From: an uncultured delta proteobacterium
GTDB lineage: Bacteria; Desulfobacterota; Binatia; Binatales; Binataceae
DNA length: 64,000 nucleotides
NCBI GenBank assembly: GCA_963724765.1
Contig: CAVRVY010000003.1
Location: forward strand, 160,001 to 224,000
Direction: 5' to 3'
Part shown: piece by piece, positions 1 through 64,000 of the stretch
Numbering within the stretch: position 1 is the first letter of the stretch
Layout: the number at the start of each line of letters is the position of its first letter
Translations under genes and position numbers: made by a program
The notes under the pieces: generated by a model
Databases searched by the model: none
Told to the model about the DNA's origin: nothing
What the model saw: the letters and a program-made list of their open reading frames with translations, nothing else

Positions 1-12
1 TGCAATCGAGGT

Positions 13-1812
13 TCATGGTATCGACCCGCTGGACCGAGACGATGCGCCGACGGCGTGAAGCAGGTTACAGGATGCGATCAGAAGATCTGCCTTGCTCTGG
101 ATGAACGTGTATCGCGCCGACATTACATCCCGTTCGGCCGAGATAAGGTCGGTGATCGTCGCGAGGCCGTAGCGATGGCTTTCGAAGTTGGCTGCGAACG
201 ACTCTTCTGACGAATCCAGCAACGCCTTGGCGGCATCGCGTTTCTTTTTCGCGGAGAGGAAATCATAGTAGGCGGTCCAGGTTGCGGCAATGACGTTAAG
301 TTGAACCGACTTGAGCTCCGAGAGGGCCGCGCCCCTCTCCGCGGTTGCCTTTTGCACGGCGTAGTACCGATCGAATCCAGTGAACAGATCCCATCGCATT
401 GTTAACCCTGCGCCATAAAATGGCTGGTTGAGATTCTGACTGTGCCCGCCGTTGACCGTGTAGTTCCAAATTGCCTGACCATAGTTCCCGCCCACGCTGA
501 TTTCGGGGTAAAACTCCGCCCTCGCGCGCGCGACGGCGGCGTCACCGGCCCGCACTGCAGCGATTTGGGCGGCGAGATCGGGTCGCCGCCTGACCGCTTC
601 GGCAATGAGTGCCTCAACATCGTCACTCAGATTTTTGGGCAGGCGGTCCAACTGACCGGCGTCGATGTTGAGGTTGGTGTCGGCGGGAACACCGATGGTT
701 TGACGGAGGTTCGCTTCTGCATCGTGCACTTGCGAGTTTGCATTTTCGAGGTCGTACACAGCCTGTGCCTGGACACGCTTTTCGAGCAGCACTTGCGGCT
801 TGGTTGCGAGGCCGACCTGGTGACGCTGCTCGACGGCAGCCAGGGCGATATTCGCGAGCTTGAGGTTAGCCTCCGCTGCACTCACGTTGGCATTCGCTGC
901 CGCAAGAACATAGAACGCCCTTTCTACATTGAAGACGACGTCCTGGATCGCCTGATTGAAGTTGAAGTTCGCCGCGATCAGCTCTTCGCGGGCCTTTCGC
1001 TCATTTGCGCGAGTGCGGCCGAAGTCAAGTAAATCGTAACTGACCTTAAATTGAGGAAAAAAGACGTCATTGCGGATAACCAGAGTTTGCCCGGGAAACT
1101 CGAGCGGCAGCTTGAAGTAGCCGCCTTCGGCGTGTGCTTGGGCCATCGGATAATTGTTGGCTTGCGACCGGCCGAGTTGGCCTTCATTCTCTAGCGCCAC
1201 ATACCAGGAGTGCTGGGTTTGGGGACTTAGCCTTAAAGCGAGGTCCACGAGTGAGGGCAGGTCATAGGTCTGTTTCCCCGATGTTTGAAGCGCGCCTCTT
1301 TCCTGCGAGCCGCGAAGTTGCTCGAGATTTGTGACAGGACGATTCAAGGCCTCGATGGAGGGGGGCGGCGTCCAGACGTTCTCCGCTTTCTCGGACGGCG
1401 CCAGTTCGGAGTCGGGATTTAGGTGAATTGAACCGCAACCCATCGAGGGCACAAGCGCTAGCGCCAGGAGCAACGGTACAAGCGGCCACGCGAATGCGCG
1501 CGCTGCAGTCCCCGAAATGCTGTCAGCCGGTTTGCTCAGCGAGCCGCTTTTCCGACGACAGGCCTGGTTCCGATGACTCCCGAATTTCTCCACGCTCTTC
1601 GCCCAAACGCACAACCCAATCTTGCGATCAGGTCTGTGGGCGCAAGCGATGACCTTTCGCAAGATGAGCTGTGACCCAGGTCTCAAGACGTCGCCAGTTG
1701 TTTCTGTCTTTATGACGCGTAGCATGGCAGCCCTCGGTAACAACGGCACCCTGGCAGCGCGATCGTAACTCAGGGCGCAAGTTAACCATTTTATAAAACG
1801 CTTCAAGTGCAC
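13..1812 (-). CDS. TolC-family outer membrane efflux lipoprotein (true start probably downstream of the ORF start)
   Basis: Hydrophobic signal ending in SMGC; two OEP repeats (LVDLALRLSP...SYDLLDFG; AVRRRPDL...WDLFTGF); C-terminal G.ATITDLISAE motif. Confidence 0.85.
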   Translation of the reverse strand: MHLKRFIKWLTCALSYDRAARVPLLPRAAMLRVIKTETTGDVLRPGSQLILRKVIACAHRPDRKIGLCVWAKSVEKFGSHRNQACRRKSGSLSKPADSISGTAARAFAWPLVPLLLALALVPSMGCGSIHLNPDSELAPSEKAENVWTPPPSIEALNRPVTNLEQLRGSQERGALQTSGKQTYDLPSLVDLALRLSPQTQHSWYVALENEGQLGRSQANNYPMAQAHAEGGYFKLPLEFPGQTLVIRNDVFFPQFKVSYDLLDFGRTRANERKAREELIAANFNFNQAIQDVVFNVERAFYVLAAANANVSAAEANLKLANIALAAVEQRHQVGLATKPQVLLEKRVQAQAVYDLENANSQVHDAEANLRQTIGVPADTNLNIDAGQLDRLPKNLSDDVEALIAEAVRRRPDLAAQIAAVRAGDAAVARARAEFYPEISVGGNYGQAIWNYTVNGGHSQNLNQPFYGAGLTMRWDLFTGFDRYYAVQKATAERGAALSELKSVQLNVIAATWTAYYDFLSAKKKRDAAKALLDSSEESFAANFESHRYGLATITDLISAERDVMSARYTFIQSKADLLIASCNLLHAVGASSRSSGSIP

Positions 1813-1818
1813 ACTCCC

Positions 1819-2292
1819 CTAAAATAGCGGACCAGAGATCCGCAACTCGTTGCGGCACGCTTCGCTAAACGCACGCAAGGGAGCCAGCGCGTCGCTGTTC
1901 ACGACCTCTTCTATCTCGTCGAACGTTTTTTTCGGCCCGCGGTATGTTTCCATGATGGTGTGAGCAATGCTTTCCGCCATTTCGACGATCTTCGGCGACG
2001 ATAGAAGATGCATCCTGCCGATCAGGGCATACAGTTTGACCAACTTGATGAATTCCGCTTTCTCATGTTCGAGGGCATCTGCATATAACTGCGCCGATTC
2101 CTCAATAAAGTCCGCATACAACTCCTCCCGCCTGCTCCTATGGTGCTCCAACTGCTCCGCTCGGGCCTGAGCTCTCTGGCTCAGCCATGACGACGCCAAC
2201 AACATCAACCCGCCGATCGCTGATCCAGCGAGCGCGGCAAACGCGGAGAAGTATTCTGTGTTCATAGTCAAAGCCCACATGGGCCGGACCAC
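1819..2292 (-). CDS. Hypothetical protein with N-terminal TM segment
   Basis: 157-aa ORF with hydrophobic AALAGSAIGGL segment followed by a helical region; co-oriented directly upstream of the TolC gene. Confidence 0.65.
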   Translation of the reverse strand: MVRPMWALTMNTEYFSAFAALAGSAIGGLMLLASSWLSQRAQARAEQLEHHRSRREELYADFIEESAQLYADALEHEKAEFIKLVKLYALIGRMHLLSSPKIVEMAESIAHTIMETYRGPKKTFDEIEEVVNSDALAPLRAFSEACRNELRISGPLF

Positions 2293-2641
2293 GTCTTAAC
2301 CGCTAGCCGTTGCGGCAACCTCGCGACCGCACGACGGAGCATCAGATGTGCCAAGCCCAGAAACGAGTACAAATTCCGATGTGTGGGCGGCCGTGTAGCC
2401 AAAAGGAGCAATGAGGTGTCGCGAGTCGCGCCAGCTACGCCGTCCTACACGCGTCTTCGCGCGGGAACAACCCCGTTCTGCCTCCAACCGTCACGGCGGA
2501 CGTTAGACGAGGTGGAGTTGATGTCGATGCGCGACGCCTTGGGCGAGGCGCTCGGTTATCAGATTCAGATAGGATCGAAGTGCCTTTAGCCCCTGGTCGC
2601 AAGGCATAGCGCCGTGGCGCGAGTAGGACTCGGATCAAACC

Positions 2642-2833
2642 TCAACGCTGGAGCGCCGTCGCGCGCCGATCTCTGAGCTCGGCTTCTGCCTTGAGCCAAT
2701 CGCCCACCTCGCTGCCGGGGTCGCCGTTTCGGGCAGAGTATATTTCATAGGCGCGGATACGGATCTCGTCTTCTGTTGGCTGAGAGTTGTTTTCGAGTGG
2801 CGTTTGATCTGCCGCTGGTTTCTTGTCGACCAT
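2642..2833 (-). CDS. DUF2934-like small protein
   Basis: EDEIRIRAYEIY...G..DWLKAEAEL signature; GGGAGG RBS upstream. Confidence 0.85.
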   Translation of the reverse strand: MVDKKPAADQTPLENNSQPTEDEIRIRAYEIYSARNGDPGSEVGDWLKAEAELRDRRATALQR

Positions 2834-2932
2834 TTCCTTTCCCTCCCGGTAACACGTATTTTAGAAAGAGCGGCGACAGGATTCTGTTCAAAATTGCTCA
2901 CTTTTGAACGACTTTGAGAACCTCGGCTCCGC

Positions 2933-3571
2933 TCAATCGCGCAGCACCACGCTCAGGAGAGAACTGTGGACCTCCAGTCCGTCGTTATAGTCGATGAAGC
3001 CCAGCTTCCTGAACCGGTTCATAAAAAAGCTCACTCTTGACCGAGTCGTTCCGACCATCTCGGCGAGCGTTTCCTGGCTGATTTTCGTGATTATTTGCTC
3101 GTTCCTGCCTTCCTTTCCGAAATTGGCCAGCAACAATAGAAGGCGGGCGAGCCGCTTTTCGCTTGAATTGAATAGCTGATCGACCAAATCCTCCTCGACT
3201 CGCTGATTGCGCGAAAGCAGATGCGCGATGAACATCCCGGAGAAACGGGAGTTCTTGCGAAGTGCGTCCATCATCGCTTCTCTCCCCATCCGCAGAACGG
3301 AACAATCTGTCATCGCCCTCGCGGTCGCGATGCGCCGTGTCTGTCCATTCAGACATCCTTCACCGAAGAAATTTCCGAGACTCAGGATCGTGACGACCGC
3401 TTCCTTCCCTTGTCTGGATGCAACGCTCAGCCCGACTTGACCTTTTTCAAGAAAGAAGACGTCGCCGGCGGGCTGCCCTTGGGCAAAAATAACTTGTTTC
3501 TTTCGATAGTCCTTGAATGTCCCTCCCATGATCGACTGTAGCGTTTTCGCATCGATTGGTTCGTCGCGCAC
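2933..3571 (-). CDS. Crp/Fnr family transcriptional regulator
   Basis: cNMP-binding domain (IFAQG, FFGEGCL) plus HTH ISQETLAEMVGTTRSRVSFFMNRFRKLG. Confidence 0.95.
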   Translation of the reverse strand: MRDEPIDAKTLQSIMGGTFKDYRKKQVIFAQGQPAGDVFFLEKGQVGLSVASRQGKEAVVTILSLGNFFGEGCLNGQTRRIATARAMTDCSVLRMGREAMMDALRKNSRFSGMFIAHLLSRNQRVEEDLVDQLFNSSEKRLARLLLLLANFGKEGRNEQIITKISQETLAEMVGTTRSRVSFFMNRFRKLGFIDYNDGLEVHSSLLSVVLRD

Positions 3572-3727
3572 GACCTTATCGAACCTCCTTTCCGTGCGGC
3601 CGTCGGATCACGCGGGATGTCGCCTTCGGGGCCCGGTCCTGCTTCATTCCGATGATCAAACGGCTTCGCATCGAATTCGATCATCTGTCCGGATGGTAGT
3701 TACCAACGCTTACTCTGGGCCAGTCTC

Positions 3728-3762
3728 TTGACAATCATGTCTAAATGTGACGTTAATGTCAA
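3728..3762 (+). promoter_or_regulatory. Promoter with tandem palindromic TetR-type operators
   Basis: TTGACA at 3728; two TGAC-N6-GTC(T/A) boxes at 3729-3742 and 3748-3761 immediately before ATG 3765. Confidence 0.6.
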
Positions 3763-3764
3763 CT

Positions 3765-4460
3765 ATGAACAGAATTGTCAGTGAAGCCCCCATGAGAGAA
3801 GGAGCCCAAGTTCGCCACGCAAAACCAAGACCGCGCGCGTTTCCCAACCGCCGCGAGAGGCGCAAGCTGGCAACTCGCCAGACGCTACTGGACGCGACCC
3901 AGGCCCTGCTCGCCAAGCGAAGTTTGGATGCACTGAGCGTCGACGAAATCGTAGAGCGTGCGGACGTCGCCAGGGGCACCTTTTACAATTACTTCGCTGA
4001 CAAGGATGCGCTCGAGCGCGAGCTCGCGTCGCAGGTTCGCGTGCGCGTGGAAAGTGAGATAGCGCGCACAAATGAAGGAGTCAGCGATCCAGCGGAGAGA
4101 ATCGCGCGCGCATTCTGCTGCGTACTCCATTTTTGCCTCGGCGCGCCGGAACAGGCGGCCGCAATGATGCGGTTGTTTCCGCACGCGACCGATCCCGCGG
4201 CGCCGATCAACTCTGGTGTGCGCGGCGATGTGACGGAAGGACTCGCGCGAGGCCGTATCTTGGCGTCGTGCGAAGACGTCGCGGTCGCCTGCATCGTTGG
4301 GGTGTTCATGGCCGGAGTGAATCGCGTCTTGGACCTGCCATCCAGCAAGGCAAGCACGTTTGCGATCGGTATGGGCTCGATCCTGCTGCATGGGCTTGGG
4401 ATCAGCCGGAGTCAGGCTAAGCGGATCATGGCCCAAGCGGTCCAATCAGTCCTGCGCTGA
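3765..4460 (+). CDS. TetR/AcrR family transcriptional regulator
   Basis: LSVDEIVERADVARGTFYNYFADKDAL HTH; start uncertain (3747/3765/3792). Confidence 0.93.
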   Translation: MNRIVSEAPMREGAQVRHAKPRPRAFPNRRERRKLATRQTLLDATQALLAKRSLDALSVDEIVERADVARGTFYNYFADKDALERELASQVRVRVESEIARTNEGVSDPAERIARAFCCVLHFCLGAPEQAAAMMRLFPHATDPAAPINSGVRGDVTEGLARGRILASCEDVAVACIVGVFMAGVNRVLDLPSSKASTFAIGMGSILLHGLGISRSQAKRIMAQAVQSVLR

Positions 4461-4473
4461 TCGGGAGTCAGAT

Positions 4474-5400
4474 ATGGGAATCAAAATTCAGGATGTCGCC
4501 TACGTAAGATTCAGCGCGCCCGATCTGGACGCGATGGAAGCATTTCTCACCGATTTCGGAATGGTTCGCGCGGAGCGAACCAGCGACACGCTTTACATGC
4601 GCGGCCTGGACGAAGATCCGTTTCTTCATGTGACCCATCGGGGCGAGCCGCGTTTCGTTGCTGCCGGATTCGAAGCCGCCTCGGTGAAAGACCTCGAAAC
4701 GCTCGCCCAAGAAGAGAATGCGTCGATCGTGCAATTGGATGGTCCCGGGGGCGGGTCTGTGGTTCGGCTAAGCGATCCCAATGGCTTCGAAATCGAGGTG
4801 GTTGCCGGACGGACAGCGGTCGCTCGAAGCGAGAGGCCCGCGCCGGCACCCATCAACGACGCGCACGCAAGGCTGCAGCTCAACGCGCTCAAACGCCTTC
4901 CCAAGGGGCCTTCGCATGTGAAGCGGCTTGGTCACTGTGTGCTGAACGTGAACAACTTCCGCGAGTCGGAAGCCTGGTACAAATCGCGATTTGGCTTGAT
5001 TACTTCGGACGAGATCAATCTAGGGTCGCCCGAGCGGGCGCTCGGTGCATTCTTGCGATGTGATCGCGGAGCCGTACCGAGCGACCATCACACCCTGTTT
5101 TTGATGGGCGCCGGCAAGCCCGGATTCAATCACGCCGCTTATGAGGTTGCGGATTTCGACGACCTTATGTGCGGGCATGATTGGCTGAAACAGAAACGTC
5201 GCCAACATGAATGGGGCGTCGGACGCCATCTGCTCGGGAGCCAAATCTTCGATTACTGGCGCGACCCGTGGGGCCACACGTTGGAGCATTGGACCGACGG
5301 CGACCTGTTGGACGCGGGCTGGGGCTCCCGCACGTCGAGTTTTGAGGAAGTGGTAGCCACTCAGTGGGGCCCGATGCCGCCCAGCACGATGGGAACCTAA
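4474..5400 (+). CDS. VOC-family extradiol dioxygenase-like protein
   Basis: Two VOC domains; RLGHCVL, HHTL, NHAAYEV, WGVGRHLLGSQIFDYWRDPWG motifs. Confidence 0.88.
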   Translation: MGIKIQDVAYVRFSAPDLDAMEAFLTDFGMVRAERTSDTLYMRGLDEDPFLHVTHRGEPRFVAAGFEAASVKDLETLAQEENASIVQLDGPGGGSVVRLSDPNGFEIEVVAGRTAVARSERPAPAPINDAHARLQLNALKRLPKGPSHVKRLGHCVLNVNNFRESEAWYKSRFGLITSDEINLGSPERALGAFLRCDRGAVPSDHHTLFLMGAGKPGFNHAAYEVADFDDLMCGHDWLKQKRRQHEWGVGRHLLGSQIFDYWRDPWGHTLEHWTDGDLLDAGWGSRTSSFEEVVATQWGPMPPSTMGT

Positions 5401-5414
5401 GGAGACTTCTTGAG

Positions 5415-6299
5415 ATGAAGATAGTCCGCTATGTGGAGAAGAACGGGGTCAAGCTTGGTGCCGTCAAAGGCGATGGCGTCATCGATCTAACCCGCCGATT
5501 CCCTTCTCTGTCCGACAAAGCAATCGAGCTCATCCAACAGTGGAGCGAAGCGAAGCCCCACCTGGAGAAGATCGTTTCAGAGAGTGCGCCGGATGCAGCT
5601 TTGGCAAATGTGCGCCTGCTCGCTCCGGTAGCGCGACCCGGCAAGATCATGGCGATCGGCCTCAACTACACGGACCACATCAGAGAGACAGGTCAAAAGA
5701 TGCCGCCTCATCAAATCTGGTTCACCAAGGCGGTGACCTCGATCAACGGACCGTTTGATCCCATCGAGCTGCCGATCGCTTCCGCGCAGGTTGATTACGA
5801 GGCGGAGCTGGTGGTGATTGTCGGCAAGCGCTGCAAGCACGTTCCGAAGGAAAGCGCAGCCGATGTTGTATTCGGCTATTGCGCCGGCAACGACGTGTCG
5901 GTGCGCGACTGGCAGATGCAGACCACGCAATGGGTGCTCGGCAAATCGTTCGATACGCACGCGCCCATCGGCCCCTGGATTGTTACCGCGGACGAGATTT
6001 GCGATCCCCACACGATGGGCATCCGATGTTTCGTCAATGGCGAGCGGCGGCAGAATTCCAATACCGAGAACCTCGTGTTCAACGTGTATGATCAGATTGC
6101 GCACCTGAGCCGCGCCATGACGCTGGAACCCGGCGACATAATCTTTACGGGAACTCCAGGTGGCGTCGGGCTTGCGATGCAGCCGCCGCAGTGGCTCAAG
6201 GCAGGCGACAAGGTGCGTGTCGAGATAGATCGCATCGGATCCATCGAGGCTGAAATGCAGCCTGAGCGTGCAAGCCAAGCCGCTTCATCCTGGAGGTAA
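5415..6299 (+). CDS. Fumarylacetoacetate hydrolase family protein
   Basis: GLNY.DH, DYEAEL, NDVSVRD, GKSFDT, GDIIFTGTPGGVG motifs. Confidence 0.95.
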   Translation: MKIVRYVEKNGVKLGAVKGDGVIDLTRRFPSLSDKAIELIQQWSEAKPHLEKIVSESAPDAALANVRLLAPVARPGKIMAIGLNYTDHIRETGQKMPPHQIWFTKAVTSINGPFDPIELPIASAQVDYEAELVVIVGKRCKHVPKESAADVVFGYCAGNDVSVRDWQMQTTQWVLGKSFDTHAPIGPWIVTADEICDPHTMGIRCFVNGERRQNSNTENLVFNVYDQIAHLSRAMTLEPGDIIFTGTPGGVGLAMQPPQWLKAGDKVRVEIDRIGSIEAEMQPERASQAASSWR

Positions 6300-6305
6300 T
6301 AGTCA

Positions 6306-7478
6306 ATGACGAACGAACTCGTAGAGACCGCAAGACGGATCGCGCCGGAGCTTGGGGAGACCGCCGCCGAGGACAACGCACTCCGGAGGCTCAGCGATCG
6401 CACCTGGAATATCCTGATGGACAACGGCTTTTTGCGATCGCTACAGCCAGAGCGATGGGGCGGCGGCGAAGTACCGCTGATGGAGTTCGTCGACGCCACG
6501 ATCGAGCTCGCGCGCGTTTCGCCTTCCGCTGCATGGATCGCCGGCGTGATCGGGTTACATCCGTGGCAGCTCGCTCTCTTTGATGAAAGAGCGCAGCAGG
6601 AGATGTGGGGTAAGGACCCCGCCCTGATGCACTCCTCGTCTTACAACCCTACCGGCAATGCCGAGAAGGTGGCCGGCGGCTACAAGCTTTCGGGGCGATG
6701 GTCGTTCTCGTCCGGATGCGATCATTGTCACGGCGTGATGCCGGGAGCGATTTGCGGCACGCGCGAGGTGCTGGGCAGACCAGTACCGGACTTCAGGTCT
6801 TTTCTCTTGTTGGGCGATCAATATCGCATCGATGACAACTGGCATGTTGCCGGACTCAAGGGCACCGGCAGCAAAGACATCATTGTCGAAAGCGCTTTCG
6901 TACCTGAGTATCGATCTCAGTCACTCATTGACTACGCGATGAATGCGCCGCTGCCGGGGCAAGAGCGCAACAGCGGTCCGCTTTATCGATTACCTTGGTC
7001 GGTAGTCTTTAACACGGCGCTGGTTGCTTCGGTGCTGGGCGCTTCGCGCGGGTTCGTCCATGCCTGGACTTCGCAGACGCGCGAGCGCAAGTTGAGCTTG
7101 GGCGGAAGGGCGGCCGACGATGCTCTCATGCAGCGGCGGCTCGCAGAGGCGATCTGGCTGATCGACGTCACGATCACGCGACTGCGAACCGACATCGCGG
7201 AATTGTGGCAGATGGCGCAGGACCGCGTGCCGGTTCCGATGCAACTCAAGACGCAGGTGCGCTGGAACATGAACCGCGGATGCGAGTTGGTCGCGCAGGC
7301 GATCAATGATCTGTTTCGGGCGTCAACTGGACGCGCGGTGTTCGTCGATCACCCGCTACAACAGCGCTTTCAAGACATCGAGGCGGCGATGGCGCACGCG
7401 TACTTGTCTTCGGATCCGCTCGCAAAGGCGGTGGGCGGATATCTGTTGGGTACGTCGCAGCCCGAATTTGTCCTCTAA
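6306..7478 (+). CDS. Flavin-dependent monooxygenase, oxygenase subunit (HsaA-like, acyl-CoA dehydrogenase fold)
   Basis: GRWSFSSGCDH, W.VAGLKGTGS, PLQQRFQDI..AMAH motifs. Confidence 0.9.
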   Translation: MTNELVETARRIAPELGETAAEDNALRRLSDRTWNILMDNGFLRSLQPERWGGGEVPLMEFVDATIELARVSPSAAWIAGVIGLHPWQLALFDERAQQEMWGKDPALMHSSSYNPTGNAEKVAGGYKLSGRWSFSSGCDHCHGVMPGAICGTREVLGRPVPDFRSFLLLGDQYRIDDNWHVAGLKGTGSKDIIVESAFVPEYRSQSLIDYAMNAPLPGQERNSGPLYRLPWSVVFNTALVASVLGASRGFVHAWTSQTRERKLSLGGRAADDALMQRRLAEAIWLIDVTITRLRTDIAELWQMAQDRVPVPMQLKTQVRWNMNRGCELVAQAINDLFRASTGRAVFVDHPLQQRFQDIEAAMAHAYLSSDPLAKAVGGYLLGTSQPEFVL

Positions 7479-7878
7479 GGGTGCTTACCTCGATCGTGCC
7501 ATCGCGTGCATCGAACACTACGCCGATGAATCCAGGCACAGTGCGCTATGGGAACGCAACGGCACAACAGCGATCAATAAAACAACCAGGACGGCTGATC
7601 GGTTCAGCGCGCCCGATCTGTTTCCAGCAGTTTTGGAGCGCGGGCACCGCGAAATGCTCTCGGACACTTATGCCGCGCAGCCGCTGGAGAATCGGTCGTT
7701 GATACTCGGGCGGTCTTCCATTTCTCTTTGGACTCTTTAACGACTCAGGACTACGATTCCCCTAAAACGAAGCAGTCGTTCGCTCGCTTGAGCGAAATTG
7801 AGGATCAAGTTCGCGTGCGTCGAGGCAAGAGAAGCCCCTAATAATGCTTCACGGCGCTCAAAGGAGAAAGTGCGGGCC

Positions 7879-10332
7879 ATGACCACAGTCGCAAGAAACT
7901 CGGAGGCCGTCCTTTACGACGAAAAGACATCTACGATATCGGCGTACGGTCCAGCCCGTTCGACGATCAAAGGGACGCCGCCCAGCCCGGACGAGCTGCG
8001 CAACATCGACGCCTACTGGCGCGCCAGTCTCTATCTGTGCCTCGGGATGCTTTACCTCAAGGAGAACCCCCTGCTGCAGGCGCCACTTACGCCGGAACAA
8101 ACGAAGCCACGGTTGCTCGGCCATTGGGGCTCGGACCCCGGTCAGAGCTTCACCTACATTCACTTCAACCGCCTAATCAACAAATACGACCTGAACGCAA
8201 TCTTCATCTCGGGTCCCGGGCACGGGGCGCCGGCAGTCTTGTCCAACGCCTACCTCGAAGGAACGTACTCCGAAATATATCCGGACAGGAGTCAGGACCT
8301 CGCCGGGATGCAGCGCTTCTTCAAACAGTTCAGTTTTCCGGGCGGTATCGGCAGCCATGCCACCCCCGAAACGCCGGGAAGCATCCACGAGGGCGGCGAG
8401 CTCGGATACAGCATATCGCACGCGTACGGGACGGTTTACGACCGCCCGGATCTGATCACTCTCGTGATAGTGGGTGACGGCGAGTCCGAGACCGGCCCTC
8501 TTGCGACAAGCTGGCACAGCAACAAGTTCGTCAATCCGATCACCGACGGCGCCGTGCTGCCCGTATTGCACCTCAACGGCTACAAGATCAATAACCCTAC
8601 CCTGCTTGCCCGGATCAGCCACGAGGAGCTGGAGGCCTTGTTTGTCGGTTACGGTTATACCCCCTACTTCGTCGAAGGCAGCGACCCGCAGAGCATGCAC
8701 CAAGCGATGGCCGCCACGCTGGAGCACTGCGTGCTTGAGATTCGCAGGGTCCAGGAGGAGGCGCGGGCGAACGGGAAGGCCTTCCGGCCGCGCTGGCCGA
8801 TGATCATACTACGCAGCCCCAAGGGTTGGACTGCTCCGCGGGAGATTGATGGGCATTACCTGGAAGGCTTCTGGCGAGCGCACCAGATCCCAATTGCGGA
8901 TATCACTACCAACCCAAGCCATCTGAAAGTGCTCGAGGGGTGGATGCGCAGCTACAAACCCGATGAGTTGTTCGACCAGGCCGGTCGGCTGATTCCCGAG
9001 TTGCAGGCTTTGGCCCCGAAGGGACCGCGACGCATGAGCGCCAATCCGGTCGCTAACGGCGGTCTGCTGCGGAAGCCGCTCGACATGCCTGACTTCCGGA
9101 GCTCGGGAGTCGAGGTCAAGAAACCCGGAGCCACTCTGGCGGGGAACGTTCCAACATTGGGTAATTTCCTTCGCGAAGTGATGCGACTGAATATGGACCG
9201 CTTTCGTGTCTTTGGACCCGATGAGACGCAGTCCAACCGTCTAGAAGCGATCTACGAGGTGGGCAAAAAAGTCTGGCTGGGAGAATACTTTCCCGAGGAC
9301 GCTGACGGCGGCGAGCTCGCGCCTAATGGACGCGTGATGGAGATGCTGAGCGAGCATACCGTCGAAGGGTGGCTGGAGGGTTATATCCTGAGTGGCCGGC
9401 ACGGTTTGCTCAACAGTTACGAGCCGTTCATCCACGTCATCGATTCGATGTTCAACCAGCACGCGAAGTGGCTGGAGAAATGTAATGAACTGCCCTGGCG
9501 CGCAAATGTGTCATCCCTGAACCTGCTGATCACTGCGCTGGTCTGGCGGCAGGATCATAACGGCTTTACCCACCAGGATCCCGGTTTCCTCGATGTGGTA
9601 GCCAACAAAAGCCCGAGCGTTGTTCGCGTTTACCTGCCGCCCGACGCAAACTGCCTGCTCTCCGTCGCGGACCATTGCCTGCGAAGCGTCAACTACGTGA
9701 ACGTTATGGTCGCCGACAAACAGGTGCACCTCCAGTACCTGGAAATGGAGGCGGCAATCGAGCACTGCACGAAGGGAGTTGGCATCTGGAACTGGGCCAG
9801 CAACGACCAGGGCGCCGAACCCGACGTGGTAATGGCGAGTTGCGGCGATGTCCCGACCTTGGAGTCGCTGGCTGCCACAGCTCTGCTCCGACAGCACTTG
9901 CCGGACATCAAAGTCAGGTTTGTGAACGTGGTCGACCTGTTCAAGCTCGTGCCCAGCACCGAGCATGCGCACGGGCTGACAGATCGCGAGTTCGAGGCTC
10001 TATTCACCCCGGATAAGCCGGTAGTCTTCAACTTCCATTCTTATCCGTGGCTGATTCACAGACTCACCTACCGCCGCCCCGGTCAGCACAACATTCACGT
10101 ACGCGGCTACAAGGAAAAGGGGAACATCAACACCCCGCTGGAGCTGGCTATTCAAAACCAAACGGATCGCTTCAGCCTGGCGATCGATGCAATCGACCGG
10201 ATCCCACGCTTCCAGGTCAGAGGAGCTAACGTTCGGGAGCTTCTGCTCAACCAGCAGATAAAAAGTAAAAACCACGCGCACCAGTTCGGTATCGATCCGA
10301 AGGACATCACGGACTGGCAGTGGCCATTCTGA
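7879..10332 (+). CDS. xfp: Phosphoketolase
   Basis: [29 protein letters not shown] (TPP), [14 protein letters not shown]. Confidence 0.97.
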
Positions 10333-10360
10333 AAGGACCATTTCTGAAGGAAACGAACTT

Positions 10361-10956
10361 ATGGGTGAAATGCTCCCAACGCTTTACATCGCGAGGCACG
10401 GCGAGACTGCATGGAGCCTCTCGGGCCAGCATACTGGGCTTACCGATCTGCCATTGACTGAGCGCGGACAAAGCAACGCCCGCCGCCTCGGTAACCAGCT
10501 CCGAGGACGGTCCTTCGCCCACGTCTTCACCAGTCCACTGCAGCGAGCGCGCCGCACATGCGAGTTGGCTGGCTTTGGCGCCGAAGCTGAGGTCGATCGC
10601 GACTTGCTCGAATGGAACTACGGTGACTACGAGGGTCTGCGCACCGCGAGATCCACGCCAAGCGTCCCGGCTGGGAGCTGTTCCGCGATGGCTGCCCCGG
10701 AGGCGAATCGGCCGGCGACGTTGGAGCGAGGGCTGATCGCATGGTTGACCGCGTGCGTGCGGTCCAGCAGGACGTTCTGATTTTTTCGAGCGGGCACTTT
10801 CTCCGCGTACTAGCGGCACGTTGGCTGGGGCTGGAACCCGAGGCTGGCAGATATTTCCTGCTGAGCACTGCCAGCTTGAGCGCTCTTAGCTACGAGCACG
10901 ATCTGTCCCCTGTAATTCAACTTTGGAATGACCTGCATCATCTGACCCATCACTAG
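10361..10956 (+). pseudogene. Histidine phosphatase family protein, split by a frameshift near 10648
   Basis: RHGETAWS, SPLQRARRT and EWNYGDYEG in one frame; SSGHFLRVLAARW in another; an apparently missing C in ACCGC-GAG suggests a possible sequencing error. Confidence 0.8.
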
Positions 10957-11038
10957 ACTTCAACAGCCAAACGATTCGGGAGCGAACAGTCCGAGGAACT
11001 GCTGCAAACGCAAAGGATCGAGTTACAAGGAGACACAC

Positions 11039-13534
11039 GTGGCGAAATCCGTTAGAGCGGCGCTTTCCGACACCATAGAAAAGCTCATCGCGCAGTATAG
11101 TTGCGGTCCCGTAAAATTCAGCGGAGCTGACGAGGCCCTATATGAGCGCCATCTCCTTTTCGACAGTGTTACGGACATAAAGGTCGCCGACGCGCGCGAT
11201 CGCTTTGAAGCGATTGCACGATCCGTACGCGACGTGCTTTCCCAGCGTTGGATCCGCACCGAGCAGACGTATGAGAGCAGGAATCCCAAACGTGTCTATT
11301 ATTTGTCGATAGAATTTCTTCTCGGTCGCTCGCTCGCCAACAACGTTCAAAACCTTCTGCTCGACCCTGTGGCGGAGCAATTGATCAAAGAGAAAAATCT
11401 CGATCGGCTGGGTTTGCTGGAGCAGGAACCCGACGCCGGTCTCGGCAATGGAGGCCTCGGCCGGCTCGCTGCTTGCTTCCTTGATTCTATGGCAGCGATG
11501 CAACTCCCAGGAATGGGCTATGGGCTGCGCTACGAATACGGGATGTTCAAGCAATCAATCGACAATGGCTGGCAGCAGGAACGCCCGGACAATTGGCTGC
11601 GTCGCCCGGACCCTTGGGAAGTGGCTCGTCCGCATGAAAGAGTCGAACTGCAGCTCAATTGCTCCATTGAGGTCCGCGGGGGAGCGCTACATCCGGTCAG
11701 CGATCGGCCTTCGACTCTGATCGGGATTCCCTTTGATCGTCCGGTGGTTGGCTACGGCGGCAAGACCATAAACACGCTAAGACTCTGGGCCGCTGCTGCT
11801 CCTGATGAATTCAAGTTTCAGGAATTCAGCCACGGCGATTTCGTCTCTGCCGTGGCAGAGAGGCTGGGAGCGGAATCACTGACTCGAGTGCTGTATCCCG
11901 ACGACTCCACCAGTATGGGGCAGGGCTTGCGCTTTGTCCAGGAGTACTTTCTGGTCGCCTGCTCGCTTGCCGATATTGTGCGACGGTTCCGGCGCGACAA
12001 TCCCGATTGGAGCACGCTTCCTGAGAAGGTCGCCGTCCAACTCAACGACACACATCCGGCAATCGCGGTGCCGGAGTTAATGCGGATATTGCTCGACGAG
12101 GCGAAGCTGGGGTGGGACGAAGCCTGGGACCTGACGGTAAAAGCGCTGGCGTACACAAATCACACGTTGCTGCCCGAAGCGCTCGAAAAATGGCCAGTTG
12201 AGTGGTTTCGGATGCTCATACCGCGCAACCTAGAGATCACATTTGAAATCAATCGGCGATTGCTCGATGACGTTCGTAGCCGCTTTCCGGGTGACGACGG
12301 TCGTGTCTCGAGGATCAGCTTGATCGAGGAAGGCCCGACGAAGCACATACGGATGGCCAACTTGGCCATCGTCGGGTCGCACAGCACTAACGGCGTAGCC
12401 GAGATCCACTCTCAATTACTGCGCACGACGACGGTCAAGGATCTGGCCGAATTGTTTCCCGAACGCTTCAACAACAAGACGAATGGCGTCACGCCCCGGC
12501 GCTGGTTGCTGCTCGCGAATCTGGCCTTGGCCCGCACGATCACAGAGGCGATCGGCGAAGACTGGATTACCGATCTGAGCCAGTTGAGCAGACTTAAGCC
12601 GCTTGCCGCGAACAGAGCCTTTCGCGACAACTTCCGTGAGGCCACTCGTCAGACGAAAGTTCGGTTTGCTGACTGGCTCAAGTCGAAGTTCGGGGTAACG
12701 GTAGATCCGGATTCAATTTTCGATAGCCAGGTTAAACGCATCCACGAATATAAGCGGCAACTTCTGAACGCACTTCGCATCGTGGTGCTCTACAACCGAC
12801 TGCGGGAAGATCCCAAGGCACTGATACAGCCGCGGACCTTTTTCTTCGCAGGGAAAGCGGCGCCAGGCTACCACCTGGCGAAGCTCATCATAAAGTTCAT
12901 TAACAATGTGGCCGATACAATCGACAATGACCCTGTGATTCGAGGTCGAATCAAAGTCCTGTTTGTTCCCGAGTACGACGTTTCACTGGCAGAACGGCTG
13001 ATTCCGGCCAGCGATGTTTCCAATCAGATCTCAACCGCAGGTTACGAAGCCAGCGGCACCAGCAACATGAAGTTCATGATGAATGGAGCTCTGACTATTG
13101 GCACGCGCGACGGAGCGACGATCGAGATGGCGCAGGAAGCGGGCGAGGAAAACCTCTTCCTGTTCGGTCTCACAGCCCAGCAGGTGGCCGACAGCCGAAG
13201 CTGGTACAACCCGCACTGGCACTATGACAACGAACCCGAAACGCGCGCCGCCTTGGACCTGATCTTTTCTGATCACTTCAGCCCTAATGAGCATGGCGTG
13301 TTTGAACCGTTGCGGGACGCCCTTCTCAGGCACGGGGATTATTACATGCACTTGGCAGACCTCAAGTCATATCTCGACGCCGACCGCAGGCTCGTCGACT
13401 TATACGCGGACCGAGAAGAATGGGCACGTCGGGCGATCCTCAACGTGGCGAGCTCAGGCAAGTTCTCAAGCGACAGAACCATTGCAGAGTACGCAAAGGA
13501 CATCTGGAACGTCGAGCCTTGTCCCCTCACATAG
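11039..13534 (+). CDS. glgP: Glycogen/starch phosphorylase
   Basis: GLGNGGLGRLAACF, QVKRIHEYKRQ, EASGTSNMKF (PLP Lys). Confidence 0.97.
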   Translation: MAKSVRAALSDTIEKLIAQYSCGPVKFSGADEALYERHLLFDSVTDIKVADARDRFEAIARSVRDVLSQRWIRTEQTYESRNPKRVYYLSIEFLLGRSLANNVQNLLLDPVAEQLIKEKNLDRLGLLEQEPDAGLGNGGLGRLAACFLDSMAAMQLPGMGYGLRYEYGMFKQSIDNGWQQERPDNWLRRPDPWEVARPHERVELQLNCSIEVRGGALHPVSDRPSTLIGIPFDRPVVGYGGKTINTLRLWAAAAPDEFKFQEFSHGDFVSAVAERLGAESLTRVLYPDDSTSMGQGLRFVQEYFLVACSLADIVRRFRRDNPDWSTLPEKVAVQLNDTHPAIAVPELMRILLDEAKLGWDEAWDLTVKALAYTNHTLLPEALEKWPVEWFRMLIPRNLEITFEINRRLLDDVRSRFPGDDGRVSRISLIEEGPTKHIRMANLAIVGSHSTNGVAEIHSQLLRTTTVKDLAELFPERFNNKTNGVTPRRWLLLANLALARTITEAIGEDWITDLSQLSRLKPLAANRAFRDNFREATRQTKVRFADWLKSKFGVTVDPDSIFDSQVKRIHEYKRQLLNALRIVVLYNRLREDPKALIQPRTFFFAGKAAPGYHLAKLIIKFINNVADTIDNDPVIRGRIKVLFVPEYDVSLAERLIPASDVSNQISTAGYEASGTSNMKFMMNGALTIGTRDGATIEMAQEAGEENLFLFGLTAQQVADSRSWYNPHWHYDNEPETRAALDLIFSDHFSPNEHGVFEPLRDALLRHGDYYMHLADLKSYLDADRRLVDLYADREEWARRAILNVASSGKFSSDRTIAEYAKDIWNVEPCPLT

Positions 13535-13571
13535 CCGATTTGACTCGACCACATTCGAAGAGAAACCAATC

Positions 13572-15251
13572 ATGAACGTCAGTCCCAAAGCAGGCAAACC
13601 TGCCGAGCCGGCGATTCTGATCGATGTTCCGAAGCTGGTGGACGCTTACTATGCGGGCCGACCCGATCCATCCGTGACCGCGCAGCGCGTGGTGTTCGGT
13701 ACTTCCGGGCATCGCGGCTGCTCGCTCGAGAATTCCTTCAATGAGGCACACATCCTCGCGATTACTCAGGCGATCTGCCTCTACCGCAAGCAACAGCGCA
13801 TCGACGGGCCGCTGTACATCGGTTTCGACACGCACGCGCTTTCCGAACCCGCTTTCAAGAGTGCATTGGAGGTGCTGGCGGGCAACAGCATCGAAGTGAT
13901 GGTCGATGCCGGGAACGGCTATACACCCACGCCCGTGATCTCGCATGCGATTCTCAGCTACAACCGGGGCCGCCGGCGCGGACTTGCGGATGGCATAGTC
14001 ATCACGCCGTCGCATAATCCGCCGCGATTCGGCGGCTTCAAATACGACCCGCCACACGGCGGTCCTGCTGACACTCACGTGACAACATGGATCGAAGAAC
14101 AGGCTAACGCACTCATTTCGGACCAACTACGCAGCGTCGCGCGGGTACCGATCGAACGACCACGCACGACTCCAATGGTCCATCAGCATGACTATTTAAA
14201 TTCTTATGTGAACGATCTCCCCGCTGTGGTGGACCTTGATGCGATTAGCCACAGCAAGGTTCGCATCGGGGTCGATCCGCTGGGCGGCGCCAGCGTGGCC
14301 TACTGGGATGCCATACGCGATCGCTATGGACTCAACCTAGAGGTCGTCAATCGCGCCGTCGACCCGACGTTCAGGTTCATGACGGTCGATTGGGACGGCC
14401 AGATCCGAATGGACCCTTCATCGGTGTACGCGATGGCGCGCATCGTCGCCCTGAAAGACCGATTCGACGTCGCCTTCGCAAGCGACACCGATGCCGATCG
14501 CCATGGAATCGTGAGCCACAGTCAAGGGCTACTCGATCCGAACCATTATCTTTCGGTTGCGATTTCGTACCTCTTCGCGAATCGTCCGCAGTGGTCCAAA
14601 GAGGTAGCCGTTGGCAAGACCATCGTCAGCAGCGGCATGATCGATCGGGTGGCAGAGGGTTTGAAGCGCCGACTGATCGAAGTGCCGGTGGGATTCAAGT
14701 GGTTCGTCGACGGGCTCATCGATGGCAGTGTCGGATTCTGCGGCGAGGAAAGCTCGGGGGCAACGTTTCTGCGGCGCGACGGTACCGTGTGGACGACGGA
14801 CAAAGACGGAATTGTTCCGAACCTGCTTGCCGCCGAAATCACGGCACGCACCGGCCGCGACCCGGGTGAACACTACCGCAAATTGACGGCTGAATTCGGT
14901 GACCCGCTATACGAGCGACTCGACGCCCCTGCGACATCGGAACAGAAAGCCAGGCTGGCAAAGCTTTCTCCAGAAGCGATTACCGAATCGACGCTGGCGG
15001 GCGAGCCGATCATCGCCAAGCTGACGAACGCGCCCGGCAACCAGGCTCCAATCGGCGGCTTGAAGGTGATTGCTGCTAGCGGCTGGTTCGCGGCGCGTCC
15101 TTCCGGAACGGAGAGCATCTACAAAATCTATGCGGAAAGTTTCAAGGACCGAGATCATCTGAACGCCATCGTCAGCGAAGCTCAGGCAATCGTGAAACGC
15201 GCGTTGGACTCGTCTGAACCAGACCGCGGCTCGCGGGCAGCGCGACAATGA
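13572..15251 (+). CDS. pgm: Phosphoglucomutase (alpha-D-glucose-1,6-bisphosphate-dependent)
   Basis: FGTSGHRG, TPSHNP, DTDADRH, GEESSG, ARPSGTE. Confidence 0.96.
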   Translation: MNVSPKAGKPAEPAILIDVPKLVDAYYAGRPDPSVTAQRVVFGTSGHRGCSLENSFNEAHILAITQAICLYRKQQRIDGPLYIGFDTHALSEPAFKSALEVLAGNSIEVMVDAGNGYTPTPVISHAILSYNRGRRRGLADGIVITPSHNPPRFGGFKYDPPHGGPADTHVTTWIEEQANALISDQLRSVARVPIERPRTTPMVHQHDYLNSYVNDLPAVVDLDAISHSKVRIGVDPLGGASVAYWDAIRDRYGLNLEVVNRAVDPTFRFMTVDWDGQIRMDPSSVYAMARIVALKDRFDVAFASDTDADRHGIVSHSQGLLDPNHYLSVAISYLFANRPQWSKEVAVGKTIVSSGMIDRVAEGLKRRLIEVPVGFKWFVDGLIDGSVGFCGEESSGATFLRRDGTVWTTDKDGIVPNLLAAEITARTGRDPGEHYRKLTAEFGDPLYERLDAPATSEQKARLAKLSPEAITESTLAGEPIIAKLTNAPGNQAPIGGLKVIAASGWFAARPSGTESIYKIYAESFKDRDHLNAIVSEAQAIVKRALDSSEPDRGSRAARQ

Positions 15252-16783
15252 GCAACCAAGACCGGCTTACATCTCTTCCGCCGTTTGCCTCTGACTACCG
15301 TGCCTCAGGCTTGTTGCTGCACATTACGTCACTGCCCTCAGCGTACGGGATCGGCGATGTGGGACCCTCGGCGTTTGCGTGGCTAGACCGTCTCCAAGAA
15401 GCAGGTCAAAGCTGGTGGCAGGCACTGCCTCTCGGCCCCACCGGGTATGGCAACTCTCCGTATCAATCGCTGTCATCCTTCGCCGGCAACGAGCTGCTGG
15501 TCAGCCCAGAGTCTCTCACCGAGGACGGACTGTTGCGAGCCAACGAATACTCTCCTCATTCGTGCTCCCCCGCCATCGACTACGATGTTGTCATTCCGTT
15601 TAAACGCGATCTGCTCGAAACGGCATGGACCAACTTCAAACAGGGGGCCCGCCGGGATCTGCAGGCCGCTTTCGATGAGTTCCGCCACGCCGAAGCGCAT
15701 TGGCTGGACGATTACAGCCTTTTCCGTGCGCTGAAGTTGAAGCACAACGGCGCATATTATCTGGAGTGGCCCGTAGAAGTGGTTCAGCGTGTCCCCGCAG
15801 CACTGGCTCGGGCCCGGGCCGAGTTGTGGGAACGAATCGAGAAGGTCTGCCTTGCTCAGTTCTTGTTATTTCGGCAGGGCGAACGGCTTAAAGAATACGC
15901 GCACGCCAAGGGCGTGCGCCTGATTGGTGACCTGCCCTTTTTCGTTTCGCCGGATTCGAGCGACGTTTGGGCCAACCCCGACTTGTTCGTGCTCGATGAT
16001 CACCACCACCCGCGTTTCGTAGCCGGCGTGCCTCCTGACTACTTCAGCGCCGACGGACAGCTCTGGGGGAATCCCGTGTACGACTGGGACGCGCACCGGC
16101 GGACTGGCTTTCGCTGGTGCATCGATCGGTTGCGGGCCTTGCTGGCGCACGTCAACGCGATTCGCCTGGATCACTTTCGTGCGTTCGCTGCTGCATGGCA
16201 TGTTCCGGCTGGAGCACCCACGGCCAAAGCCGGGCACTGGGCGCCAGGCCCCGGCGCTGAGTTCTTTAACGCGCTACAGAACGAGCTTGGCAACCTTCCA
16301 TTTTTTGCGGAAGACTTGGGAGTGATCACGCCGGACGTGTGCGCATTGCGCGACCAGTTTCAGATCCCTGGAACCCGAGTCCTCCAATTCGCCTTCGACG
16401 GCAACCCAGAAAATCCGCATTTGCCGCAGCACTACATTCCCAACGCGGTCGCGTACACCGGTACTCATGACAACAACACGACGCGCGGCTGGTTTGAAGA
16501 GCTGCCGAGTCAACAGCGGCAGCGGGTGTGGAAATACCTCAACCGATCCGAGGGCGACAGTCGGGAGGTCACGACAGCCTTGATGCAAGCGGTGTGGTCG
16601 TCGGCTGCGGCTTTGGCGATGGCTCCTCTCCAGGATGTCCTCAACTTGGGAAGCGAAGCGCGGATGAACGTGCCCGGCCGTCCCGGAGGTAACTGGCGCT
16701 GGCGCTGCAACGAAGAAATGCTTTCAGGTCCAGCTTTTGAACAGCTGCGCGACCTGTCGAAGGCGACGAACCGATGGAGGTGA
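15248..16783 (+). CDS. malQ: 4-alpha-glucanotransferase (amylomaltase, GH77)
   Basis: GLLLHITSLP, GVPPDYFS..GQLWGNP, RLDHFR, AEDLG, TGTHDN. Confidence 0.96.
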   Translation: MSNQDRLTSLPPFASDYRASGLLLHITSLPSAYGIGDVGPSAFAWLDRLQEAGQSWWQALPLGPTGYGNSPYQSLSSFAGNELLVSPESLTEDGLLRANEYSPHSCSPAIDYDVVIPFKRDLLETAWTNFKQGARRDLQAAFDEFRHAEAHWLDDYSLFRALKLKHNGAYYLEWPVEVVQRVPAALARARAELWERIEKVCLAQFLLFRQGERLKEYAHAKGVRLIGDLPFFVSPDSSDVWANPDLFVLDDHHHPRFVAGVPPDYFSADGQLWGNPVYDWDAHRRTGFRWCIDRLRALLAHVNAIRLDHFRAFAAAWHVPAGAPTAKAGHWAPGPGAEFFNALQNELGNLPFFAEDLGVITPDVCALRDQFQIPGTRVLQFAFDGNPENPHLPQHYIPNAVAYTGTHDNNTTRGWFEELPSQQRQRVWKYLNRSEGDSREVTTALMQAVWSSAAALAMAPLQDVLNLGSEARMNVPGRPGGNWRWRCNEEMLSGPAFEQLRDLSKATNRWR

Positions 16784-16787
16784 CACG

Positions 16788-17864
16788 ATGAGAGCGACCG
16801 AGCAGCTCCGTAATTTGGGCCAGAGTCTCTGGCTCGACAACATCACGCGCGATTTGCTCGACGGCGGCACGCTCAAGCGCTACATCGACGATCTGTCGGT
16901 GACGGGACTCACGTCGAATCCAACGATCTTCGATCACGCCATCACTCATAGCAAATCGTACGATTCAGAAATTCAGCGCCTCCTGAGCACTGGGCTCTCC
17001 GGTGAAGCATTGTTTTTTGAGCTGGCGCTGCAGGACTTGACACGTGCCGCCGATCTGTTCGCTCCGATACACGAACGCACCGCTGGCGTTGACGGCTGGG
17101 TATCGCTGGAAGTCTCACCGCTTCTTGCCTACGACGCCAAGGCCACGGTGGTCGAGGCCAAAGCACTTCATAAAAAGGCCAATCGGCACAACCTGTTCAT
17201 CAAAATTCCCGGCACCAAGGAAGGAGCGCCAGCGGTCGAAGACGCGATCTTTTCAGGTGTACCGGTGAATGTGACTCTGCTTTTCACGCGTGATCATTAC
17301 GTGGCCGCCGCCGAGGCTTATATGAGCGGACTGGAGCGACGAGTCGCTGCCGGTCTGAGTCCTGACGTCCGTTCGGTGGCATCGCTCTTCATCAGCCGCT
17401 GGGACAAGGCCACGATGGATAAAGTGCCCGAGAGGGACCGCGACAGACTGGGCGTCGCCATCGGCCAGCAAGTTTACGCGGCATACCGCGACCTGCTCGA
17501 GTCGGATCGCTGGCAGCAACTGGCAAGTTGCGGCGCACGCCCGCAACGGTTGCTCTTTGCAAGCACTGGCACCAAGGATCCCAAGGCGTCCGATGTCCTT
17601 TATATAGGTGCCTTAGCCGCTCCCAACACAATCAACACGATGCCCGAGGAAACCTTGCTCGCGTTCGGCGAGCACGGTCGGGTCAGTGACGTCATTCCGC
17701 GCGGCGGCGGCGACTGTGAACAAGTGCTGGCAGAGTTCGGCAGCGTCGGCGTTGATGTGGCAAAACTTGGCATAGATCTGCAGAAGGAGGGAACCAAATC
17801 TTTTGACGATTCCTGGCAGGACCTGTTGAACGCAATCGAGGCCAAGAGCAAGGCGTTGAAGTAA
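16788..17864 (+). CDS. tal: Transaldolase
   Basis: [33 protein letters not shown]. Confidence 0.95.
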
Positions 17865-17886
17865 TCAGCACGAAGGAACAGATCAA

Positions 17887-18491
17887 ATGCTGGAAGGCAG
17901 ATTTTTAAGAGAGACTCCCGCGTGGGGCGCGCTGCAGGCGCACTACGAGAAAGTCAAAGATATCCACTTAAGGCAGCTGTTCGCGGACGATCCAGACCGG
18001 GGAGAGCGTTTTACCGTCGAAGGCGCAAACTTGTACCTGGACTACTCCAAGAACCGCATTACCGATGAAACAGTTCGATTGCTCGTGCAGCTCGCCAGGG
18101 AGCGAGGCGTCGCGGAGCGGCGCGACGCGATGTTCCGCGGTGAGAAGATCAATGTCACCGAAAAGCGGGCTGTGTTGCATGTGGCCCTGCGGGCCCCGAA
18201 AGGAGCCTCGATTGTCGTCGACGGCCACAACGTGGTGCCTGAGGTTCATGCCGTGCTGGACAAGATGGCTAACTTCTCCAACCGCATCCGCCGCGGCGAA
18301 TGGAGGGGCCACACCGGCAAGGTCATACGCAACGTTGTCAACATAGGCATCGGCGGCTCCGACCTCGGACCCGTCATGGCGTACGAAGCACTGAGACACT
18401 ATAGCGATCGCTCGATCACGTTCCGCTTTGTTTCCAACGTCGATGGCACTGACTTCTTCGAAGCGACCCGTGACCTCGATCCGGCCGAAAC
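17887..18491 (+). pseudogene. pgi: Glucose-6-phosphate isomerase, N-terminal ~200 aa only, truncated by IS21
   Basis: [28 protein letters not shown]; the sequence switches to the IS21 end at 18492. Confidence 0.93.
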
Positions 18492-18607
18492 TGAGAGCGC
18501 CAGAGAGAAAATCCCTCACTGAAGCAGCCGGATAGACCGGTTGCACCGGAGTAAAAATCCGGCAGCAATAGCCCATTTGCCGTGGAACGGCAGAGGTGGG
18601 CGGAGGG

Positions 18608-20107
18608 ATGAAGCGGGTGGAACTATACGCGCAGGTTCGACGAGCGGTTTACGTGGAGGGGCTGAGTCGGCGGGAAGCAGCACGGCGCTTTGGGATCGAC
18701 CCGCGGACGGTGGCGAAGATGCTGGCGTTCTCGGTGCCGCCTGGTTATCGACGGAGCCGGCCGCCGGCGCGGCCCAAGCTGGATCCGTTTGTCGGGATTA
18801 TCGACCGGATCTTGGAAGAAGATAAGTTACGCCCAGCCAAGCAGCAGCACACGGCGAAACGGATTTTCGAGCGGCTGCGCGATGAGCATGGGTATGACGG
18901 CGGGATCTCGATCGTAAGGGCTTACGTACACGAGCATCGCCAGCGGCTGCGCGAGATGTTCGTGCCACTGCACCATGATCCTGGACACGCGCAAGTCGAC
19001 TTCGGTGAAGCGCTCGCGGTAATCGCAGGTGAGGAGTGCAAGATCCACTTCTTCGCGATGGACTTGCCGCACAGCGATGCTTGTTTGGTGCAGGCCTATC
19101 CGGCGGAGAGCACCGAGGCCTTCTGCGAAGGTCACAACGTCAGCTTCGAGTTCTTTGGCGGAGTGCCGCGTTCGATCCTCTACGACAACACCAAGCTGGC
19201 GGTGGCGCGCATACTCGGAGATGGCACCCGTAAGCGCACCAAGGTCTTCAGTGAGCTGCAGTCCCACTCTCTGTTCGCCGATCGCTTCGGGCGGCCGGGC
19301 AAGGGTAACGATAAGGGCAAGGTCGAGGGGTTGGTCGGCTATGCGCGGCGCAACTTCATGGTGCCGATCCCGCGCGCACTCAGCTTCGCTGAGCTAAATG
19401 AGCAGTTGCTGGAGTGCTGCCGCCGTCGTTTGAAGGATCGGCTACGTGGTCATGATGACACCATCGGCGAGCGGCTGGTGAAGGACCGTGAGGCTCTCCT
19501 GCCGCTGCCGCCCGCACCCTATGATGCGTGCGAAAAGAGGCCCGCCTGGGTCAGCTCGTTGTCGCTGGTGCGCTACCGCGGCAACAACTACTCAGTGCCA
19601 AGCGCATACGGTCACCGCGAGGTGCTGGTCCGAGGTTACGTCCACGAAGTTGTGATCGCCTGTGCAACCGAGGAGATCGCCCGGCACGCTCGTTCCTACG
19701 AGCGCGAGGACTTCGTGTTCAACCCACTGCACTACCTGGCCCTGCTGGAGCGGAAGATCGGCGCGCTGGACCAGGCCGCGCCGCTGGTCGGCTGGGAACT
19801 ACCTGAAGAGTTCGCAACGCTGCGCCGGCTGCTCGAAGCGCGCCTGCGCAAGCCCGGTAAGCGGGAGTTCGTTCAGGTCCTGCGCTTGCTCGAGGTGTTC
19901 GGTCTCGAAGACGTGGTCGCAGGAGTTCGAGAAGCGATCGATCGCGGAGTGATTAGCTTCGACGCGGTCAAGCATCTCGTGCTGTGCCGCATCGAACGGC
20001 GCCCACCGCGACTCGACCTGAAGATCTATCCCTATCTGCCACAGGCGACTGTGAGCACCACCTCGGCCCGATCCTACCTGAGCCTGATGGCGGGAGCAGG
20101 TTCATGA
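18608..20107 (+). CDS. istA: IS21 transposase IstA
   Basis: AQVDFG, ILYDN, KGKVE DDE motifs. Confidence 0.95.
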   Translation: MKRVELYAQVRRAVYVEGLSRREAARRFGIDPRTVAKMLAFSVPPGYRRSRPPARPKLDPFVGIIDRILEEDKLRPAKQQHTAKRIFERLRDEHGYDGGISIVRAYVHEHRQRLREMFVPLHHDPGHAQVDFGEALAVIAGEECKIHFFAMDLPHSDACLVQAYPAESTEAFCEGHNVSFEFFGGVPRSILYDNTKLAVARILGDGTRKRTKVFSELQSHSLFADRFGRPGKGNDKGKVEGLVGYARRNFMVPIPRALSFAELNEQLLECCRRRLKDRLRGHDDTIGERLVKDREALLPLPPAPYDACEKRPAWVSSLSLVRYRGNNYSVPSAYGHREVLVRGYVHEVVIACATEEIARHARSYEREDFVFNPLHYLALLERKIGALDQAAPLVGWELPEEFATLRRLLEARLRKPGKREFVQVLRLLEVFGLEDVVAGVREAIDRGVISFDAVKHLVLCRIERRPPRLDLKIYPYLPQATVSTTSARSYLSLMAGAGS

Positions 20108-20880
20108 GCGATACGCCCCAGGTTCTGCTCACCCATTACTTGAAAACACTCAGATTGCCCACCTTTTTGCGCGAGTATGACAAGTTGGCGCGCCAATGCG
20201 CCGGCGAGGATGTCGACTATCCTCGCTACCTGTTGCGCCTGGCCGAGCTGGAGATGATCGAACGGGAACGCCGGACCATCGAGCGGCGAATCAAGGAAGC
20301 CAGGTTCCCGGCGGTCAAAAGTCTCGATAGCTTCGAATTCGCAGCGCTCCCCTCGCTCAACAAGACGCTAGTGCTGGAACTGGCCCGCTCGGAGTATATC
20401 GCGCGCCGCGAGAACATCATCGCGGTCGGCAACAGTGGCACCGGCAAGACTCATGTGGCTCTCGGGCTAGGTCTGGCCGCCTGCCAGAAGGGTCTCGCGG
20501 TCGGCTTCACCACCGCTGCCGCTTTGGTCAACGAGCTGCATGAAGCGCATGATGAGAAGCGTCTGCTGCGCCTCCAACGTCAACTCGCCGGCTACAAGCT
20601 TCTGATCGTGGATGAACTCGGCTACGTCCCGCTCTCCCCAACTGGTGCAGAGTTACTGTTCGAAGTCTTCAGCCAGCGCTACGAGCGCGGCTCGATCATC
20701 GTTACCAGCAATCTGCCGTTCGATGAGTGGACCAGCGTGTTCGGCTCCGAGCGCTTAACCGGCGCACTGCTTGATCGTCTTACCCACCACGTTCACATCC
20801 TCGAGATGAACGGTGACAGCTTCAGGCTCAAACACAGCAAGCGCCGCATCAGTGACGATCAACCGCGAGAATCCGGCTAA
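20104..20880 (+). CDS. istB: IS21 helper ATPase IstB
   Basis: Walker A GNSGTGKT, Walker B LLIVDELGY, LLDRLTHH. Confidence 0.96.
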   Translation: MSDTPQVLLTHYLKTLRLPTFLREYDKLARQCAGEDVDYPRYLLRLAELEMIERERRTIERRIKEARFPAVKSLDSFEFAALPSLNKTLVLELARSEYIARRENIIAVGNSGTGKTHVALGLGLAACQKGLAVGFTTAAALVNELHEAHDEKRLLRLQRQLAGYKLLIVDELGYVPLSPTGAELLFEVFSQRYERGSIIVTSNLPFDEWTSVFGSERLTGALLDRLTHHVHILEMNGDSFRLKHSKRRISDDQPRESG

Positions 20881-21044
20881 CACCACTAACTCCAACCCAC
20901 AAAGCTAGATCTTTTCGACACAGTAGCGAGGGGGTGATCCCCCTCGCGCTCCCCCTGCCAGACGTCAACCTACCTGCCATCGGCTTATCCAAATGATGGA
21001 CTTTTGCTCTGGCGCGCTGATGTACTTTCACTCCGGTGTTGACA

Positions 21045-21836
21045 CCGCTGTATGCGCAGGGTGCCGTTAGGCGTGGACGGCGCTATCGGTACTACGTATC
21101 ACGAGCGCTGGTCAGAGGTTCCACAGCGGAGGGACAACGTGGATGGCGGGTACCAGGGCCCGAACTGGACCGAGCGGTCGCGATCGCCGCACGAAGCATT
21201 CTGGACGACAAGCCGGCTATTCTCGCTGCTCTGCGGAGCGAGGGAATTGAAGATATCGATGTCAATCAGGTTTTCAAGTTGGCGACTGAATGGAGGGAAC
21301 GTCTTCTGTCTGAGATCGAATGTTCAACGGTTCTGGTTGAATTAGTGGAAAGGGCAACATTGACGGACGAGGGCATTCGACTCGGGCTGAAAATATCCGT
21401 GCCATGCAGCGGGCCAGGCGGCGCCGCGCTGCACAAGGTGCTCCGTCTGTTTCGGTTCGTTCCGCTGAAGGTGAAGAGACGTGGCGTCGAGATGCGGCTC
21501 ATCATCAACGGAGGCGATGAGCCTAGGAGACCCGATCCTGCGCTGCTGAAGGCATTCGCACGGGCTCGAGGATGGTTCGAGGAATTGGCATCGGGCCGCG
21601 TCCGTTCGCTCGTCGAAATCGCGCGCCGCGAAGGACTCGCGAAACGCTACGTCGCCCGCCTGACTAAGCTGGCATTCGTATCGCCGGCGTTCGTGGGACG
21701 CGATCGCAGACGGCAATGTGTCGCCTGGAACCAACCTGCAAATGCTGATGGACGGTCGCGTTGCTCTCCCCCTTTGCTGGAGCGATCAGGAACACCTTTT
21801 CAGCGACTAAATAGTTCGAGCAGGACCGATTCGTAA
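21045..21836 (+). pseudogene. C-terminal part of a large serine (site-specific) recombinase, 5'-truncated by IS21
   Basis: RRYRYYVS zinc-ribbon-region motif, WRVP..ELD, PDPALLKA.ARA..W, EIARREGL..RYV.RL.KLAF.SP. Confidence 0.75.
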
Positions 21837-21874
21837 TCAGCAGATCGTCGGTTCGAATCCGACGGGTGGCTCCA
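21828..21874 (+). other. 3' half of tRNA-Thr(CGT); probable att site duplicated by integration
   Basis: TT-CGT-AA anticodon loop, TCAGC, T-arm GTCGG-TTCGAAT-CCGAC, acceptor strand GGGTGGC-T-CCA; 5' acceptor strand absent. Confidence 0.85.
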
Positions 21875-22199
21875 AATAAGTCAAATAAATCCAACACTTT
21901 TACTGAGGCCGTCACGGTATTTCAATTGGCTTTCAACGCGGATTGCTCGCGAAGTGTCCGCATCTGTCAAGAGTCGAGACATTCTGGATGTCCAGAAAAT
22001 GACGTGAGAAACCTGCTGCAGCCATAATAACAAGCGCACAGGGCGAACCCCTCTTCACCGCCCCGTTTGGAGATTAGCTTCGAAGCTAGATCCTGATCCT
22101 CCGCCGGGGAAACACGGATGAAGCTCGAGGCGAATCACGAGCGTTGAGCGCGGTCGGGCAAACCCGGAACCCTACTAGCACTACATTAAGGAGCAATTA

Positions 22200-22330
22200 A
22201 AAGCCGCCGTGCCGGAATGGATCCGGACACGGTGCCGCTGCGTGAGGTGAGAGCGCTCGGCTATCCGCGTGGCGCGAACATACTGAAAGATCACTTCGCG
22301 ATGTTAATGCCAATGGCCAAGCAGGTTCGG
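22200..22330 (+). pseudogene. Short IstA-like transposase remnant
   Basis: VPLREVRALGYPRGANILKDHF resembles the IstA 'LLREL...GY.GG.TILKDY' segment. Confidence 0.4.
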
Positions 22331-22461
22331 TCTATCCGGAGCGGCGGACTCCACCATGAAGATGAGCCAGACAACCGCGCGAGCTGTACCTCACTTGGAC
22401 GGGTCGCCGACCGCGCTCGCAGATGGCAAAACTACCACATTGCGCTAATCAATGGCGCTGA

Positions 22462-23556
22462 CTAATCAATGGCGCTGACGGTGGCGGGCGAATCGGCGAA
22501 ATACTTCCGCCGTGTCCACAAAGCTACGTCAACCAACCCGATCATCACCGGCACCTCGATCAGCGGTCCGATCACTGCGGCGAAGGCCGCGCCGCTATCG
22601 ATCCCAAATGTCGCAACCGCAACCGCGATCGCGAGTTCAAAATTGTTCGAGGCTGCCGTGAACGACAATGTTGCGCATTGCGGGTATGTCGCGCCTACCC
22701 GCCTGCTCAGCGCGAACGATACTGCGAACATGATTCCGAAATAAATCATCAGCGGGATTGCGATACGTACGACATCGATCGGCATCCGAACAATTGCCGC
22801 ACCCTTGATCGAGAACATCACTACGATGGTGAAGAGCAGGAACGTCAGCGTCAGCGGGCTAATCTTTGGAATGAAGTGCTGCCGATACCAGCTCTTTCCC
22901 TTTGCGGCAGTCAACACTTTCCACGTCGCCAGGCCAGCGACGAAGGGGAGGCCCAGGTAGATGCCAACGCTCTCGGCAATCTGGCCGATCGTGATGTCAA
23001 CGATTGCGCCGCCGAGGCCGAGCCATCGCGGGAGCACCGTGATGAACACGAAGGCGTAAACCGAAAAGAACAGCACTTGAAAGATCGAGTTGAAAGCTAC
23101 CAGTCCCGCGCAATAGTCGGGATCGCCATTGGCGAGATCGTTCCAGACGATCACCATCGCAATGCAGCGCGCGAGGCCGATCAAGATAAGCCCAACCATG
23201 AACTCAGGACGATCGCGCAAGAAGATGATCGCCAGCGCGAACATCAGGATTGGACCGATAATCCAGTTCTGTAAGAGCGACAGCCCGAGAATTTTCCAAT
23301 CGCTGAAAACGTCGCCCAATTCGTCGTAGTTCACCTTCGCTAGCGGCGGATACATCATGAGGATGAGACCGATTGCGATCGGTATGGAGGTCGTGCCGAC
23401 GCTCATGCGGTCGAAGCTCGCCTTCACGTCTGGGAAAATCGCACCAATCGCGATCCCCGCCGCCATTGCGAGAAAAATCCACAATGTGAGGTAGCGATCG
23501 AGGAAGGAGAGCCTGCGTAAGATCGGCGTTTGGGCTATCGACACAGTGGCGCTCAT
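22462..23556 (-). CDS. acr3: ACR3 family arsenite efflux transporter
   Basis: [49 protein letters not shown]. Confidence 0.96.
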
Positions 23557-23771
23557 TCGTCGGCTCCTATACGCACGGGCATGGAACGGGCCCCGAAATC
23601 CGTTATCTTTCCGAGTTTGCAGGATTTTACTCCGGTGCATCAACGGAGCTAACGCCTCATCGCGACTCCAAGTCTGCTGATTGAAGCATTGATCTCGAAG
23701 GCTTCTAGACGGCCGTAGCCTTAACACTCCCGTAACATGCGGTCGCTATTAGGAGTTGTGAATTCTGTAAC

Positions 23772-23791
23772 GGTTTCATATATATGGAACC
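23772..23791. promoter_or_regulatory. Palindromic ArsR-type operator between the divergent acr3 and arsR-arsC genes
   Basis: GGTTTCATATATATGGAACC, a near-perfect inverted repeat abutting ATG 23792. Confidence 0.6.
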
Positions 23792-24619
23792 ATGACAAAA
23801 GCAAACGTCATCGCAGCATTGGCCGCGCTCGCGCAGGAGACTCGTCTTGACATCTTCCGCCTGCTGGTCGAGCGAGGTCTCGAAGGAATGCCCGCCGGAG
23901 AAATTGGTGAGCGCTTGAAGTTGCCTTCGCCTACCCTCTCGTTCCATCTCAATCAGCTCAGGCACACGCGCCTCGTAACTTCGCGCCGACAGAGCAGACT
24001 GATCATCTACGGCGCCAAGTTCCGCACGATGAATGGTCTGATCGAATATCTCACCGAGAATTGCTGCGCGGGCGAAGCGAGCAATGCAATTCACGACCGT
24101 CCAAAAGGCGAAGCACCCCGACGCGAGTTGAACGTGCTCTTCCTGTGCACCAACAACTCCGCCCGCAGCATTATGGCGGAGTGCGCAATGAATCGATGGG
24201 GCGGCGGCAAATTTCACGCTTTCAGCGCCGGCAGCAAGCCGCTCGGGACTGTTCATCCGATCACCCTCCAGGTGCTGAATGAAATGAAATACGAGACCGG
24301 CGGACTACGGAGCAAGGACTGGAACGAGTTCGCTCAGCCCGACAGCCCACCGCTCGATTTTGTTTTCACCCTCTGCGACCGCGCCGCCGCCGAGGTCTGC
24401 CCTACCTGGCCGGGCCAGCCGATAAGAGCGCATTGGGGCATTCAGGACCCCGTCGCCGTCGTCGGCACGAGTGCCCCGACGCGAAAAGCCTTTTTCAAGG
24501 TCTACACCGAGCTAGAGCAACGAATCAGGATTTTCACCGCGCTTCCGATCGAGACGCTTGAACGTTTCGCCCTGGAACGGTGGGTCACGGAAATTGGCAA
24601 ATTGAATCTGGCTGCATGA
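23792..24619 (+). CDS. ArsR repressor fused to an LMW-PTP-type arsenate reductase (ArsR-ArsC)
   Basis: [27 protein letters not shown] followed by [27 protein letters not shown]. Confidence 0.93.
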
Positions 24620-24636
24620 TGGAGACAAGAGCGGCC

Positions 24637-25674
24637 ATGCCTGTACGCGTTGGCATTAACGGGTTTGGACGGATGGGTCGGCTGGCGTTGCGCGCCGCGT
24701 TCGACAACTCCCAGATTCAGATTGTCCATATCAACGAGTTGAAAGGCGGCCCCCAGACTGCCGCTCACCTGCTCGAATTCGATAGCGTGCATGGCCGCTG
24801 GCGCGTGCCGATAGCCGCGGAAGCGCACGGGCTCAAAATAGACGGCGATCGCGTCGGCTACAGCAACTTCGACGCTCCGGGCGACGTGCCTTGGAACGAA
24901 GCGGGCGTCGAGATCGCGCTTGAGTGTTCGGGCAAGTTCCTGACTCCCGAGGCTTTGGAACCCTATTTTACGCGCGGCGTGCGCAAAGTGGTGGTCGCCG
25001 CACCGGTGAAGCAAGGCGCGCTCAATATCGTGATGGGCGTCAACGATCAGTTGTATGACCCTGAGCGGCACCACATCGTCACCGCTGCTTCATGCACGAC
25101 CAATTGCCTCGCGCCGGTGGTCAAGGTGATCCACAAGACGCTCGCCATCCGGCACGGCATCATCACCACCATTCACGACGTGACCAATACTCAAACGGTG
25201 GTGGACCTACCTCACAAGGATCTGCGGCGGGCGCGATCCGCGCTGATGTCGCTGGTGCCGACTACTACCGGCTCGGCCACCGCGATCGGTCTCATTTACC
25301 CGGAGTTGCAGGGGAAGCTTAACGGCCTCGCGGTTCGTGTCCCCCTGCTGAATGCTTCGCTGACCGACTGCGTTTTCGAAGTCGCTCGATCGACGACCAC
25401 GGCAGAGGTCAACAAATGCTTGCGGGAGGCGGCAGAAGGGGAACTCCGAGGCATCCTTGGTTTCGAGGAACGTCCACTGGTGTCGGTCGACTATTTAAAC
25501 GACCCGCGATCCTCGATCGTCGATGGCCCTTCGACCATGGTCGTTGATGGCACGCAAGTAAAAATTCTGGCCTGGTACGACAACGAATGGGGCTACGTAA
25601 ACCGGCTGGTCGAATTGGCGGCCAAGGTCGCCGCGAGCCTGCCTTCGGCAGAGCGCAGCGCCGCGGCGGTGTAG
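24637..25674 (+). CDS. gap: ArsJ-associated glyceraldehyde-3-phosphate dehydrogenase
   Basis: [29 protein letters not shown]; adjacent to arsJ. Confidence 0.93.
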
Positions 25675-25678
25675 GACA

Positions 25679-26926
25679 GTGCGAAACGCCATACGTAACT
25701 ATGCCCTGGTCACGGGAGCCTACTGGGGTTTCACGCTCACCGACGGCGCTCTCAGAATGCTGGTGCTCCTGCATTTCGATCGGCTCGGATACAGCGCCGT
25801 CGAGATTGCTTTCCTGTTCCTGTTCTACGAATTTTTCGGGATCGTCACAAACCTGCTTGGCGGCTGGATCGCCGCCCGCTCGGGATTGAAGGTCACTCTC
25901 TATGGCGGCCTGCTCCTTCAGATCGGCGCCCTGATCATGCTGGCCTTTCTGCAGCCGGCGTGGGCTCGCGCCACAGCGGTCGCATACGTGATGGCGGCGC
26001 AGGCGCTCTCGGGAATCGCGAAAGATCTGACCAAGATGAGCGCCAAGAGCGCGATCAAGGTGGTGGTGCCGGAGGGAGAGGGCGGCGCTCTCTTCCGATG
26101 GGTTGCGCGTCTGACCGGATCGAAGAATGCGCTCAAGGGGCTCGGCTTCTTCATGGGCGGAGCGCTGCTGGGCGCGTTGGGGTTCGTCGGTTCGCTGACC
26201 GTGATGGCGGCCGGGCTGTTCGTCGTTTTGATCGGGACCGTCGTGGCGCTCCCAAGCGGTCTGGGAAAGGCCAAATCGAAAGTCAAATTCACAACGCTAT
26301 TTTCCAAGAGCTCGGCGGTGAACTGGCTTTCGGCGGCGCGCCTGTTTCTGTTCTCCGCGCGCGACGTTTGGTTCGTGGTCGGGTTGCCGGTCTTCCTGGC
26401 TTCAAATCTGCACTGGTCTTTCTGGCAGGTGGGCGCGTTCTGCGCCGCGTGGTTCGTCGGTTACGGCATCGTGCAGGCGATCGTTCCGGAGGTTCTTCGT
26501 CAGCTAGGTGCACGAGAGGGGGTTAATGGAGATACGGCTCGCCTTTGGGCTTTCGTGCTCGTCGCGATCCCGCTTGGTCTGGCGGCCGCACTGCAGCTTA
26601 ACGTTAGTCCGACCGCGGCACTGATGGTCGGGCTTGCCGTTTTCATGGTCGTGTTCGCGATCAACTCCGCCGTGCATTCGTACCTGATTCTCGCCTACTC
26701 GGAAGACGACGAAGTGGCCACCAACGTCGGGTTTTACTACATGGCGAACGCCGGCGGCAGGCTGCTGGGGACGCTGTTGTCGGGAGTGATTTTTGAATTT
26801 TACGGATTCAGCGCCTGTCTGCTTGCGTCCAGCATACTGGTCCTTGCGGCGGCGCTGTTGTCATTCAAGCTCCCGCGCGCGCGTGCGATTCCACTGACAG
26901 TGAAGCTCGAAGCGGCCGAGTCATGA
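25679..26926 (+). CDS. arsJ: Organoarsenical efflux MFS transporter ArsJ
   Basis: YWGFTLTDGALRMLVLLHF, AQALSGIAKDLTKMSAKS, VGFYYMANAGGRL. Confidence 0.95.
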   Translation: MRNAIRNYALVTGAYWGFTLTDGALRMLVLLHFDRLGYSAVEIAFLFLFYEFFGIVTNLLGGWIAARSGLKVTLYGGLLLQIGALIMLAFLQPAWARATAVAYVMAAQALSGIAKDLTKMSAKSAIKVVVPEGEGGALFRWVARLTGSKNALKGLGFFMGGALLGALGFVGSLTVMAAGLFVVLIGTVVALPSGLGKAKSKVKFTTLFSKSSAVNWLSAARLFLFSARDVWFVVGLPVFLASNLHWSFWQVGAFCAAWFVGYGIVQAIVPEVLRQLGAREGVNGDTARLWAFVLVAIPLGLAAALQLNVSPTAALMVGLAVFMVVFAINSAVHSYLILAYSEDDEVATNVGFYYMANAGGRLLGTLLSGVIFEFYGFSACLLASSILVLAAALLSFKLPRARAIPLTVKLEAAES

Positions 26927-27441
26927 ATCCGCGCATCTTCAACGTGTTGTTCCTATGCACTGGCAATTCGGCCCGCAGCATCATGGCGGAATGCGCGACA
27001 AACCGGTGGGGTAGGGAAACATTCAAGGGGTTTAGCGCTGGCAGTCATCCACTGGGCAGAATTCATCCGATGACTCTGGAGGTCCTGAAAGAATTGAACT
27101 ACGACACGTCAGGACTCCGCAGCAAGAGCTGGGATGAGTTCGTCCGCTCGGACAGCCCGCCGCTCGATTTCGTATTCACGCTCTGCGACCAGGTTGCTGG
27201 TGAGGTATGTCCGGTGTGGCCCGGAAAGCCGCTGACTGCATATTGGGGGTCAGCCAATCCAGTCAGTTTCGAGGGGAGCGAAGAACAAAAGCGCCGGTTC
27301 TTTCACAAAATCTATCGGGAGCTCGAGACCCGTATAAAGCTTTTCACCCTTTTGCCCGTTGGTGCTCTCGACAGTCTTTCGCTCCAAAGTCGGATAACGG
27401 AGATCGGCAAGGTCAAATCTTTGGCTGATCGCTCAGGTTGA
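26923..27441 (+). CDS. arsC: Arsenate reductase, LMW-PTP family
   Basis: LFLCTGNSARS, FTLCD, CPVWPG. Confidence 0.9.
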   Translation: MNPRIFNVLFLCTGNSARSIMAECATNRWGRETFKGFSAGSHPLGRIHPMTLEVLKELNYDTSGLRSKSWDEFVRSDSPPLDFVFTLCDQVAGEVCPVWPGKPLTAYWGSANPVSFEGSEEQKRRFFHKIYRELETRIKLFTLLPVGALDSLSLQSRITEIGKVKSLADRSG

Positions 27442-27530
27442 TCTCATTTCGTCACGTTCCGGTTTCGAAGAAGACAACCACAGTGCTACTAGCGCTCTCG
27501 CATGGAACAAACTGCCAACGGAGAAAACTC

Positions 27531-28589
27531 GTGAAACGCAATTGTACCCTGAACATGATGCCCGTGGTCTTCCTGCTCCTGCTGCTGGCCGCACCATTAT
27601 CCAATGGCGCGGCACTCGCCGACACCTTGGTGATTAAGGGGGACGGCTCAACCTTCGCCTATCCAATGTACAGCAAATGGATCGAGGAATATGAGAAGGA
27701 CGATCCGGCGGTGCGTTTGACCTACGTGTCGAACGGCTCGGGCGCCGGCATCCATGACATTATGCTGGGAACCGTGGACTTTGCCGGCACTGACGGCCCT
27801 CTGAACAAAACACAAATGTTGGATTTCGCTACGCACCAAAACTGCGAGGTGTTGCACTTTCCCACGGCGCTCGGAGCCGACGTTCCCATCTATAACGTAC
27901 CGGGAGTCATCCAGGCGCTTAACTTCACCCCACAGGCCCTCGCGGGCATATATCTTGGAACAATTACCAAATGGAACGACCCCGAGATCACCAAACCTAA
28001 TCCGAATGTATCGCTGCCCGTTAACGATATTGTGGTCGTCCATCGGCAGGACGGCAGCGGAACCACTTACGTATGGACCGACTATCTAACCAAAGTCAGC
28101 TCGGGCTGGCAGCAGCGCGTTGGGGTGGGAATTTCGGTCATATGGCCGGGCGGAGTCGCGGCTACAGGCAACGAAGGGGTTGTCCAGGTGGTCGCACGCA
28201 CGCCGTATTCGATTGGGTATTCAGAGCTTACGTATGCGGTTCGAAATCGATTGTTTTATGGTAGCGTCGCCAACCGCAGCGGGCAGTTCGTTCAGGCCAA
28301 TCTGGCCAGCGTTACAGCGGCGGCCGTGGGCGTAGCGAACAATATGCCCGACGACTTTCGGGTTTCGATCACCGACGCGCCGGGTCAAGACGCCTATCCG
28401 ATTTCGAGTTTCACCTGGATGTTGCTTCCTTCCGTTATTGCCGATACGGCAAAGCGAGAGGCACTCATAAAGTTTCTGCAGTGGGGTTTGACCAAAGGCC
28501 AGGATTATCTCGAACCGCTATCTTATGCACGGCTCCCCAACGTAGTGATTGCCAAGGAAGTCAAAGCTATTAGCAAAATCAAACCATGA
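27531..28589 (+). CDS. pstS: Phosphate ABC transporter substrate-binding protein PstS (divergent paralog 1)
   Basis: GDGSTFAYP, GSGAG, DFAGTD, HRQDGSGTT, AYPISSFTW. Confidence 0.92.
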   Translation: MKRNCTLNMMPVVFLLLLLAAPLSNGAALADTLVIKGDGSTFAYPMYSKWIEEYEKDDPAVRLTYVSNGSGAGIHDIMLGTVDFAGTDGPLNKTQMLDFATHQNCEVLHFPTALGADVPIYNVPGVIQALNFTPQALAGIYLGTITKWNDPEITKPNPNVSLPVNDIVVVHRQDGSGTTYVWTDYLTKVSSGWQQRVGVGISVIWPGGVAATGNEGVVQVVARTPYSIGYSELTYAVRNRLFYGSVANRSGQFVQANLASVTAAAVGVANNMPDDFRVSITDAPGQDAYPISSFTWMLLPSVIADTAKREALIKFLQWGLTKGQDYLEPLSYARLPNVVIAKEVKAISKIKP

Positions 28590-28739
28590 CAATCGTTATG
28601 CGCAAGAGCGACGATGCTGCGATCAAGAGAAGGCGCGGGAAACTTGCCGCTCTCGTTGAGTTTCAACGGGTTGAAGCTCTCCATGCGGCCTCGCCTGCGG
28701 TTGGCATGCGCACATGTCTCATCTTGGCGGCGCGGGGGC

Positions 28740-28994
28740 CTCATGCTGGCAGAAAGGCGATCATGGTTGTTCTGCTATCTTCTGTTTGCTTCGTTCGCCG
28801 TGCCGTTGCTACTGGCTGCCGCAGCGGAGGCAGCGGGAGACAGTCTTCTCTGGTCAGGGCCTTACGCAAAGGCTGAGACCGACGATCGGCCTACCTATCG
28901 CGCTGGTTCATCCGGGACGCTTTTCCAGATGATGCAAGGGACAGTCGACTTTGCGCTGAGTGACATCCCAATGACCGATAGGGACCGCGTTTAA
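28740..28994 (+). pseudogene. PstS N-terminal remnant
   Basis: Signal-like segment, then GSSGTLFQMMQGTVDFALSDIPMTD, ending early. Confidence 0.6.
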
Positions 28995-29029
28995 CTCTCC
29001 GTTCATTCAATCTTAACTTTACCTTAATC
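28990..29029 (+). promoter_or_regulatory. Pho-box-like direct repeat array
   Basis: TTAAC/TTCAT/TTAAC/TTAAT at 28991, 29002, 29013 and 29024 (exact 11-nt period) upstream of pstSCAB. Confidence 0.7.
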
Positions 29030-29146
29030 GACGCGGCCGGCCGTTCAATTATGCTGACGTGGGCTAGTGTGTGGGCGTTCATTGTGTTGGCGTGCAACGC
29101 TCGAGGCCGCAAAAATGAAAAGGATGAAACAGGAAAAAGGACGCCT

Positions 29147-30217
29147 ATGAGACTCGGAGCACATTTGATCAAGAACCCATTTTTTGCGTCGCGTCGCAAG
29201 TTCGGCATGTGGTTGCTGGCCGGAACAGTAATGTTGTGTTTAGCAGTGGTCTCCAGGGCGGCCCTATCGCTCACGGGGGCTGGGGCCACGTTTCCGTATC
29301 CAATGTATTCAAAGTGGTTTGACGCATATCACAAAGCGCATCCGGACGTTGAGATTAACTATCAATCGATCGGCTCGGGCGGCGGCATCCGGCAGGTCAC
29401 TGCGGGTACAGTCGATTTCGGAGCCAGCGACGGACCGATGACCGATGAGCAAATTGCTGCTTTTAAAGAGAAACGGGGCACTAATCCATTACACTTTCCA
29501 ACTGTCCTTGGTGCTGACGTACCTGCCTATAACGTACCAGGCGTTCAGGCAGAACTGCGGTTTACGCCGGAAGCATTGGCCGGTATTTTTCTCGGCAAAA
29601 TTACTAAATGGAACGACCAGGCCATCGCCAATGCAAACCCTGGCGTGACGCTTCCCGGTACGGATATCGTTGTGGCGCATCGCGCCGACGGTAGTGGAAC
29701 GACGTATGTGTGGACCGATTATCTGTCCAAAATTAGTCCCGAATGGCAAAAGTCCGTTGGCAAGGGCACCTCGGTCAAGTGGCCCACTGGACTGGGTGGT
29801 AAAGGCAACGAAGGGGTGTCGGGTCTAATTAAGCAAACTTCCGGCTGTATCGGTTATATCGAATTGATCTATGCTGTGCAGAACCACATACCTTACGGTT
29901 CTGTGCGCAACGCGTCAGGCACTTTTATCAAAGCAGACCTGGCTAGCGTCAGCGCAGCAGCCGCGGGCGTGCCGATGCCCGACGATTTCCGCGTATCTAT
30001 CACCAATTCGCCGGCGGCTACCGCATACCCGATCTCCAGCTTCACTTGGTTGCTAATACCGGAGAAGATTCCGGATCAGACAAAGAAGCAATCCATTGTC
30101 GACTTCCTGCACTGGATGCTCACCGAGGGGCAGACAATGACTGAGGCGCTCGCCTACGCCCCGCTTCCGAAACCGGTAGTTGAGAAAGAAGAACAGGCAA
30201 TCACCAAGATTCAGTGA
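29147..30217 (+). CDS. pstS: Phosphate ABC transporter substrate-binding protein PstS (canonical paralog 2)
   Basis: GAGATFPYP, GSGGG, DFGASD, HRADGSGTT, GGKGNEGV. Confidence 0.96.
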   Translation: MRLGAHLIKNPFFASRRKFGMWLLAGTVMLCLAVVSRAALSLTGAGATFPYPMYSKWFDAYHKAHPDVEINYQSIGSGGGIRQVTAGTVDFGASDGPMTDEQIAAFKEKRGTNPLHFPTVLGADVPAYNVPGVQAELRFTPEALAGIFLGKITKWNDQAIANANPGVTLPGTDIVVAHRADGSGTTYVWTDYLSKISPEWQKSVGKGTSVKWPTGLGGKGNEGVSGLIKQTSGCIGYIELIYAVQNHIPYGSVRNASGTFIKADLASVSAAAAGVPMPDDFRVSITNSPAATAYPISSFTWLLIPEKIPDQTKKQSIVDFLHWMLTEGQTMTEALAYAPLPKPVVEKEEQAITKIQ

Positions 30218-30218
30218 T

Positions 30219-31202
30219 ATGGGTGGCGCGACAACTAAACAGGAGCTAGCCCGCTCGACCGATCGGATTAACTCCGCTTCCGGTGCCAAACAGTTGGAAC
30301 GCCGCGACCTGCCTGCCTATTTCATAACCCTTGGCTGCGCGGCCGGTGTTATTCTCATAACTGCTCTTCTCGTCTACGTACTGTGGAGCGAATCTGCTCT
30401 GGCAAGACAAAAGTTCGGTTGGCGGTTTCTCTTTACTCAGGACTGGGACCCGGTAGCCGAAGATTTTGGAGCTTTGCCATTCATTTACGGAACCGTGGTT
30501 ACTTCAGCAATCGCTCTGCTGATCGCGGTGCCCATGGGCGTCGGCGCCGCTATTTTTCTGGCTGAACTCGCGCCGCCGCGAATATCCAGTGCTCTGACAT
30601 TCATGATTGAGCTGCTGGCGGCGGTTCCCAGCGTGATCTTCGGATTGTTAGGTATTTTCGTACTAGTCTCAGTATTGCACGAGGTGGTTCCGACCTTGAA
30701 AGATGTTTTGGGGTTCCTGCCATTGTTTCAGGGTCCGTTCTATGGAGTCAGTATGTTGTCGGCCGGCATCGTACTGTCGATCATGATCGTTCCGTTCATT
30801 ACCTCCATCTCGCGCGAGGTTCTTCTTGCAGTACCTCTCGGGCAGCGGGAAGGATCAGCGGCGACAGGAGCGACGAGATGGGAAACCACTTGGCGCGTGG
30901 TGGTTCCCCAGGCCCGTAAAGGCATTATCGGTTCGGTCTTCCTGGCTCTGGCACGGGCGCTCGGCGAAACGATGGCAGTGACAATGGTGATCGGAAACAA
31001 TCCGCAGATCAAAGCTACGCTGCTAGCCCCCGGGTACTCAATCGCAGCCGTCATTGCGAATGAATTCACGGAGGCCACCAGTGACCTCTACGTAAATGCC
31101 TTGGTCGAACTGGGATTGGTGCTTTTTGCGTTGACATTTGTAATTAACGGAATTGCGCACCTCCTGGTATGGAGCGTGACTGGAATCGAACCCGGCGAAT
31201 GA
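30219..31202 (+). CDS. pstC: Phosphate ABC transporter permease PstC
   Basis: FGALPFIYGT, ELLAAVPSVIFG, RALGETMAV. Confidence 0.95.
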   Translation: MGGATTKQELARSTDRINSASGAKQLERRDLPAYFITLGCAAGVILITALLVYVLWSESALARQKFGWRFLFTQDWDPVAEDFGALPFIYGTVVTSAIALLIAVPMGVGAAIFLAELAPPRISSALTFMIELLAAVPSVIFGLLGIFVLVSVLHEVVPTLKDVLGFLPLFQGPFYGVSMLSAGIVLSIMIVPFITSISREVLLAVPLGQREGSAATGATRWETTWRVVVPQARKGIIGSVFLALARALGETMAVTMVIGNNPQIKATLLAPGYSIAAVIANEFTEATSDLYVNALVELGLVLFALTFVINGIAHLLVWSVTGIEPGE

Positions 31203-31208
31203 TTTGTT

Positions 31209-32036
31209 ATGTGGAGAAAAGTTGTCAACATTTTGATGTTCGGCCTGACCGGGTTCTGCGCCTTCATGTCGGTTGGCATCCTTTTTTTCATACTCAGCTA
31301 CCTCTTCTGGCAAGGCTGCACCAGCCTTAGCTGGAACTTCTTTACAAAACTCCCTACGCCGGTGGGGGAGCTTGGCGGGGGAATGGCCAACGCGATCGTC
31401 GGTAGCGGAAAGCTGTTGTTGTTGGCAACGCTGTTCGGGGTACCAGCAGGCTTCCTAGCCGGCGTCTACCTGGCCGAATTCGGTGGCACTATGTTCCCGC
31501 TTGCGGTTCGCTATACCACTGATCTGCTCAACGGTGTTCCGTCTATTGTCATGGGCATCTTTGCCTATGCGCTGGTGGTCCAGCCAACACATCATTTTTC
31601 CGCCTTTGCGGGAGGGCTGGCGCTCGGCGTTATGATGATCCCGATATCGCTGCGTAGCACCGAAGAGTTCCTGCGGGCCGTGCCTCAAAGTCTTCGCGAA
31701 GGCGCCGTCGCTTTGGGAGCGAGTAAATCCAGAGCGATTTTTACGATAGTTGTGCCCGCTGCAATGAAGGGCATTGTAACCGGTACCATGCTCGACTTGG
31801 CACGAGTTGCCGGCGAAACGGCGCCACTCCTATTCACGAGTTTCAGCAACCGCTTCTGGAGTCCCGGCTGGAATCATCCGATGGCCTCGTTACCTGTGAT
31901 GATTTTTACTTACGCGATCGCACCCTACCCTGATTGGCATCGCCAAGCGTGGGCGGCGGGCTTCGTGCTGGTAGCGGCGGTGCTGGCGGTTAATACGATC
32001 TCGCGGCTGATTCTCTCGCGCGGCGGATATCTCTAA
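31209..32036 (+). CDS. pstA: Phosphate ABC transporter permease PstA
   Basis: GG.ANAIVGS, GVPSIVMG, ARVAGETAPLLFT. Confidence 0.95.
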   Translation: MWRKVVNILMFGLTGFCAFMSVGILFFILSYLFWQGCTSLSWNFFTKLPTPVGELGGGMANAIVGSGKLLLLATLFGVPAGFLAGVYLAEFGGTMFPLAVRYTTDLLNGVPSIVMGIFAYALVVQPTHHFSAFAGGLALGVMMIPISLRSTEEFLRAVPQSLREGAVALGASKSRAIFTIVVPAAMKGIVTGTMLDLARVAGETAPLLFTSFSNRFWSPGWNHPMASLPVMIFTYAIAPYPDWHRQAWAAGFVLVAAVLAVNTISRLILSRGGYL

Positions 32037-32058
32037 AAAATAGCCGACTAGCGCATTT

Positions 32059-32883
32059 ATGAAAGTTCTATCGCACACCTTGGCAGGCACGGCCGACATA
32101 TCGCCGAACGGTTCAAATCAACCGGTCGAGCATTCTCGCCTGAAGATGAACATTGTGGATCTGAACTTTTACTACGGAAAGTCGAAAGCACTTCACAATA
32201 TCAACCTCCAAGTCAGGGCCAACCACATCACCGCTCTCATCGGTCCGTCCGGCTGCGGCAAATCCACTTTCATTCGTACCTTGAACCGGATGTACGAACT
32301 TGTACGTCATACTCGCGTCGAGGGCGAAGTGACCCTCGATGACGAAAGCATTTTCGCCATGGACGTTTCAGACTTAAGACAACGAGTTGGGATGGTGTTC
32401 CAGAAAACCAATCCGTTCCCGAAATCCATCTTCGAGAATGTTGCCTACGGGCTGCGAGTTAAGGGTCACCAACAAAAGAGCGTTTTGGCGGATGCTGTCG
32501 AACATAGTCTGAAAAGGGCGTCGCTGTGGAAAGAAGTCCAAGACAAGCTGCAGGAGTCGGCTCTGTCGCTCTCAGGCGGTCAGCAACAACGCCTATGTAT
32601 TGCTCGGGCGCTCGCGGTCAACCCTGAAGTATTACTACTGGATGAGCCGTGTTCCGCGCTGGACCCGATCTCGACGGCAAAGATAGAGGCGTTGCTGATG
32701 GAACTTAAGCAATCCTGCACAATTGTGATTGTAACGCACAATATGCAGCAGGCTTCAAGAGTCTCGGATTATACGGGATATTTTTTACTCGGAGAGCTTC
32801 TTGAGTTCGACAGGACTCCAACGATATTTCAGAAGCCGTCTCGTAGGGAGACAGAAGATTACATAACAGGGCGCTTCGGATAA
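32059..32883 (+). CDS. pstB: Phosphate ABC transporter ATPase PstB
   Basis: [39 protein letters not shown]. Confidence 0.96.
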
Positions 32884-33035
32884 GCTCGGATCGTTCAACG
32901 AGTCTAACGAAGGACGATCCAGCGCACGGAATGTGACTACAGGCACGTCTAGCTGTCTCGTTCCAATATGATTTGTCCAACTTTTTTCCAAACGTGCCAA
33001 ACAGGAAAACCTAATTTCGGCAGCGGAGTGAAACG

Positions 33036-33721
33036 ATGTCACACCTAAGAAAGATCCGTACAATTCTATTCGTAATCCCTGTCATTGTGACGTCTTCTGC
33101 TCGCTCTTCTGTCTCGATCAATGGCGCCGGACTGACGCTGTCAAAGACCAACTCGGCGCGATTGGGTATGTTGAGCTGAGTTACGCGATCGCGAAAGACC
33201 TTGCTTATGCGCTACTACTGAACCGCGCCGGCACCTGGGTCGACGCCAACCCGCAAACGATTAGCGCCGCCGCCGCGAGTATCGCGGATCAGATGCCGGG
33301 CGACCTCCAACAATCAATAACCCACGCACCTGCTCCATCCGCCTACCCGATTAGTTCCTACAGCTATCTGCTCCTCTTCAAACAGCAGAGCGATTCCACG
33401 AAGACCGACTCTTTCCGCAAATTTGTGAACTGGATCCTCCATGATGGCCAGGCGTACGCTGCGCCCCAACATTATGCGCCGCTGCCGGAAAAGGTTGTGG
33501 ATCGAGCGGAGCTTCAACTAAAGCAGATCGAGGTCGTGACCGGAGCCGGAGTAGCCGCCGCCTCGTGCAGGCAAAGCTTGGGTTTGGCCAAACCCAACAC
33601 CCATCTAGGACGTAGCTGGTTCCTTGTCCTCAGACTGACGATTCAGTCACCAACTTTAACCGCAAACGACCTCGCTGCGCTTGATCTTCTGTTCATTTCT
33701 ATGATACCAGAAATATCGTAA
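33036..33721 (+). pseudogene. PstS paralog with a large internal deletion
   Basis: ATG 33036 signal peptide and SINGAG jump (with a frame change) to AIGYVELSYA...AYPISSYSY...YAPLP; the central lobe is missing. Confidence 0.75.
33695..33714. promoter_or_regulatory. Palindromic ArsR-type operator
   Basis: ATTTCT-N8-AGAAAT just upstream of arsR ATG 33721. Confidence 0.45.
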
Positions 33722-34140
33722 TGAAGCGGCGCGTCGAACAGTTCAGTGCCTTGGGGCAAGAGGACCGGTTGGAAATCTTCCGGCTATTGGTCCGCGCGGG
33801 ACCGGAAGGCAATTGCGTAGACAACATCAAGCGGCGGCTTAGGATGCCGGGCTCCACCCTTTCCCATCATCTCGACGCGCTGACGCGCTCTGGTTTGATC
33901 ACGGCACGGCGCTCCGGTCGCTTCATCTTCTACGCCGTGAACTGGCGGGAAACCGCGAACCTGATTCGGTTTCTGACCGAGGATTGCTGTGCCGAAATGC
34001 ATACCAAGTTCGCGGCATCTGGTGAGCCGCCAGCTCCCCAAATTCCTGACACGCGCAGAGACGGGTGCTGTGCCGAAGTACAACCGGCGGTTCCTCGCAT
34101 CGTTCGAAGGGCCGCGGTTCTGAAAGCTGAGGAAACCTGA
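33721..34140 (+). CDS. arsR: ArsR/SmtB family regulator with two CC pairs
   Basis: LGQEDRLEIFRLLVRAG, STLSHHL, LTEDCC, DGCC. Confidence 0.9.
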   Translation: MKRRVEQFSALGQEDRLEIFRLLVRAGPEGNCVDNIKRRLRMPGSTLSHHLDALTRSGLITARRSGRFIFYAVNWRETANLIRFLTEDCCAEMHTKFAASGEPPAPQIPDTRRDGCCAEVQPAVPRIVRRAAVLKAEET

Positions 34141-34291
34141 AAAATGGCGGGCCGAGCTTGTGCATATCCGACAAATGCGAGAGCGCTGCTCAGACAAGAA
34201 GCGGAGCGCTCCTGACGAGCGGCCTTTTTCGTCTTTCTACGTCTACAGAACTGAACGATGCATCGAGAAATTTCAGAGGGAGTAAAAGAGC

Positions 34292-34822
34292 ATGAAGCGC
34301 TTCCACGTACATGTAGCGGTTGAGAACCTCAGCGATAGCGTAAGGTTCTACTCGGACTTGTTCGGCATGAAGCCAACGGTCGAACGGCCAGACTATGCCA
34401 AGTGGATGCTCGAGGACCCGCGTCTGAATTTTGCGATTTCGTCGCGGGGCCACAAACCCGGCGTGAACCATTTGGGATTCCAGGCCGATGATCCGGCGGA
34501 ACTGGCGGAGCTAGGCGCGCGAGCCGATCGTGCTTCTGGATCGGCGGTTCTGAAAGAGACCGAAGTCGAATGTTGCTATACCAAGGGTAACAAGTACTGG
34601 GTGATCGACCCTCAAGGCCTGGCGTGGGAGCACTTTCAGACGCTGGGCGAAGTGCCAATCTTTGGTGAAGACACGAGGATGAATCAAGACGAAGGGGAAG
34701 CGTGCTGCATCCCGCTTCATAGTGGCAAAAGCTCCGCTGCTGAGGAGTCAAAAGGGGCGTGCTGCGTGGCCGCAGCTTCGCAGGATACGGTTCAGGCACG
34801 CAAGGCGGGAGCATGTTGCTGA
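34292..34822 (+). CDS. ArsI/CadI-family VOC metalloenzyme with Cys-rich tail
   Basis: MKRFHVHVAV, DYAKW.LEDPRLNFAIS, NHLG, CCY..G.KYWV.DP.G..WE; three additional CC pairs at the C-terminus. Confidence 0.88.
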   Translation: MKRFHVHVAVENLSDSVRFYSDLFGMKPTVERPDYAKWMLEDPRLNFAISSRGHKPGVNHLGFQADDPAELAELGARADRASGSAVLKETEVECCYTKGNKYWVIDPQGLAWEHFQTLGEVPIFGEDTRMNQDEGEACCIPLHSGKSSAAEESKGACCVAAASQDTVQARKAGACC

Positions 34823-34886
34823 TCAGCAATGATCAGAAGCAGAGCGTTTGATCGACATGGACCGCAGGATCTAATCCTCAATCGAA

Positions 34887-35723
34887 ATGGAGAGAGATGC
34901 GATGAGCAACAACGAATCGATCAAGGAGGCAGTCCGCGAGAACTATGCGCGCGCGGCGCTGCGGGTCGTCAATAACGAAAGTACTTCATGCAGCGGGACG
35001 GCGGCTCCCGCGGGAAATCCGATCACCTCGAATTTGTACGCTGACGGCGAAACCGGGTCTCTTCCGAAGGAAGCGATCGCGGCGTCATTGGGATGCGGCA
35101 ATCCAACTGCGCTAGCCGAGCTTAGGCCGGGCGAGACAGTGCTCGACCTCGGCTCCGGCGGTGGCATCGACGTATTGCTCTCCGCGCGCCGCGTGGGGCC
35201 GGCAGGCAAAGCTTACGGTCTCGACATGACCGACGAGATGCTTGCCCTGGCGCGCGAGAACCAGCGCAAGGCGGGGGCGCAAAACGTCGAGTTTCTGAAG
35301 GGCGAGATCGAAAACATCCCGTTGCCCGACAACTCAGTCGACGTGATCATCTCGAATTGCGTGATCAACCTTTCGGGCGACAAAGACCGCGTGCTGACGG
35401 AGGCGTTCCGCGTGTTGCGCCCGGGAGGCCGCTTCGCAGTCTCGGACGTGGTGGTGCGTGGCGAGGTCCCGGCCCAGATCCGTCGCAACGTTGAGTTATG
35501 GATCGGATGCGTCGCCGGGGCGCTGGAGGAATCCGAGTATCGGGCGAAATTGAGCGGCGCTGGATTCGCGGAGGTCGAGGTCGAGCCGACCCGCATCTAC
35601 CGCGCGGAGGACGCGAAGGAGTTTTTCGCCCAAGCGAATCTCGACATCGAAAAAATCGCGCCGCTGGTCGAGGGCAAGTTCATGAGCGCCTTCGTCCGCG
35701 CGCGCAAACCAATCGACGATTAA
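34887..35723 (+). CDS. arsM: Arsenite S-adenosylmethionine methyltransferase
   Basis: SLGCGNP, LDLGSGGGID, ISNCVINL, WIGCVAGA. Confidence 0.95.
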   Translation: MERDAMSNNESIKEAVRENYARAALRVVNNESTSCSGTAAPAGNPITSNLYADGETGSLPKEAIAASLGCGNPTALAELRPGETVLDLGSGGGIDVLLSARRVGPAGKAYGLDMTDEMLALARENQRKAGAQNVEFLKGEIENIPLPDNSVDVIISNCVINLSGDKDRVLTEAFRVLRPGGRFAVSDVVVRGEVPAQIRRNVELWIGCVAGALEESEYRAKLSGAGFAEVEVEPTRIYRAEDAKEFFAQANLDIEKIAPLVEGKFMSAFVRARKPIDD

Positions 35724-36009
35724 CGAATCGAACGCCACGGGCATCCGAGGGCCGCAGACTGACAGGAGACAGGGCGCGACAGCCTCACCCGCCAACGGAA
35801 TTTCCAATGATATACCAATTTCGGTCGGCTTCAGCTGTACGCGTTAGATTAAACCCGATTGTGCTGAACCGAGTTCGTTGGCCAAGCCCAGGCGGCGGCA
35901 CCGGATCGCCGCGGCGTGCAGAACGGACGGCATTGGGTGGGCAGGCAAATCGAGCTCGGTTATGGCCGCGATCACTCCGCTGCGACCACTCAGAATCCGC
36001 ACGGCCGCC

Positions 36010-36255
36010 CGTGCTACGGCCGCGCGCCAGTTCGAACGCCGGCAAATGGCAGCCCCCGACTGCCGCTCTTCGGTTCCACCAGTCAGATATCTTGAGACGT
36101 AATAGCGATAGCGGCGTTCGCCTTTGACCGCGTTACTCGGCGTCAGACCTGACCGCGCTCGTCGAACAGCTTCCCGATGAGCGCGCTCGACTCGACCCCA
36201 CGGCTTCGACTCTCATGACGAAGGGCCTTTCCGGCCAGCTTCGCACGGGTCTGGA
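36010..36255 (-). pseudogene. Internal remnant of a second large serine recombinase
   Basis: Manual minus-strand translation across frameshifts gives SALIGKLFDERG / LTPSNAVKGERRYRYYVSR / LPAFELAR. Confidence 0.65.
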
Positions 36256-36448
36256 GCTCTCGAATTTCGAACGTCGAAATAGCCTTGTGCGAATTCCGCG
36301 AATCATTACTTTGTTACTTTGCTCCCTTTTTGCTCGGCTGAGACCGTAAACCCGAGCGCGCCCCATAACTCTCTTCGGCGGTGGTCAGGAGTAAGGAAAT
36401 GGGTGTTTAAACGATATATCAGAGGGTTTCGGATTTGATGACCGAGAG

Positions 36449-36477
36449 CGGTAACCTTTTCCTACGGCGCATCGTCT
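36449..36477 (+). promoter_or_regulatory. ECF-type promoter CGGTAACC-N16-CGTCT (copy 1, upstream of the sigma gene)
   Basis: GTAACC at 36451-36456 and CGTCT at 36473-36477; identical architecture at 37453-37481. Confidence 0.7.
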
Positions 36478-36496
36478 CTACCAAGGGAGGATTGTT

Positions 36497-37081
36497 ATGC
36501 CGGTAGCCTCGGATATCTCCGCCCTTTACGAGCGGTTTGGCAGTCGAATCTACAGCTATCTGCGTCGTCTCACCCAAAATGCCGAACTGGCTGAGGATCT
36601 CACCCAAGGTACCTTTCTCCGAGCGGTGGAAAGTTTCCAATCTTTCCGTGGTGAAGGAGAGGTCTCGAATTGGCTCTACCGCATTGCAACCAACCTCTTC
36701 CGCGATTACCTCCGTGCTCGCAAAGGCAGGGAACAGGACGCTTGGGACGAAGAAATGCCGGATATTTCTCAGGTACCGGCCACTGACCCTCCTGTCACGC
36801 AGTTTCTAGAACGTAAGGAGGTCACACAGTGCGTTCGTGACTGTATCGCCGCACTGCCAGCACCATATCGCGCCGCGCTTCTACTTTATGCGATTGAAGG
36901 CAAAACCGTCGAAGAGAGCGCTGCCATCCTGGGCTGCAGCAAGGAGGCGGTCAAAGTCCGTCTCCATCGCGGGCGCCATCTATTCAAATCGCTCGCCACT
37001 GAGCGATGTGAGGTTTCGGTTGAACCCCGTGGAGGCGTTACCTGCCTGCCGAAGGAATCGCGCAAGGAGTCCCCGTCATGA
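36497..37081 (+). CDS. ECF sigma-70 factor
   Basis: AEDLTQGTFL, WLYRIATN, LP..YRAALLL, AVKVRLHRGR. Confidence 0.94.
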   Translation: MPVASDISALYERFGSRIYSYLRRLTQNAELAEDLTQGTFLRAVESFQSFRGEGEVSNWLYRIATNLFRDYLRARKGREQDAWDEEMPDISQVPATDPPVTQFLERKEVTQCVRDCIAALPAPYRAALLLYAIEGKTVEESAAILGCSKEAVKVRLHRGRHLFKSLATERCEVSVEPRGGVTCLPKESRKESPS

Positions 37082-37317
37082 ATTGTCAGGAATTTCTCGA
37101 ATCGATGTTTGAGTTCTGCCGCGGAGAAGGGAAGCCCGAGGAAAGGACACTTAGTCAGGCTCATTTGACAAGTTGCGCTCGCTGCACGCAGGAGTTGGCG
37201 GAAACCGAGACATGCTTTTCCATGATGAAATCCTGCTGTGGCGCGGAGAAGATTCCTGAAGACCTGGAACTGAAACTCAAGGAACTGATGGCGAGCTGCT
37301 GCGGCAGCCGGAAGTAG
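37078..37317 (+). CDS. Cys-rich zinc-binding anti-sigma factor (HxxxCxxC)
   Basis: MNC...HLTSCARC; ATGA overlap with the sigma gene; 9 Cys in 79 aa including two SCCG. Confidence 0.85.
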   Translation: MNCQEFLESMFEFCRGEGKPEERTLSQAHLTSCARCTQELAETETCFSMMKSCCGAEKIPEDLELKLKELMASCCGSRK

Positions 37318-37452
37318 GAAAGAGCAACATGTGCCTGATTGGATACGGATGGCTCCCGCTACTCGGTCTTTTGCTGATGGCCGGGATGATATTGCTGTGC
37401 GTACGGAGATGTCGCTGCTGTATGGTTAGACACAATGAGCGTCACAGCAAGC

Positions 37453-37481
37453 CGGTAACCATTGCCACTGAGAGGCCGTCT
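37453..37481 (+). promoter_or_regulatory. ECF-type promoter CGGTAACC-N16-CGTCT (copy 2)
   Basis: GTAACC at 37455-37460 and CGTCT at 37477-37481. Confidence 0.7.
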
Positions 37482-37535
37482 GTACAAGGTGAGCGCCCTT
37501 AGAGGCGTACTACCTTTCACCAGGAGCAGAAGCGA

Positions 37536-37613
37536 ATGGAAACACGGCTCTCGCAGAAAGAAAAAGAACTCGTCGTAGTGGGCGCCTCGGTCGCTGCGGG
37601 CTGTATTCCCTGT
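37536..37613 (+). pseudogene. N-terminus of an AhpD/CMD-family protein truncated by an IS end
   Basis: AGGAG RBS; METRLSQKEKELVVVGASVAAGCIP(C) matches the CMD 'KELIA.GASVA..C..C' motif. Confidence 0.7.
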
Positions 37614-38713
37614 TGTGCCTCCCAAAAACCTTATCCCGGATGACGCGCGGGTAAGCGTATGGTAATGAAGCGGCCGATGGTGGCGTTTCTGAGCCAGCTG
37701 CTGCTTGCTATCCGGTCGCGGTTCACGGGGCGCGCGCGGCTTGAGGCCGAGAATCTCCTCCTGCGCCAACAACTGGTAGTTCTGCGGCGCAAGTTCCCGA
37801 CGCGCGTGAGACTGTGGAACATCGATCGCTTGCTGTTGGTATGGCTGTATCGACTGTACCCGTCGCTCCTGGACGCGATCACCATCGTCCAGCCGGAGAC
37901 CGTGATCCGCTGGCACCGACGCGGTTTCCGCGCCTATTGGCGCTGGAAGTCCCGCCACGTCGGCGGCCGTCCAAGGATCGATTGCGAGATGCGAGCGCTG
38001 ATCCGGCGGGGATGAGCCGCGAGAACCCGCTGTGGGGCGCACCGCGGATCCACGGCGAATTGTTGATGCTTGGAATCGAGGTCGCTGAATCAACCGTCGG
38101 CAGGTATATGGTCTGGCGCCGCCGACCACCGTCCCAAGGTTGGAAGACTTTCCTGCGCAATCACGTTGGCGGCATCGCTTCGCTGGATCTGTTCGTCGTA
38201 CCCACGTCTCGTTCAAGCTGCTGTACGGCTTGGTGATCCTGCGTCACGCCCGCAGGCGACTAGTCGCGATCAGCGTCACTACCAATCCGACTGCCGAGTG
38301 GATCGCTGGACAGGTGACTGACGCTTTCCCCTGGGACGAAGCGCCGCGTCACCTGATTCGCGACCGCGACGGGGGCCTTCGGCCCAGCCTACACCCATCG
38401 CATTCGGGCAATGGGGATCCGCGATCATCCGACCGCGCCGCGTTCACCGTGGCAGAACGGCCACGTCGAGCGCCTCATCGGCTCGATCCGGCGCGAAAGC
38501 CTCGATCACTTGGTCGTGTTCGACGAAGCGCAGTTGCGTCGCGTTCTGAAGAATTACGTTTCTTATTACAATCGGGTCCGAACGCATCTCTCATTGGACA
38601 AGAATGCGCCGGATTTTCGACGCCCACAGAAGCTCGGCCCCATCGCAGCCATCTCAATTCTGGGTGGGCTGCACCACCAATATGTAAGGGTTTAGGTTTT
38701 GACTAAGCACAAC
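37611..38713 (+). mobile_element. Integrase-core (rve) transposable element; transposase (37659-38695) frameshifted
   Basis: Ends TGTTGTGCCTCCCAAAAACC / GGTTTTGACTAAGCACAAC; LEAENL.LRQQL, ENPLWGAPRIHGEL, LIRDRD, SPWQNG.VER.IGSIRRE, GGLHHQY. Confidence 0.85.
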
Positions 38714-38931
38714 CGTCCGGGAAAGGGCTGTATGGTGGCTACTCCTACTGATTTTTGTTGGCTGGAGGATTTTCGCACAAAGTAACGCTGCCGATGATCG
38801 AAACTTTTCGTTCATTGACGTATGAATTCGAGCCAAAGCGCTCCGATGTTATCTTCGAATGCATATTCTATTGGGATGTTTTTTTCGACGATGTTTGTCG
38901 CGGGTCTCGCTGGATTAGTTCACAGCTAAAT

Positions 38932-38987
38932 CCTGTGCCGTGCCTAGTCAAAACCTAGACCCGGACGTATTGATGATGAATTCCGCC
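38932..38987 (-). mobile_element. Solo right end of the same rve element family, inverted
   Basis: GTGCCTAGTCAAAACCTAGACCCGGACGTATTGATGATG encodes HHQYVRV-stop on the minus strand. Confidence 0.75.
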
Positions 38988-39740
38988 GGGACTGGTATCG
39001 CTGCTCTTTATCCAAGATAAGTCCGGACTTCATTGTAATACGAGGCGCACACCTTTAGAACGTCGTGCAAGTGCGCCTAGCCGAACACGATTAGGTAGTC
39101 GAGAGATTCGCGACAGATCGATCCGGTGAGCCGCCGGTCAGCGTGGCCATTCGGAGCAGAAAGACCATTGAGTTGCAAACACGAAGGCAACGGTTCTTGA
39201 TGGCGATTGCCGTATTCCACATTCGTGCAGTGGGGATCCGAGATCACCCTCTCGCCCCACGCTCACGGAGTCAGATTCAGGATTTAAAAAGGTGCCCGGC
39301 GGTTCAAGGAGACCGCTAGATGACCGTCGCCGGGCCACTCATGCGATACGAAGTCCGCCGCATCACGCTTGGGCGTCGCCCTGTTTGCGACCGCGCGCGA
39401 TTCGAGACAGGTCGCGTTGGTCCAAAGTCGCACCGATTTTCATCACCGCGGTCCACGATCAGGCTGACACCTCGAACTCATCCGCGCCTTTGCGAGCCGT
39501 CCGGACCACCCTTTGCGTCTCCGTGCGCCCGGATTATTAATAGATTTTTGAGAAGCGACAGGCGGCGAAGGCTCTTTGGACGCCACGCAGGACGCCGTAA
39601 ACTGAACCCTGGCCGCGCCCTTGAAAAGACGCACAACTTGGCCTAAACCGTCAAGCAACCGTGAGGCAAAACGGAAATTCCGGCCACAACCCGTTAGCAG
39701 GCATTGTCCTTAAGAACATACTTTCATTTTGGGGGCATGA

Positions 39741-40265
39741 ATGAACTGGGCAACAGGAAAGAGATTTTTTCTGATTCGGCTGCTGGTTTTGCCCCTCCTG
39801 ATTAACGCGATGCTGACGTCTTGTGCACCGACCCACGACAATATCGCGGACCAAATGTTGGTAGACACTCAAAAGCAGGCGGATGATGGCTTGCTAAAGC
39901 TTGAAAATCTCGGAGACGAAATCGATCGCCTCAAGAAGAGTGGTAACGCAGCCGACCAGAAAGTAGTAGCTGACGCCGAGGCTCAGGCCAGCTATGCATC
40001 CAATATAGACTTCTACAGCAAACTTCAGTCGTCGATGACAGTGCTTGACGCGCGAATGACTTCTAGCCCAGATCTTTCCACGCAGAAGATCACTACCTCA
40101 CTTGGAGACCTGGAAAAGAACATCGATTCCGCGCGTCAGGTTCATGCAAGCCAAAATACGTTGGGACCGGATTTCGCAAAGCAAATGAGGCAAACGTTGG
40201 ACCAACAGTTCAAGGTGCTGACGGTCTATGAGCTGACGATTAAAAATGGCAGTAAGCCGCAGTGA
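39741..40265 (+). CDS. Hypothetical lipoprotein
   Basis: Signal peptide with LTSC lipobox; helical body. Confidence 0.75.
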   Translation: MNWATGKRFFLIRLLVLPLLINAMLTSCAPTHDNIADQMLVDTQKQADDGLLKLENLGDEIDRLKKSGNAADQKVVADAEAQASYASNIDFYSKLQSSMTVLDARMTSSPDLSTQKITTSLGDLEKNIDSARQVHASQNTLGPDFAKQMRQTLDQQFKVLTVYELTIKNGSKPQ

Positions 40266-40282
40266 CCTTGGCTGAGGGGGCG

Positions 40283-40618
40283 ATGAACATGGCCATCGAT
40301 TGGACGCAAGTGGGCAAGGACGTTGAAGCGGCGGTCATTAATGTTCTAAAAGGCTCTTGGAGTACTGTCTCGACTGCCGCCGGCCCTCAAATTCAGGCAA
40401 TGATCAGTATCGGGCAGAGTATCGAGCAAAGTAATAATCAAGGTCGGCTGACTCCTTTAGAGTACAGCACGCTGCGCTCGGCGCAGAAGAACGCGCTAGA
40501 AGGAATACTGTGCGGTTATGAGGCCATTGGTATAGTTGTTGCGGAACAGGCAGCGGACGCGGCCTGGAACGTTATTTCTCAAACGCTGATAAAAGGGGCA
40601 GGCATCGCATTTGCTTAA
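40283..40618 (+). CDS. Hypothetical protein
   Basis: Follows the lipoprotein gene closely, GAGGGG RBS, Ala-rich helical ORF. Confidence 0.7.
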   Translation: MNMAIDWTQVGKDVEAAVINVLKGSWSTVSTAAGPQIQAMISIGQSIEQSNNQGRLTPLEYSTLRSAQKNALEGILCGYEAIGIVVAEQAADAAWNVISQTLIKGAGIAFA

Positions 40619-40659
40619 TACCTGACCCGAAAAACGTCGACCTGTTCTCGGACGGTCTC

Positions 40660-40815
40660 TTAGGCGGTCGTTGAGCTGCGTGGTAGAGATGTCAGCGTGG
40701 CCCAACCATTCCTGACCTTCGCCATGTCAGGCTCATGCGAGAGGGTATTGATCGCTGCGGTGGCGCGGAGCGAATGCACGCAAAGACCGTTCGCTTCGGC
40801 GCTGATACCGCCTTC
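40660..40815 (-). pseudogene. Tyrosine recombinase C-terminal remnant
   Basis: HSLRATAA (HxxR), then LGHADISTTQL after a frameshift. Confidence 0.75.
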
Positions 40816-40960
40816 CGGAGGATACAGATTGCGGCGAAGCTTTTGACCTGAGCGTCTGAGTGATGAGATGTGACGATGTGTTAAGAAACCGAGCAGAGTC
40901 GGATCAGCTATTTGTGTATAATCAGGCAACAGCGGTCAACGACTCAATAGGAGACCTCGA

Positions 40961-41902
40961 GTGGCCAACTTTCGAATACTTTCTTTCGACGGTGGTGGAA
41001 TCCGGGGAGTGCTGACCGCGGTTCTGCTCAATCGAGTATTAACCGAGTATCCGACGTTGTTGCAAGATCGACCCAACACGATCACGATGTTCGCCGGCAC
41101 CTCGACCGGCGGGATCTTGGCTCTCGGTATGGCTGCTGGGCTCAGCCCTACGCAGATCCGCGATCTCTATGTTACGAGCGGAAAGTTGATCTTTGATTCC
41201 TCGTGGGCGCGCGATGTGGTCGAGCTAGGCGGAGTCAGCGGATCGAAGTACGACAACGTGCAGCTCAAGCAAATTTTGCAACAGACTTTCGGCGCTCTGA
41301 GACTCAGGGACTTAACGCCACGCGTGCTGATCGCATCGTTCAGCTTAGACAATCAGGCGCTTGATCCGTCCGACCGTACTTGGAACCCTAAATTCTTCCA
41401 CAACTTTCCTGGCGCGGACAGCGACGGCGAATCTCTGGTGGTTGACGTCGCCATGTCCACCAGCGCCGCGCCTACGTACTTCCCTTCGTATGGCGTGTAC
41501 GTCGATGGCGGTGTGATCGCCAACAATCCGAGCATGGCGGCCGTTGCGCAGGCGCTGGATGGGCGTAATCAAGCAAACGAACGCGCCACGCTGGACGAGA
41601 TCAAGCTACTGTCGCTTGGTACGGGCACCTCGCTGCAATACATCCAGGGACAGGATCTCGATTGGGGCGACGCGCAGTGGATCAAGCCAATTCTTAACGT
41701 GATGATGGACGGCAGTGTAGGCGTAGCCGATTTCCAATGCGAGCAACTGCTTGGCAATCGTTATCGCCGTCTTGAACCCATATTTCCGGCCGGAAGGTCG
41801 TTCCCTATGGACGATGTCAGCAAGATCGTAGACTTGATGGACTTCGCACAGTCATTTGACCTGACCAGCACCATCGCGTGGCTGCAAGCCGCAGCATGGT
41901 GA
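40961..41902 (+). CDS. Patatin-like phospholipase
   Basis: DGGGIRG, GTSTG nucleophile elbow, SAAPTYF, DGGV.ANNP. Confidence 0.93.
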   Translation: MANFRILSFDGGGIRGVLTAVLLNRVLTEYPTLLQDRPNTITMFAGTSTGGILALGMAAGLSPTQIRDLYVTSGKLIFDSSWARDVVELGGVSGSKYDNVQLKQILQQTFGALRLRDLTPRVLIASFSLDNQALDPSDRTWNPKFFHNFPGADSDGESLVVDVAMSTSAAPTYFPSYGVYVDGGVIANNPSMAAVAQALDGRNQANERATLDEIKLLSLGTGTSLQYIQGQDLDWGDAQWIKPILNVMMDGSVGVADFQCEQLLGNRYRRLEPIFPAGRSFPMDDVSKIVDLMDFAQSFDLTSTIAWLQAAAW

Positions 41903-41908
41903 CACGTT

Positions 41909-43563
41909 CACAGCGGGTTCTCGCAGCTAATCCGCCGGATCAGCGCTCGAATCTCGGAATCAATCCTTGAGACTGACCCAAAACCCGAGAAGTATGCCGG
42001 CCATAAGTTGAGAGAACGGCTGGAGGTGTGGTCCTCTGCAAGCAGCCTGAGGAGGGCAGCGGGATGCCGAAGAAGGGCCACGGCGAGGAGCAGATCCTGC
42101 GCGCCTTGCGTCAGGCGGAGAGCGGCACGCGGGTGAGCGAGATCTGCCGCGAGTATGGGATCAGCGACGCGACGCTTTACGTCTGGAAGAAGAAGTACGC
42201 CGGGCTGGGGCTGAGCGAGCTGCGCGAACTGCGGCAGCTGCGCGAGGAGAACGGCAAGCTCAAGCGGCTGGTCGCCGACCTGTCGTTCGATCGTCACATT
42301 CTCCAGGAGATCGTGCAAAAAAAGCTGTAAGGCCCCGTCAGCGGCGCGAGCTCGGGCTGTGGACCCAAGCGGTCTTTGCCCTGAGCGGACGCCGGGCGGC
42401 GGGGCTGATGAACATCACGCGCAAGACCTTGGTGTACCGGAGCCGGCGACCACCGCAGGACGCTCTGCGCATGCGACTGCGTGAGCTGGCGGCGAGCCGG
42501 GTGCGCTTTGGCTATCGGACGGTTGACCGTGATCCTCAGGAGAGAGGGCTGGCGGGTGAACCCAAGCGCATCTACCGACTCTACACCGAGGATGGGCTCA
42601 CGGTGCGGACCAAGCTGCGCAAGAGGCTGGCGCGGCGAGCGCGGGTGGCGACGCCCAAAGCGACGCGGCCGAATGCCAAGTGAAGCATGGACTTCATGAG
42701 CGCAAAACTCCTTGATGGGCGCTGGTTTCGTGTGCTGACGGTAATTGATCAGTTCACGCGGGAATGCCTGACGCTGGTCGCCGACCGCGCGCTCAACGGC
42801 CACCGCGTGGCGCTCGCGCTTTCGCAGGTGGTCGCCGAGCGAGGAACGCCCGAATCGATCACCGCCGATAACGGCAGCGAATTCGCCAGCAAGGCGATGG
42901 ACGGGTGGAGCTACCAGTACGGGGTTCGCCTGGAGTTCATCCGTCCGGGAAAGCCGATTGACAATGGCTACATCGAATCGTTTAACGGTCGGCTTCGCGA
43001 TGCTTGAACGTCGAAACCTTTTTCGATCTGAGTGACGTCCGGGAGAAGCTCGAGCACTGGCGACTGGACTACAACCAGGCGCGACCTCACAGCGCGTTGG
43101 GCGATCGTTCTCCCGAGGAGTTCGTGCGCGAGTGGAAAGAATCGAGCGCGGGCTCTCTGCGCACGGCTGGGCCGGCTAGCGAAACGCCGGCCGGCGCCGT
43201 GCACGACAGCAAGTCCGCCGAAGCAAAACGTTTACCGCTTTTCGTCCCGCCCTCGGATGTGAAGGGCGGGGCCGAAAAGCGGTCCGGGGACACGGCAGAG
43301 CCGGGAGCCGAAAAGGGCCAGTTGTTAGAGGTTGTCAATTGAGTATGTTGAGTGCGTTAAACGCCGGAAATACCGGTACCAATCGACCACACCAGGCCGA
43401 AATCTTTACCGTCGGTCGGCATACTTGCACGGGGCGAGTCATTCCGGGCAGACACTAACCTATCGGTGGGATACTTCGTTGGGGTAAGGTCAAGACGGCC
43501 GCCGACTCGGCGGGACTTCCAGCGCCAGTAGGCGCGGAAACCGCGTGGGTGCCAGCGGATCAC
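41909..43563 (-). pseudogene. rve-transposase fragment interrupted by IS3
   Basis: VIRWHPRGFRAYWRWKSRRVGGR (43497-43563) continues as RIDSEIRALIRRISCENPL (41909-41969). Confidence 0.8.
41974..43492 (+). mobile_element. IS3-family element (OrfA 42064-42330; OrfB degenerate) inserted in an rve-transposase remnant
   Basis: 22-bp IRs TGACC..GAAGTAT; AGAC target duplication at 41970-41973 and 43493-43496; A7G slippage site at 42317-42324; DNGSEF, NGYIESFNGRLR. Confidence 0.92.
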
Positions 43564-43692
43564 GGGCTGGGCGGGGCCGGCGCGAAAGGCCAGAGTGGAG
43601 GTTCGAATTTCAGCGTCACACTCTAAAGAGCGCTCAGCGCAGGTATTTTGGGGAGCGGGCTCGCAGTGCGTACCAAGGGGAGTCACATCACG

Positions 43693-44622
43693 CTAAAGAC
43701 CCAAGGCGGCGCGCGTTGCCGGGCCCACGATGCCGTCGGCGGTGAGCGCGTATTTTTGCTGAAAATCGGTGACCGCGGCCACCGTCGCCATACCGAAAAC
43801 TCCATCGATGACCAGCGCATAGCCCTTCGCCTTGAGGGCATTTTGCACACTCTCGACGTCGCTGCCCTGCAATAAAGGATCGCGCAGCGACAGCAGTCGT
43901 TCGTCGACGATCTGTGCAGAGGCTCTTACCGTGTCGCCCGCAAGAGCCGACGAGTCGATAGTGACGCTGCGAACTACGATGGGGAGATCGAGATTCCACT
44001 GATTGGCCACGATGAGTTTTCCAAGTTCGACCATTCGGTAGACCGTTTTTTGCAAAAGCGGATTCGCATTCGTAGCCAGCCATTGCTGGCGAACCGAGAT
44101 ATACTGACTGACCCAAGCGTTCTCGCCCAACTTCTGACAGGAGCCACACTGAGCATTGGTGCGATCCCGCATCAGGACCCAACTGCCGTGAACGAAACTG
44201 TCGTATATCACGCAGCATCCGAGAGCGGACGTTATTCCAAGGCCAGTCGCGGACGTCAGCGCGGGGGTCCAATAGACCCGGTTGAAGAATGCGTCCTGAA
44301 CCTGATGCATGACCAGGTCCGAACCCGCCTGATGAAGCAGGTCTTTGAAACCGTGGTCGTTATCGAGCGAGGGATCCTTCAGTTGCAGTCTGCCCATGAA
44401 TGGCTGGAATGAATCGGCGTATTGAGCCCCGGCAGCCGCGACATAAGCCTTTATCAGGAGAAACAGATTGCCGCTCGCCAGCGTCGTCTGCGATCTGCCG
44501 TAGGTCAGATGGCCCGAATCACCCGCCAGCAATGTCACGTTGCCATAGTTGCCGAGCACCCGCCCTGTCTCAAAGATGTTGACGATGGCTTCGGCGGTAG
44601 CCTTTTGGATATCGGTCGGCAT
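43693..44622 (-). CDS. Chitosanase/lysozyme-like glycoside hydrolase with C-terminal peptidoglycan-binding domain
   Basis: AIVNIFETG, D.GHLTYGRSQTT, QVQD.FF...YW.PA, YDSFVHG; G.DV..VQ.AL...DGVFG..T..AV..FQ....L.ADGIVGPAT. Confidence 0.82.
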   Translation of the reverse strand: MPTDIQKATAEAIVNIFETGRVLGNYGNVTLLAGDSGHLTYGRSQTTLASGNLFLLIKAYVAAAGAQYADSFQPFMGRLQLKDPSLDNDHGFKDLLHQAGSDLVMHQVQDAFFNRVYWTPALTSATGLGITSALGCCVIYDSFVHGSWVLMRDRTNAQCGSCQKLGENAWVSQYISVRQQWLATNANPLLQKTVYRMVELGKLIVANQWNLDLPIVVRSVTIDSSALAGDTVRASAQIVDERLLSLRDPLLQGSDVESVQNALKAKGYALVIDGVFGMATVAAVTDFQQKYALTADGIVGPATRAALGL

Positions 44623-44678
44623 TGGCGTTCACTCCTGAGCGACGCGCAATCGGCTTAAGAAACTTGCGTCGTACAACG

Positions 44679-46562
44679 TCATTTGGTGATGATTACGACC
44701 GGCCACGCCGCCATCTGTCCATCGGGATTGGTCACCGAGAGTTCCGGCTTTTTGGTCGGCTCCGGAGGAGGTGCGACAGCGCCTGCTCCGGCGGCGCCAG
44801 CGCCTCCGGCAAGCGGAGCGGTTGGTCTCGGCGCCTGCATCGCGACGATCTTGTCGATCAAGTCTTTGTCTCGCACCGTCAGCCGTAGTTCGGATGCCAA
44901 GTTGTCGTCAGTGGCCTTGTCGTCGCGGGTTACCATTTCGACCACATTTTTGGTTGCTCCAGCCGCGGAGGCTTTCACGTAAGGCACCTTCAATTCGCCG
45001 AATCTGATACCGCAATCGGTGGCCAGACTCTGGCCGATGATGCTGACGGTCAGCCTGTCGTTGCGCCCTGCCGCAGGCGGTGGAACGATATCCGGTTCCC
45101 ACGATGCCATGGTCGCCATGATGATTGGCCCGGGTTTACGCACCATCTTGCCGCCCAGGTATCCAGCCGAACTTGCGCCCATCAGTAAAAGGAATCCTTG
45201 CGGAACCGCCGGCAGGTTATGGAGCGAGCTCGGATCTGCTAGAAAGGTCAGCGATAGAAACGATACAACGCCTACGATCGTCCATACGACAAACTGGACT
45301 CGCTCTGGCACCACAACGCCACCGACCGTCAGCAGGTCGGCCCAGCCGGGTTGGACTTTTCCGGCGCCTTTCGATCCCACTGCGGACGCTATGCCGGTCG
45401 CGACCACGGAAGTTCCGACGCTCAATCCCAGGATGCCAGGCAGATTTCCGGGAACGTCAGAAAACTCGAATGTTCCCTGGATCAGGCTGCGCACCAGGGT
45501 GAGGTACGAATATCCAAGGACTACTCCAAACGTCCATAAATAGAATTGAAACTTGGAGAGGCTATAAGTGTCGGTTTCTGCATCCAGCATGAGGGCGGTC
45601 ATCAACTTGTATGACTTTCCGGCGATTTTTTTCTGCGCGGGGCGGCTTAGGATCAGACTCAAGATCGCAATAATCACGGCCACAAAGATCAACGCCCACC
45701 ATCGCGGGGTTGCGCTGTTAACGCGTGAAATCGTCACTGTCCTGAGGGCCGAGGATTGTGTTCCGATGTTGACCGCGAGGCTGTCGATGCCGCCATAGGT
45801 TGCGATGGGAATGCCGGTTAGACGAATTTCGCGGCCATTTTGATCGACCGTTCCGACTATGTCGCACGCCGCGCATGGCTTCGGGTCGCCGCAATTCCAG
45901 CAAACTTTCAACTCGTTGTTGTTAACCAAGATGCGATTATCCTTGCCGGCGAGACTGAAATTATCGCCGCTTAAGATCAGGTTTGCGCTCTGGGCGGGCT
46001 GAGAAGGGCCGTTGGTGGAAGATTCCAGGCATCCATTGGTGTTGTTGGCCGGGTAGGCCACCTCGGGCGTGACACCGAGCAAAGCAGGCCCCTCGCTGGT
46101 CTCGCGCACAACCCTGAGAGGCACGAAGGGGGACGTGCCGAGACCGGAGGTCGAAACCGGCACTGCTTTATATAGGCGGATTTCATAGGTCCCAATCGGG
46201 AGATCGAATGGAACTATCGCGCCGCAGGAACCGTCGCCTGCTTTTGCCCGGACACACGGCACCAGCTTTTGCGTCGAATTGTCGCATCCATTTTCGTTTG
46301 GTTTACTATGCGGCACACAGGCTTCCATGAACACAGCAACGGTTTGGTCCAGGAGGTCGTTCGGGCTAACTGCATTGAGTTGGACGGTCGCTCCGCGCGC
46401 CGCCTGCCCGGGCCCGGCTGAAGTCAGAGGTATAAGGTGATCCGAACCTGAATCGTCGGCGAGCGCAGTCGACGTTACTGAAAGGGCGGGCGAACCGGCG
46501 AGTGCCAATATGACGGCGGCTATGATCGCCCGCGCAGGTACCCATCGAAGTTCCCAATCCAT
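44679..46562 (-). CDS. Hypothetical multi-pass membrane protein with Cys-containing extracytoplasmic N-terminal domain
   Basis: 627 aa; signal peptide, IPT/Ig-like segment, duplicated TM module (SLSKFQFYLWT / PERVQFVVWT). Confidence 0.8.
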   Translation of the reverse strand: MDWELRWVPARAIIAAVILALAGSPALSVTSTALADDSGSDHLIPLTSAGPGQAARGATVQLNAVSPNDLLDQTVAVFMEACVPHSKPNENGCDNSTQKLVPCVRAKAGDGSCGAIVPFDLPIGTYEIRLYKAVPVSTSGLGTSPFVPLRVVRETSEGPALLGVTPEVAYPANNTNGCLESSTNGPSQPAQSANLILSGDNFSLAGKDNRILVNNNELKVCWNCGDPKPCAACDIVGTVDQNGREIRLTGIPIATYGGIDSLAVNIGTQSSALRTVTISRVNSATPRWWALIFVAVIIAILSLILSRPAQKKIAGKSYKLMTALMLDAETDTYSLSKFQFYLWTFGVVLGYSYLTLVRSLIQGTFEFSDVPGNLPGILGLSVGTSVVATGIASAVGSKGAGKVQPGWADLLTVGGVVVPERVQFVVWTIVGVVSFLSLTFLADPSSLHNLPAVPQGFLLLMGASSAGYLGGKMVRKPGPIIMATMASWEPDIVPPPAAGRNDRLTVSIIGQSLATDCGIRFGELKVPYVKASAAGATKNVVEMVTRDDKATDDNLASELRLTVRDKDLIDKIVAMQAPRPTAPLAGGAGAAGAGAVAPPPEPTKKPELSVTNPDGQMAAWPVVIITK

Positions 46563-46868
46563 CGCTGCCTCCCTGTCAAGGTGCGGCCTGGCTCACTATC
46601 GAGGGCGGTGCAATGAGCGACCCTGCTTCCGCCTTCGAGGAGATGGAAATCCTTAGAAGCTCACAAGACCCATTTCGTTTCGCATCGTCTTGGGGGAACT
46701 ATTGTCCGCTTTTACAGAGTGGGCCATCGAATGTCTAGCGAACGTAAACCGATAGTGAACACAATTCCACACACGTTTAGCATCATACGACGGCGAACTG
46801 GTTGTGTTAGGCGTCTCTTAGGGCTAGTAAGCAGAGAGATTTGCAGACTAGACAGGGGGGTCGAACAG

Positions 46869-47846
46869 ATGAACGCGGATGTCGCACATATATATCAGTA
46901 TGCAACCACCATCATCACCAAGGCGTCGCTGTTCCTGAATGTCATGAGGCCGTCAATGGGTGGCCAGGATGATCCCAGCCAGAATCTGAGGCTCACGACC
47001 TCGACGCAGGAAACGGTCAGTGCGGAACTCATAAGGCAGCTAAAAGACAGCAACATCGTGTCACCGTCCGCGATTGGGCTGATATTTGCGACCGCGTTGC
47101 CAATCGTGCTGGACGGCGCAAACCAGGGCGGACAGGGTTCGCTGCTCGGGTTCGTCGGCACTTCGGCGGCACTTCCGTTCAAACTGATCAGAGATGTGGT
47201 TACGGGAAAAGACCCGCTGGGTGAGATTCAGAGTTTGCCCGGGGAACTGCGCGGGGCATTGTCTCAGATGGCCCCCTCGCTTTTCCATCTGTCGTTTCTG
47301 CTGGTGAACCAGGTAGAGGTCGCACTGTCAGTCCTGCCTACGTTGCAAATGTTCAAGCAGTCCGAAGCTGCAATGGCGAATGTCGAAAAGGCTCTGGGCG
47401 ATTATTTCTTCACTGACGGTTTCGCCACGATCGATGGCGATAGGATCTCGCGTCCCCAGTTTACGGACGTCGCAACCGGAGACCTGCGGACGCTCAAATC
47501 GCTGGTATCACAGAAATCGGGAGCTGACTTCGTTCGCAACGCCGTGCGGATACCTATAGAAGCGGGCGCCGACGTCGAATACGACCTGCAAAAAAGACTG
47601 GCCCACGCGATGACCAAGGTTTTTGGCGCAGCTCCGACAGCCACTCAGCACGAGAAGCTGAGGTCGTGGATGAAGGGGTTCGCTTCGAACGCGGAATCTA
47701 CCACTACCGCGGCAGTCGAAGCCCTTGTGTTGGGCGCGGGAGCGGCCCAGTCTAACTCGCTGATTGGAGCAGCTAGTGGTACCGCCGCCGGCACGATCGC
47801 CAGAAAGGCGACGCAACATGTATTTCTCAGGGAACTCGGAGTCTAG
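46869..47846 (+). CDS. Hypothetical protein
   Basis: Long ORF with G-rich RBS; no recognised motif. Confidence 0.7.
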   Translation: MNADVAHIYQYATTIITKASLFLNVMRPSMGGQDDPSQNLRLTTSTQETVSAELIRQLKDSNIVSPSAIGLIFATALPIVLDGANQGGQGSLLGFVGTSAALPFKLIRDVVTGKDPLGEIQSLPGELRGALSQMAPSLFHLSFLLVNQVEVALSVLPTLQMFKQSEAAMANVEKALGDYFFTDGFATIDGDRISRPQFTDVATGDLRTLKSLVSQKSGADFVRNAVRIPIEAGADVEYDLQKRLAHAMTKVFGAAPTATQHEKLRSWMKGFASNAESTTTAAVEALVLGAGAAQSNSLIGAASGTAAGTIARKATQHVFLRELGV

Positions 47847-47909
47847 ACGAGCCTCTTTCCTTCGACCGTAACTGCCACAGACTCAAGTGGTTCATGCGAG
47901 GGGGACGCG

Positions 47910-49628
47910 ATGACGGACGAACGACGACTTGCGATTTGCATCAAGGGCGGCGTATCACTGGGTGCGTACGAGGCGGGCGTTTTGGCGAAGACGCTTGAAC
48001 TCATTGCGAACAACAACTTTATAGCCGACAACATCCCGCAGGCGCACGCGATTCCCTGGTACATCGACACGTTGGCGGGCGCGAGCGCGGGATCGATGAC
48101 ATCCGTAGCCACCGCCTGCATCCTGCTAAATAGCAGCAGCAATTATCTCGCTGAGATGTGGGTTCACAAGGCCGCGCTCTCGACCCTGGCCCCCGATTCC
48201 TCCATTGGTACAGATTTGGGTTACCAGAAAGGCGATGACATGCTGGCGGCGTCTTCGCTCGATGCGCTGGCGATAGATTTTGACGCACCACCGCCGTTGG
48301 TAACGAAACGTCATCCGGCGCTGCGCCCGGGCTACGCGATTATCCGAACGATTTTCTCGCTCTCGAACATCAACGGCGTTCCCAATCCCGTCGATACGCT
48401 CAATGGTAGCTCGCTGGTGTTTCGTGAGTACGCCGATGCGGCCCGATTCGACATTACCGTCGATGATGCCGGCAGGTTGTACGTAAGCGGCTCCGACACA
48501 CGGGCTGCCGCCTCTATTCAAGCGAATGACGACAGCGGTACTGCGTGGTATGCCATGATTCAATCGGCAATTGCTTCGGGGTCTTTCCCATTGGCTTTTT
48601 CCCCGCGTGGATTGTGGCGGTGGCATGCGGATCGTCACGAGTATTCTGCCGAGTACTACTCGGACGGTGGGCTATTCGATAACGATCCTGTCGGCAAGCT
48701 TATCAATCTGGCACACGAGACGGATTGGGCTCCCGGAAACGCCGTCTATCAGGACAATCAGCGACGATTCATGGTGGTGCACACCGCTCCCACTGATTTG
48801 TCCGACCCATCTATCAAAGCTCCTTGTCCAACGCTGGAGCTTAATCCAATCGACTTGGCCAGAAAGCTGATTCCCGCGTTCGTCAACGAATCGATGGAGA
48901 GCGGTTTGCGAGGGATCACCACAGTCAATCTCCAGTTCGCGCAGCGAATGTCGGTCCTCAATCGTCTGGCCAAGTTCGCCGCCACGTCTTCTGTCGCCCC
49001 TGGCGGGCCTTCTCCACTTATGGCCGCGATCTCCGCATTGGCGACACTGCGCGGATTCAGTGACGATCAGATCAATCAATTACGCGGATTCCTGATTCCG
49101 GATCTGAAGGACACCGATCCAATTCTCCACGACTATGTGATTAAGCTTCCTGCTGGGGCCCAGAGGGTATTCGAGGATTTTGCCATTTTCTTCGACCTTT
49201 CCTTTGACCTGGCAGACAAGGTTCCGATCAAGCCTATCCTGATCGCCCCCTCACCGGGCGAGTCTCTTTCAGGAGATCCACTCTTCGCCTTCGCAGGATT
49301 TTTTTCTCAGACCCTGCGAGAATGCGACTTTGCAAGAGGCCAGTACGACGCGTTCAAGGCTTGGGAGGCGATAAGCAAAGGACCCGAGAAGGACTTTACA
49401 ATCGAGGGCGTCGAGGCTCCTTCTCCGGTCGGCGATCGCCAACCGGACACAGATGCGCCCTCATCATCGAGCGAATACACCAAAGGCCTTGAAGTATTCC
49501 GGAAGCGGCTGAAACTCGTCATCGATAGGGCTGTGGATGAGCTGAAATCCGAATCGGGGCTTGCCGCTAAGGTTGGGTTGGATCTCCTTCAGATACTTGC
49601 CAACCTCGGTGTGGGCACAATCGGTTGA
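47910..49628 (+). CDS. Long patatin-like phospholipase
   Basis: GGVSLGAYEAG, GASAG, ASGSFPLAF, DGGLFDNDP, FAGFF. Confidence 0.88.
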   Translation: MTDERRLAICIKGGVSLGAYEAGVLAKTLELIANNNFIADNIPQAHAIPWYIDTLAGASAGSMTSVATACILLNSSSNYLAEMWVHKAALSTLAPDSSIGTDLGYQKGDDMLAASSLDALAIDFDAPPPLVTKRHPALRPGYAIIRTIFSLSNINGVPNPVDTLNGSSLVFREYADAARFDITVDDAGRLYVSGSDTRAAASIQANDDSGTAWYAMIQSAIASGSFPLAFSPRGLWRWHADRHEYSAEYYSDGGLFDNDPVGKLINLAHETDWAPGNAVYQDNQRRFMVVHTAPTDLSDPSIKAPCPTLELNPIDLARKLIPAFVNESMESGLRGITTVNLQFAQRMSVLNRLAKFAATSSVAPGGPSPLMAAISALATLRGFSDDQINQLRGFLIPDLKDTDPILHDYVIKLPAGAQRVFEDFAIFFDLSFDLADKVPIKPILIAPSPGESLSGDPLFAFAGFFSQTLRECDFARGQYDAFKAWEAISKGPEKDFTIEGVEAPSPVGDRQPDTDAPSSSSEYTKGLEVFRKRLKLVIDRAVDELKSESGLAAKVGLDLLQILANLGVGTIG

Positions 49629-49859
49629 GAAAACCACAGCCCTGTTTTGTTGGTGACGCGCGCCGTCACCTCACGCTGGCAACGCCAGCGTACCCGGTTC
49701 GAGATGCCTTGGGGCACTGAGTAGTCGGGATCAGGCCGCTTCGATTGATGAGAGTTGCGCGCAGCTCTTGGCCACGAGCACTTTGCAGTACCGCGCCCAA
49801 TTCATCGCCGATCGCCCGCGGCGGTTTCGCCCGCCGGGTCCGGAACGAAATAGCACAAC

Positions 49860-50064
49860 ATCTGGGTATGCCGTGGTAGAACGGCCACGTCGAGCGGCTC
49901 ATCGGCTCGATCTCGAGCGAATATCTTGATCACCCTCGTCCAGGCATATCTCCTTTTGGACAAGAATGCATAGGATTTTCGGCGCCCGCCGAAGCTTGGC
50001 CCATCAATTTTGCGCGCGCTTTACCATCAATACGTCGGGGTTTAGTGCTTGACTTAAGCACAGG
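49860..50064 (+). mobile_element. Degenerate 3' end of an rve element
   Basis: PW.NGHVERLIGSI, HQYVGV-stop, terminal ...GACTTAAGCACAGG. Confidence 0.75.
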
Positions 50065-50242
50065 CAATAGAGCGAACAGCAGACATAGAGGTGAACCAAC
50101 CACCTGGTGCACACTCATACAATTAAATATGAGTTGCCTTTGTTCGGTCTGCTTCATTGCCCTTTCCTGGTGCTGCTCGGTGTTGGTCTTTTTAACTGTC
50201 TGTGGCTCGGCGGATTGCTCCCGGTTAGACTTCTTTCTCGCT

Positions 50243-50276
50243 GGCCAGATCCGATTGGCGGCCAGATCCGATTGGC
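50243..50276. repeat. 17-bp tandem duplication
   Basis: GGCCAGATCCGATTGGC x2. Confidence 0.8.
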
Positions 50277-50554
50277 GTTCCTCCGATCGACCTCGCTTTT
50301 CAAGCTCCTCTTTCTTGGCGATCTCAGTAGTTACCTGCCTTAAGCCGCGATTCCCTTAATGCGAGTTGCATTTTTTCTACGAGATCTGGTTGAAACACCT
50401 ATAACCGGGACTCGCCCCGCTCGTCCAAAAAAACCGCTTGTCTGGCATCCTCGAGTAGCTTTGCGGTGCTGTGATCGCATGACGCCATACGGGCTCGCCG
50501 CAACTTAGATATCAACCCGAATCCTTTCGCGGACCGCGCTGCTTGGCGGAGGTT

Positions 50555-50660
50555 TGAAAGGCCCCTTGTGCTGGAGGAATTTGATACGACGGTTGTGGTC
50601 CCCCCCGGGTTGGCCGCCTCGCTCGACCGACTCGGCAATATAATTATTCGCACCCGTACT
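50555..50660 (+). pseudogene. Hydantoinase/oxoprolinase-like C-terminal remnant
   Basis: GPLVLEEFDTTVVVPPGW / SLDRLGNIII. Confidence 0.55.
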
Positions 50661-50853
50661 CAGGAAAGCTTAGTAGTCGTCATCCAACGATATAGATAGA
50701 CGTGGTTCTTTGATATGGGTGGTTGGCTAGGCGACCGAAAATCTGAGGAATGTGCGCAGTTGTGTTTCGTGAGTTCGGCCGTCCAGGAGTGCTTAAGAGC
50801 TCTGTTCCACCATGACCGCGTCTCCTGCGTTGTGAGTTCAAATTTAAGACACC

Positions 50854-52088
50854 TCACGCTTTACTCGCTATCTCTTCTGGGGACCCAACTGTCAACAACT
50901 TGACCAATTTATCCATAGCTGCAAATACGATCTCGACGCTGTAACCAGCCAAGAAAGCTAGAGCGACTGAGGATATGGACTTCGATTGTAAAAACCAAAC
51001 AACGGCCACTCCAGTTAAAGCGCCGATAATGACTCTCAGGTGGTAGCCATAGCTGGTCGATGCCGTATAAGTTTTCTGCTGAATCTCTAAATTTAGGCTG
51101 CGTAAGATGTACACTAGGGTACCAAGCAGCCCATAAAGAAATGGAAGTACAAATTGTTGAAGTGCCTGTAGCGCAAATGAAGCCTGGACTTTCATTTTCG
51201 CTATGACAACTGTCCTGCGGCCGTCAAACCAACCAGCCGGACCTCTTCTGGACCGCCCTCGCTTTTCGCACCTGGAACCGTCTCTGTTCGGAACAGGAGC
51301 TTTTCATCCTGTTCCTGTTCCTCAACTGACATTCGCCAGGGTGTTATCAGGTATCGCCAAACATGTGTCCAGCCCCGCAACGTGACATAATACCCCGCAA
51401 GAATGGCCACGTGGTCATAGAATCTCTGTCTCAGTTGAAACATCTCGCTCGGCGTCGGAGTGGGTGCAACTAGAGACTCACTTGACCCAGTCTGCTCGTT
51501 TGGGGACTCAGTCGCCTTGCTTACGTCTGGCTGGCTCTTAAAAGGTGCTTCAGCTGCCATTCTCGCTGTATTATCGTTCGAGCCCGTTAAATTTTCACCA
51601 GTTTTAAACCCATATAACTGAGCTACATAGCTTGCCAATTGGTACTGTGTCTGGTCGATGGACTGAGTTATGTCATGACCGATTAGCCAATAGATTTGTG
51701 CCGCCACAAGCAAGAGGAATGTGATGGCTGTAAGTGTCGTGTATCTTCTAATAGCGCGGCGCGCTAGGGATGCACCAAACCACCTATCTGGTATCTCTGT
51801 TATTGCTTTCAGGCTCTCGACCGTTACAGGCTTTGCTAGGCTGCAAAGTTTCGCATAGATGACCCAAAAAGCAGCTTCCTCAGTTGGGTCCAAGTCTGTG
51901 CCAGCGGTTATCTTTTCCTCAATGCCGATGAGAGAAGAGACTTCTGTCTGGTCAACGTTAAGACCCACCTTCACCGCGTGGGTCAACAACAACATGGCGT
52001 CATCAATTTCAGTTTGCGCGCTAGGATGGTGTTGAGCTGTGGATGGTGGAAGCTTTTTATGAGCTTCTTGGGCAGCGTCGTGTTTCAT
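50854..52088 (-). CDS. Hypothetical membrane protein, split by one frameshift (~51200-51300)
   Basis: ORFs 51201-52088 and 50854-51195 are collinear; LPFLYGLLG...ILR and LAFLAGYSVE TM module; lower GC. Confidence 0.7.
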
Positions 52089-52836
52089 TTCGTTTTACCT
52101 ATGCCCACGAGCCTGATTCGGTGCTTGGATTCTTAACCGGAATTTCCTTTTTAAATCCTGATTCAGACTCACACCAAGACTGTTTGGTTTGCAAACGCAA
52201 AGATCAAGCCGGGTTTTGAGCGCGAAGGGCCTTCCACCGCGCCGCAACAGACCGGTTTTGCCTCGTGTTGACATAAGATCCCGAAACCGCCGCTTCTCCG
52301 ACCGAATTCTCAGACACTTCCGCCTGCGCCCCAGCATCGTCACCGAAATTTGCTCCGCCCTGTGCTCGCCTTATCCCGCCGGCGACGGCAGCGCCGCGAT
52401 CTTCCGCAGCATGCCGGCAAACAGCCGCCGGGTCAGATGTCCCTCGGCCAACAGCAACCAGTAGTAGCGCGCATGTTGGATGAGCCGTCCGCCGGTCTTC
52501 ACCAACCGCTGCTGCAAGCTGGTCAGCGACCACTTCCCGATCGGCGCGGGCAGCGCCAGCCGCCGCCACAAATTCCCCAGGTTATAGGCGATGACGCTCA
52601 GCCACAGTCGCACCTCGTTGGCGCGGAAGCGCTGGCAGGAAAGCCGCGTCATCTTCACTGCTTGCTTGCCTTCCTTGATCCATTGCTCCGCAGTGCCGCG
52701 TTTGTTGTAGAAGCGCACCACCGTCCGGCTTGAAGTCCCAAGATTGATGGGATGGACTGCTCCCCACTTGGACGCCAGCCCAGTGGGCCACGATGGTACG
52801 TTTGACTATCAGCAACCAATGCGAGGAGGGTCAGCG

Positions 52837-53881
52837 ATGAAAGTTACAACGTTAGGAATTGATCTAGCAAAGAACGTGTTCCGGGTGCATGGCTGCGATG
52901 CGAGCGGCAAGGTGGTAGTGAGCAAATCGCTTACGCGGCGACAGCTTCAGGTATTGGTTGCCAACCTACCGCCCTGCTTGGTCGGGATGGAGGCGTGTGC
53001 TACGGCGCGCTACTGGGCGCGAGAAATTCAAAAGCACGGCCACGAGGTGCGGTTGATGGCGCCCCAGTTCGTGCGTCCCTATGTAAAGGCCAACAAGAAC
53101 GACACCCGCGATGCCGAGGCTATCTGCGAAGCGGTGCGGCGGCCGACCATGCGTTTCGTCGCGGTGAAAAGCCCGGCGCAGCAGGACGTGCAGGCGCTGC
53201 ATCGGGTTCGTCAACAGCTGGTCAAGGAGTTGACGGCACTGAGCAATCAAGTGCGCGGCCTGCTCGCCGAGTATGGGTTGGCAATTCCGTTGGGTTTCGC
53301 GGCGCTGCGGCGCGCGCTGCCTAGGATTGTCGCAGAGGACGACAACGGGCTCAGCGGTTTGATGCGCGAATTGGTACTCGACCTCAGAGAACGGTTCGAC
53401 CACACGGAGCAGCGGCTGCGCCGCTACAACCAGCAGATCATTCAACTGCTCCACCATGATGAGCGCTGCCAGCGCCTGGCTGAAGTGCCGGGGGTAGGTC
53501 CGCTGACCGCCACAGCAGTGGTCGCGGCCGTTGGTAATGCCCGGGACTTCAGAAGTGGGCGCGAGCTGGCTGCCTACCTTGGGTTGGTTCCACGCCACCG
53601 CGCCAGCGGTGGGCCGTACTGTTATGCTCGGCATCAGCAAGCGGGGTGATAGCTATCTGCGAACCCTTTTGGTCAATGGCGCACGTGCCGCAATGCGTAA
53701 CGTCGGGCGCCGCCGGGATCCGCGCAGCGTCTGGGCCAGTCGTCTCAAACTACGTCGGGGGGCCAATGTTGCAACGGTGGCGCTGGCCAACAAGAACGCT
53801 CGCGTGATGTGGGCATTATTGACTCGAGGTGAGAACTACCGCGCCGTACCCCACCCCGCGCGGATTCCGCAACGCGGCTGA
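52837..53881 (+). CDS. IS110 (DEDD) recombinase, frameshift near 53612
   Basis: GIDLAK, GMEAC, KNDTRDA, VPGVG, GLVP...SGG, GDSYLR.LLV.GA, ALANKNAR. Confidence 0.9.
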
Positions 53882-54154
53882 CGCGCGGAGAAAATCAGAA
53901 CCAGGAAGTTAACCTACCAAGAGTTGCGCAAGCTGTGAACGAAACGGTGATGGCGAACCGGTCGGACCGGCACTTTCTCAAACCTAGCCGTGACCAAGGC
54001 CTTCGAGGCCGCAAAATTGATAAGGCGAAAGTGCGCGGATTTCCATCAGGGCCCGGGGCAATAGCAACAAAGTGCAGCCCCACTCCAGAGAGGCCGAATA
54101 TATGGTTGCAACCGGATCATCGCTCAATCGAATCGCATCCACAGCTTCGCACCG
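53882..54154 (+). ncRNA. Putative bridge/seek RNA region of the IS1111-type element
   Basis: ~270-nt non-coding region containing segments matching the target (CCAAGAgTTG, CGTGACCAA) and the donor (CCATCA, ATATATG). Confidence 0.7.
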
Positions 54155-55270
54155 GGGGAGCGGTCCATATATGGTCACGATGAACCCCACGCGGGGGAAC
54201 AATTCCCCGCAATGGAATTCGACCTTCGCCACCACCCGCCGGGTCATCGTCCAACTCGCCGCCTGGTAAAGAAAACTCTTGTACCGCACCACCGGCTTGT
54301 AGCTTGGCCGTCCCGCTGGCCGGGTCAACAACTCCGTAATGTTCCGCTGCAGATGGTCGTTGGCAGGAATACGAATGGCATACTTCACCGTCCGTTCTTC
54401 CAGCGCCTCGTAGAGCTCCGGCTTGGCAAAGGCGGCGTCGCCACGGAAGGTCACCTCTTTGCCCTGCGCCTGCTGCCGATCGATCTCGGGTAGCAGCAGT
54501 TCCTCCCAACCCTCGGCGCTGTGGACGTTGCCGGGGCGCAGCTTCGCCGCTAGGCAGTCGCCTTCGCGATTGAACAGCAGCAAGGGATGATAACAGGTGG
54601 ACTCGAAGTGGCCGTTGTACGCACTGTGCTCCTGCCGACCATGGACCGGGATTTCCGTGCTGTCCATATCAAGCACTACCCGCCGCGGTGAAGCGATGGC
54701 CTCTGCCTTGGCGAGCAACTCCCGGTTGAGCGCGGCCAGCCCGGCAAGGTTTTCTCCTTGCGTCAGCACTTGGGTCTCGAATGATTGCAAGCGCGAGGTC
54801 AAGGCCGCGCCCCGCTCCCAGATCTTCCGCGAGCCGATGAGCCGGAAGGTCGGATCCTGGGACAGCCGCTCGGCGTCGTTGACATCCTCATACCCCGCCA
54901 AGCGGCTATAGATCGACTGCCGCAGCAGGTCCGCCAAAGGCAATTGGATATTCTTGCCGCGGCGGAAATCGCTCAAGTGCCGGTCCACGAGTGCGCTCAA
55001 GCCGAGATGTTCGTCCAGCTCGCGCACCAGAACTAATCCACCATCCGAGGTCACCCGTGAACCTTGGAAGTCCACCCTCAAGGAGCCGTTGAACGAGAGC
55101 TGAAAGGGCCGTCGTTGCGTCTCACCCACTGCCTCGCCACCTCCACACCACCCCGATCGCATCCAAACCCACGTCCATCAGCGCGTTTGTCGCATTTTAT
55201 CAAATTGCTAGCTCACTGAGAAAATGGGAATGTGGGTTAAAAAAAGAGGAACCCTCCTGGCCGCGTTCCT

Positions 55271-56146
55271 CTATTTGCATCCAATCGTACACGTAGACGG
55301 GGGAGGGTGAGACACCATAACGATTTCTGGCGCTAGTATAAAATTCAAAGTACCGTCCGCCCCTACGCTGATATCATACAGAATATACCAAGCTTTTTGG
55401 CTCGGTGGACAATCCGTGTAGTATCTCTGAATATCAAGTTGCTGAATGCCTGCGCTGATTCGAAGTCTCCCACCGCATCCTCCATAAGGGCCATTGTCCA
55501 CATCGAAGTAGACCGCGGCCGTACTGCCAGGCACCAGCTTGTAGGTTACATCGACCCATCCTGAATCCTCACCAAACTTTAAGGCGGGAAATAGAGCCAC
55601 GCCGTTTAATTTTACATTGGCATAGTCGTCGATATCGGACGCTCGCACCAGGAGTCTTACTCGTCTTCCTAGTAGACCTTTTGCAATTTCGGATTCCGGT
55701 AGCGCTTCGGAACTCGCGATTGCCTCTAGTTGAGGTCGCCCCGAAACTTTCATGCGCTCAAGAACACGGAGTGCTGATTGTCCTACGACGTTAGGACCGT
55801 AATTGTTAGGATAGGCAAAGCGGAGCGCAATTGGTACCGCATAACTAGGCTCCAGCGCAATATCCAGATCATCGATCAGGTTGGCTCGATCATGTTCAGT
55901 AGTTGTTGAAATGATTTTGTTGAGATACGCGGCACTCAGTTGACGTTCGGACACGCTAAGTTGCGCCTTAGCAACGCTGTCGGCGGCCGCCATCTGAGCT
56001 TTCGTTATTTTCCGCTGGGCGCGATTGATCAGCACAGTGACTAGAACTCCTAACGCCGCGATGAGCACGCCGGAGGTCAGTTGTCCGATAACACCGAGCT
56101 TATCCCAAGTATCCTTGGGCTCTCTATTCTTGGCGGAAATGTACAT
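55271..56146 (-). CDS. Hypothetical membrane-anchored protein
   Basis: KDTWDKL plus TM helix, helical middle, beta-rich Cys-containing C-terminal domain (DIDDYANVKLNG); lower GC. Confidence 0.7.
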   Translation of the reverse strand: MYISAKNREPKDTWDKLGVIGQLTSGVLIAALGVLVTVLINRAQRKITKAQMAAADSVAKAQLSVSERQLSAAYLNKIISTTTEHDRANLIDDLDIALEPSYAVPIALRFAYPNNYGPNVVGQSALRVLERMKVSGRPQLEAIASSEALPESEIAKGLLGRRVRLLVRASDIDDYANVKLNGVALFPALKFGEDSGWVDVTYKLVPGSTAAVYFDVDNGPYGGCGGRLRISAGIQQLDIQRYYTDCPPSQKAWYILYDISVGADGTLNFILAPEIVMVSHPPPSTCTIGCK

Positions 56147-56185
56147 TTCGAACGTTCGTTAGAATCTCACCAACAACAGTTCGTC

Positions 56186-56270
56186 TGCAAACGCAAAGAT
56201 CGAGCCCAGTTTTGATTCAAAGGCGTCTTCCAAGCAGCACGAATCGTTTCTTTCCCGCGTGGACCTCCAA
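56186..56270 (-). repeat. Diverged relic of the IS1380 3' non-coding region
   Basis: TGCAAACGCAAAGATC.AGCC..GTTTTGA shared with 52190-52220. Confidence 0.6.
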
Positions 56271-56713
56271 ACGGTTGAAAACAATATGGTTCCGTCAAAT
56301 GTTGCAAGCTGTCCTCCCCTGGAAAGTCCCGTTATGCAGCGGTGGGAAGGGAGGTGATGGTCTTACTTGTGGTTTCTCAAAAACCTAATCCGCGATGGTT
56401 TCGATGATAGCCTACCGTGCGTTGGCGATGCCGACAAGCGAATCATTCCTGGTGACCCGAAGCGGCGGGACCCCAACTCGCACCACGCTCCTGTTGGACG
56501 ATCGCGTGGCTTCTCAAAACCCGGTCCACGCAAAAAGCGACATCCTGATTCGCGCATGAGCGGGGTCTTGGTGAGGCCCGAGACTCCAGACGGCGGACTT
56601 CGCACCGCAACGGCGATCGGCAGACGATTGTTACGCGCTTGCTGGAGACCTGTCGCTACCGAAAACCTCGTCCGGGGTGACGGAGTGCAACAGCTGTTGT
56701 GCTTAGTCAAAAC

Positions 56714-57620
56714 CTTGTATCTGCAAATCGGCGTATGAAGGTAGTAGCGGGCGCGGCAGACCGTTAAAACCTGGGTCGGCAGAGACCGTGGTTTAGCCAG
56801 GATCGTCGCGTCCGCTAAATCAAGCGTCCACAGCTCGAACAGTTGACGGGGCCGCGCGCAAGGCACGAGCCCGCATGTACAAGGACGGGTTAGGACGCGG
56901 AGTGAGGAGCAGCGGGGTGATGGGCGAAGAGGTGTATGTTGGGATCGATGTAAGCAAGACCGAGCTAGTGGTGGCGGTGCGCCCCAGCGGACAGAGCTTC
57001 ACGCTGGCCTACGATCGGGTGGGGCTGAAGCACTTGGTGGGTCGTTTGGGCAAACTGCAGCCCAAGCTGGTGGTGGTGGAAGCGACTGGCGGATTGCAAC
57101 GGCAGGTGGCGGCGGCGCTGTGGACCGCGGGGGTCGCGGTGGCAGCCGTCAATCCGAGCTGGGTACGGAGCTACGCGCGGGGTAGCGGACTATTGGCGAA
57201 GACCGACCGCATCGATGCCAAGCTACTCGCACTGTTTGCGCAACGCGAGCAACCCGCGCCGCGGCCGCCGCTGGATGCGGAGACCCAGGCGCTGCAGGAA
57301 TTGGCCACCCGGCGCGACCAATTGCTCGAGATGCGCGTGGCGGAGCAACAGCGGCTGCAGCGCGCAGGTCCGTAAAGAGTTGCGCCACCATATCGCTTAC
57401 CTAGAGGGCCGGATCACAGAGATCGACGATGACATCGATAAGTCCGTGCGGCGCTCCGCGGCCTGGCGGCGCAAGAGCGAGGTGCTCCGCAGCTTTCCGG
57501 GCGTGGGCAAGGTGTTCTGCGCCACGGTGCTGTCCAAGTTGCCGGAACTGGGCACGCTCAGCGGTAAAGCCGCCGCAGCCCTGGTCGGAATCGCTCCGTT
57601 CCCCGATGATAGCGGCGGCC
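56714..57620 (+). mobile_element. IS110-family element (IS621-like left end), 3'-truncated; transposase from 56920, frameshift ~57365
   Basis: CT-TGTAT left end; GIDVSK, VEATGG, AKTDRIDA, PGVG, GIAP...DSG. Confidence 0.88.
56735..56900 (+). ncRNA. Putative bridge RNA in the IS110 left non-coding end
   Basis: Ordered guide-like segments GTTAAAACCT, GGTTTAG, ACAGTTGAC, TACAAGG upstream of the recombinase gene. Confidence 0.72.
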
Positions 57621-58169
57621 GCGGCGCGGGTTGCTCGCGTTGCGCAAACAGTGCGAGTAGCTTGGCATCGATGCGGTCGGTCTTCGCCAATAGTCCGCTA
57701 CCCCGCGCGTAGCTCCGTACCCAGCTCGGATTGACGGCTGCCACCGCGACCCCCGCGGTCCACAGCGCCGCCGCCACCTGCCGTTGCAATCCGCCAGTCG
57801 CTTCCACCACCACCAGCTTGGGCTGCAGTTTGCCCAAACGACCCACCAAGTGCTTCAGCCCCACCCGATCGTAGGCCAGCGTGAAGCTCTGTCCGCTGGG
57901 GCGCACCGCCACCACTAGCTCGGTCTTGCTTACATCGATCCCAACATACACCTCTTCGCCCATCACCCCGCTGCTCCTCACTCCGCGTCCTAACCCGTCC
58001 TTGTACATGCGGGCTCGTGCCTTGCGCGCGGCCCCGTCAACTGTTCGAGCTGTGGACGCTTGATTTAGCGGACGCGACGATCCTGGCTAAACCACGGTCT
58101 CTGCCGACCCAGGTTTTAACGGTCTGCCGCGCCCGCTACTACCTTCATACGCCGATTTGCAGATACAAG
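57611..58169 (-). mobile_element. Second, inverted partial copy of the same IS110 (left end plus ~117 N-terminal codons)
   Basis: Reverse complement of 56714-57272. Confidence 0.85.
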
Positions 58170-58241
58170 GTTTTGACTAAGCACAGGGTATTTGACGTTG
58201 TGCTGATCCGCGATGTACATGTGAACAAAAGGAGACCATCG

Positions 58242-58811
58242 ATGGATCGCATTAGCAAAGTTCCGTTGGAGCTTCTTGATCCGGAAATGAAGGCAATAAT
58301 GCGCGCGAGCGACGAAGCGCTCGGCGGTTCGGAGTGGATTCAATACTACGCGCACACGCCTGATCTGTTTAAGCAATTCGTGAAATTCTACTACGCTCAC
58401 ATCATGAACGATGACGCGGGGATCAGCGTCAAGCTCACCGAACTGATTCGGCATAAAGTAAATCAATACAATCAGTGCCAGCTTTGAATGCGGGCGGTTT
58501 ATGCCTCGGCGAGGCAGCAGGGACTTACGGACGAGATGCTCGCGGCACTTCCATCGTTCGAGCAGAGCGCACTGTTCAGCCCACGGGAGAAGGCGGCGCT
58601 CAAGTTCGCTGAAGTGCTGACGAGCGAGCATCGGAAGACTTCCGACGAATTGTTTATCCGCCTGCGGGAGCATTTTTCAGAAAGTGAAATTCTTCAACTC
58701 GGTTGGAGAATAGCAATGTTTATCGGATATGGACGGCTGTCCTTTGCCTTAGGCCTGCAAGATGTAGGCAAGCTATGCTTCGTACCCGAAAAACACTCTG
58801 AGTTAAGGTGA
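58242..58811 (+). CDS. AhpD/carboxymuconolactone decarboxylase family protein, probable selenoprotein (CxxU)
   Basis: GGAG RBS; ELIRHKVNQYNQCQL-TGA(58485)-MRAV continues in frame to FSPREKAAL.FAE, LREHFSESEILQL; hairpin TGCCTC-GGC-GAGGCA at 58502-58516. Confidence 0.8.
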
Positions 58812-58823
58812 TCAAGGAGCGTT

Positions 58824-60220
58824 ATGAGCGAGCTAGCAATTGCCACCATGTCCGGGTCTTTCGCTGCCGTTCCAGAGTCGGCTGTCAGCGAGTACCGGGC
58901 GGCTCTGCGTGGAGCTGTTCTGTCGGCTGCGGACCCTGGCTATGACGATGCCCGCAAAATCTGGAACGGAATGACAAAAAAGCGGCCGGCGCTCATAGCT
59001 CAATGCCGGGGCACCGCCGACGTCATGACATCGATCAAGTTTGCAAAGGCCCACGGCCTTCTCGTGGCAGTCAAAGGCGGCGGCCATAGCATCGCAGGTC
59101 ATTCGTGTGCGAAGGCGGGCTCATGATCGACCTCTCACGTATGAATAGCGTGCTCGTAGATCGAGGCCGTCGCGTCGCACGCGCAGCCGGTGGAGCCAAA
59201 TGGCTCGACTTTGACCACGAGACTCAGGCGTTCGGACTGGCAACCACCGGAGGGACGAACTCAGACACGGGCATCGGAGGCCTGACACTTGGCGGCGGAA
59301 TCGGTTGGCTCGCGGGTAAATACGGCCTCACCTGCGACAATCTGCTTTCTGCTGACGTTGTAACGGCAGACGGGATGTTGGTTACGGCCAGCGCAACGGA
59401 GAATTCAGACCTCTTCTGGGGCCTCCGCGGCGGCAGCGGCAACTTCGGCTTAGTGACTTCATTCGAATACCAGCTGCACGAAGTGACTATGGTGCTCGCC
59501 GGACTGGTGATCCACCCATTCGAACGCGCCAGGGAGATGCTCAAGTTCTACAGCGAGTTCTCCAGGGCGATACCGGACGAACTCAACACCGTTGCCGTCC
59601 TCTTGACTCTGCCCGACGGGATGAAAGCAGCGGCGATTGCCGTTTGCTACAACGGTGATCTCGGTGAAGGCGAAAAAGTCCTGCAGCCGTTGCGTGACTT
59701 CGGTCCACCGGCAATGGCTCAACTCGGCCCCATGCCTTACACGGCAGTCCAGACCATGCTCGATCCGTCCTTCCCGGTCGGGCGGCAATACTACTGGAAG
59801 GCCCACCTGATGGGTGAGATATCAGAGCAGGCCATAGACGTCATGGTCCAGTTCTACGCCAAGGTCCCTTCACCCTTCAGTGCTCTGGGGTTTCAGCAAC
59901 TCGGCAACGCTGCCAACCGCGTCTCTCCCGACGCGACAGCGTTCAGCCATCGCGACGCCTTGTACGATTTCCTGATGCTCTCGGGATGGGAAGACCCAGC
60001 AAGCGCGGAAGATAACATTGCCTGGACGAGAACGCTGTACGACACGATGCTGCCGCACCTGCACCGCGGCATCTACGTTAACGGCCTAACCGAAGACACG
60101 GCGCAGCCGACAACGGCAGCCTTCCGGCCCGAGACCTATCAGCGTCTGGCCGCACTGAAGGAACGCTACGACCCCACGAACTTCTTCCGGCTCAACCCGA
60201 ACGTCAAGCCGATGGCCTGA
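58824..60220 (+). CDS. FAD-linked oxidoreductase (BBE-like), one frameshift near 59106
   Basis: YDDARKIWN, KGGGHS, GGLTLGGG.GWL..KYGLTCDNL, LFWGLRGG.GNFG, YDPTNFFRLNPN. Confidence 0.9.
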
Positions 60221-60796
60221 GGATGTTCAGAACTGGGCTGAAAGCAGCGGTATGAACGGCTGGGAAACCGTGAGTGCGCTGTTCTTTCGTTATCAGTTTT
60301 CTGGCGTTCTCTCGCGGAAAGGTCATATGAGATGCGTGAGACGACAAAGTGAAATAGTTCGTAAACCGGTATCATCTGAGCCGCAAAGGCTTCGACGAAC
60401 AACGCCATCCCTCGTCGATGTCTGAATACCCGGCCGAGGCTTCAACTCGCAGGTGCGCCACCCGCGAATATGAAGTTCGTGGGATTCGTTAGAGCAGATA
60501 AGTTGGACGGTCCGGACGGATCGGACGGTAGTTTTATACTTGTTGTTCGCTACATCTTGCCTGACTCTCCAAAATGATCTTCGGCTGGTCCAAACACCAA
60601 GAAATAACCATCCAAAGCATCTGTCGTCGGGCAAGGGTCATCCCGTGAGATGTGTTTGGTTGCGCAGCAGGAAACCGGAAAGCTCAGGAAAGCCTGCGGC
60701 TGGTTTTCTCGAATGCTTCGGGCTGCTGGCGATTGCTATTACACAACTTGATTACGACGCGGCAAGCTCAACGGCTCGCTCTCTTCAGACCCATCA

Positions 60797-61216
60797 TCAT
60801 CTGTTTCCTTCTAGGTTCAAGTTTGAAACTTGCGAGAAGTGTTCACGGTGGTAATCAAGATGGGCCGCGCTAACCTTATGATCTGGGTGCATTCGCAGAC
60901 TTCCGGAAAGTCCGCGTAGAGAGAACTCGGGATCAATCGTAAAGGCTCCGCAATCAAAAAGTACATGATGGTTGGGACAAAGACACAATACGTTATCCGG
61001 CGCATCCGGTCCTTGGTGAGGAGTGCCGAGAGGCCTTATGTGCGCTGCTTCTGCATACGGTCCGACCGGGGTACTAAGAATTACGCCGCATACCTGACAG
61101 GTGTGCCCATATAGTTCCTTCACTGATCGGCCCACTTCTGTAGAACGGATGACTCTAACTATCGTACTGGCTCGCCGCCCGGGTCTCTGCGTACCGCTCG
61201 GTAGGCCCCAATACAC
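60797..61216 (-). pseudogene. HNH endonuclease domain, probably 5'-truncated
   Basis: CQVCG, AEAAHIRPLG.PH.GPD...N.LCLCPNHH.LFD. Confidence 0.8.
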
Positions 61217-61589
61217 GCATCAAAGTATCGACGGGTTCAGCTCAACTGCCAGCTGCGGAGCGCTTTCAACTAAGGAACTACCGGTGAGCATCGGGCCTGT
61301 CGCAGATCGCGATCGAGTTGTGTCTGAATGGGGCGTAGATCCTCTCAAGATTCATAACGATTCTTCGTGTGGCCTTTTGCTGTGGCCTTTTGCTGTACGC
61401 ATGTGATTGCCACTACATGTATCAACACCCTATAGTGGCATGAAACTTACCAGAACAGAAGAGAACGAAGACGGCTCGCGAGTCTACCCGAAGCGGATAG
61501 GGCCGTGCCCGTCCCACGGCTCCGCGAGCTGGAAGCTACTACCGCTTCGCGGTTCAACAGACTGGTGACCGCTCGAGCGTTCTTGAAGC

Positions 61590-62730
61590 GCGGCCGCGGC
61601 TTATGAAGCCCACCGGAATACGATTGCCACGCTTGACAAGGCTCTGCAGGACGCGAACGAGGCGATCCGCGTCGTTAAGGAGCAGGCGGCAGCCGGGAAT
61701 CCGTCAGCAATCGCCGCCGATCTCGCGCGGCTCAGGGCTGTAAAGGCGCGGCACACACCCGACATTGCGGCGCGTTGCTGTGACTATCTGACCGAGAAGG
61801 CCGCCAAGTCTCAAACCGAGCAGCAACGGGAGCAGGCGCAAACTACGCTGAACCAGTACCGGACGAACGTGTTCCCCGGCTACCAGACCGATGTCAACCT
61901 CTACCTTCAGCGATTTAATGCCGGCTTCCGGCTGGACAACGTGATTTCCGCGAACACACGGGGCGGCCCGGCTTGCAACTACAATGTGATCATTAACAAC
62001 ACGCCAGTGGCTGTCGCGGGAGGAGGACCATCGCCGGGCGCGCCATCGTTTCGTAATACACTCAGCGCGGGCGATCGCGACACGCTCGCCCTTGCCTTCT
62101 TCTTCGCGTACCTTGGATCAAGATCCCGAACTGGCCAACAAGGTGGTCGTAATCGACGACCCTGTCTCAAGCCTGGATGACCACCGCTCGCTGACGACGG
62201 TACGGGAAATACGGCGCCTCGTCGGCCGGACACGGCGGGTCATCCTGCCTTCTCACAGCAAACCGTTTCTATGTCGCATTTGGGAAAACGCAAACCCCGT
62301 CTCGCGTGTCGCGCTGGAGGTGGCGCGCGATGGTACGGGATCAACCTTGCGCGCCTGGGACGTAAACCGTGACTGTGTCACGGAATACGACCGGCAGCAT
62401 GAAATGCTGCGCGAGTATCTTCGTTCCAATTCCTCGAACCTCCGCGAAGTGGCGCGCGCCATCCGGCCGCTGCTCGAGGCTTTCACGCGCGTGGCGTACC
62501 CGGAGCATTTCCCGCCGGGATCGCTGCTCGGCACTTTCCGGTATTTGTGCGAACAAAGGACAGGCACACCGCAGGAAATACTGAACAGGCGCGACACGGA
62601 GGAACCGCGGGACCTGGTGGAATACGCAAACGAATTTCATCACGAAACCCTGCGTGCGATACAGAGGTCATCAACAACGCGCAGCTCAGGGGCTTCGTGG
62701 AGCGTGCGCTCGCGTTTACGGCCGTGAGAG
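61590..62730 (+). pseudogene. C-terminal part of an ABC/SMC-like ATPase (AAA_13/RloC-like), frameshifted
   Basis: Coiled-coil, signature TLSAGDR..LALAFF, Walker B VVVIDDPVSSLD, SH switch; no Walker A/N-terminus seen. Confidence 0.75.
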
Positions 62731-63287
62731 AGGCAATGAGTAAAGGATGTCTCTCATTTTGTTGGTTTTCCTCTGGATTCGGCGCCGGGGACAGAAGAAC
62801 CATGGGCACTGAGGTTCTGACAATTCGAAATCGGCAGGGCTTTGCTGATGGAGCGGGTATCGCGTGATGCTCAGTGAAGTGGATACTTCTCGAAAATATG
62901 TCGTACCGAAGCTCCTCGCGGCCGGATGGGGCACCGGGGCGTTGCGATGCAGAGAGATTCGGCGAAAACGTCCGAAATTGCCCGGCGCGCTGATTCTCCG
63001 GTGTCCTTAAAATCGCACGAAGCCCTGCACGCCTGTGTTAGGGAGAATTTGTTGCCTGGGACTCGGCTCTGCTTCGGGTCCCTTTCGCTACCCGGCCATA
63101 GATCCCCACAGCGGACAGCGCGTTTGGATGGCAGACGCAAAGCTCAAGAACGTAGCTTTGCGTTCGCCGAGACACTCGCAAAAATTGACCGCCTACCACG
63201 CGGTCGAGCCTGCACGAGGGCATCAAGGAACTGGAAAGTCGTATCGAGATAATGTGGACACGTTGAGCCGTGATTCCTGGAGAGAAC

Positions 63288-63554
63288 TCATGGCCGAAGA
63301 GCTGTCGCGGGATAATAAATTCCCTCCGGCTGCCGCACCCACCACGCGCCTGTGGCTTCTTTTTCTTCACGGCTGGAAAAGCGATAGTCGTAAAGCAAGG
63401 CGCGCACGTAAAGAGGCGGTTTATGAGGAAACGGATTGCTGCCGAGCAGCGCAGTCACCTCCGGCGAATTTTCCAGCAACCGCTGCAAGAACCGCAAAAA
63501 CCAGGGATTTTGCGACGCTGTACGCTCGCGGCGGACCGTGTTTGTTGTTTGCAT
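63288..63554 (-). pseudogene. Lipase maturation factor family C-terminal fragment
   Basis: WF.RFL.RLL.NSP.V..LL..NPFP..PP.YVRA.LY.YRF....TG.WW. Confidence 0.75.
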
Positions 63555-63744
63555 AGCGCCAGATTATGCCTGAAGACTAAAAGAGGGTCGCGGCGGACCC
63601 TAATCCGGAGGGCAGTCTTTGCTTTCTACTAAACTACACCGGTGCCCAGCAGTCCACTTCCAGTCGTGGAGATACTATCTTCGGATCTGGCTTTTCGGCA
63701 GGGGCTGTTTTGGTTCAGCCTCGCCGTAGAACGTAGCTCAAGAC

Positions 63745-63777
63745 AAAAAAGGGCCGAGCCCTTTAGAGCCCGGTCCC
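63745..63777 (-). terminator. Rho-independent terminator
   Basis: Minus strand GGGACCGGGC-TCTAAAGG-GCTCGGCCC-TTTTTT. Confidence 0.65.
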
Positions 63778-63798
63778 TCATCTCACGTCGTGGTCGAA

Positions 63799-63999
63799 CT
63801 ATTTCTTGACCTTCGCCTTTCTCGCCCGTGCTGCTGATCCATAGCGTCTACTAAAACACTTGCGGCATCGGCGATCCCGCCGCTTGATGAAACTCGGAGC
63901 CAGGTCATCGCTCCCGCAATAGCGGCAAACCAGTTTGTCTGATTTCGACTTACTGCCTACCTCCTTCCGGAGCGGCCGTGCAGACTCAGCCTTTTTCCG
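63799..63999 (-). CDS. 3' end of a basic protein with CxxC...CxxC, runs off the window edge
   Basis: Manual translation ...KLVCRYCGSDDLAPSFIKRRDRRCRKCFSRRYGSAARARKAKVKK-stop, followed by the terminator. Confidence 0.6.
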   Translation of the reverse strand, partial: RKKAESARPLRKEVGSKSKSDKLVCRYCGSDDLAPSFIKRRDRRCRKCFSRRYGSAARARKAKVKK

Positions 64000-64000
64000 C

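What the first reader, a model, noticed from the sequence alone, without database searches (positions are those of the whole stretch)
52735..54180. IS1111-type element whose 3' non-coding RNA region matches its insertion site inside an IS1380 transposase
Seen: removing 52747-54173 restores CCCAAGAT-TG-GTCACG and the IS1380 reading frame. The downstream non-coding region contains CCAAGAgTTG (53917-53926; left target with a one-base bulge) and CGTGACCAA (53989-53997; exact 9-nt reverse complement of TTGGTCACG). The predicted circle junction ATATA-TG-ATGGG is matched by CCATCA (54043-54048, reverse complement) and ATATATG (54098-54104). Established: IS1111-group elements have subterminal IRs and a guide RNA in the 3' non-coding region. 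Inference: this is a second RNA-guided IS here whose target lies in another IS, with a TG core. The order of the donor-matching segments differs from IS621.
Basis: partly seen in the sequence, partly recalled or inferred. Interest (0 to 1): 0.75.

Follow-up and report, generated by a model that had tools for sequence, protein, structure and literature searches.

The report
RNA-guided IS nested in IS1380
This is a slightly decayed copy of a known kind of jumping gene (IS1111 type) that picks its landing site with its own small guide RNA; it landed inside another jumping gene's transposase, and is a clear but ordinary example.

Summary
Window 52747-54173 is a 1427-bp IS110-family element of the IS1111 group. 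Removing it restores a 454-aa IS1380 transposase. Metagenome contigs show the same site empty, with a 2-base overlap, the TG core. The element has 14-bp subterminal inverted repeats, a 90-nt 5' end and a 292-nt 3' non-coding region.

Across 58-110 homologues with other targets, four segments of that region covary with their own flanks or ends (0 of 1000-2000 permutations):
- RTG 53989-53996, matching 8 of 8
- RDG 54043-54048
- LDG 54098-54104
- an LTG at 54012-54019, matching 7 of 8

The guides sit in two covariation-supported stem-loops. Their order, top-strand guide first, is the one published for IS1111 seekRNAs and the reverse of IS621.

The transposase carries a 1-base frameshift at 53611-53613. 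An intact variant exists in another sample.

Verdict: a new member of a known kind, single copy, probably not autonomous. Two family-wide oddities are worth a specialist's look. One is a helix that pairs the RDG with an upstream segment. The other is a second core base that differs between the left and right junctions.

The parts
52371..52746 (-). C-terminal part of the interrupted IS1380-family transposase gene (left flank of the insertion)
   Evidence: PF13701 profile positions 324-434. It joins in frame to 54174-55162 when 52747-54173 is removed.
52739..52746 (+). Left target plus core as found at the site: CAAGAT + TG
   Evidence: It matches the LTG at 7 of 8 positions.
52747..54173 (+). 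The whole IS1111-group element, 1427 bp (boundary ambiguous by the 2-base TG core)
   Evidence: ORF restoration. Contigs in run X5 skip exactly 1427 bases with 2 ambiguous bases.
52747..52751 (+). Left-end extension ATGGG (right donor half, RD)
   Evidence: Homologues have ATGGG, ATGGA, ATGAA, ATAGT etc. here, tracked by the RDG.
52752..52765 (+). Left subterminal inverted repeat ATGGACTGCTCCCC
   Evidence: 13 of 14 bases complementary to 54155-54168. 67 of 80 homologous loci have an IR of the ATGGAC type (most begin ATGGAC, some ATGAAC, ATGGTC or ATGGGC) at the same distances.
52837..53613 (+). Transposase gene, part 1: DEDD/RuvC-like domain, coiled coil, start of the C-terminal domain including GLVPRHRASG
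   Evidence: PF01548 and PF02371 positions 1-52. NF033542 profile positions 2-268 of 343.
53611..53613 (+). GGG run holding the 1-base frameshift
   Evidence: The X5 contig has one letter fewer at 53611 (3.7 of 3.7 depth), which reads as a 347-aa ORF. X1 (0 of 3.9) and X4 (0 of 5) share the window's form.
53615..53881 (+). Transposase gene, part 2, in another frame
   Evidence: NF033542 profile positions 271-342. PF02371 positions 54-78.
53917..53926 (+).
53948..53953 (+). Conserved UGAUGG segment, complementary to the RDG
   Evidence: 96.8% of cells paired, and 4 of 6 pairs show compensatory change. 642 of 660 cells paired in 110 sequences.
53960..53968 (+). Small conserved hairpin GGU-CGG-ACC
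   Evidence: 97.7% paired.
53970..54034 (+). Target-binding stem-loop: outer stem 53970-77 with 54027-34, inner hairpin 53998-54001 with 54007-10, guides in the internal loop
   Evidence: 15-17 compensatory sequences per outer-stem pair and 25-27 at two of the four inner-stem pairs (5 and 0 at the other two).
53989..53996 (+). [quoted passage not shown]
   Evidence: Own flank 6.65 of 8 against 3.97 for others' flanks; 6.84 against 3.89 in 110 sequences.
54012..54019 (+). LTG, CAAAAUUG: same sense as left target plus core, 7 of 8 (A at 54015 against G at 52742)
   Evidence: Own flank 6.19 of 8 against 4.14; 6.11 against 4.10. The closest relatives carry the same LTG.
54035..54109 (+). Donor-binding stem-loop: 3-bp outer stem 54035-37 with 54107-09 (weak), inner stems 54050-53 with 54092-95 and 54055-58 with 54078-81
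   Evidence: The inner stems are 100% and 89.5% paired with compensatory changes. The outer stem shows none.
54043..54048 (+). RDG, CCAUCA: complement of TG+ATGG (core plus left end)
   Evidence: The reverse complement equals left-end bases 1-4 in 55 of 57 sequences and 105 of 110.
54098..54104 (+). LDG, AUAUAUG: same sense as the right end AT-ATA plus core TG
   Evidence: The xTA triplet equals that of the element's own right end in 48 of 48 unique homologues. Own end 5.89 of 6 against 4.45.
54146..54151 (+). Candidate -35 (TTCGCA) of a junction promoter; the -10 (TATGAT) would form only across the circle junction
   Evidence: Hexamer scan of the computed junction, 9 of 12 matches with an 18-nt spacer. 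Inference only.
54155..54168 (+). Right subterminal inverted repeat GGGGAGCGGTCCAT
54169..54173 (+). Right-end extension ATA (end of the left donor half, LD) plus the TG core copy
54174..55162 (-). N-terminal part of the interrupted IS1380-family transposase gene (right flank)
   Evidence: PF13701 positions 2-310. NF033539.

Best explanation
This is an IS110-family insertion sequence of the IS1111 group that inserted, in antisense orientation, into the FIVTNL codons of an IS1380 transposase gene at a TG core. No target duplication was made beyond the shared core. Its 3' non-coding region encodes a bridge RNA (the 'long seekRNA' of Siddiquee et al.) of about 150-165 nt, roughly 53948-54110. The first stem-loop carries the right-target guide (53989-96, pairs with the top strand) and then the left-target guide (54012-19, pairs with the bottom strand). 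The second carries the right-donor guide (54043-48) and then the left-donor guide (54098-104). By analogy with IS621 and ISEc11, the DEDD transposase bound to this RNA would recombine the circular form of the element (right end, TG, left end) with a DNA site that matches the target guides. This copy has a 1-base frameshift after the catalytic Ser-Gly motif and is the only copy in its genome, so it is probably not autonomous now. An intact allele exists in another sample. Shown here: the anatomy, the exact boundaries, the empty site, the covariation of all four guide positions with flanks and ends, and the RNA helices. Inferred: that the RNA is transcribed and processed, that it binds the protein, and the recombination chemistry.
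For: Insertion and boundaries: 454-aa ORF restored; 2 X5 contigs skip 1427 bases with a 2-base overlap; one X2 contig shows a diverged empty site.

Family: PF01548 and PF02371. NF033542 'IS110 family RNA-guided transposase' matches profile positions 2-268 and 271-342 on two frames. The subterminal IR matches at 13 of 14 bases. The NCR is 292 nt downstream against 90 nt upstream. The motif GLVPRHRASG is present, and the gene reads as 347 aa in the X5 form. 78 of 80 homologous loci have ORFs of 333-366 aa, and 67 of 80 have an IR pair of the ATGGAC type at the same distances.

Guides, own flank or end against other elements' (0 of 2000 permutations each):
- RTG 6.65 against 3.97 of 8
- LTG 6.19 against 4.14 of 8
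- RDG 4.59 against 3.83 of 5
- LDG 5.89 against 4.45 of 6
Repeated on 110 unique sequences: RTG 6.84 against 3.89 and LTG 6.11 against 4.10, 0 of 1000 permutations. The LDG triplet equals that of the element's own right end in 48 of 48.

Natural retargeting: the closest relatives (82-87% NCR identity) share the LTG but have RTG UGUGCCCA. One of them (L098) sits at AAAAT-TG-GGCACAA, not in an IS1380 gene. The window's RTG differs at 2 bases and matches its own site 8 of 8.

Structure: RNAalifold gives 27 pairs, 19 with compensatory change. For my 35-pair model, 90.1% of cells pair, against 33-41% when partners are slid and 76.7% when shuffled, and 24 pairs change on both sides. G-U pairs are frequent, which fits the + strand being the RNA.

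Published order for IS1111 seekRNAs is top-strand match 5' of bottom-strand match (PMC11187229, sections 9 and 12 read). IS621 has LTG and LDG on the 5' side (PMC11208160, passages).
Against: There is no expression evidence: no RNA run was available. No Rfam family matches. The single-sequence fold is no better than shuffles (z = 0.41).

In the window alone only the RTG match stands out (22 of 2000 shuffles). The donor matches do not (304 and 128 of 2000).

The LTG has one mismatch to the actual site.

The RDG is also complementary to an upstream RNA segment (96.8% of cells paired), so its conservation could be partly structural. Its last two bases (CA) are nearly constant and do not track the left-junction core in most homologues.

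The permutation tests do not correct for relatedness of the sequences.

Placement among named ISfinder IS1111 members could not be tested.
Confidence: 0.88

Rival explanations
1. The left-target guide is CCAAGAgUUG at 53917-53926 with a one-base bulge, 5' of the right-target guide, so the target guides have IS621 order and only the donor guides are reversed.
For: The window matches 7 of 8 there, or 9 of 9 with a bulge. The window-restricted test shows a slight excess of own-flank over other-flank matches (4.31 against 4.09; 17 of 2000 permutations reached it).
Against: The block is conserved across homologues with unrelated targets (consensus CCACCGATTGC). A 6-nt exact sense match arises in 1388 of 2000 shuffles. 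A different segment, 54012-19, tracks the left flank strongly (6.19 against 4.14; 6.11 against 4.10). That segment lies in the internal loop opposite the RTG, and its position fits the published IS1111 order (PMC11187229).
Confidence: 0.04
2. The RNA guides only target choice, the 'short seekRNA' view. The element ends are recognised by the transposase through the subterminal repeats. CCAUCA (54043-48) is mainly one strand of an RNA helix with UGAUGG (53948-53), not a donor guide.
For: The helix is 96.8% paired, with compensatory changes at 4 of 6 pairs, and 642 of 660 cells pair in 110 sequences. It crosses the 3-bp outer stem of my donor loop, which shows no compensatory change. Siddiquee et al. 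describe an abundant 82-96-nt RNA carrying only target matches (PMC11187229 section 9; PMC13604230 Table 1, passage seen).
Against: A purely structural helix has no reason to track the left-end bases, yet the reverse complement of the RDG equals left-end bases 1-4 in 105 of 110 sequences and in 10 of 14 informative cases. The upstream strand follows less well, at 96 of 110 and 8 of 14. The LDG triplet equals that of the element's own right end in 48 of 48. Durrant et al. report donor-complementary loops in IS1111 members (PMC11208160, passages; figure not seen).
Confidence: 0.15
3. The element is still active. The frameshift is either an assembly error or is bypassed by programmed frameshifting.
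For: The shift lies in a homopolymer run (GGG, 53611-13). An allele one base shorter exists in X5. In X5 the site occurs both occupied (record 30 covers the right junction) and empty.
Against: Contigs of two other runs from different studies (X1, X4) carry the same extra base (0 of 3.9 and 0 of 5 depth with the deletion). One of these may be the source sample. 78 of 80 homologues have one uninterrupted ORF. There is a single copy in the genome. The X5 empty-site contigs were laid at 90% likeness or more and may be other IS1380 copies or other organisms.
Confidence: 0.07
4. There is no RNA guidance here at all: the matches between the non-coding region and the flanks are coincidence.
For: Within this one sequence three of the four matches are not significant. 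There is no Rfam hit and no fold signal.
Against: All four positions covary with flanks or ends across 57-110 homologues, and no permutation reached the observed value. The helices framing them show 24 pairs with compensatory change.
Confidence: 0.01

Closest known systems
ISEc11, ISPa11, ISKpn4 and ISPst6 with their seekRNAs (IS1111 family; Siddiquee et al. 2024, PMC11187229)
   Same: A DEDD transposase of about 340 aa with the GL-P----S(t)G motif. Subterminal inverted repeats. A long non-coding region downstream of tnp. An RNA with one segment complementary to the top strand placed 5' of one complementary to the bottom strand, overlapping at the insertion point. Short (about 80 nt) and long (about 150-170 nt) forms fit the first stem-loop alone and both stem-loops here.
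   Different: The target is different (an IS1380 transposase gene). Sequence identity to those named IS could not be measured, as they are not held in the tools. Here the donor-matching segments are also mapped and shown to covary, which the passages I read of that paper do not describe. This copy is frameshifted.
IS621 bridge RNA (IS110 group; Durrant et al. 2024, PMC11208160; Hiraizumi et al. 2024, PMC11208158)
   Same: Two stem-loops with internal loops, one for the target and one for the donor. [quoted passage not shown] A circular donor form, possibly with a junction promoter.
   Different: The RNA lies 3' of tnp rather than 5'. Within each loop the top-strand guide (RTG, RDG) comes first, the reverse of IS621. 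The subterminal repeats are long (14 bp against 2-3 bp). The core is TG rather than CT. An extra upstream segment pairs with the RDG. I found no handshake-type covariation at the two bases after the LDG core.
ISEc21 (IS110 family), which targets the DDE-coding region of IS3-family transposase genes (PMC11187229, section 12)
   Same: An RNA-guided IS whose target lies in conserved codons of another IS's transposase gene.
   Different: A different group (5' non-coding region, opposite guide order) and a different victim family (IS3 rather than IS1380). For the present element only one insertion is known.
IS4321 and IS5075 (IS1111 family), which target the terminal repeats of Tn21-family transposons (Partridge and Hall 2003, seen only as a reference in PMC11208160 and PMC13626964)
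   Same: IS1111-group elements with subterminal repeats that home to another mobile element.
   Different: Their target is a terminal inverted repeat, not a coding sequence. I made no comparison of sequence.

Membership tests
IS110 family, IS1111 group | DEDD (RuvC-like) N-terminal domain plus the IS110-type C-terminal domain | tested here: met
   PF01548 (E 8.7e-21) and PF02371. NF033542 scores 282 bits against a cut-off of 140. The gene is split over two frames.
IS110 family, IS1111 group | Subterminal inverted repeats of about 7-17 bp, set in from the ends | tested here: met
   14 bp with 13 of 14 matching, 5 nt from each end. Conserved in 67 of 80 homologous loci.
IS110 family, IS1111 group | The long non-coding region lies downstream of tnp and the left end is short | tested here: met
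   292 nt after the stop codon against 90 nt before the start codon.
IS110 family, IS1111 group | Transposase of 330-350 aa with the C-terminal motif GL-P----S(t)G | tested here: inconclusive
   The motif GLVPRHRASG is present, and the gene reads as 347 aa in the form of the X5 contig. As it stands in the window the ORF is broken at 53611-13.
IS110 family, IS1111 group | Site-specific insertion without target duplication beyond the shared core | tested here: met
   Exact ORF restoration. Empty-site contigs show a 2-base overlap.
IS110 family, IS1111 group | Transposase clusters with named IS1111 members (IS1111, ISEc11, IS4321 and others) in a tree | not testable with these tools
   No ISfinder sequences are held. 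The plasmid tblastn gives only 'IS110 family transposase' at 55% identity or less.
Bridge RNA / seekRNA | A structured RNA in the non-coding region with guide-bearing internal loops | tested here: met
   27 RNAalifold pairs, 19 with compensatory change. 90.1% of cells pair, against 33-41% when partners are slid.
Bridge RNA / seekRNA | Segments complementary to both strands of the target, overlapping at the core, that change with the target | tested here: met
   RTG matches 8 of 8 and LTG 7 of 8 in the window. Own flank against others' flanks: 6.65 against 3.97 and 6.19 against 4.14, repeated on 110 sequences.
Bridge RNA / seekRNA | Segments matching the element's own ends (donor guides) | tested here: met
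   The LDG triplet equals that of the own right end in 48 of 48. The RDG matches in 105 of 110. Caveat: the RDG also pairs with an upstream RNA segment.
Bridge RNA / seekRNA | The RNA is made, processed and bound by the transposase, and is needed for transposition | not testable with these tools
   No RNA run was available. This needs experiments.
IS1380 family (the interrupted host gene) | DDE transposase matching the IS1380 models | tested here: met
   PF13701 with E 2.1e-81 and 3.6e-30 on the two halves. NF033539 scores 244 bits against a cut-off of 180.

The most novel reading that the evidence does not exclude
In this IS1111 subgroup, donor recognition and the direction of the reaction may work differently from IS621 in two ways. 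(a) The right-donor guide is held in an RNA helix whose sequence copies the duplex of core plus left end (UGAUGG with CCAUCA). The RNA may therefore open and swap strands with the donor, reading both strands of the left end, or keep the guide masked until the donor is met. (b) In 87 of 110 homologues the base after the shared core base is A at the left junction but G at the right junction, while every guide carries G (or C opposite it). This implies either a one-base overlap or a built-in mismatch that favours pairing after strand exchange, a handshake-like device that would bias the reaction towards insertion. The window's own element belongs to the minority with TG on both sides.
Probability: 0.25. 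Interest if true: 0.55.

Novelty: new member of a known kind. Interest (0 to 1): 0.3.

Why it matters
The finding adds no new kind of system. RNA-guided IS110 and IS1111 elements, their 3' guide RNAs and even IS that target other IS are in print.

Its value is as a clean, fully mapped natural example:
- exact ends backed by empty-site contigs
- all four guide positions placed in a covariation-supported fold
- a pair of close relatives in which two base changes in one guide go with a new right half-site

The alignment of about 110 elements with known ends and flanks could help anyone designing IS1111-type bridge recombinases. The alignment also shows two unexplained regularities, the helix that pairs with the RDG and the unequal second core base. 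Both are cheap to test and bear on how donor recognition and direction are set in this less-studied group.

Tried and rejected
1. Rfam, evalue mode, over 52000-55200: 0 matches.
2. Single-sequence fold of 53882-54173: z = 0.41, so no signal.
3. Scanning the whole non-coding region for the best match of flank words: too noisy (own 7.47 against others' 6.31 of 9 for the right target). I replaced it with windows fixed by alignment.
5. Handshake-like extension of the LDG. In the window the two bases after the core (GU) match the first two bases of the right flank. Across 48 unique homologues the first such base matches in 23 (about 16 expected) and the second in 12 (12 expected), so I treat this as chance.
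6. A perfect guide-predicted site in the window's own genome: none found. There were 6 one-mismatch hits against 1 for the reversed control.
7. Other IS1380-like remnants in the genome (3): all are uninterrupted at the homologous point and have other left halves.
8. More copies with the same guides: none in the own genome, none in 165 genomes of the same order (best 83-87% non-coding-region identity), none in genome contigs (best 72% aa) and none in metagenome contigs (best 70% aa). The question 'do other copies hit FIVTNL codons?' stays open.
9. The closest relative, L098, lies between genes and not in an IS1380.
10. Named relatives: the plasmid tblastn gave only generic 'IS110 family transposase' labels.
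11. RNA evidence: no RNA holder was listed.
12. Parts of the element had no contig cover in X4 and X5 (52786-52947). I draw nothing from this.
13. Print search for an IS1111-type element targeting IS1380: search (terms IS1380 and IS1111) returned 5 papers, none on this by title or abstract listing. Searches were the searches for the field.
14. Supplements and figures are closed. Durrant Extended Data Fig. 10c and Supplementary Table 5, and Siddiquee Supplementary Figs 6-7 and 12, may already show the donor-guide order or the upstream helix for IS1111 members.

Rows dropped before the counts. Of the 80 loci, I dropped 2 with a short or open ORF, 8 with no IR found (6 of these had too little flank) and 3 whose best IR was not of the ATGGAC type. 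That left 67. Of these, 59 had 20-nt flanks on both sides, and 58 were unique; the window was added to them. Of the 80 loci, 53 passed the same end-finding.


Full report
WHAT IS THERE. The sequence around the finding reads ...CCCAAGAT-TG|ATGGGATGGAC... on the left and ...GGTCCATATA-TG|GTCACGATG... on the right. Taking out 52747-54173 (1427 bp) joins two minus-strand ORFs into one of 454 aa that reads ...RVGFIVTNLGTSS.... Both halves match IS1380 models: PF13701 with E 2.1e-81 and 3.6e-30, and NF033539.

Contigs of four public metagenome runs were laid on 52300-54700 (90% likeness or more). In run X5, 2 contigs skip exactly 1427 bases (52744 to 54172), with 2 bases that fit either side. In X2, one contig shows a diverged but likewise empty site. 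So the ends and the TG core are set by the restored reading frame and supported by the empty-site contigs. The tool warns that joints laid below 95% likeness may come from other organisms. Here that only means the empty copies may be other IS1380 copies.

THE ELEMENT. The + strand carries an IS110-family transposase gene: PF01548 plus PF02371, and NF033542 'IS110 family RNA-guided transposase'. It is split over two frames. Profile positions 2-268 lie in 52837-53613 and positions 271-342 in 53615-53881.

The break is a GGG run at 53611-13, just after the GLVPRHRASG motif. The X5 contig has one letter fewer there (3.7 of 3.7 depth), and read that way the gene is 347 aa. Contigs of X1 (0 of 3.9) and X4 (0 of 5) have the window's form, and X2 has no cover there.

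78 of 80 homologous loci have unbroken ORFs of 333-366 aa. The ends carry 14-bp subterminal inverted repeats (13 of 14 matching) set 5 nt in from each end. The non-coding stretch is 90 nt before the start codon and 292 nt after the stop.

These are the published marks of the IS1111 group (PMC11187229 section 6 read; PMC11208160 passages). The genome holds this element once, plus 7 partial matches at 66-83% identity.

THE GUIDE RNA. One sequence alone says little. The fold is no better than shuffles and Rfam has nothing. Only the 9-nt antisense target match is unusual, at 22 of 2000 shuffles. The 7-nt donor sense match arises in 304 of 2000, the 8-nt donor antisense match in 128 of 2000, and the 6-nt sense target match in 1388 of 2000.

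I therefore collected relatives: 80 loci from species genomes at 48-72% aa identity and 80 from metagenomes at up to 70%. 67 of the first 80 have an IR pair of the ATGGAC type about 85 nt before the start codon and about 275 nt after the stop. That fixes their ends and flanks without reference to the RNA.

Aligning the last 300 nt shows four short variable blocks between conserved helices. For each block I scored the best match of each element's own flank or end word inside a fixed alignment window. I compared that with the words of all other elements (57-58 unique pairs for the target blocks, 37 and 28 for the donor blocks):
- RTG: 6.65 against 3.97 of 8
- LTG: 6.19 against 4.14 of 8
- RDG: 4.59 against 3.83 of 5
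- LDG: 5.89 against 4.45 of 6
None of 2000 permutations reached the observed value in any of the four.

With 53 metagenome loci added (110 unique sequences), RTG gave 6.84 against 3.89 and LTG 6.11 against 4.10, with 0 of 1000 permutations. The xTA triplet of the LDG equals that of the element's own right end in 48 of 48 unique homologues. These tests do not correct for relatedness. However, the targets are nearly all different: 55-56 distinct words among 57-58 sequences.

In the window the blocks are:
- RTG 53989-96, CGUGACCA, 8 of 8 to TG+GTCACG
- LTG 54012-19, CAAAAUUG, 7 of 8 to CAAGAT+TG
- RDG 54043-48, CCAUCA
- LDG 54098-104, AUAUAUG

The block at 53917-26 is conserved across elements with unrelated targets. 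It gives 4.31 against 4.09 (17 of 2000 permutations reached it). I read the window's match there as chance. With the corrected LTG, both loops have the top-strand guide first. This is the order Siddiquee et al. report for IS1111 seekRNAs and the reverse of IS110-type ISEc21 (PMC11187229, sections 9 and 12). It is also the reverse of IS621, where LTG and LDG are on the 5' side (PMC11208160, passages).

STRUCTURE. RNAalifold on 57 sequences predicts 27 pairs, 19 of them with compensatory change. My 35-pair model has 90.1% of cells paired. That compares with 76.7% after shuffling (0 of 500 shuffles as high) and 33-41% with partners slid by 1-3 columns. 24 pairs change on both sides.

The model is:
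- a small hairpin (53960-68)
- a target stem-loop: outer stem 53970-77 with 54027-34, a 3-bp helix 53983-85 with 54023-25 inside the loop region (84.2% of cells paired, compensatory change at all 3 pairs), inner hairpin 53998-54010, and RTG and LTG in the internal loop
- a donor stem-loop: inner stems 54050-53 with 54092-95 and 54055-58 with 54078-81, with RDG before and LDG after
The 3-bp outer stem of the donor loop (54035-37 with 54107-09) shows no compensatory change. Frequent G-U pairs fit transcription of the + strand.

RETARGETING. The nearest relatives have 82-87% non-coding-region identity and come from genomes of the same order. They carry the same LTG but have RTG UGUGCCCA. One of them, L098, has both flanks held, and these read AAAAT-TG-GGCACAA, between genes and not in an IS1380. 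The window's RTG differs at two bases, and both changes fit its own site. The LTG kept the ancestral A, which is the one mismatch.

Three other IS1380-like remnants in the genome have the same right half (GTCACG) but other left halves, and all are empty. No second copy with the window's guides was found anywhere. So a habit of hitting IS1380 genes is not shown. An IS of this family targeting conserved codons of another IS is in print for ISEc21 and IS3-family genes (PMC11187229, section 12).

TWO FAMILY-WIDE ODDITIES.

(1) A conserved upstream segment, UGAUGG (53948-53), is complementary to the RDG. 96.8% of cells pair, and 4 of 6 pairs show compensatory change. In 110 sequences, 642 of 660 cells pair. 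Both strands follow the left-end bases, the RDG more faithfully: 105 of 110 against 96 of 110, and 10 against 8 of the 14 informative cases. The helix crosses the weak outer stem of the donor loop. It may mask the guide, scaffold the RNA, or let both strands of the left end be read.

(2) The first core base is the same at both junctions in 103 of 110 elements. The second is the same in only 16 of 110: it is A on the left and G on the right in 87. The guides carry G at that place (LDG 39 of 48). The 3 exact guide-predicted empty sites found in 3 genomes all have G (totals there were not above the reversed-pattern control). So in most members the donor seems to bring A and the target G. This means either a one-base overlap or a tolerated mismatch. 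The window's clade has TG on both sides.

I could not see supplements or figures that might already cover either point.

CONTEXT. The element sits in a patch of IS debris. Besides the IS1380 it interrupts, two truncated IS110-family N-terminal fragments face each other at 56875-57375 (+) and 57397-58008 (-).

VERDICT. This is a real, well-supported member of a known kind: an IS1111-group element with a bridge RNA (long seekRNA). It is single-copy and frameshifted here. Papers used: PMC11187229 (outline and sections 6, 9, 12, 13 read). PMC11208160, PMC11208158, PMC13626964, PMC13604230 and PMC12288879 (passages found by term search only).

Noticed in passing
window 53948-53953 with 54043-54048; homologues L016-L095 and L130-L209: A conserved upstream RNA segment (UGAUGG) is complementary to the right-donor guide. 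642 of 660 cells pair in 110 sequences, with compensatory changes, and both strands track the left-end bases. This helix crosses the weak 3-bp outer stem of the donor loop.
   Followed up: partly
junctions of homologues L016-L095 and L130-L209 (window: 52745-46 and 54172-73): The base after the shared core base is A at the left junction and G at the right junction in 87 of 110 family members. It is equal in only 16 of 110, the window among them. The guides carry G at that place. This suggests a one-base overlap or a tolerated donor-target mismatch.
   Followed up: partly
window 53611-53613: The transposase frameshift is one extra G in a GGG run. It is shared by contigs of runs X1 and X4 and absent from a contig of run X5, so broken and intact alleles coexist in nature.
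   Followed up: yes
window 56875-57375 (+) and 57397-58008 (-): Two truncated IS110-family transposase N-terminal fragments (PF01548 only) face each other about 2.7 kb downstream, so the region is an IS graveyard.
   Followed up: no
own genome: L003 (C1:654055-654698), L004 (C4:1700162-1700321), L005 (C3:17233-17339), L006 (C1:276078-276270): Four further loci hold related 3' non-coding regions (69-83% identity) with no PF01548 hit beside them. In L004 the RTG matches its own right flank. These are 3' remnants or possibly non-autonomous guide-RNA-bearing pieces.
   Followed up: no
window 54146-54151 plus the computed circle junction: A candidate junction promoter: -35 TTCGCA in the right end, an 18-nt spacer, and -10 TATGAT formed only when the right end is joined to the left end. 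The -35-like TTGCA or TTGGCA is conserved in homologues.
   Followed up: partly
L098 (G093:C220), right flank: The closest relative with both flanks held sits about 60 nt from what looks like a tRNA gene, at a site whose two halves repeat GGGCACAA. The tRNA was not checked with ARAGORN.
   Followed up: no

What the first reader, a model, noticed from the sequence alone, without database searches (positions are those of the whole stretch)
56698..56900. IS110 bridge RNA apparently programmed against the terminus of another transposon, with an empty target in the same window
Seen: the IS110 starts at CT-TGTAT (56714) directly after GTCAAAAC, which is the terminal motif of the rve element. Its upstream non-coding region holds four segments in order: GTTAAAACCT (56763-56772; 9/10 to GTCAAAACCT, the mismatch being a G-U wobble), GGTTTAG (56790-56796; reverse complement CTAAACC), ACAGTTGAC (56839-56847) and TACAAGG (56878-56884; reverse complement CCTTGTA, matching the element's own left junction). 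The first two spell the target GTCAAAAC-CT-AAACC. That sequence occurs unoccupied at 38689-38703 (minus strand), spanning the stop codon and right end of the rve element; a one-mismatch copy lies at 38947-38961. Established: IS621-type IS110 elements use a bridge RNA with left/right target and donor guides around a CT core. Inference: this IS110 is an RNA-guided parasite of rve-element ends, using them as a safe harbour or vehicle.
Basis: partly seen in the sequence, partly recalled or inferred. Interest (0 to 1): 0.88.

Follow-up and report, generated by a model that had tools for sequence, protein, structure and literature searches.

The report
Bridge-RNA IS110 aimed at another transposon's end
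A small jumping gene of the IS110 family carries a guide RNA that matches the tip of a second, multi-copy jumping gene in the same genome, a kind of targeting already known; the copy in this window is a broken, mirror-image relic.

Summary

- **Guide positions.** The four segments sit where the guides of an IS621-type bridge RNA sit. LTG and RTG lie in the first internal loop, LDG and RDG in the second, in a structure with compensatory base changes across 28 related left ends.
- **Covariation with flanks.** Across independent relatives the two target guides track the real flanks. RTG matched RT at 81 of 90 non-core positions (permuted mean 27.5). LTG matched LT at 90 of 112 (permuted mean 52.6).
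- **Direct proof of the target.** An intact copy on another contig lies exactly as predicted, between TGTGCTTAGTCAAAAC|CT and CT|AAACCC, inside the right terminal inverted repeat of an IS481-like rve element.
- **Specificity.** The 12 bases AAAACCTAAACC occur 7 times in the genome, all in empty rve right ends. One of them is window 38689-38703.

It consists of two left ends facing each other (perfect 575-nt inverted arms, 56698-57272 and 57611-58185). The recombinase gene is frameshifted and truncated, and there is no right end.

IS110/IS1111 elements that target the inverted repeats of other transposons are already known (IS1383 in IS1384; IS4321/IS5075 in Tn21). The RNA-guided mechanism has been known since 2024. 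This is a new member of a known kind, of moderate interest.

The parts
56651..56697 (+). Left flank: first ~47 nt (left inverted repeat) of a diverged relative of the rve element. It is cut off by the unit described below.
   Evidence: Matches the left ends of rve relatives at G000:C4:1739958 and C4:1658654. Logan contigs of several runs branch at 56650/56651.
56698..56713 (+). Outer 16 nt of the rve right inverted repeat (TGTGCTTAGTCAAAAC). This is the left target (LT) stub left outside the IS110.
   Evidence: 16 of 16 identical to the tips of 7 empty rve right ends. The same stub flanks the C4 and C3:45k copies.
56714..56715 (+). CT core dinucleotide.
   Evidence: CT is present at both junctions of the intact C4 copy. 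CT precedes TGTAT in the homologues.
56716..56919 (+). IS110 left non-coding end, which encodes the bridge RNA.
   Evidence: Aligned with 27 other left ends. Structure tested.
56749..56813 (+). Target-binding stem-loop. Basal stem 56749-56757 with 56805-56813, and 56759-56762 with 56801-56804. Inner hairpin 56773-56788.
   Evidence: Column mapping. In helix 1, 8 of 9 pairs show changes on both sides. The inner hairpin folds in 28 of 28 sequences.
56763..56772 (+). Left target guide (LTG), GTTAAAACCT, in the same sense as the LT top strand.
   Evidence: Matches GTCAAAACCT at 9 of 10 positions.
56790..56796 (+). Right target guide (RTG), GGTTTAG, the reverse complement of CT-AAACC.
   Evidence: Matches the right flank of the C4 copy at 7 of 7 positions.
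56833..56891 (+). Donor-binding stem-loop. Basal stem 56833-56836 with 56887-56891. Inner hairpin 56849-56872.
56838..56848 (+). Left donor guide (LDG) region, AACAGTTGACG. ACAGTTG matches the right-end terminus.
   Evidence: The T/C position agrees with the right end in 22 of 22 rows that have a right end.
56873..56885 (+). Right donor guide (RDG) region, GCATGTACAAGGA. GTACAAG pairs with CTTGTAT (6 base pairs plus one G-T).
56920..57621 (+). Recombinase pseudogene. Residues 1-150 are in one frame. An 8-nt deletion near 57362 shifts the frame. The gene is cut off at about residue 238, so roughly the last 80 residues are missing.
   Evidence: The deletion allele is also present in a contig of run X3 with no differences.
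57611..57621 (.). 11-nt overlap (AGCGGCGGCCG) at the joint between the forward copy and the inverted copy.
   Evidence: Read. No independent contig bridges this joint.
57611..58185 (-). Inverted duplicate holding the rve stub, CT, the IS110 left end with a second bridge-RNA gene, and the first 266 nt of the recombinase gene. LTG at 58111-58120, RTG at 58088-58094.
   Evidence: Perfect 575-nt inverted repeat. Mirror coordinates.
37614..38713 (+). IS481-like rve element (this copy is frameshifted). Its right end carries the empty target.
   Evidence: Intact 344-aa transposase of sister copies. Pfam rve_3, with NCBIfam IS481 as best hit but below its cut-off.
38689..38703 (-). Unoccupied exact target GTCAAAAC-CT-AAACC. 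The core is the complement of the AG of the rve TAG stop codon (38693-38695).
38947..38961 (+). One-mismatch target in the right end of a degenerate second rve-type copy that reads leftward from about 39250.

Best explanation
56716-56919 is the left end of an IS110-group insertion sequence. [quoted passage not shown] Together they specify AAAAC-CT-AAACC. That site lies 16 bp inside the right terminal inverted repeat of a multi-copy IS481-like rve element, and its core overlaps the element's TAG stop codon.

By homology with IS621 (inferred, not shown here), the element leaves as a right-end/CT/left-end circle. The bridge RNA pairs its donor loop with that junction and its target loop with an rve right end. 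The DEDD/Ser recombinase then exchanges strands at CT. The insertion has a fixed orientation, duplicates CT, keeps the rve stop codon, and moves the outer 16 bp of the rve repeat 1.25 kb away.

The window copy is not an active element. It is a relic made of two such left junctions in mirror orientation, joined inside the recombinase gene at an 11-nt overlap. The only intact copy in this genome is at G000:C4:1579275-1580527.
For: **Recombinase.** The intact C4 protein P0001 has PF01548 and PF02371. It scores 213.9 bits on NF033542 against a cut-off of 140. It matches the solved IS621 and ISCro4 recombinases at E 1.8e-31 and 3e-32.

**RNA structure.** 28 left ends were aligned.
- RNAalifold gives 22 pairs, 15 of them with changes on both sides.
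- 94.3% of cells are paired, against 83.4% in shuffles (0 of 500 reach it) and 39-43% when the partners are slid.
- Inner hairpins fold in 28 of 28 (target loop) and 26 of 28 (donor loop) sequences.
- The guide segments fall between the basal stems and the inner hairpins. This is the layout described in the passages I read of PMC11208160.

**Guide code.** After dropping 5 rows of the same close lineage, 23 rows remained.
- 18 had a complete right flank. RTG matched at 81 of 90 non-core positions (permuted mean 27.5, maximum 50, 0 of 10,000 as high).
- 16 had a complete left flank. LTG matched at 90 of 112 positions (permuted mean 52.6, maximum 71).
- Further examples within the same bacterial family, with different targets, also match (L066, L067, L069, L077).

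**Own genome.**
- The C4 copy lies between TGTGCTTAGTCAAAAC|CT and CT|AAACCCTTACATATTGG.
- 4 of 4 left junctions in G000 carry the same stub.
- The 12-mer target occurs 7 times, all in rve right ends.

**Other genomes.** All 11 distinct left-flank contexts of the close lineage that I could read begin with a TGT... 16-mer resembling an inverted repeat. Three right flanks run into rve-type transposase C-termini.
Against: - No RNA or recombination data exist for this element, so expression and activity are inferred.
- In the single-sequence minimum-energy fold, LTG and RTG pair with each other (AAACC with GGUUU), and the fold's z-score is only -1.44.
- The sigma-70-type promoter that spans the circle junction in 15 of 15 distant homologues is missing in this lineage: 0 of 4 reach 9 of 12 matches. 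No promoter-like site was found in 56600-57000.
- The last two bases of the LDG (AC) do not match the CT core. In the C4 copy the LDG also has one mismatch to its own right end (ACAGTTG against ACGGTTG).
- The C4 right end lacks about 9 nt that are present in L006-L008, so even that copy may be impaired.
- One homologue (L042) matches its flanks poorly, at 3 of 7 and 4 of 7 positions.
- The palindromic joint is not confirmed by any independent contig.
Confidence: 0.9

Rival explanations
1. Hitch-hiking only. The IS110 entered one rve copy once, and the several rve::IS110 junctions arose by duplication or movement of that composite rather than by repeated RNA-guided insertion.
For: G000 has only 3 occupied loci. 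The C4 and C3:45k left parts are identical over 286 nt. The region is dense with nested insertion-sequence fragments.
Against: - The guides match the target, and matching guide-flank pairs recur in relatives with other targets.
- The two host rve copies differ at 4 of 197 positions, while the IS110 parts differ at 0 of 286.
- The window lineage is only 91% identical to the C4 lineage yet sits in the same site.
- Sister copies in other genomes sit in variant repeats (TGTGCCTTCTCAAAAC, TGTCCCTTGTCAAACC) with different outside flanks.
Confidence: 0.07
2. The mirror-image structure 56698-58185 is an assembly artefact. Two separate stub-IS110 junctions would have been joined wrongly through the repeat, and the genome would really hold ordinary copies there.
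For: - No Logan contig of the 4 runs laid bridges 57621/57622 with 31 or more letters on both sides.
- X1, the best holder, has no cover over 57607-57748.
- The arms are 100% identical.
- The genome is a metagenome bin with 5.16% contamination.
Against: - The joint lies at an 11-nt overlap inside the gene, with a 338-nt unique centre. That resembles illegitimate recombination between two inverted copies more than a fold-back read.
- Both outer junctions lead into different unique flanks.
- A perfect contig covers the left junction 56400-56715 in X1. The 8-nt deletion allele is covered by a perfect X3 contig.
- A 4-contig, 5.4-Mb assembly suggests long reads, which would span 575-nt arms. That is inference.
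Confidence: 0.2
3. The matches are coincidence, and the site is chosen by protein-DNA contacts alone.
For: The target is A-rich and short. LTG positions -6 and -7 often mismatch.
Against: Permutation tests gave 0 of 10,000 for both guides. Different targets go with different guides in sister elements.
Confidence: 0.02

Closest known systems
IS621 of Escherichia coli (IS110 group; bridge RNA; PDB 8wt6)
   Same: - Homologous recombinase (E 1.8e-31).
- Non-coding RNA encoded in the left end, with two stem-loops that each carry an internal loop.
- LTG in the sense of the target, RTG as its reverse complement.
- CT core, and a left end that starts with TGTAT.
- Variable first loop and conserved second loop, as described in the passages I read of PMC11208160.
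   Different: - The target is the inverted repeat of another insertion sequence, not a REP element.
- Only about 33 nt lie between the core and the target stem-loop, so the 5' stem-loop described for IS621 may be absent (not tested).
- No sigma-70-type junction promoter in this lineage.
- The effective left guide is shorter, because positions -6 and -7 often mismatch.
[quoted passage not shown]
   Same: A member of the IS110/IS1111 family that inserts at one fixed place in the terminal inverted repeat of another transposon. I saw these two works only as titles in the reference lists of PMC11208160 and PMC11187229. PMC11187229 states in its text that the IS4321 target logo was recovered from nearly 900 insertions.
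   Different: - The host element here is an IS481-like rve element of an uncultured Binataceae-type lineage (record titles).
- IS4321/IS5075 belong to the IS1111 group, with the non-coding region downstream and subterminal repeats. The element here is of the IS110 type, with the RNA upstream.
- I did not read the two original papers.
ISCro4 transposase (PDB 9t56)
   Same: Best-scoring solved relative of P0001 (E 3e-32, residues 3-306).
   Different: Only the protein sequence was compared. Its RNA and its target were not examined here.

Membership tests
IS110 family, IS110 group (bridge-RNA-guided recombinase elements) | [quoted passage not shown] | tested here: met
   P0001 (the C4 copy) matches PF01548 at E 1.6e-21 and PF02371 at E 4.5e-17, and NF033542 at 213.9 bits against a cut-off of 140. 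The window copy keeps only residues 1 to about 238, with a frameshift.
IS110 family, IS110 group (bridge-RNA-guided recombinase elements) | Sequence homology to a recombinase shown experimentally to use a bridge RNA | tested here: met
   IS621 (8wt6) at E 1.8e-31 and ISCro4 (9t56) at E 3e-32.
IS110 family, IS110 group (bridge-RNA-guided recombinase elements) | Long non-coding left end upstream of the gene that folds into two stem-loops, each with an internal loop | tested here: met
   22 consensus pairs, 15 with compensatory changes. 94.3% paired against 83.4% in shuffles, 0 of 500. Inner hairpins in 28 of 28 and 26 of 28 sequences.
IS110 family, IS110 group (bridge-RNA-guided recombinase elements) | The first loop carries an LTG in the sense of the left target plus core, and an RTG that is the reverse complement of core plus right target | tested here: met
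   81 of 90 and 90 of 112 non-core positions match; 0 of 10,000 permutations reach this. In this element the LTG matches at 9 of 10 positions and the RTG at 7 of 7.
IS110 family, IS110 group (bridge-RNA-guided recombinase elements) | The second loop carries an LDG that matches the right-end terminus and an RDG that matches the start of the left end | tested here: met
   The T/C position of ACAGT(T/C)G agrees between LDG and right end in 22 of 22 rows, 6 of them with C. The RDG reverse complement CTTGTA(C) compares with CTTGTAT at the left end. Caveat: the two core positions of the LDG (AC) do not match CT.
IS110 family, IS110 group (bridge-RNA-guided recombinase elements) | Core dinucleotide present at both junctions | tested here: met
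   CT lies at both ends of the C4 copy.
IS110 family, IS110 group (bridge-RNA-guided recombinase elements) | Promoter rebuilt across the right-end/left-end circle junction | tested here: not met
   0 of 4 junctions of this lineage reach 9 of 12 sigma-70 matches. 15 of 15 more distant homologues do, as TTGACA-17-TATNNT. This is a consensus scan only.
IS110 family, IS110 group (bridge-RNA-guided recombinase elements) | The RNA is expressed, binds the recombinase and directs recombination | not testable with these tools
   No RNA runs hold the stretch (0 rows on record as RNA).
[quoted passage not shown] | Insertion at one fixed position and orientation inside the terminal repeat of another mobile element, with empty copies of the same repeat available | tested here: met
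   4 of 4 junctions in G000 are at the same position. 7 exact empty sites exist, all rve right ends. The same holds in other genomes.
Rfam RNA families | A match at gathering score to a curated family | tested here: not met
   The only hit is sX15 (RF02234) at 24.5 bits against a gathering score of 55, E 0.24, on the opposite strand.

The most novel reading that the evidence does not exclude
The IS110 lineage acts as an RNA-guided hyperparasite that disables IS481-like elements. It splits their right inverted repeat 16 bp from the tip while leaving the host transposase reading frame, stop codon included, untouched. The mirror-image relic in this window has two bridge-RNA genes bounded by inverted rve-repeat stubs. 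On this reading it is a non-autonomous unit that still supplies target-programmed bridge RNA in trans, or that the rve transposase can move.
Probability: 0.1. Interest if true: 0.6.

Novelty: new member of a known kind. Interest (0 to 1): 0.35.

Why it matters
- It is a clean natural example of a bridge RNA programmed against the end of another insertion sequence, in a little-studied uncultured lineage.
- An intact copy, dead copies and seven empty targets lie in one genome.
- The relatives collected here give about 20 natural guide-target pairs with both flanks known. These could serve as test cases for guide rules: distal LTG positions are often mismatched, and RTG reads 7 nt.
- The finding shows how one mobile element can live on, and probably cripple, another.
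- It does not change the current picture. Both the behaviour (known since 2001-2003) and the mechanism (2024) are established.

Tried and rejected
- **Rfam scan.** No bridge-RNA family matched. The only hit was a sub-threshold sX15 match on the opposite strand.
- **Single-sequence fold.** It was not informative on its own. The z-score was -1.44, and LTG and RTG pair with each other because the target repeats AAAC(C). The family consensus was used instead.
- **Simple promoter and terminator scan of 56600-57000.** Nothing found.
- **Public runs.** 20 rows hold part of the stretch, none on record as RNA. I laid 4 of the 24 listed runs (X1, X3, X5, X6). No contig bridges the inversion joint, so the palindrome is neither confirmed nor refuted. 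X1 has no cover over 57607-57748.
- **Forward test of the guide code in the genome of L009.** I searched for its left flank joined to the right target predicted from its RTG. There was one hit with 1 mismatch, where my own arithmetic expects about 0.1 by chance, and one hit with 2 mismatches, in unrelated contexts. This is suggestive at most and is not used as evidence.
- **Target-site duplications of the rve element.** No consistent duplication was seen in 8 copies with both ends found. They could not be used to ask whether the palindromic unit was moved by the rve transposase.
- **Flanks in relatives.** The left and right flanks of the unit are not adjacent in any of the 20 relatives searched, so no empty site was recovered.
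- **Literature.** The searches found no paper that reports an IS110 element targeting IS481-type ends. This covers only the held library, and supplements were not opened.
Full report
**What is in the window.**

GTCAAAAC lies at 56706-56713, CT at 56714-56715, and TGTAT at 56716. The four segments lie at 56763-56772, 56790-56796, 56839-56847 and 56878-56884. The 15-mer GTCAAAACCTAAACC lies unoccupied on the minus strand at 38689-38703, and a one-mismatch copy lies at 38947-38961.

Each arm starts with the 16-nt tip of the rve repeat (TGTGCTTAGTCAAAAC). CT, the IS110 left end and the start of the recombinase gene follow.

- The forward copy runs to about 57621. It carries an 8-nt deletion near 57362 relative to the intact sister copy, which shifts the frame.
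- It then switches into the inverted copy at an 11-nt overlap, AGCGGCGGCCG, at 57611-57621.
- There is no right end in the window.

The window therefore holds a dead relic with two mirror-image bridge-RNA genes, not an element.

**The intact copy and the flanks.**

The own genome (4 contigs, 5.4 Mb) has one intact copy, at G000:C4:1579275-1580527 on the minus strand. It is 1253 bp long and 91% identical to the window copy.

- Its 318-aa product P0001 has the two IS110 domains. It passes the NCBIfam model 'IS110 family RNA-guided transposase' at 213.9 bits against a cut-off of 140. It is homologous to the solved IS621 and ISCro4 recombinases.
- The copy lies between TGTGCTTAGTCAAAAC|CT and CT|AAACCCTTACATATTGG.
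- A third, partial copy at C3:45160-45445 has the same left junction. It is deleted into the rve body at an 11-nt overlap.
- In all, 4 of 4 left junctions in the genome carry the same stub. There is one right junction.

**The host element.**

The rve element is about 1.1 kb long. Its ends are TGTGCC...AAAACCT on the left and TGTGCTTAGTCAAAACCTAAACCC on the right, the latter read inward from the tip. Intact copies encode a 344-aa transposase. That protein has rve_3, and its best NCBIfam match is IS481, below that model's cut-off. I therefore call it IS481-like.

- The genome holds about 9 full-length copies and many fragments. The window copy is frameshifted.
- The 12 bases specified by the guides, AAAACCTAAACC, occur 7 times in the genome, all in empty rve right ends. 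Three further right ends have one mismatch to the 15-mer.
- The CT core is the complement of the AG of the transposase's TAG stop (38693-38695). Because CT is duplicated on insertion, the stop codon survives. The outer 16 bp of the repeat are moved 1.25 kb away.

**Is it a bridge RNA?**

I collected relatives in three ways:
- 10 loci from named MAGs;
- matches in 23 of 401 genomes of the phylum with the protein;
- matches in 18 of 121 genomes of the family with the left-end DNA.

I aligned 28 left ends.

- The consensus fold has 22 pairs, of which 15 show changes on both sides.
- On the named structure, 94.3% of cells pair, against 83.4% in shuffles (0 of 500 as high) and 39-43% when partners are slid by 1-3 columns.
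- The segments between the guides fold into hairpins in 28 of 28 (first loop) and 26 of 28 (second loop) sequences.

The four segments thus sit on the 5' and 3' sides of two internal loops. The first loop is variable and the second is conserved. This is the layout that Durrant et al. describe for IS621 in the passages I read of PMC11208160. [quoted passage not shown]

In the single-sequence minimum-energy fold of the window RNA, LTG and RTG pair with each other. This follows from the target repeating AAAC(C) on both sides of the core. It is not seen as a conserved stem.

**Do the guides track the flanks?**

I set the element boundaries by the conserved CTTGTAT at the left end and ACAGT(T/C)G-CT at the right end. 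I dropped the window and L005-L008, which belong to the same lineage as the C4 copy. That left 23 rows.

- 18 rows had a full 7-nt right flank. RTG matched at 81 of 90 non-core positions (permuted mean 27.5, maximum 50, 0 of 10,000 as high).
- 16 rows had a full 9-nt left flank. LTG matched at 90 of 112 non-core positions, taking the best of three registers in both the real and the permuted data (permuted mean 52.6, maximum 71).

Mismatches cluster at LTG positions -6 and -7. One row, L042, whose gene carries a stop, matches poorly.

More relatives from the same bacterial family have other guides and other flanks that match. In L066, CTCACCT matches at 7 of 7. In L067 the match is 8 of 8. In L069 and L077 it is 7 of 7.

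The LDG covaries with the right end at its one variable position in 22 of 22 rows, 6 of which carry C.

**The close lineage.**

All 11 distinct left-flank contexts of the close lineage that I could read begin with a TGT... 16-mer ending in (A)AAAC or AACC. They are the two window arms, C4, C3:45k, L006, L007/L062, L008/L061, L005/L064, L063, L079 and L076. The right flanks of L006, L007/L062 and L008 run into rve-type transposase C-termini.

That position is probably not needed.

**What argues for caution.**

- There is no evidence of expression or activity. None of the public runs that hold the stretch is on record as RNA.
- The sigma-70-type promoter that spans the circle junction in 15 of 15 distant homologues (TTGACA, 17 nt, TATNNT) is not present in this lineage, where 0 of 4 junctions qualify. 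No promoter-like site is found in the integrated left end.
- The C4 right end lacks about 9 nt found in L006-L008 and has one mismatch to its own LDG.
- No contig of the four runs laid bridges the mirror-image joint. A perfect contig of X1 covers the left junction 56400-56715, and a perfect contig of X3 covers the 8-nt deletion allele. X1 may be the source sample.
- The most economical origin of the mirror-image unit is two rve right ends facing outward in inverted orientation, each hit by the IS110, followed by a deletion between the two inverted IS110 copies at the 11-nt overlap. An arrangement of two outward-facing right ends is seen at C1:570791-572303. This origin is inference.

**Comparison and novelty.**

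The element works like IS621 and meets the family's sequence and RNA criteria. The junction promoter is the one tested feature not met.

Members of the IS110/IS1111 family that target the terminal repeats of other transposons are in print. IS1383 targets IS1384, and IS4321/IS5075 target Tn21-family transposons. I saw both only as titles in reference lists. The text of PMC11187229 states that the IS4321 target was recovered from nearly 900 insertions. My searches found no report of IS481-type ends as the target. The held library is partial, and supplements were not opened.

This is a new member of a known kind. The 'parasite of rve ends' reading is supported. 'Safe harbour' is plausible. 'Vehicle' has no support.

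**Tools.**

Noticed in passing
window 58242-58811 (+): A gene of the carboxymuconolactone decarboxylase (CMD/AhpD-like) family has an in-frame TGA at 58485-58487. The Pfam match (residues 40-124) runs across it, and the local motif reads C-Q-L-TGA, which would be CxxU if read as selenocysteine. The TGA is kept in the 89%-identical homologue of a same-genus genome (L055). This is a candidate selenoprotein. No SECIS element was looked for.
   Followed up: partly
window 52838-53880 (+): A second, unrelated IS110-family gene (NF033542, 281 bits, apparently frameshifted near 53613-53624). It has a short upstream region and a longer downstream non-coding region, as in IS1111-type elements. Its ends and target were not determined.
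   Followed up: no
window 56651-56697: The left flank of the mirror-image unit is itself the first ~47 nt of a diverged rve-family element, about 76% identical to the main one (compare G000:C4:1739958). The right flank does not continue it, so the locus has undergone more than one rearrangement.
   Followed up: partly
window 56739-56880 (-) and 58003-58144 (+): The only Rfam hit is Xanthomonas sRNA sX15, end to end but far below threshold (24.5 bits, E 0.24), on the strand opposite to the bridge RNA. PMC3300014 (passages read) says that sX15 and asX7 are complementary, plasmid-borne, and have 10 homologues in a Stenotrophomonas chromosome. sX15/asX7 may therefore mark an IS110-type left end. 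This is a lead only.
   Followed up: partly
window 38940-39250: A degenerate second rve-type copy faces the first one tail to tail, about 230 bp away. Its right end carries the one-mismatch target (38947-38961), and an rve-like reading-frame fragment lies at 39077-39247 (-).
   Followed up: partly
G000:C1:570791-572303: A full rve copy abuts an inverted 412-nt right-end fragment of another copy. This gives two outward-facing right ends, both exact empty IS110 targets. It is the kind of arrangement from which the window's mirror-image relic could have arisen.
   Followed up: no
G000:C1:654318-654970, C1:276320-276605, C4:1700478-1700771, C3:234910-235241: Fragments of other IS110-family genes lie directly beside rve fragments at several places. 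The association of the two families in this genome may therefore be wider than the one lineage studied.
   Followed up: no
L019, L025, L032 (left ends, about 20-40 nt after the core): Three distant homologues share GAGTTATCCATAG inside their left ends. From memory, this resembles a DnaA-box consensus. It was not tested.
   Followed up: no
L042 (G178:C54): One homologue has guides that fit its own flanks poorly (3 of 7 and 4 of 7), and its gene has an internal TGA. A sister copy in the same genome (L030) fits its flanks well. This may be decay, or insertion guided in trans.
   Followed up: no
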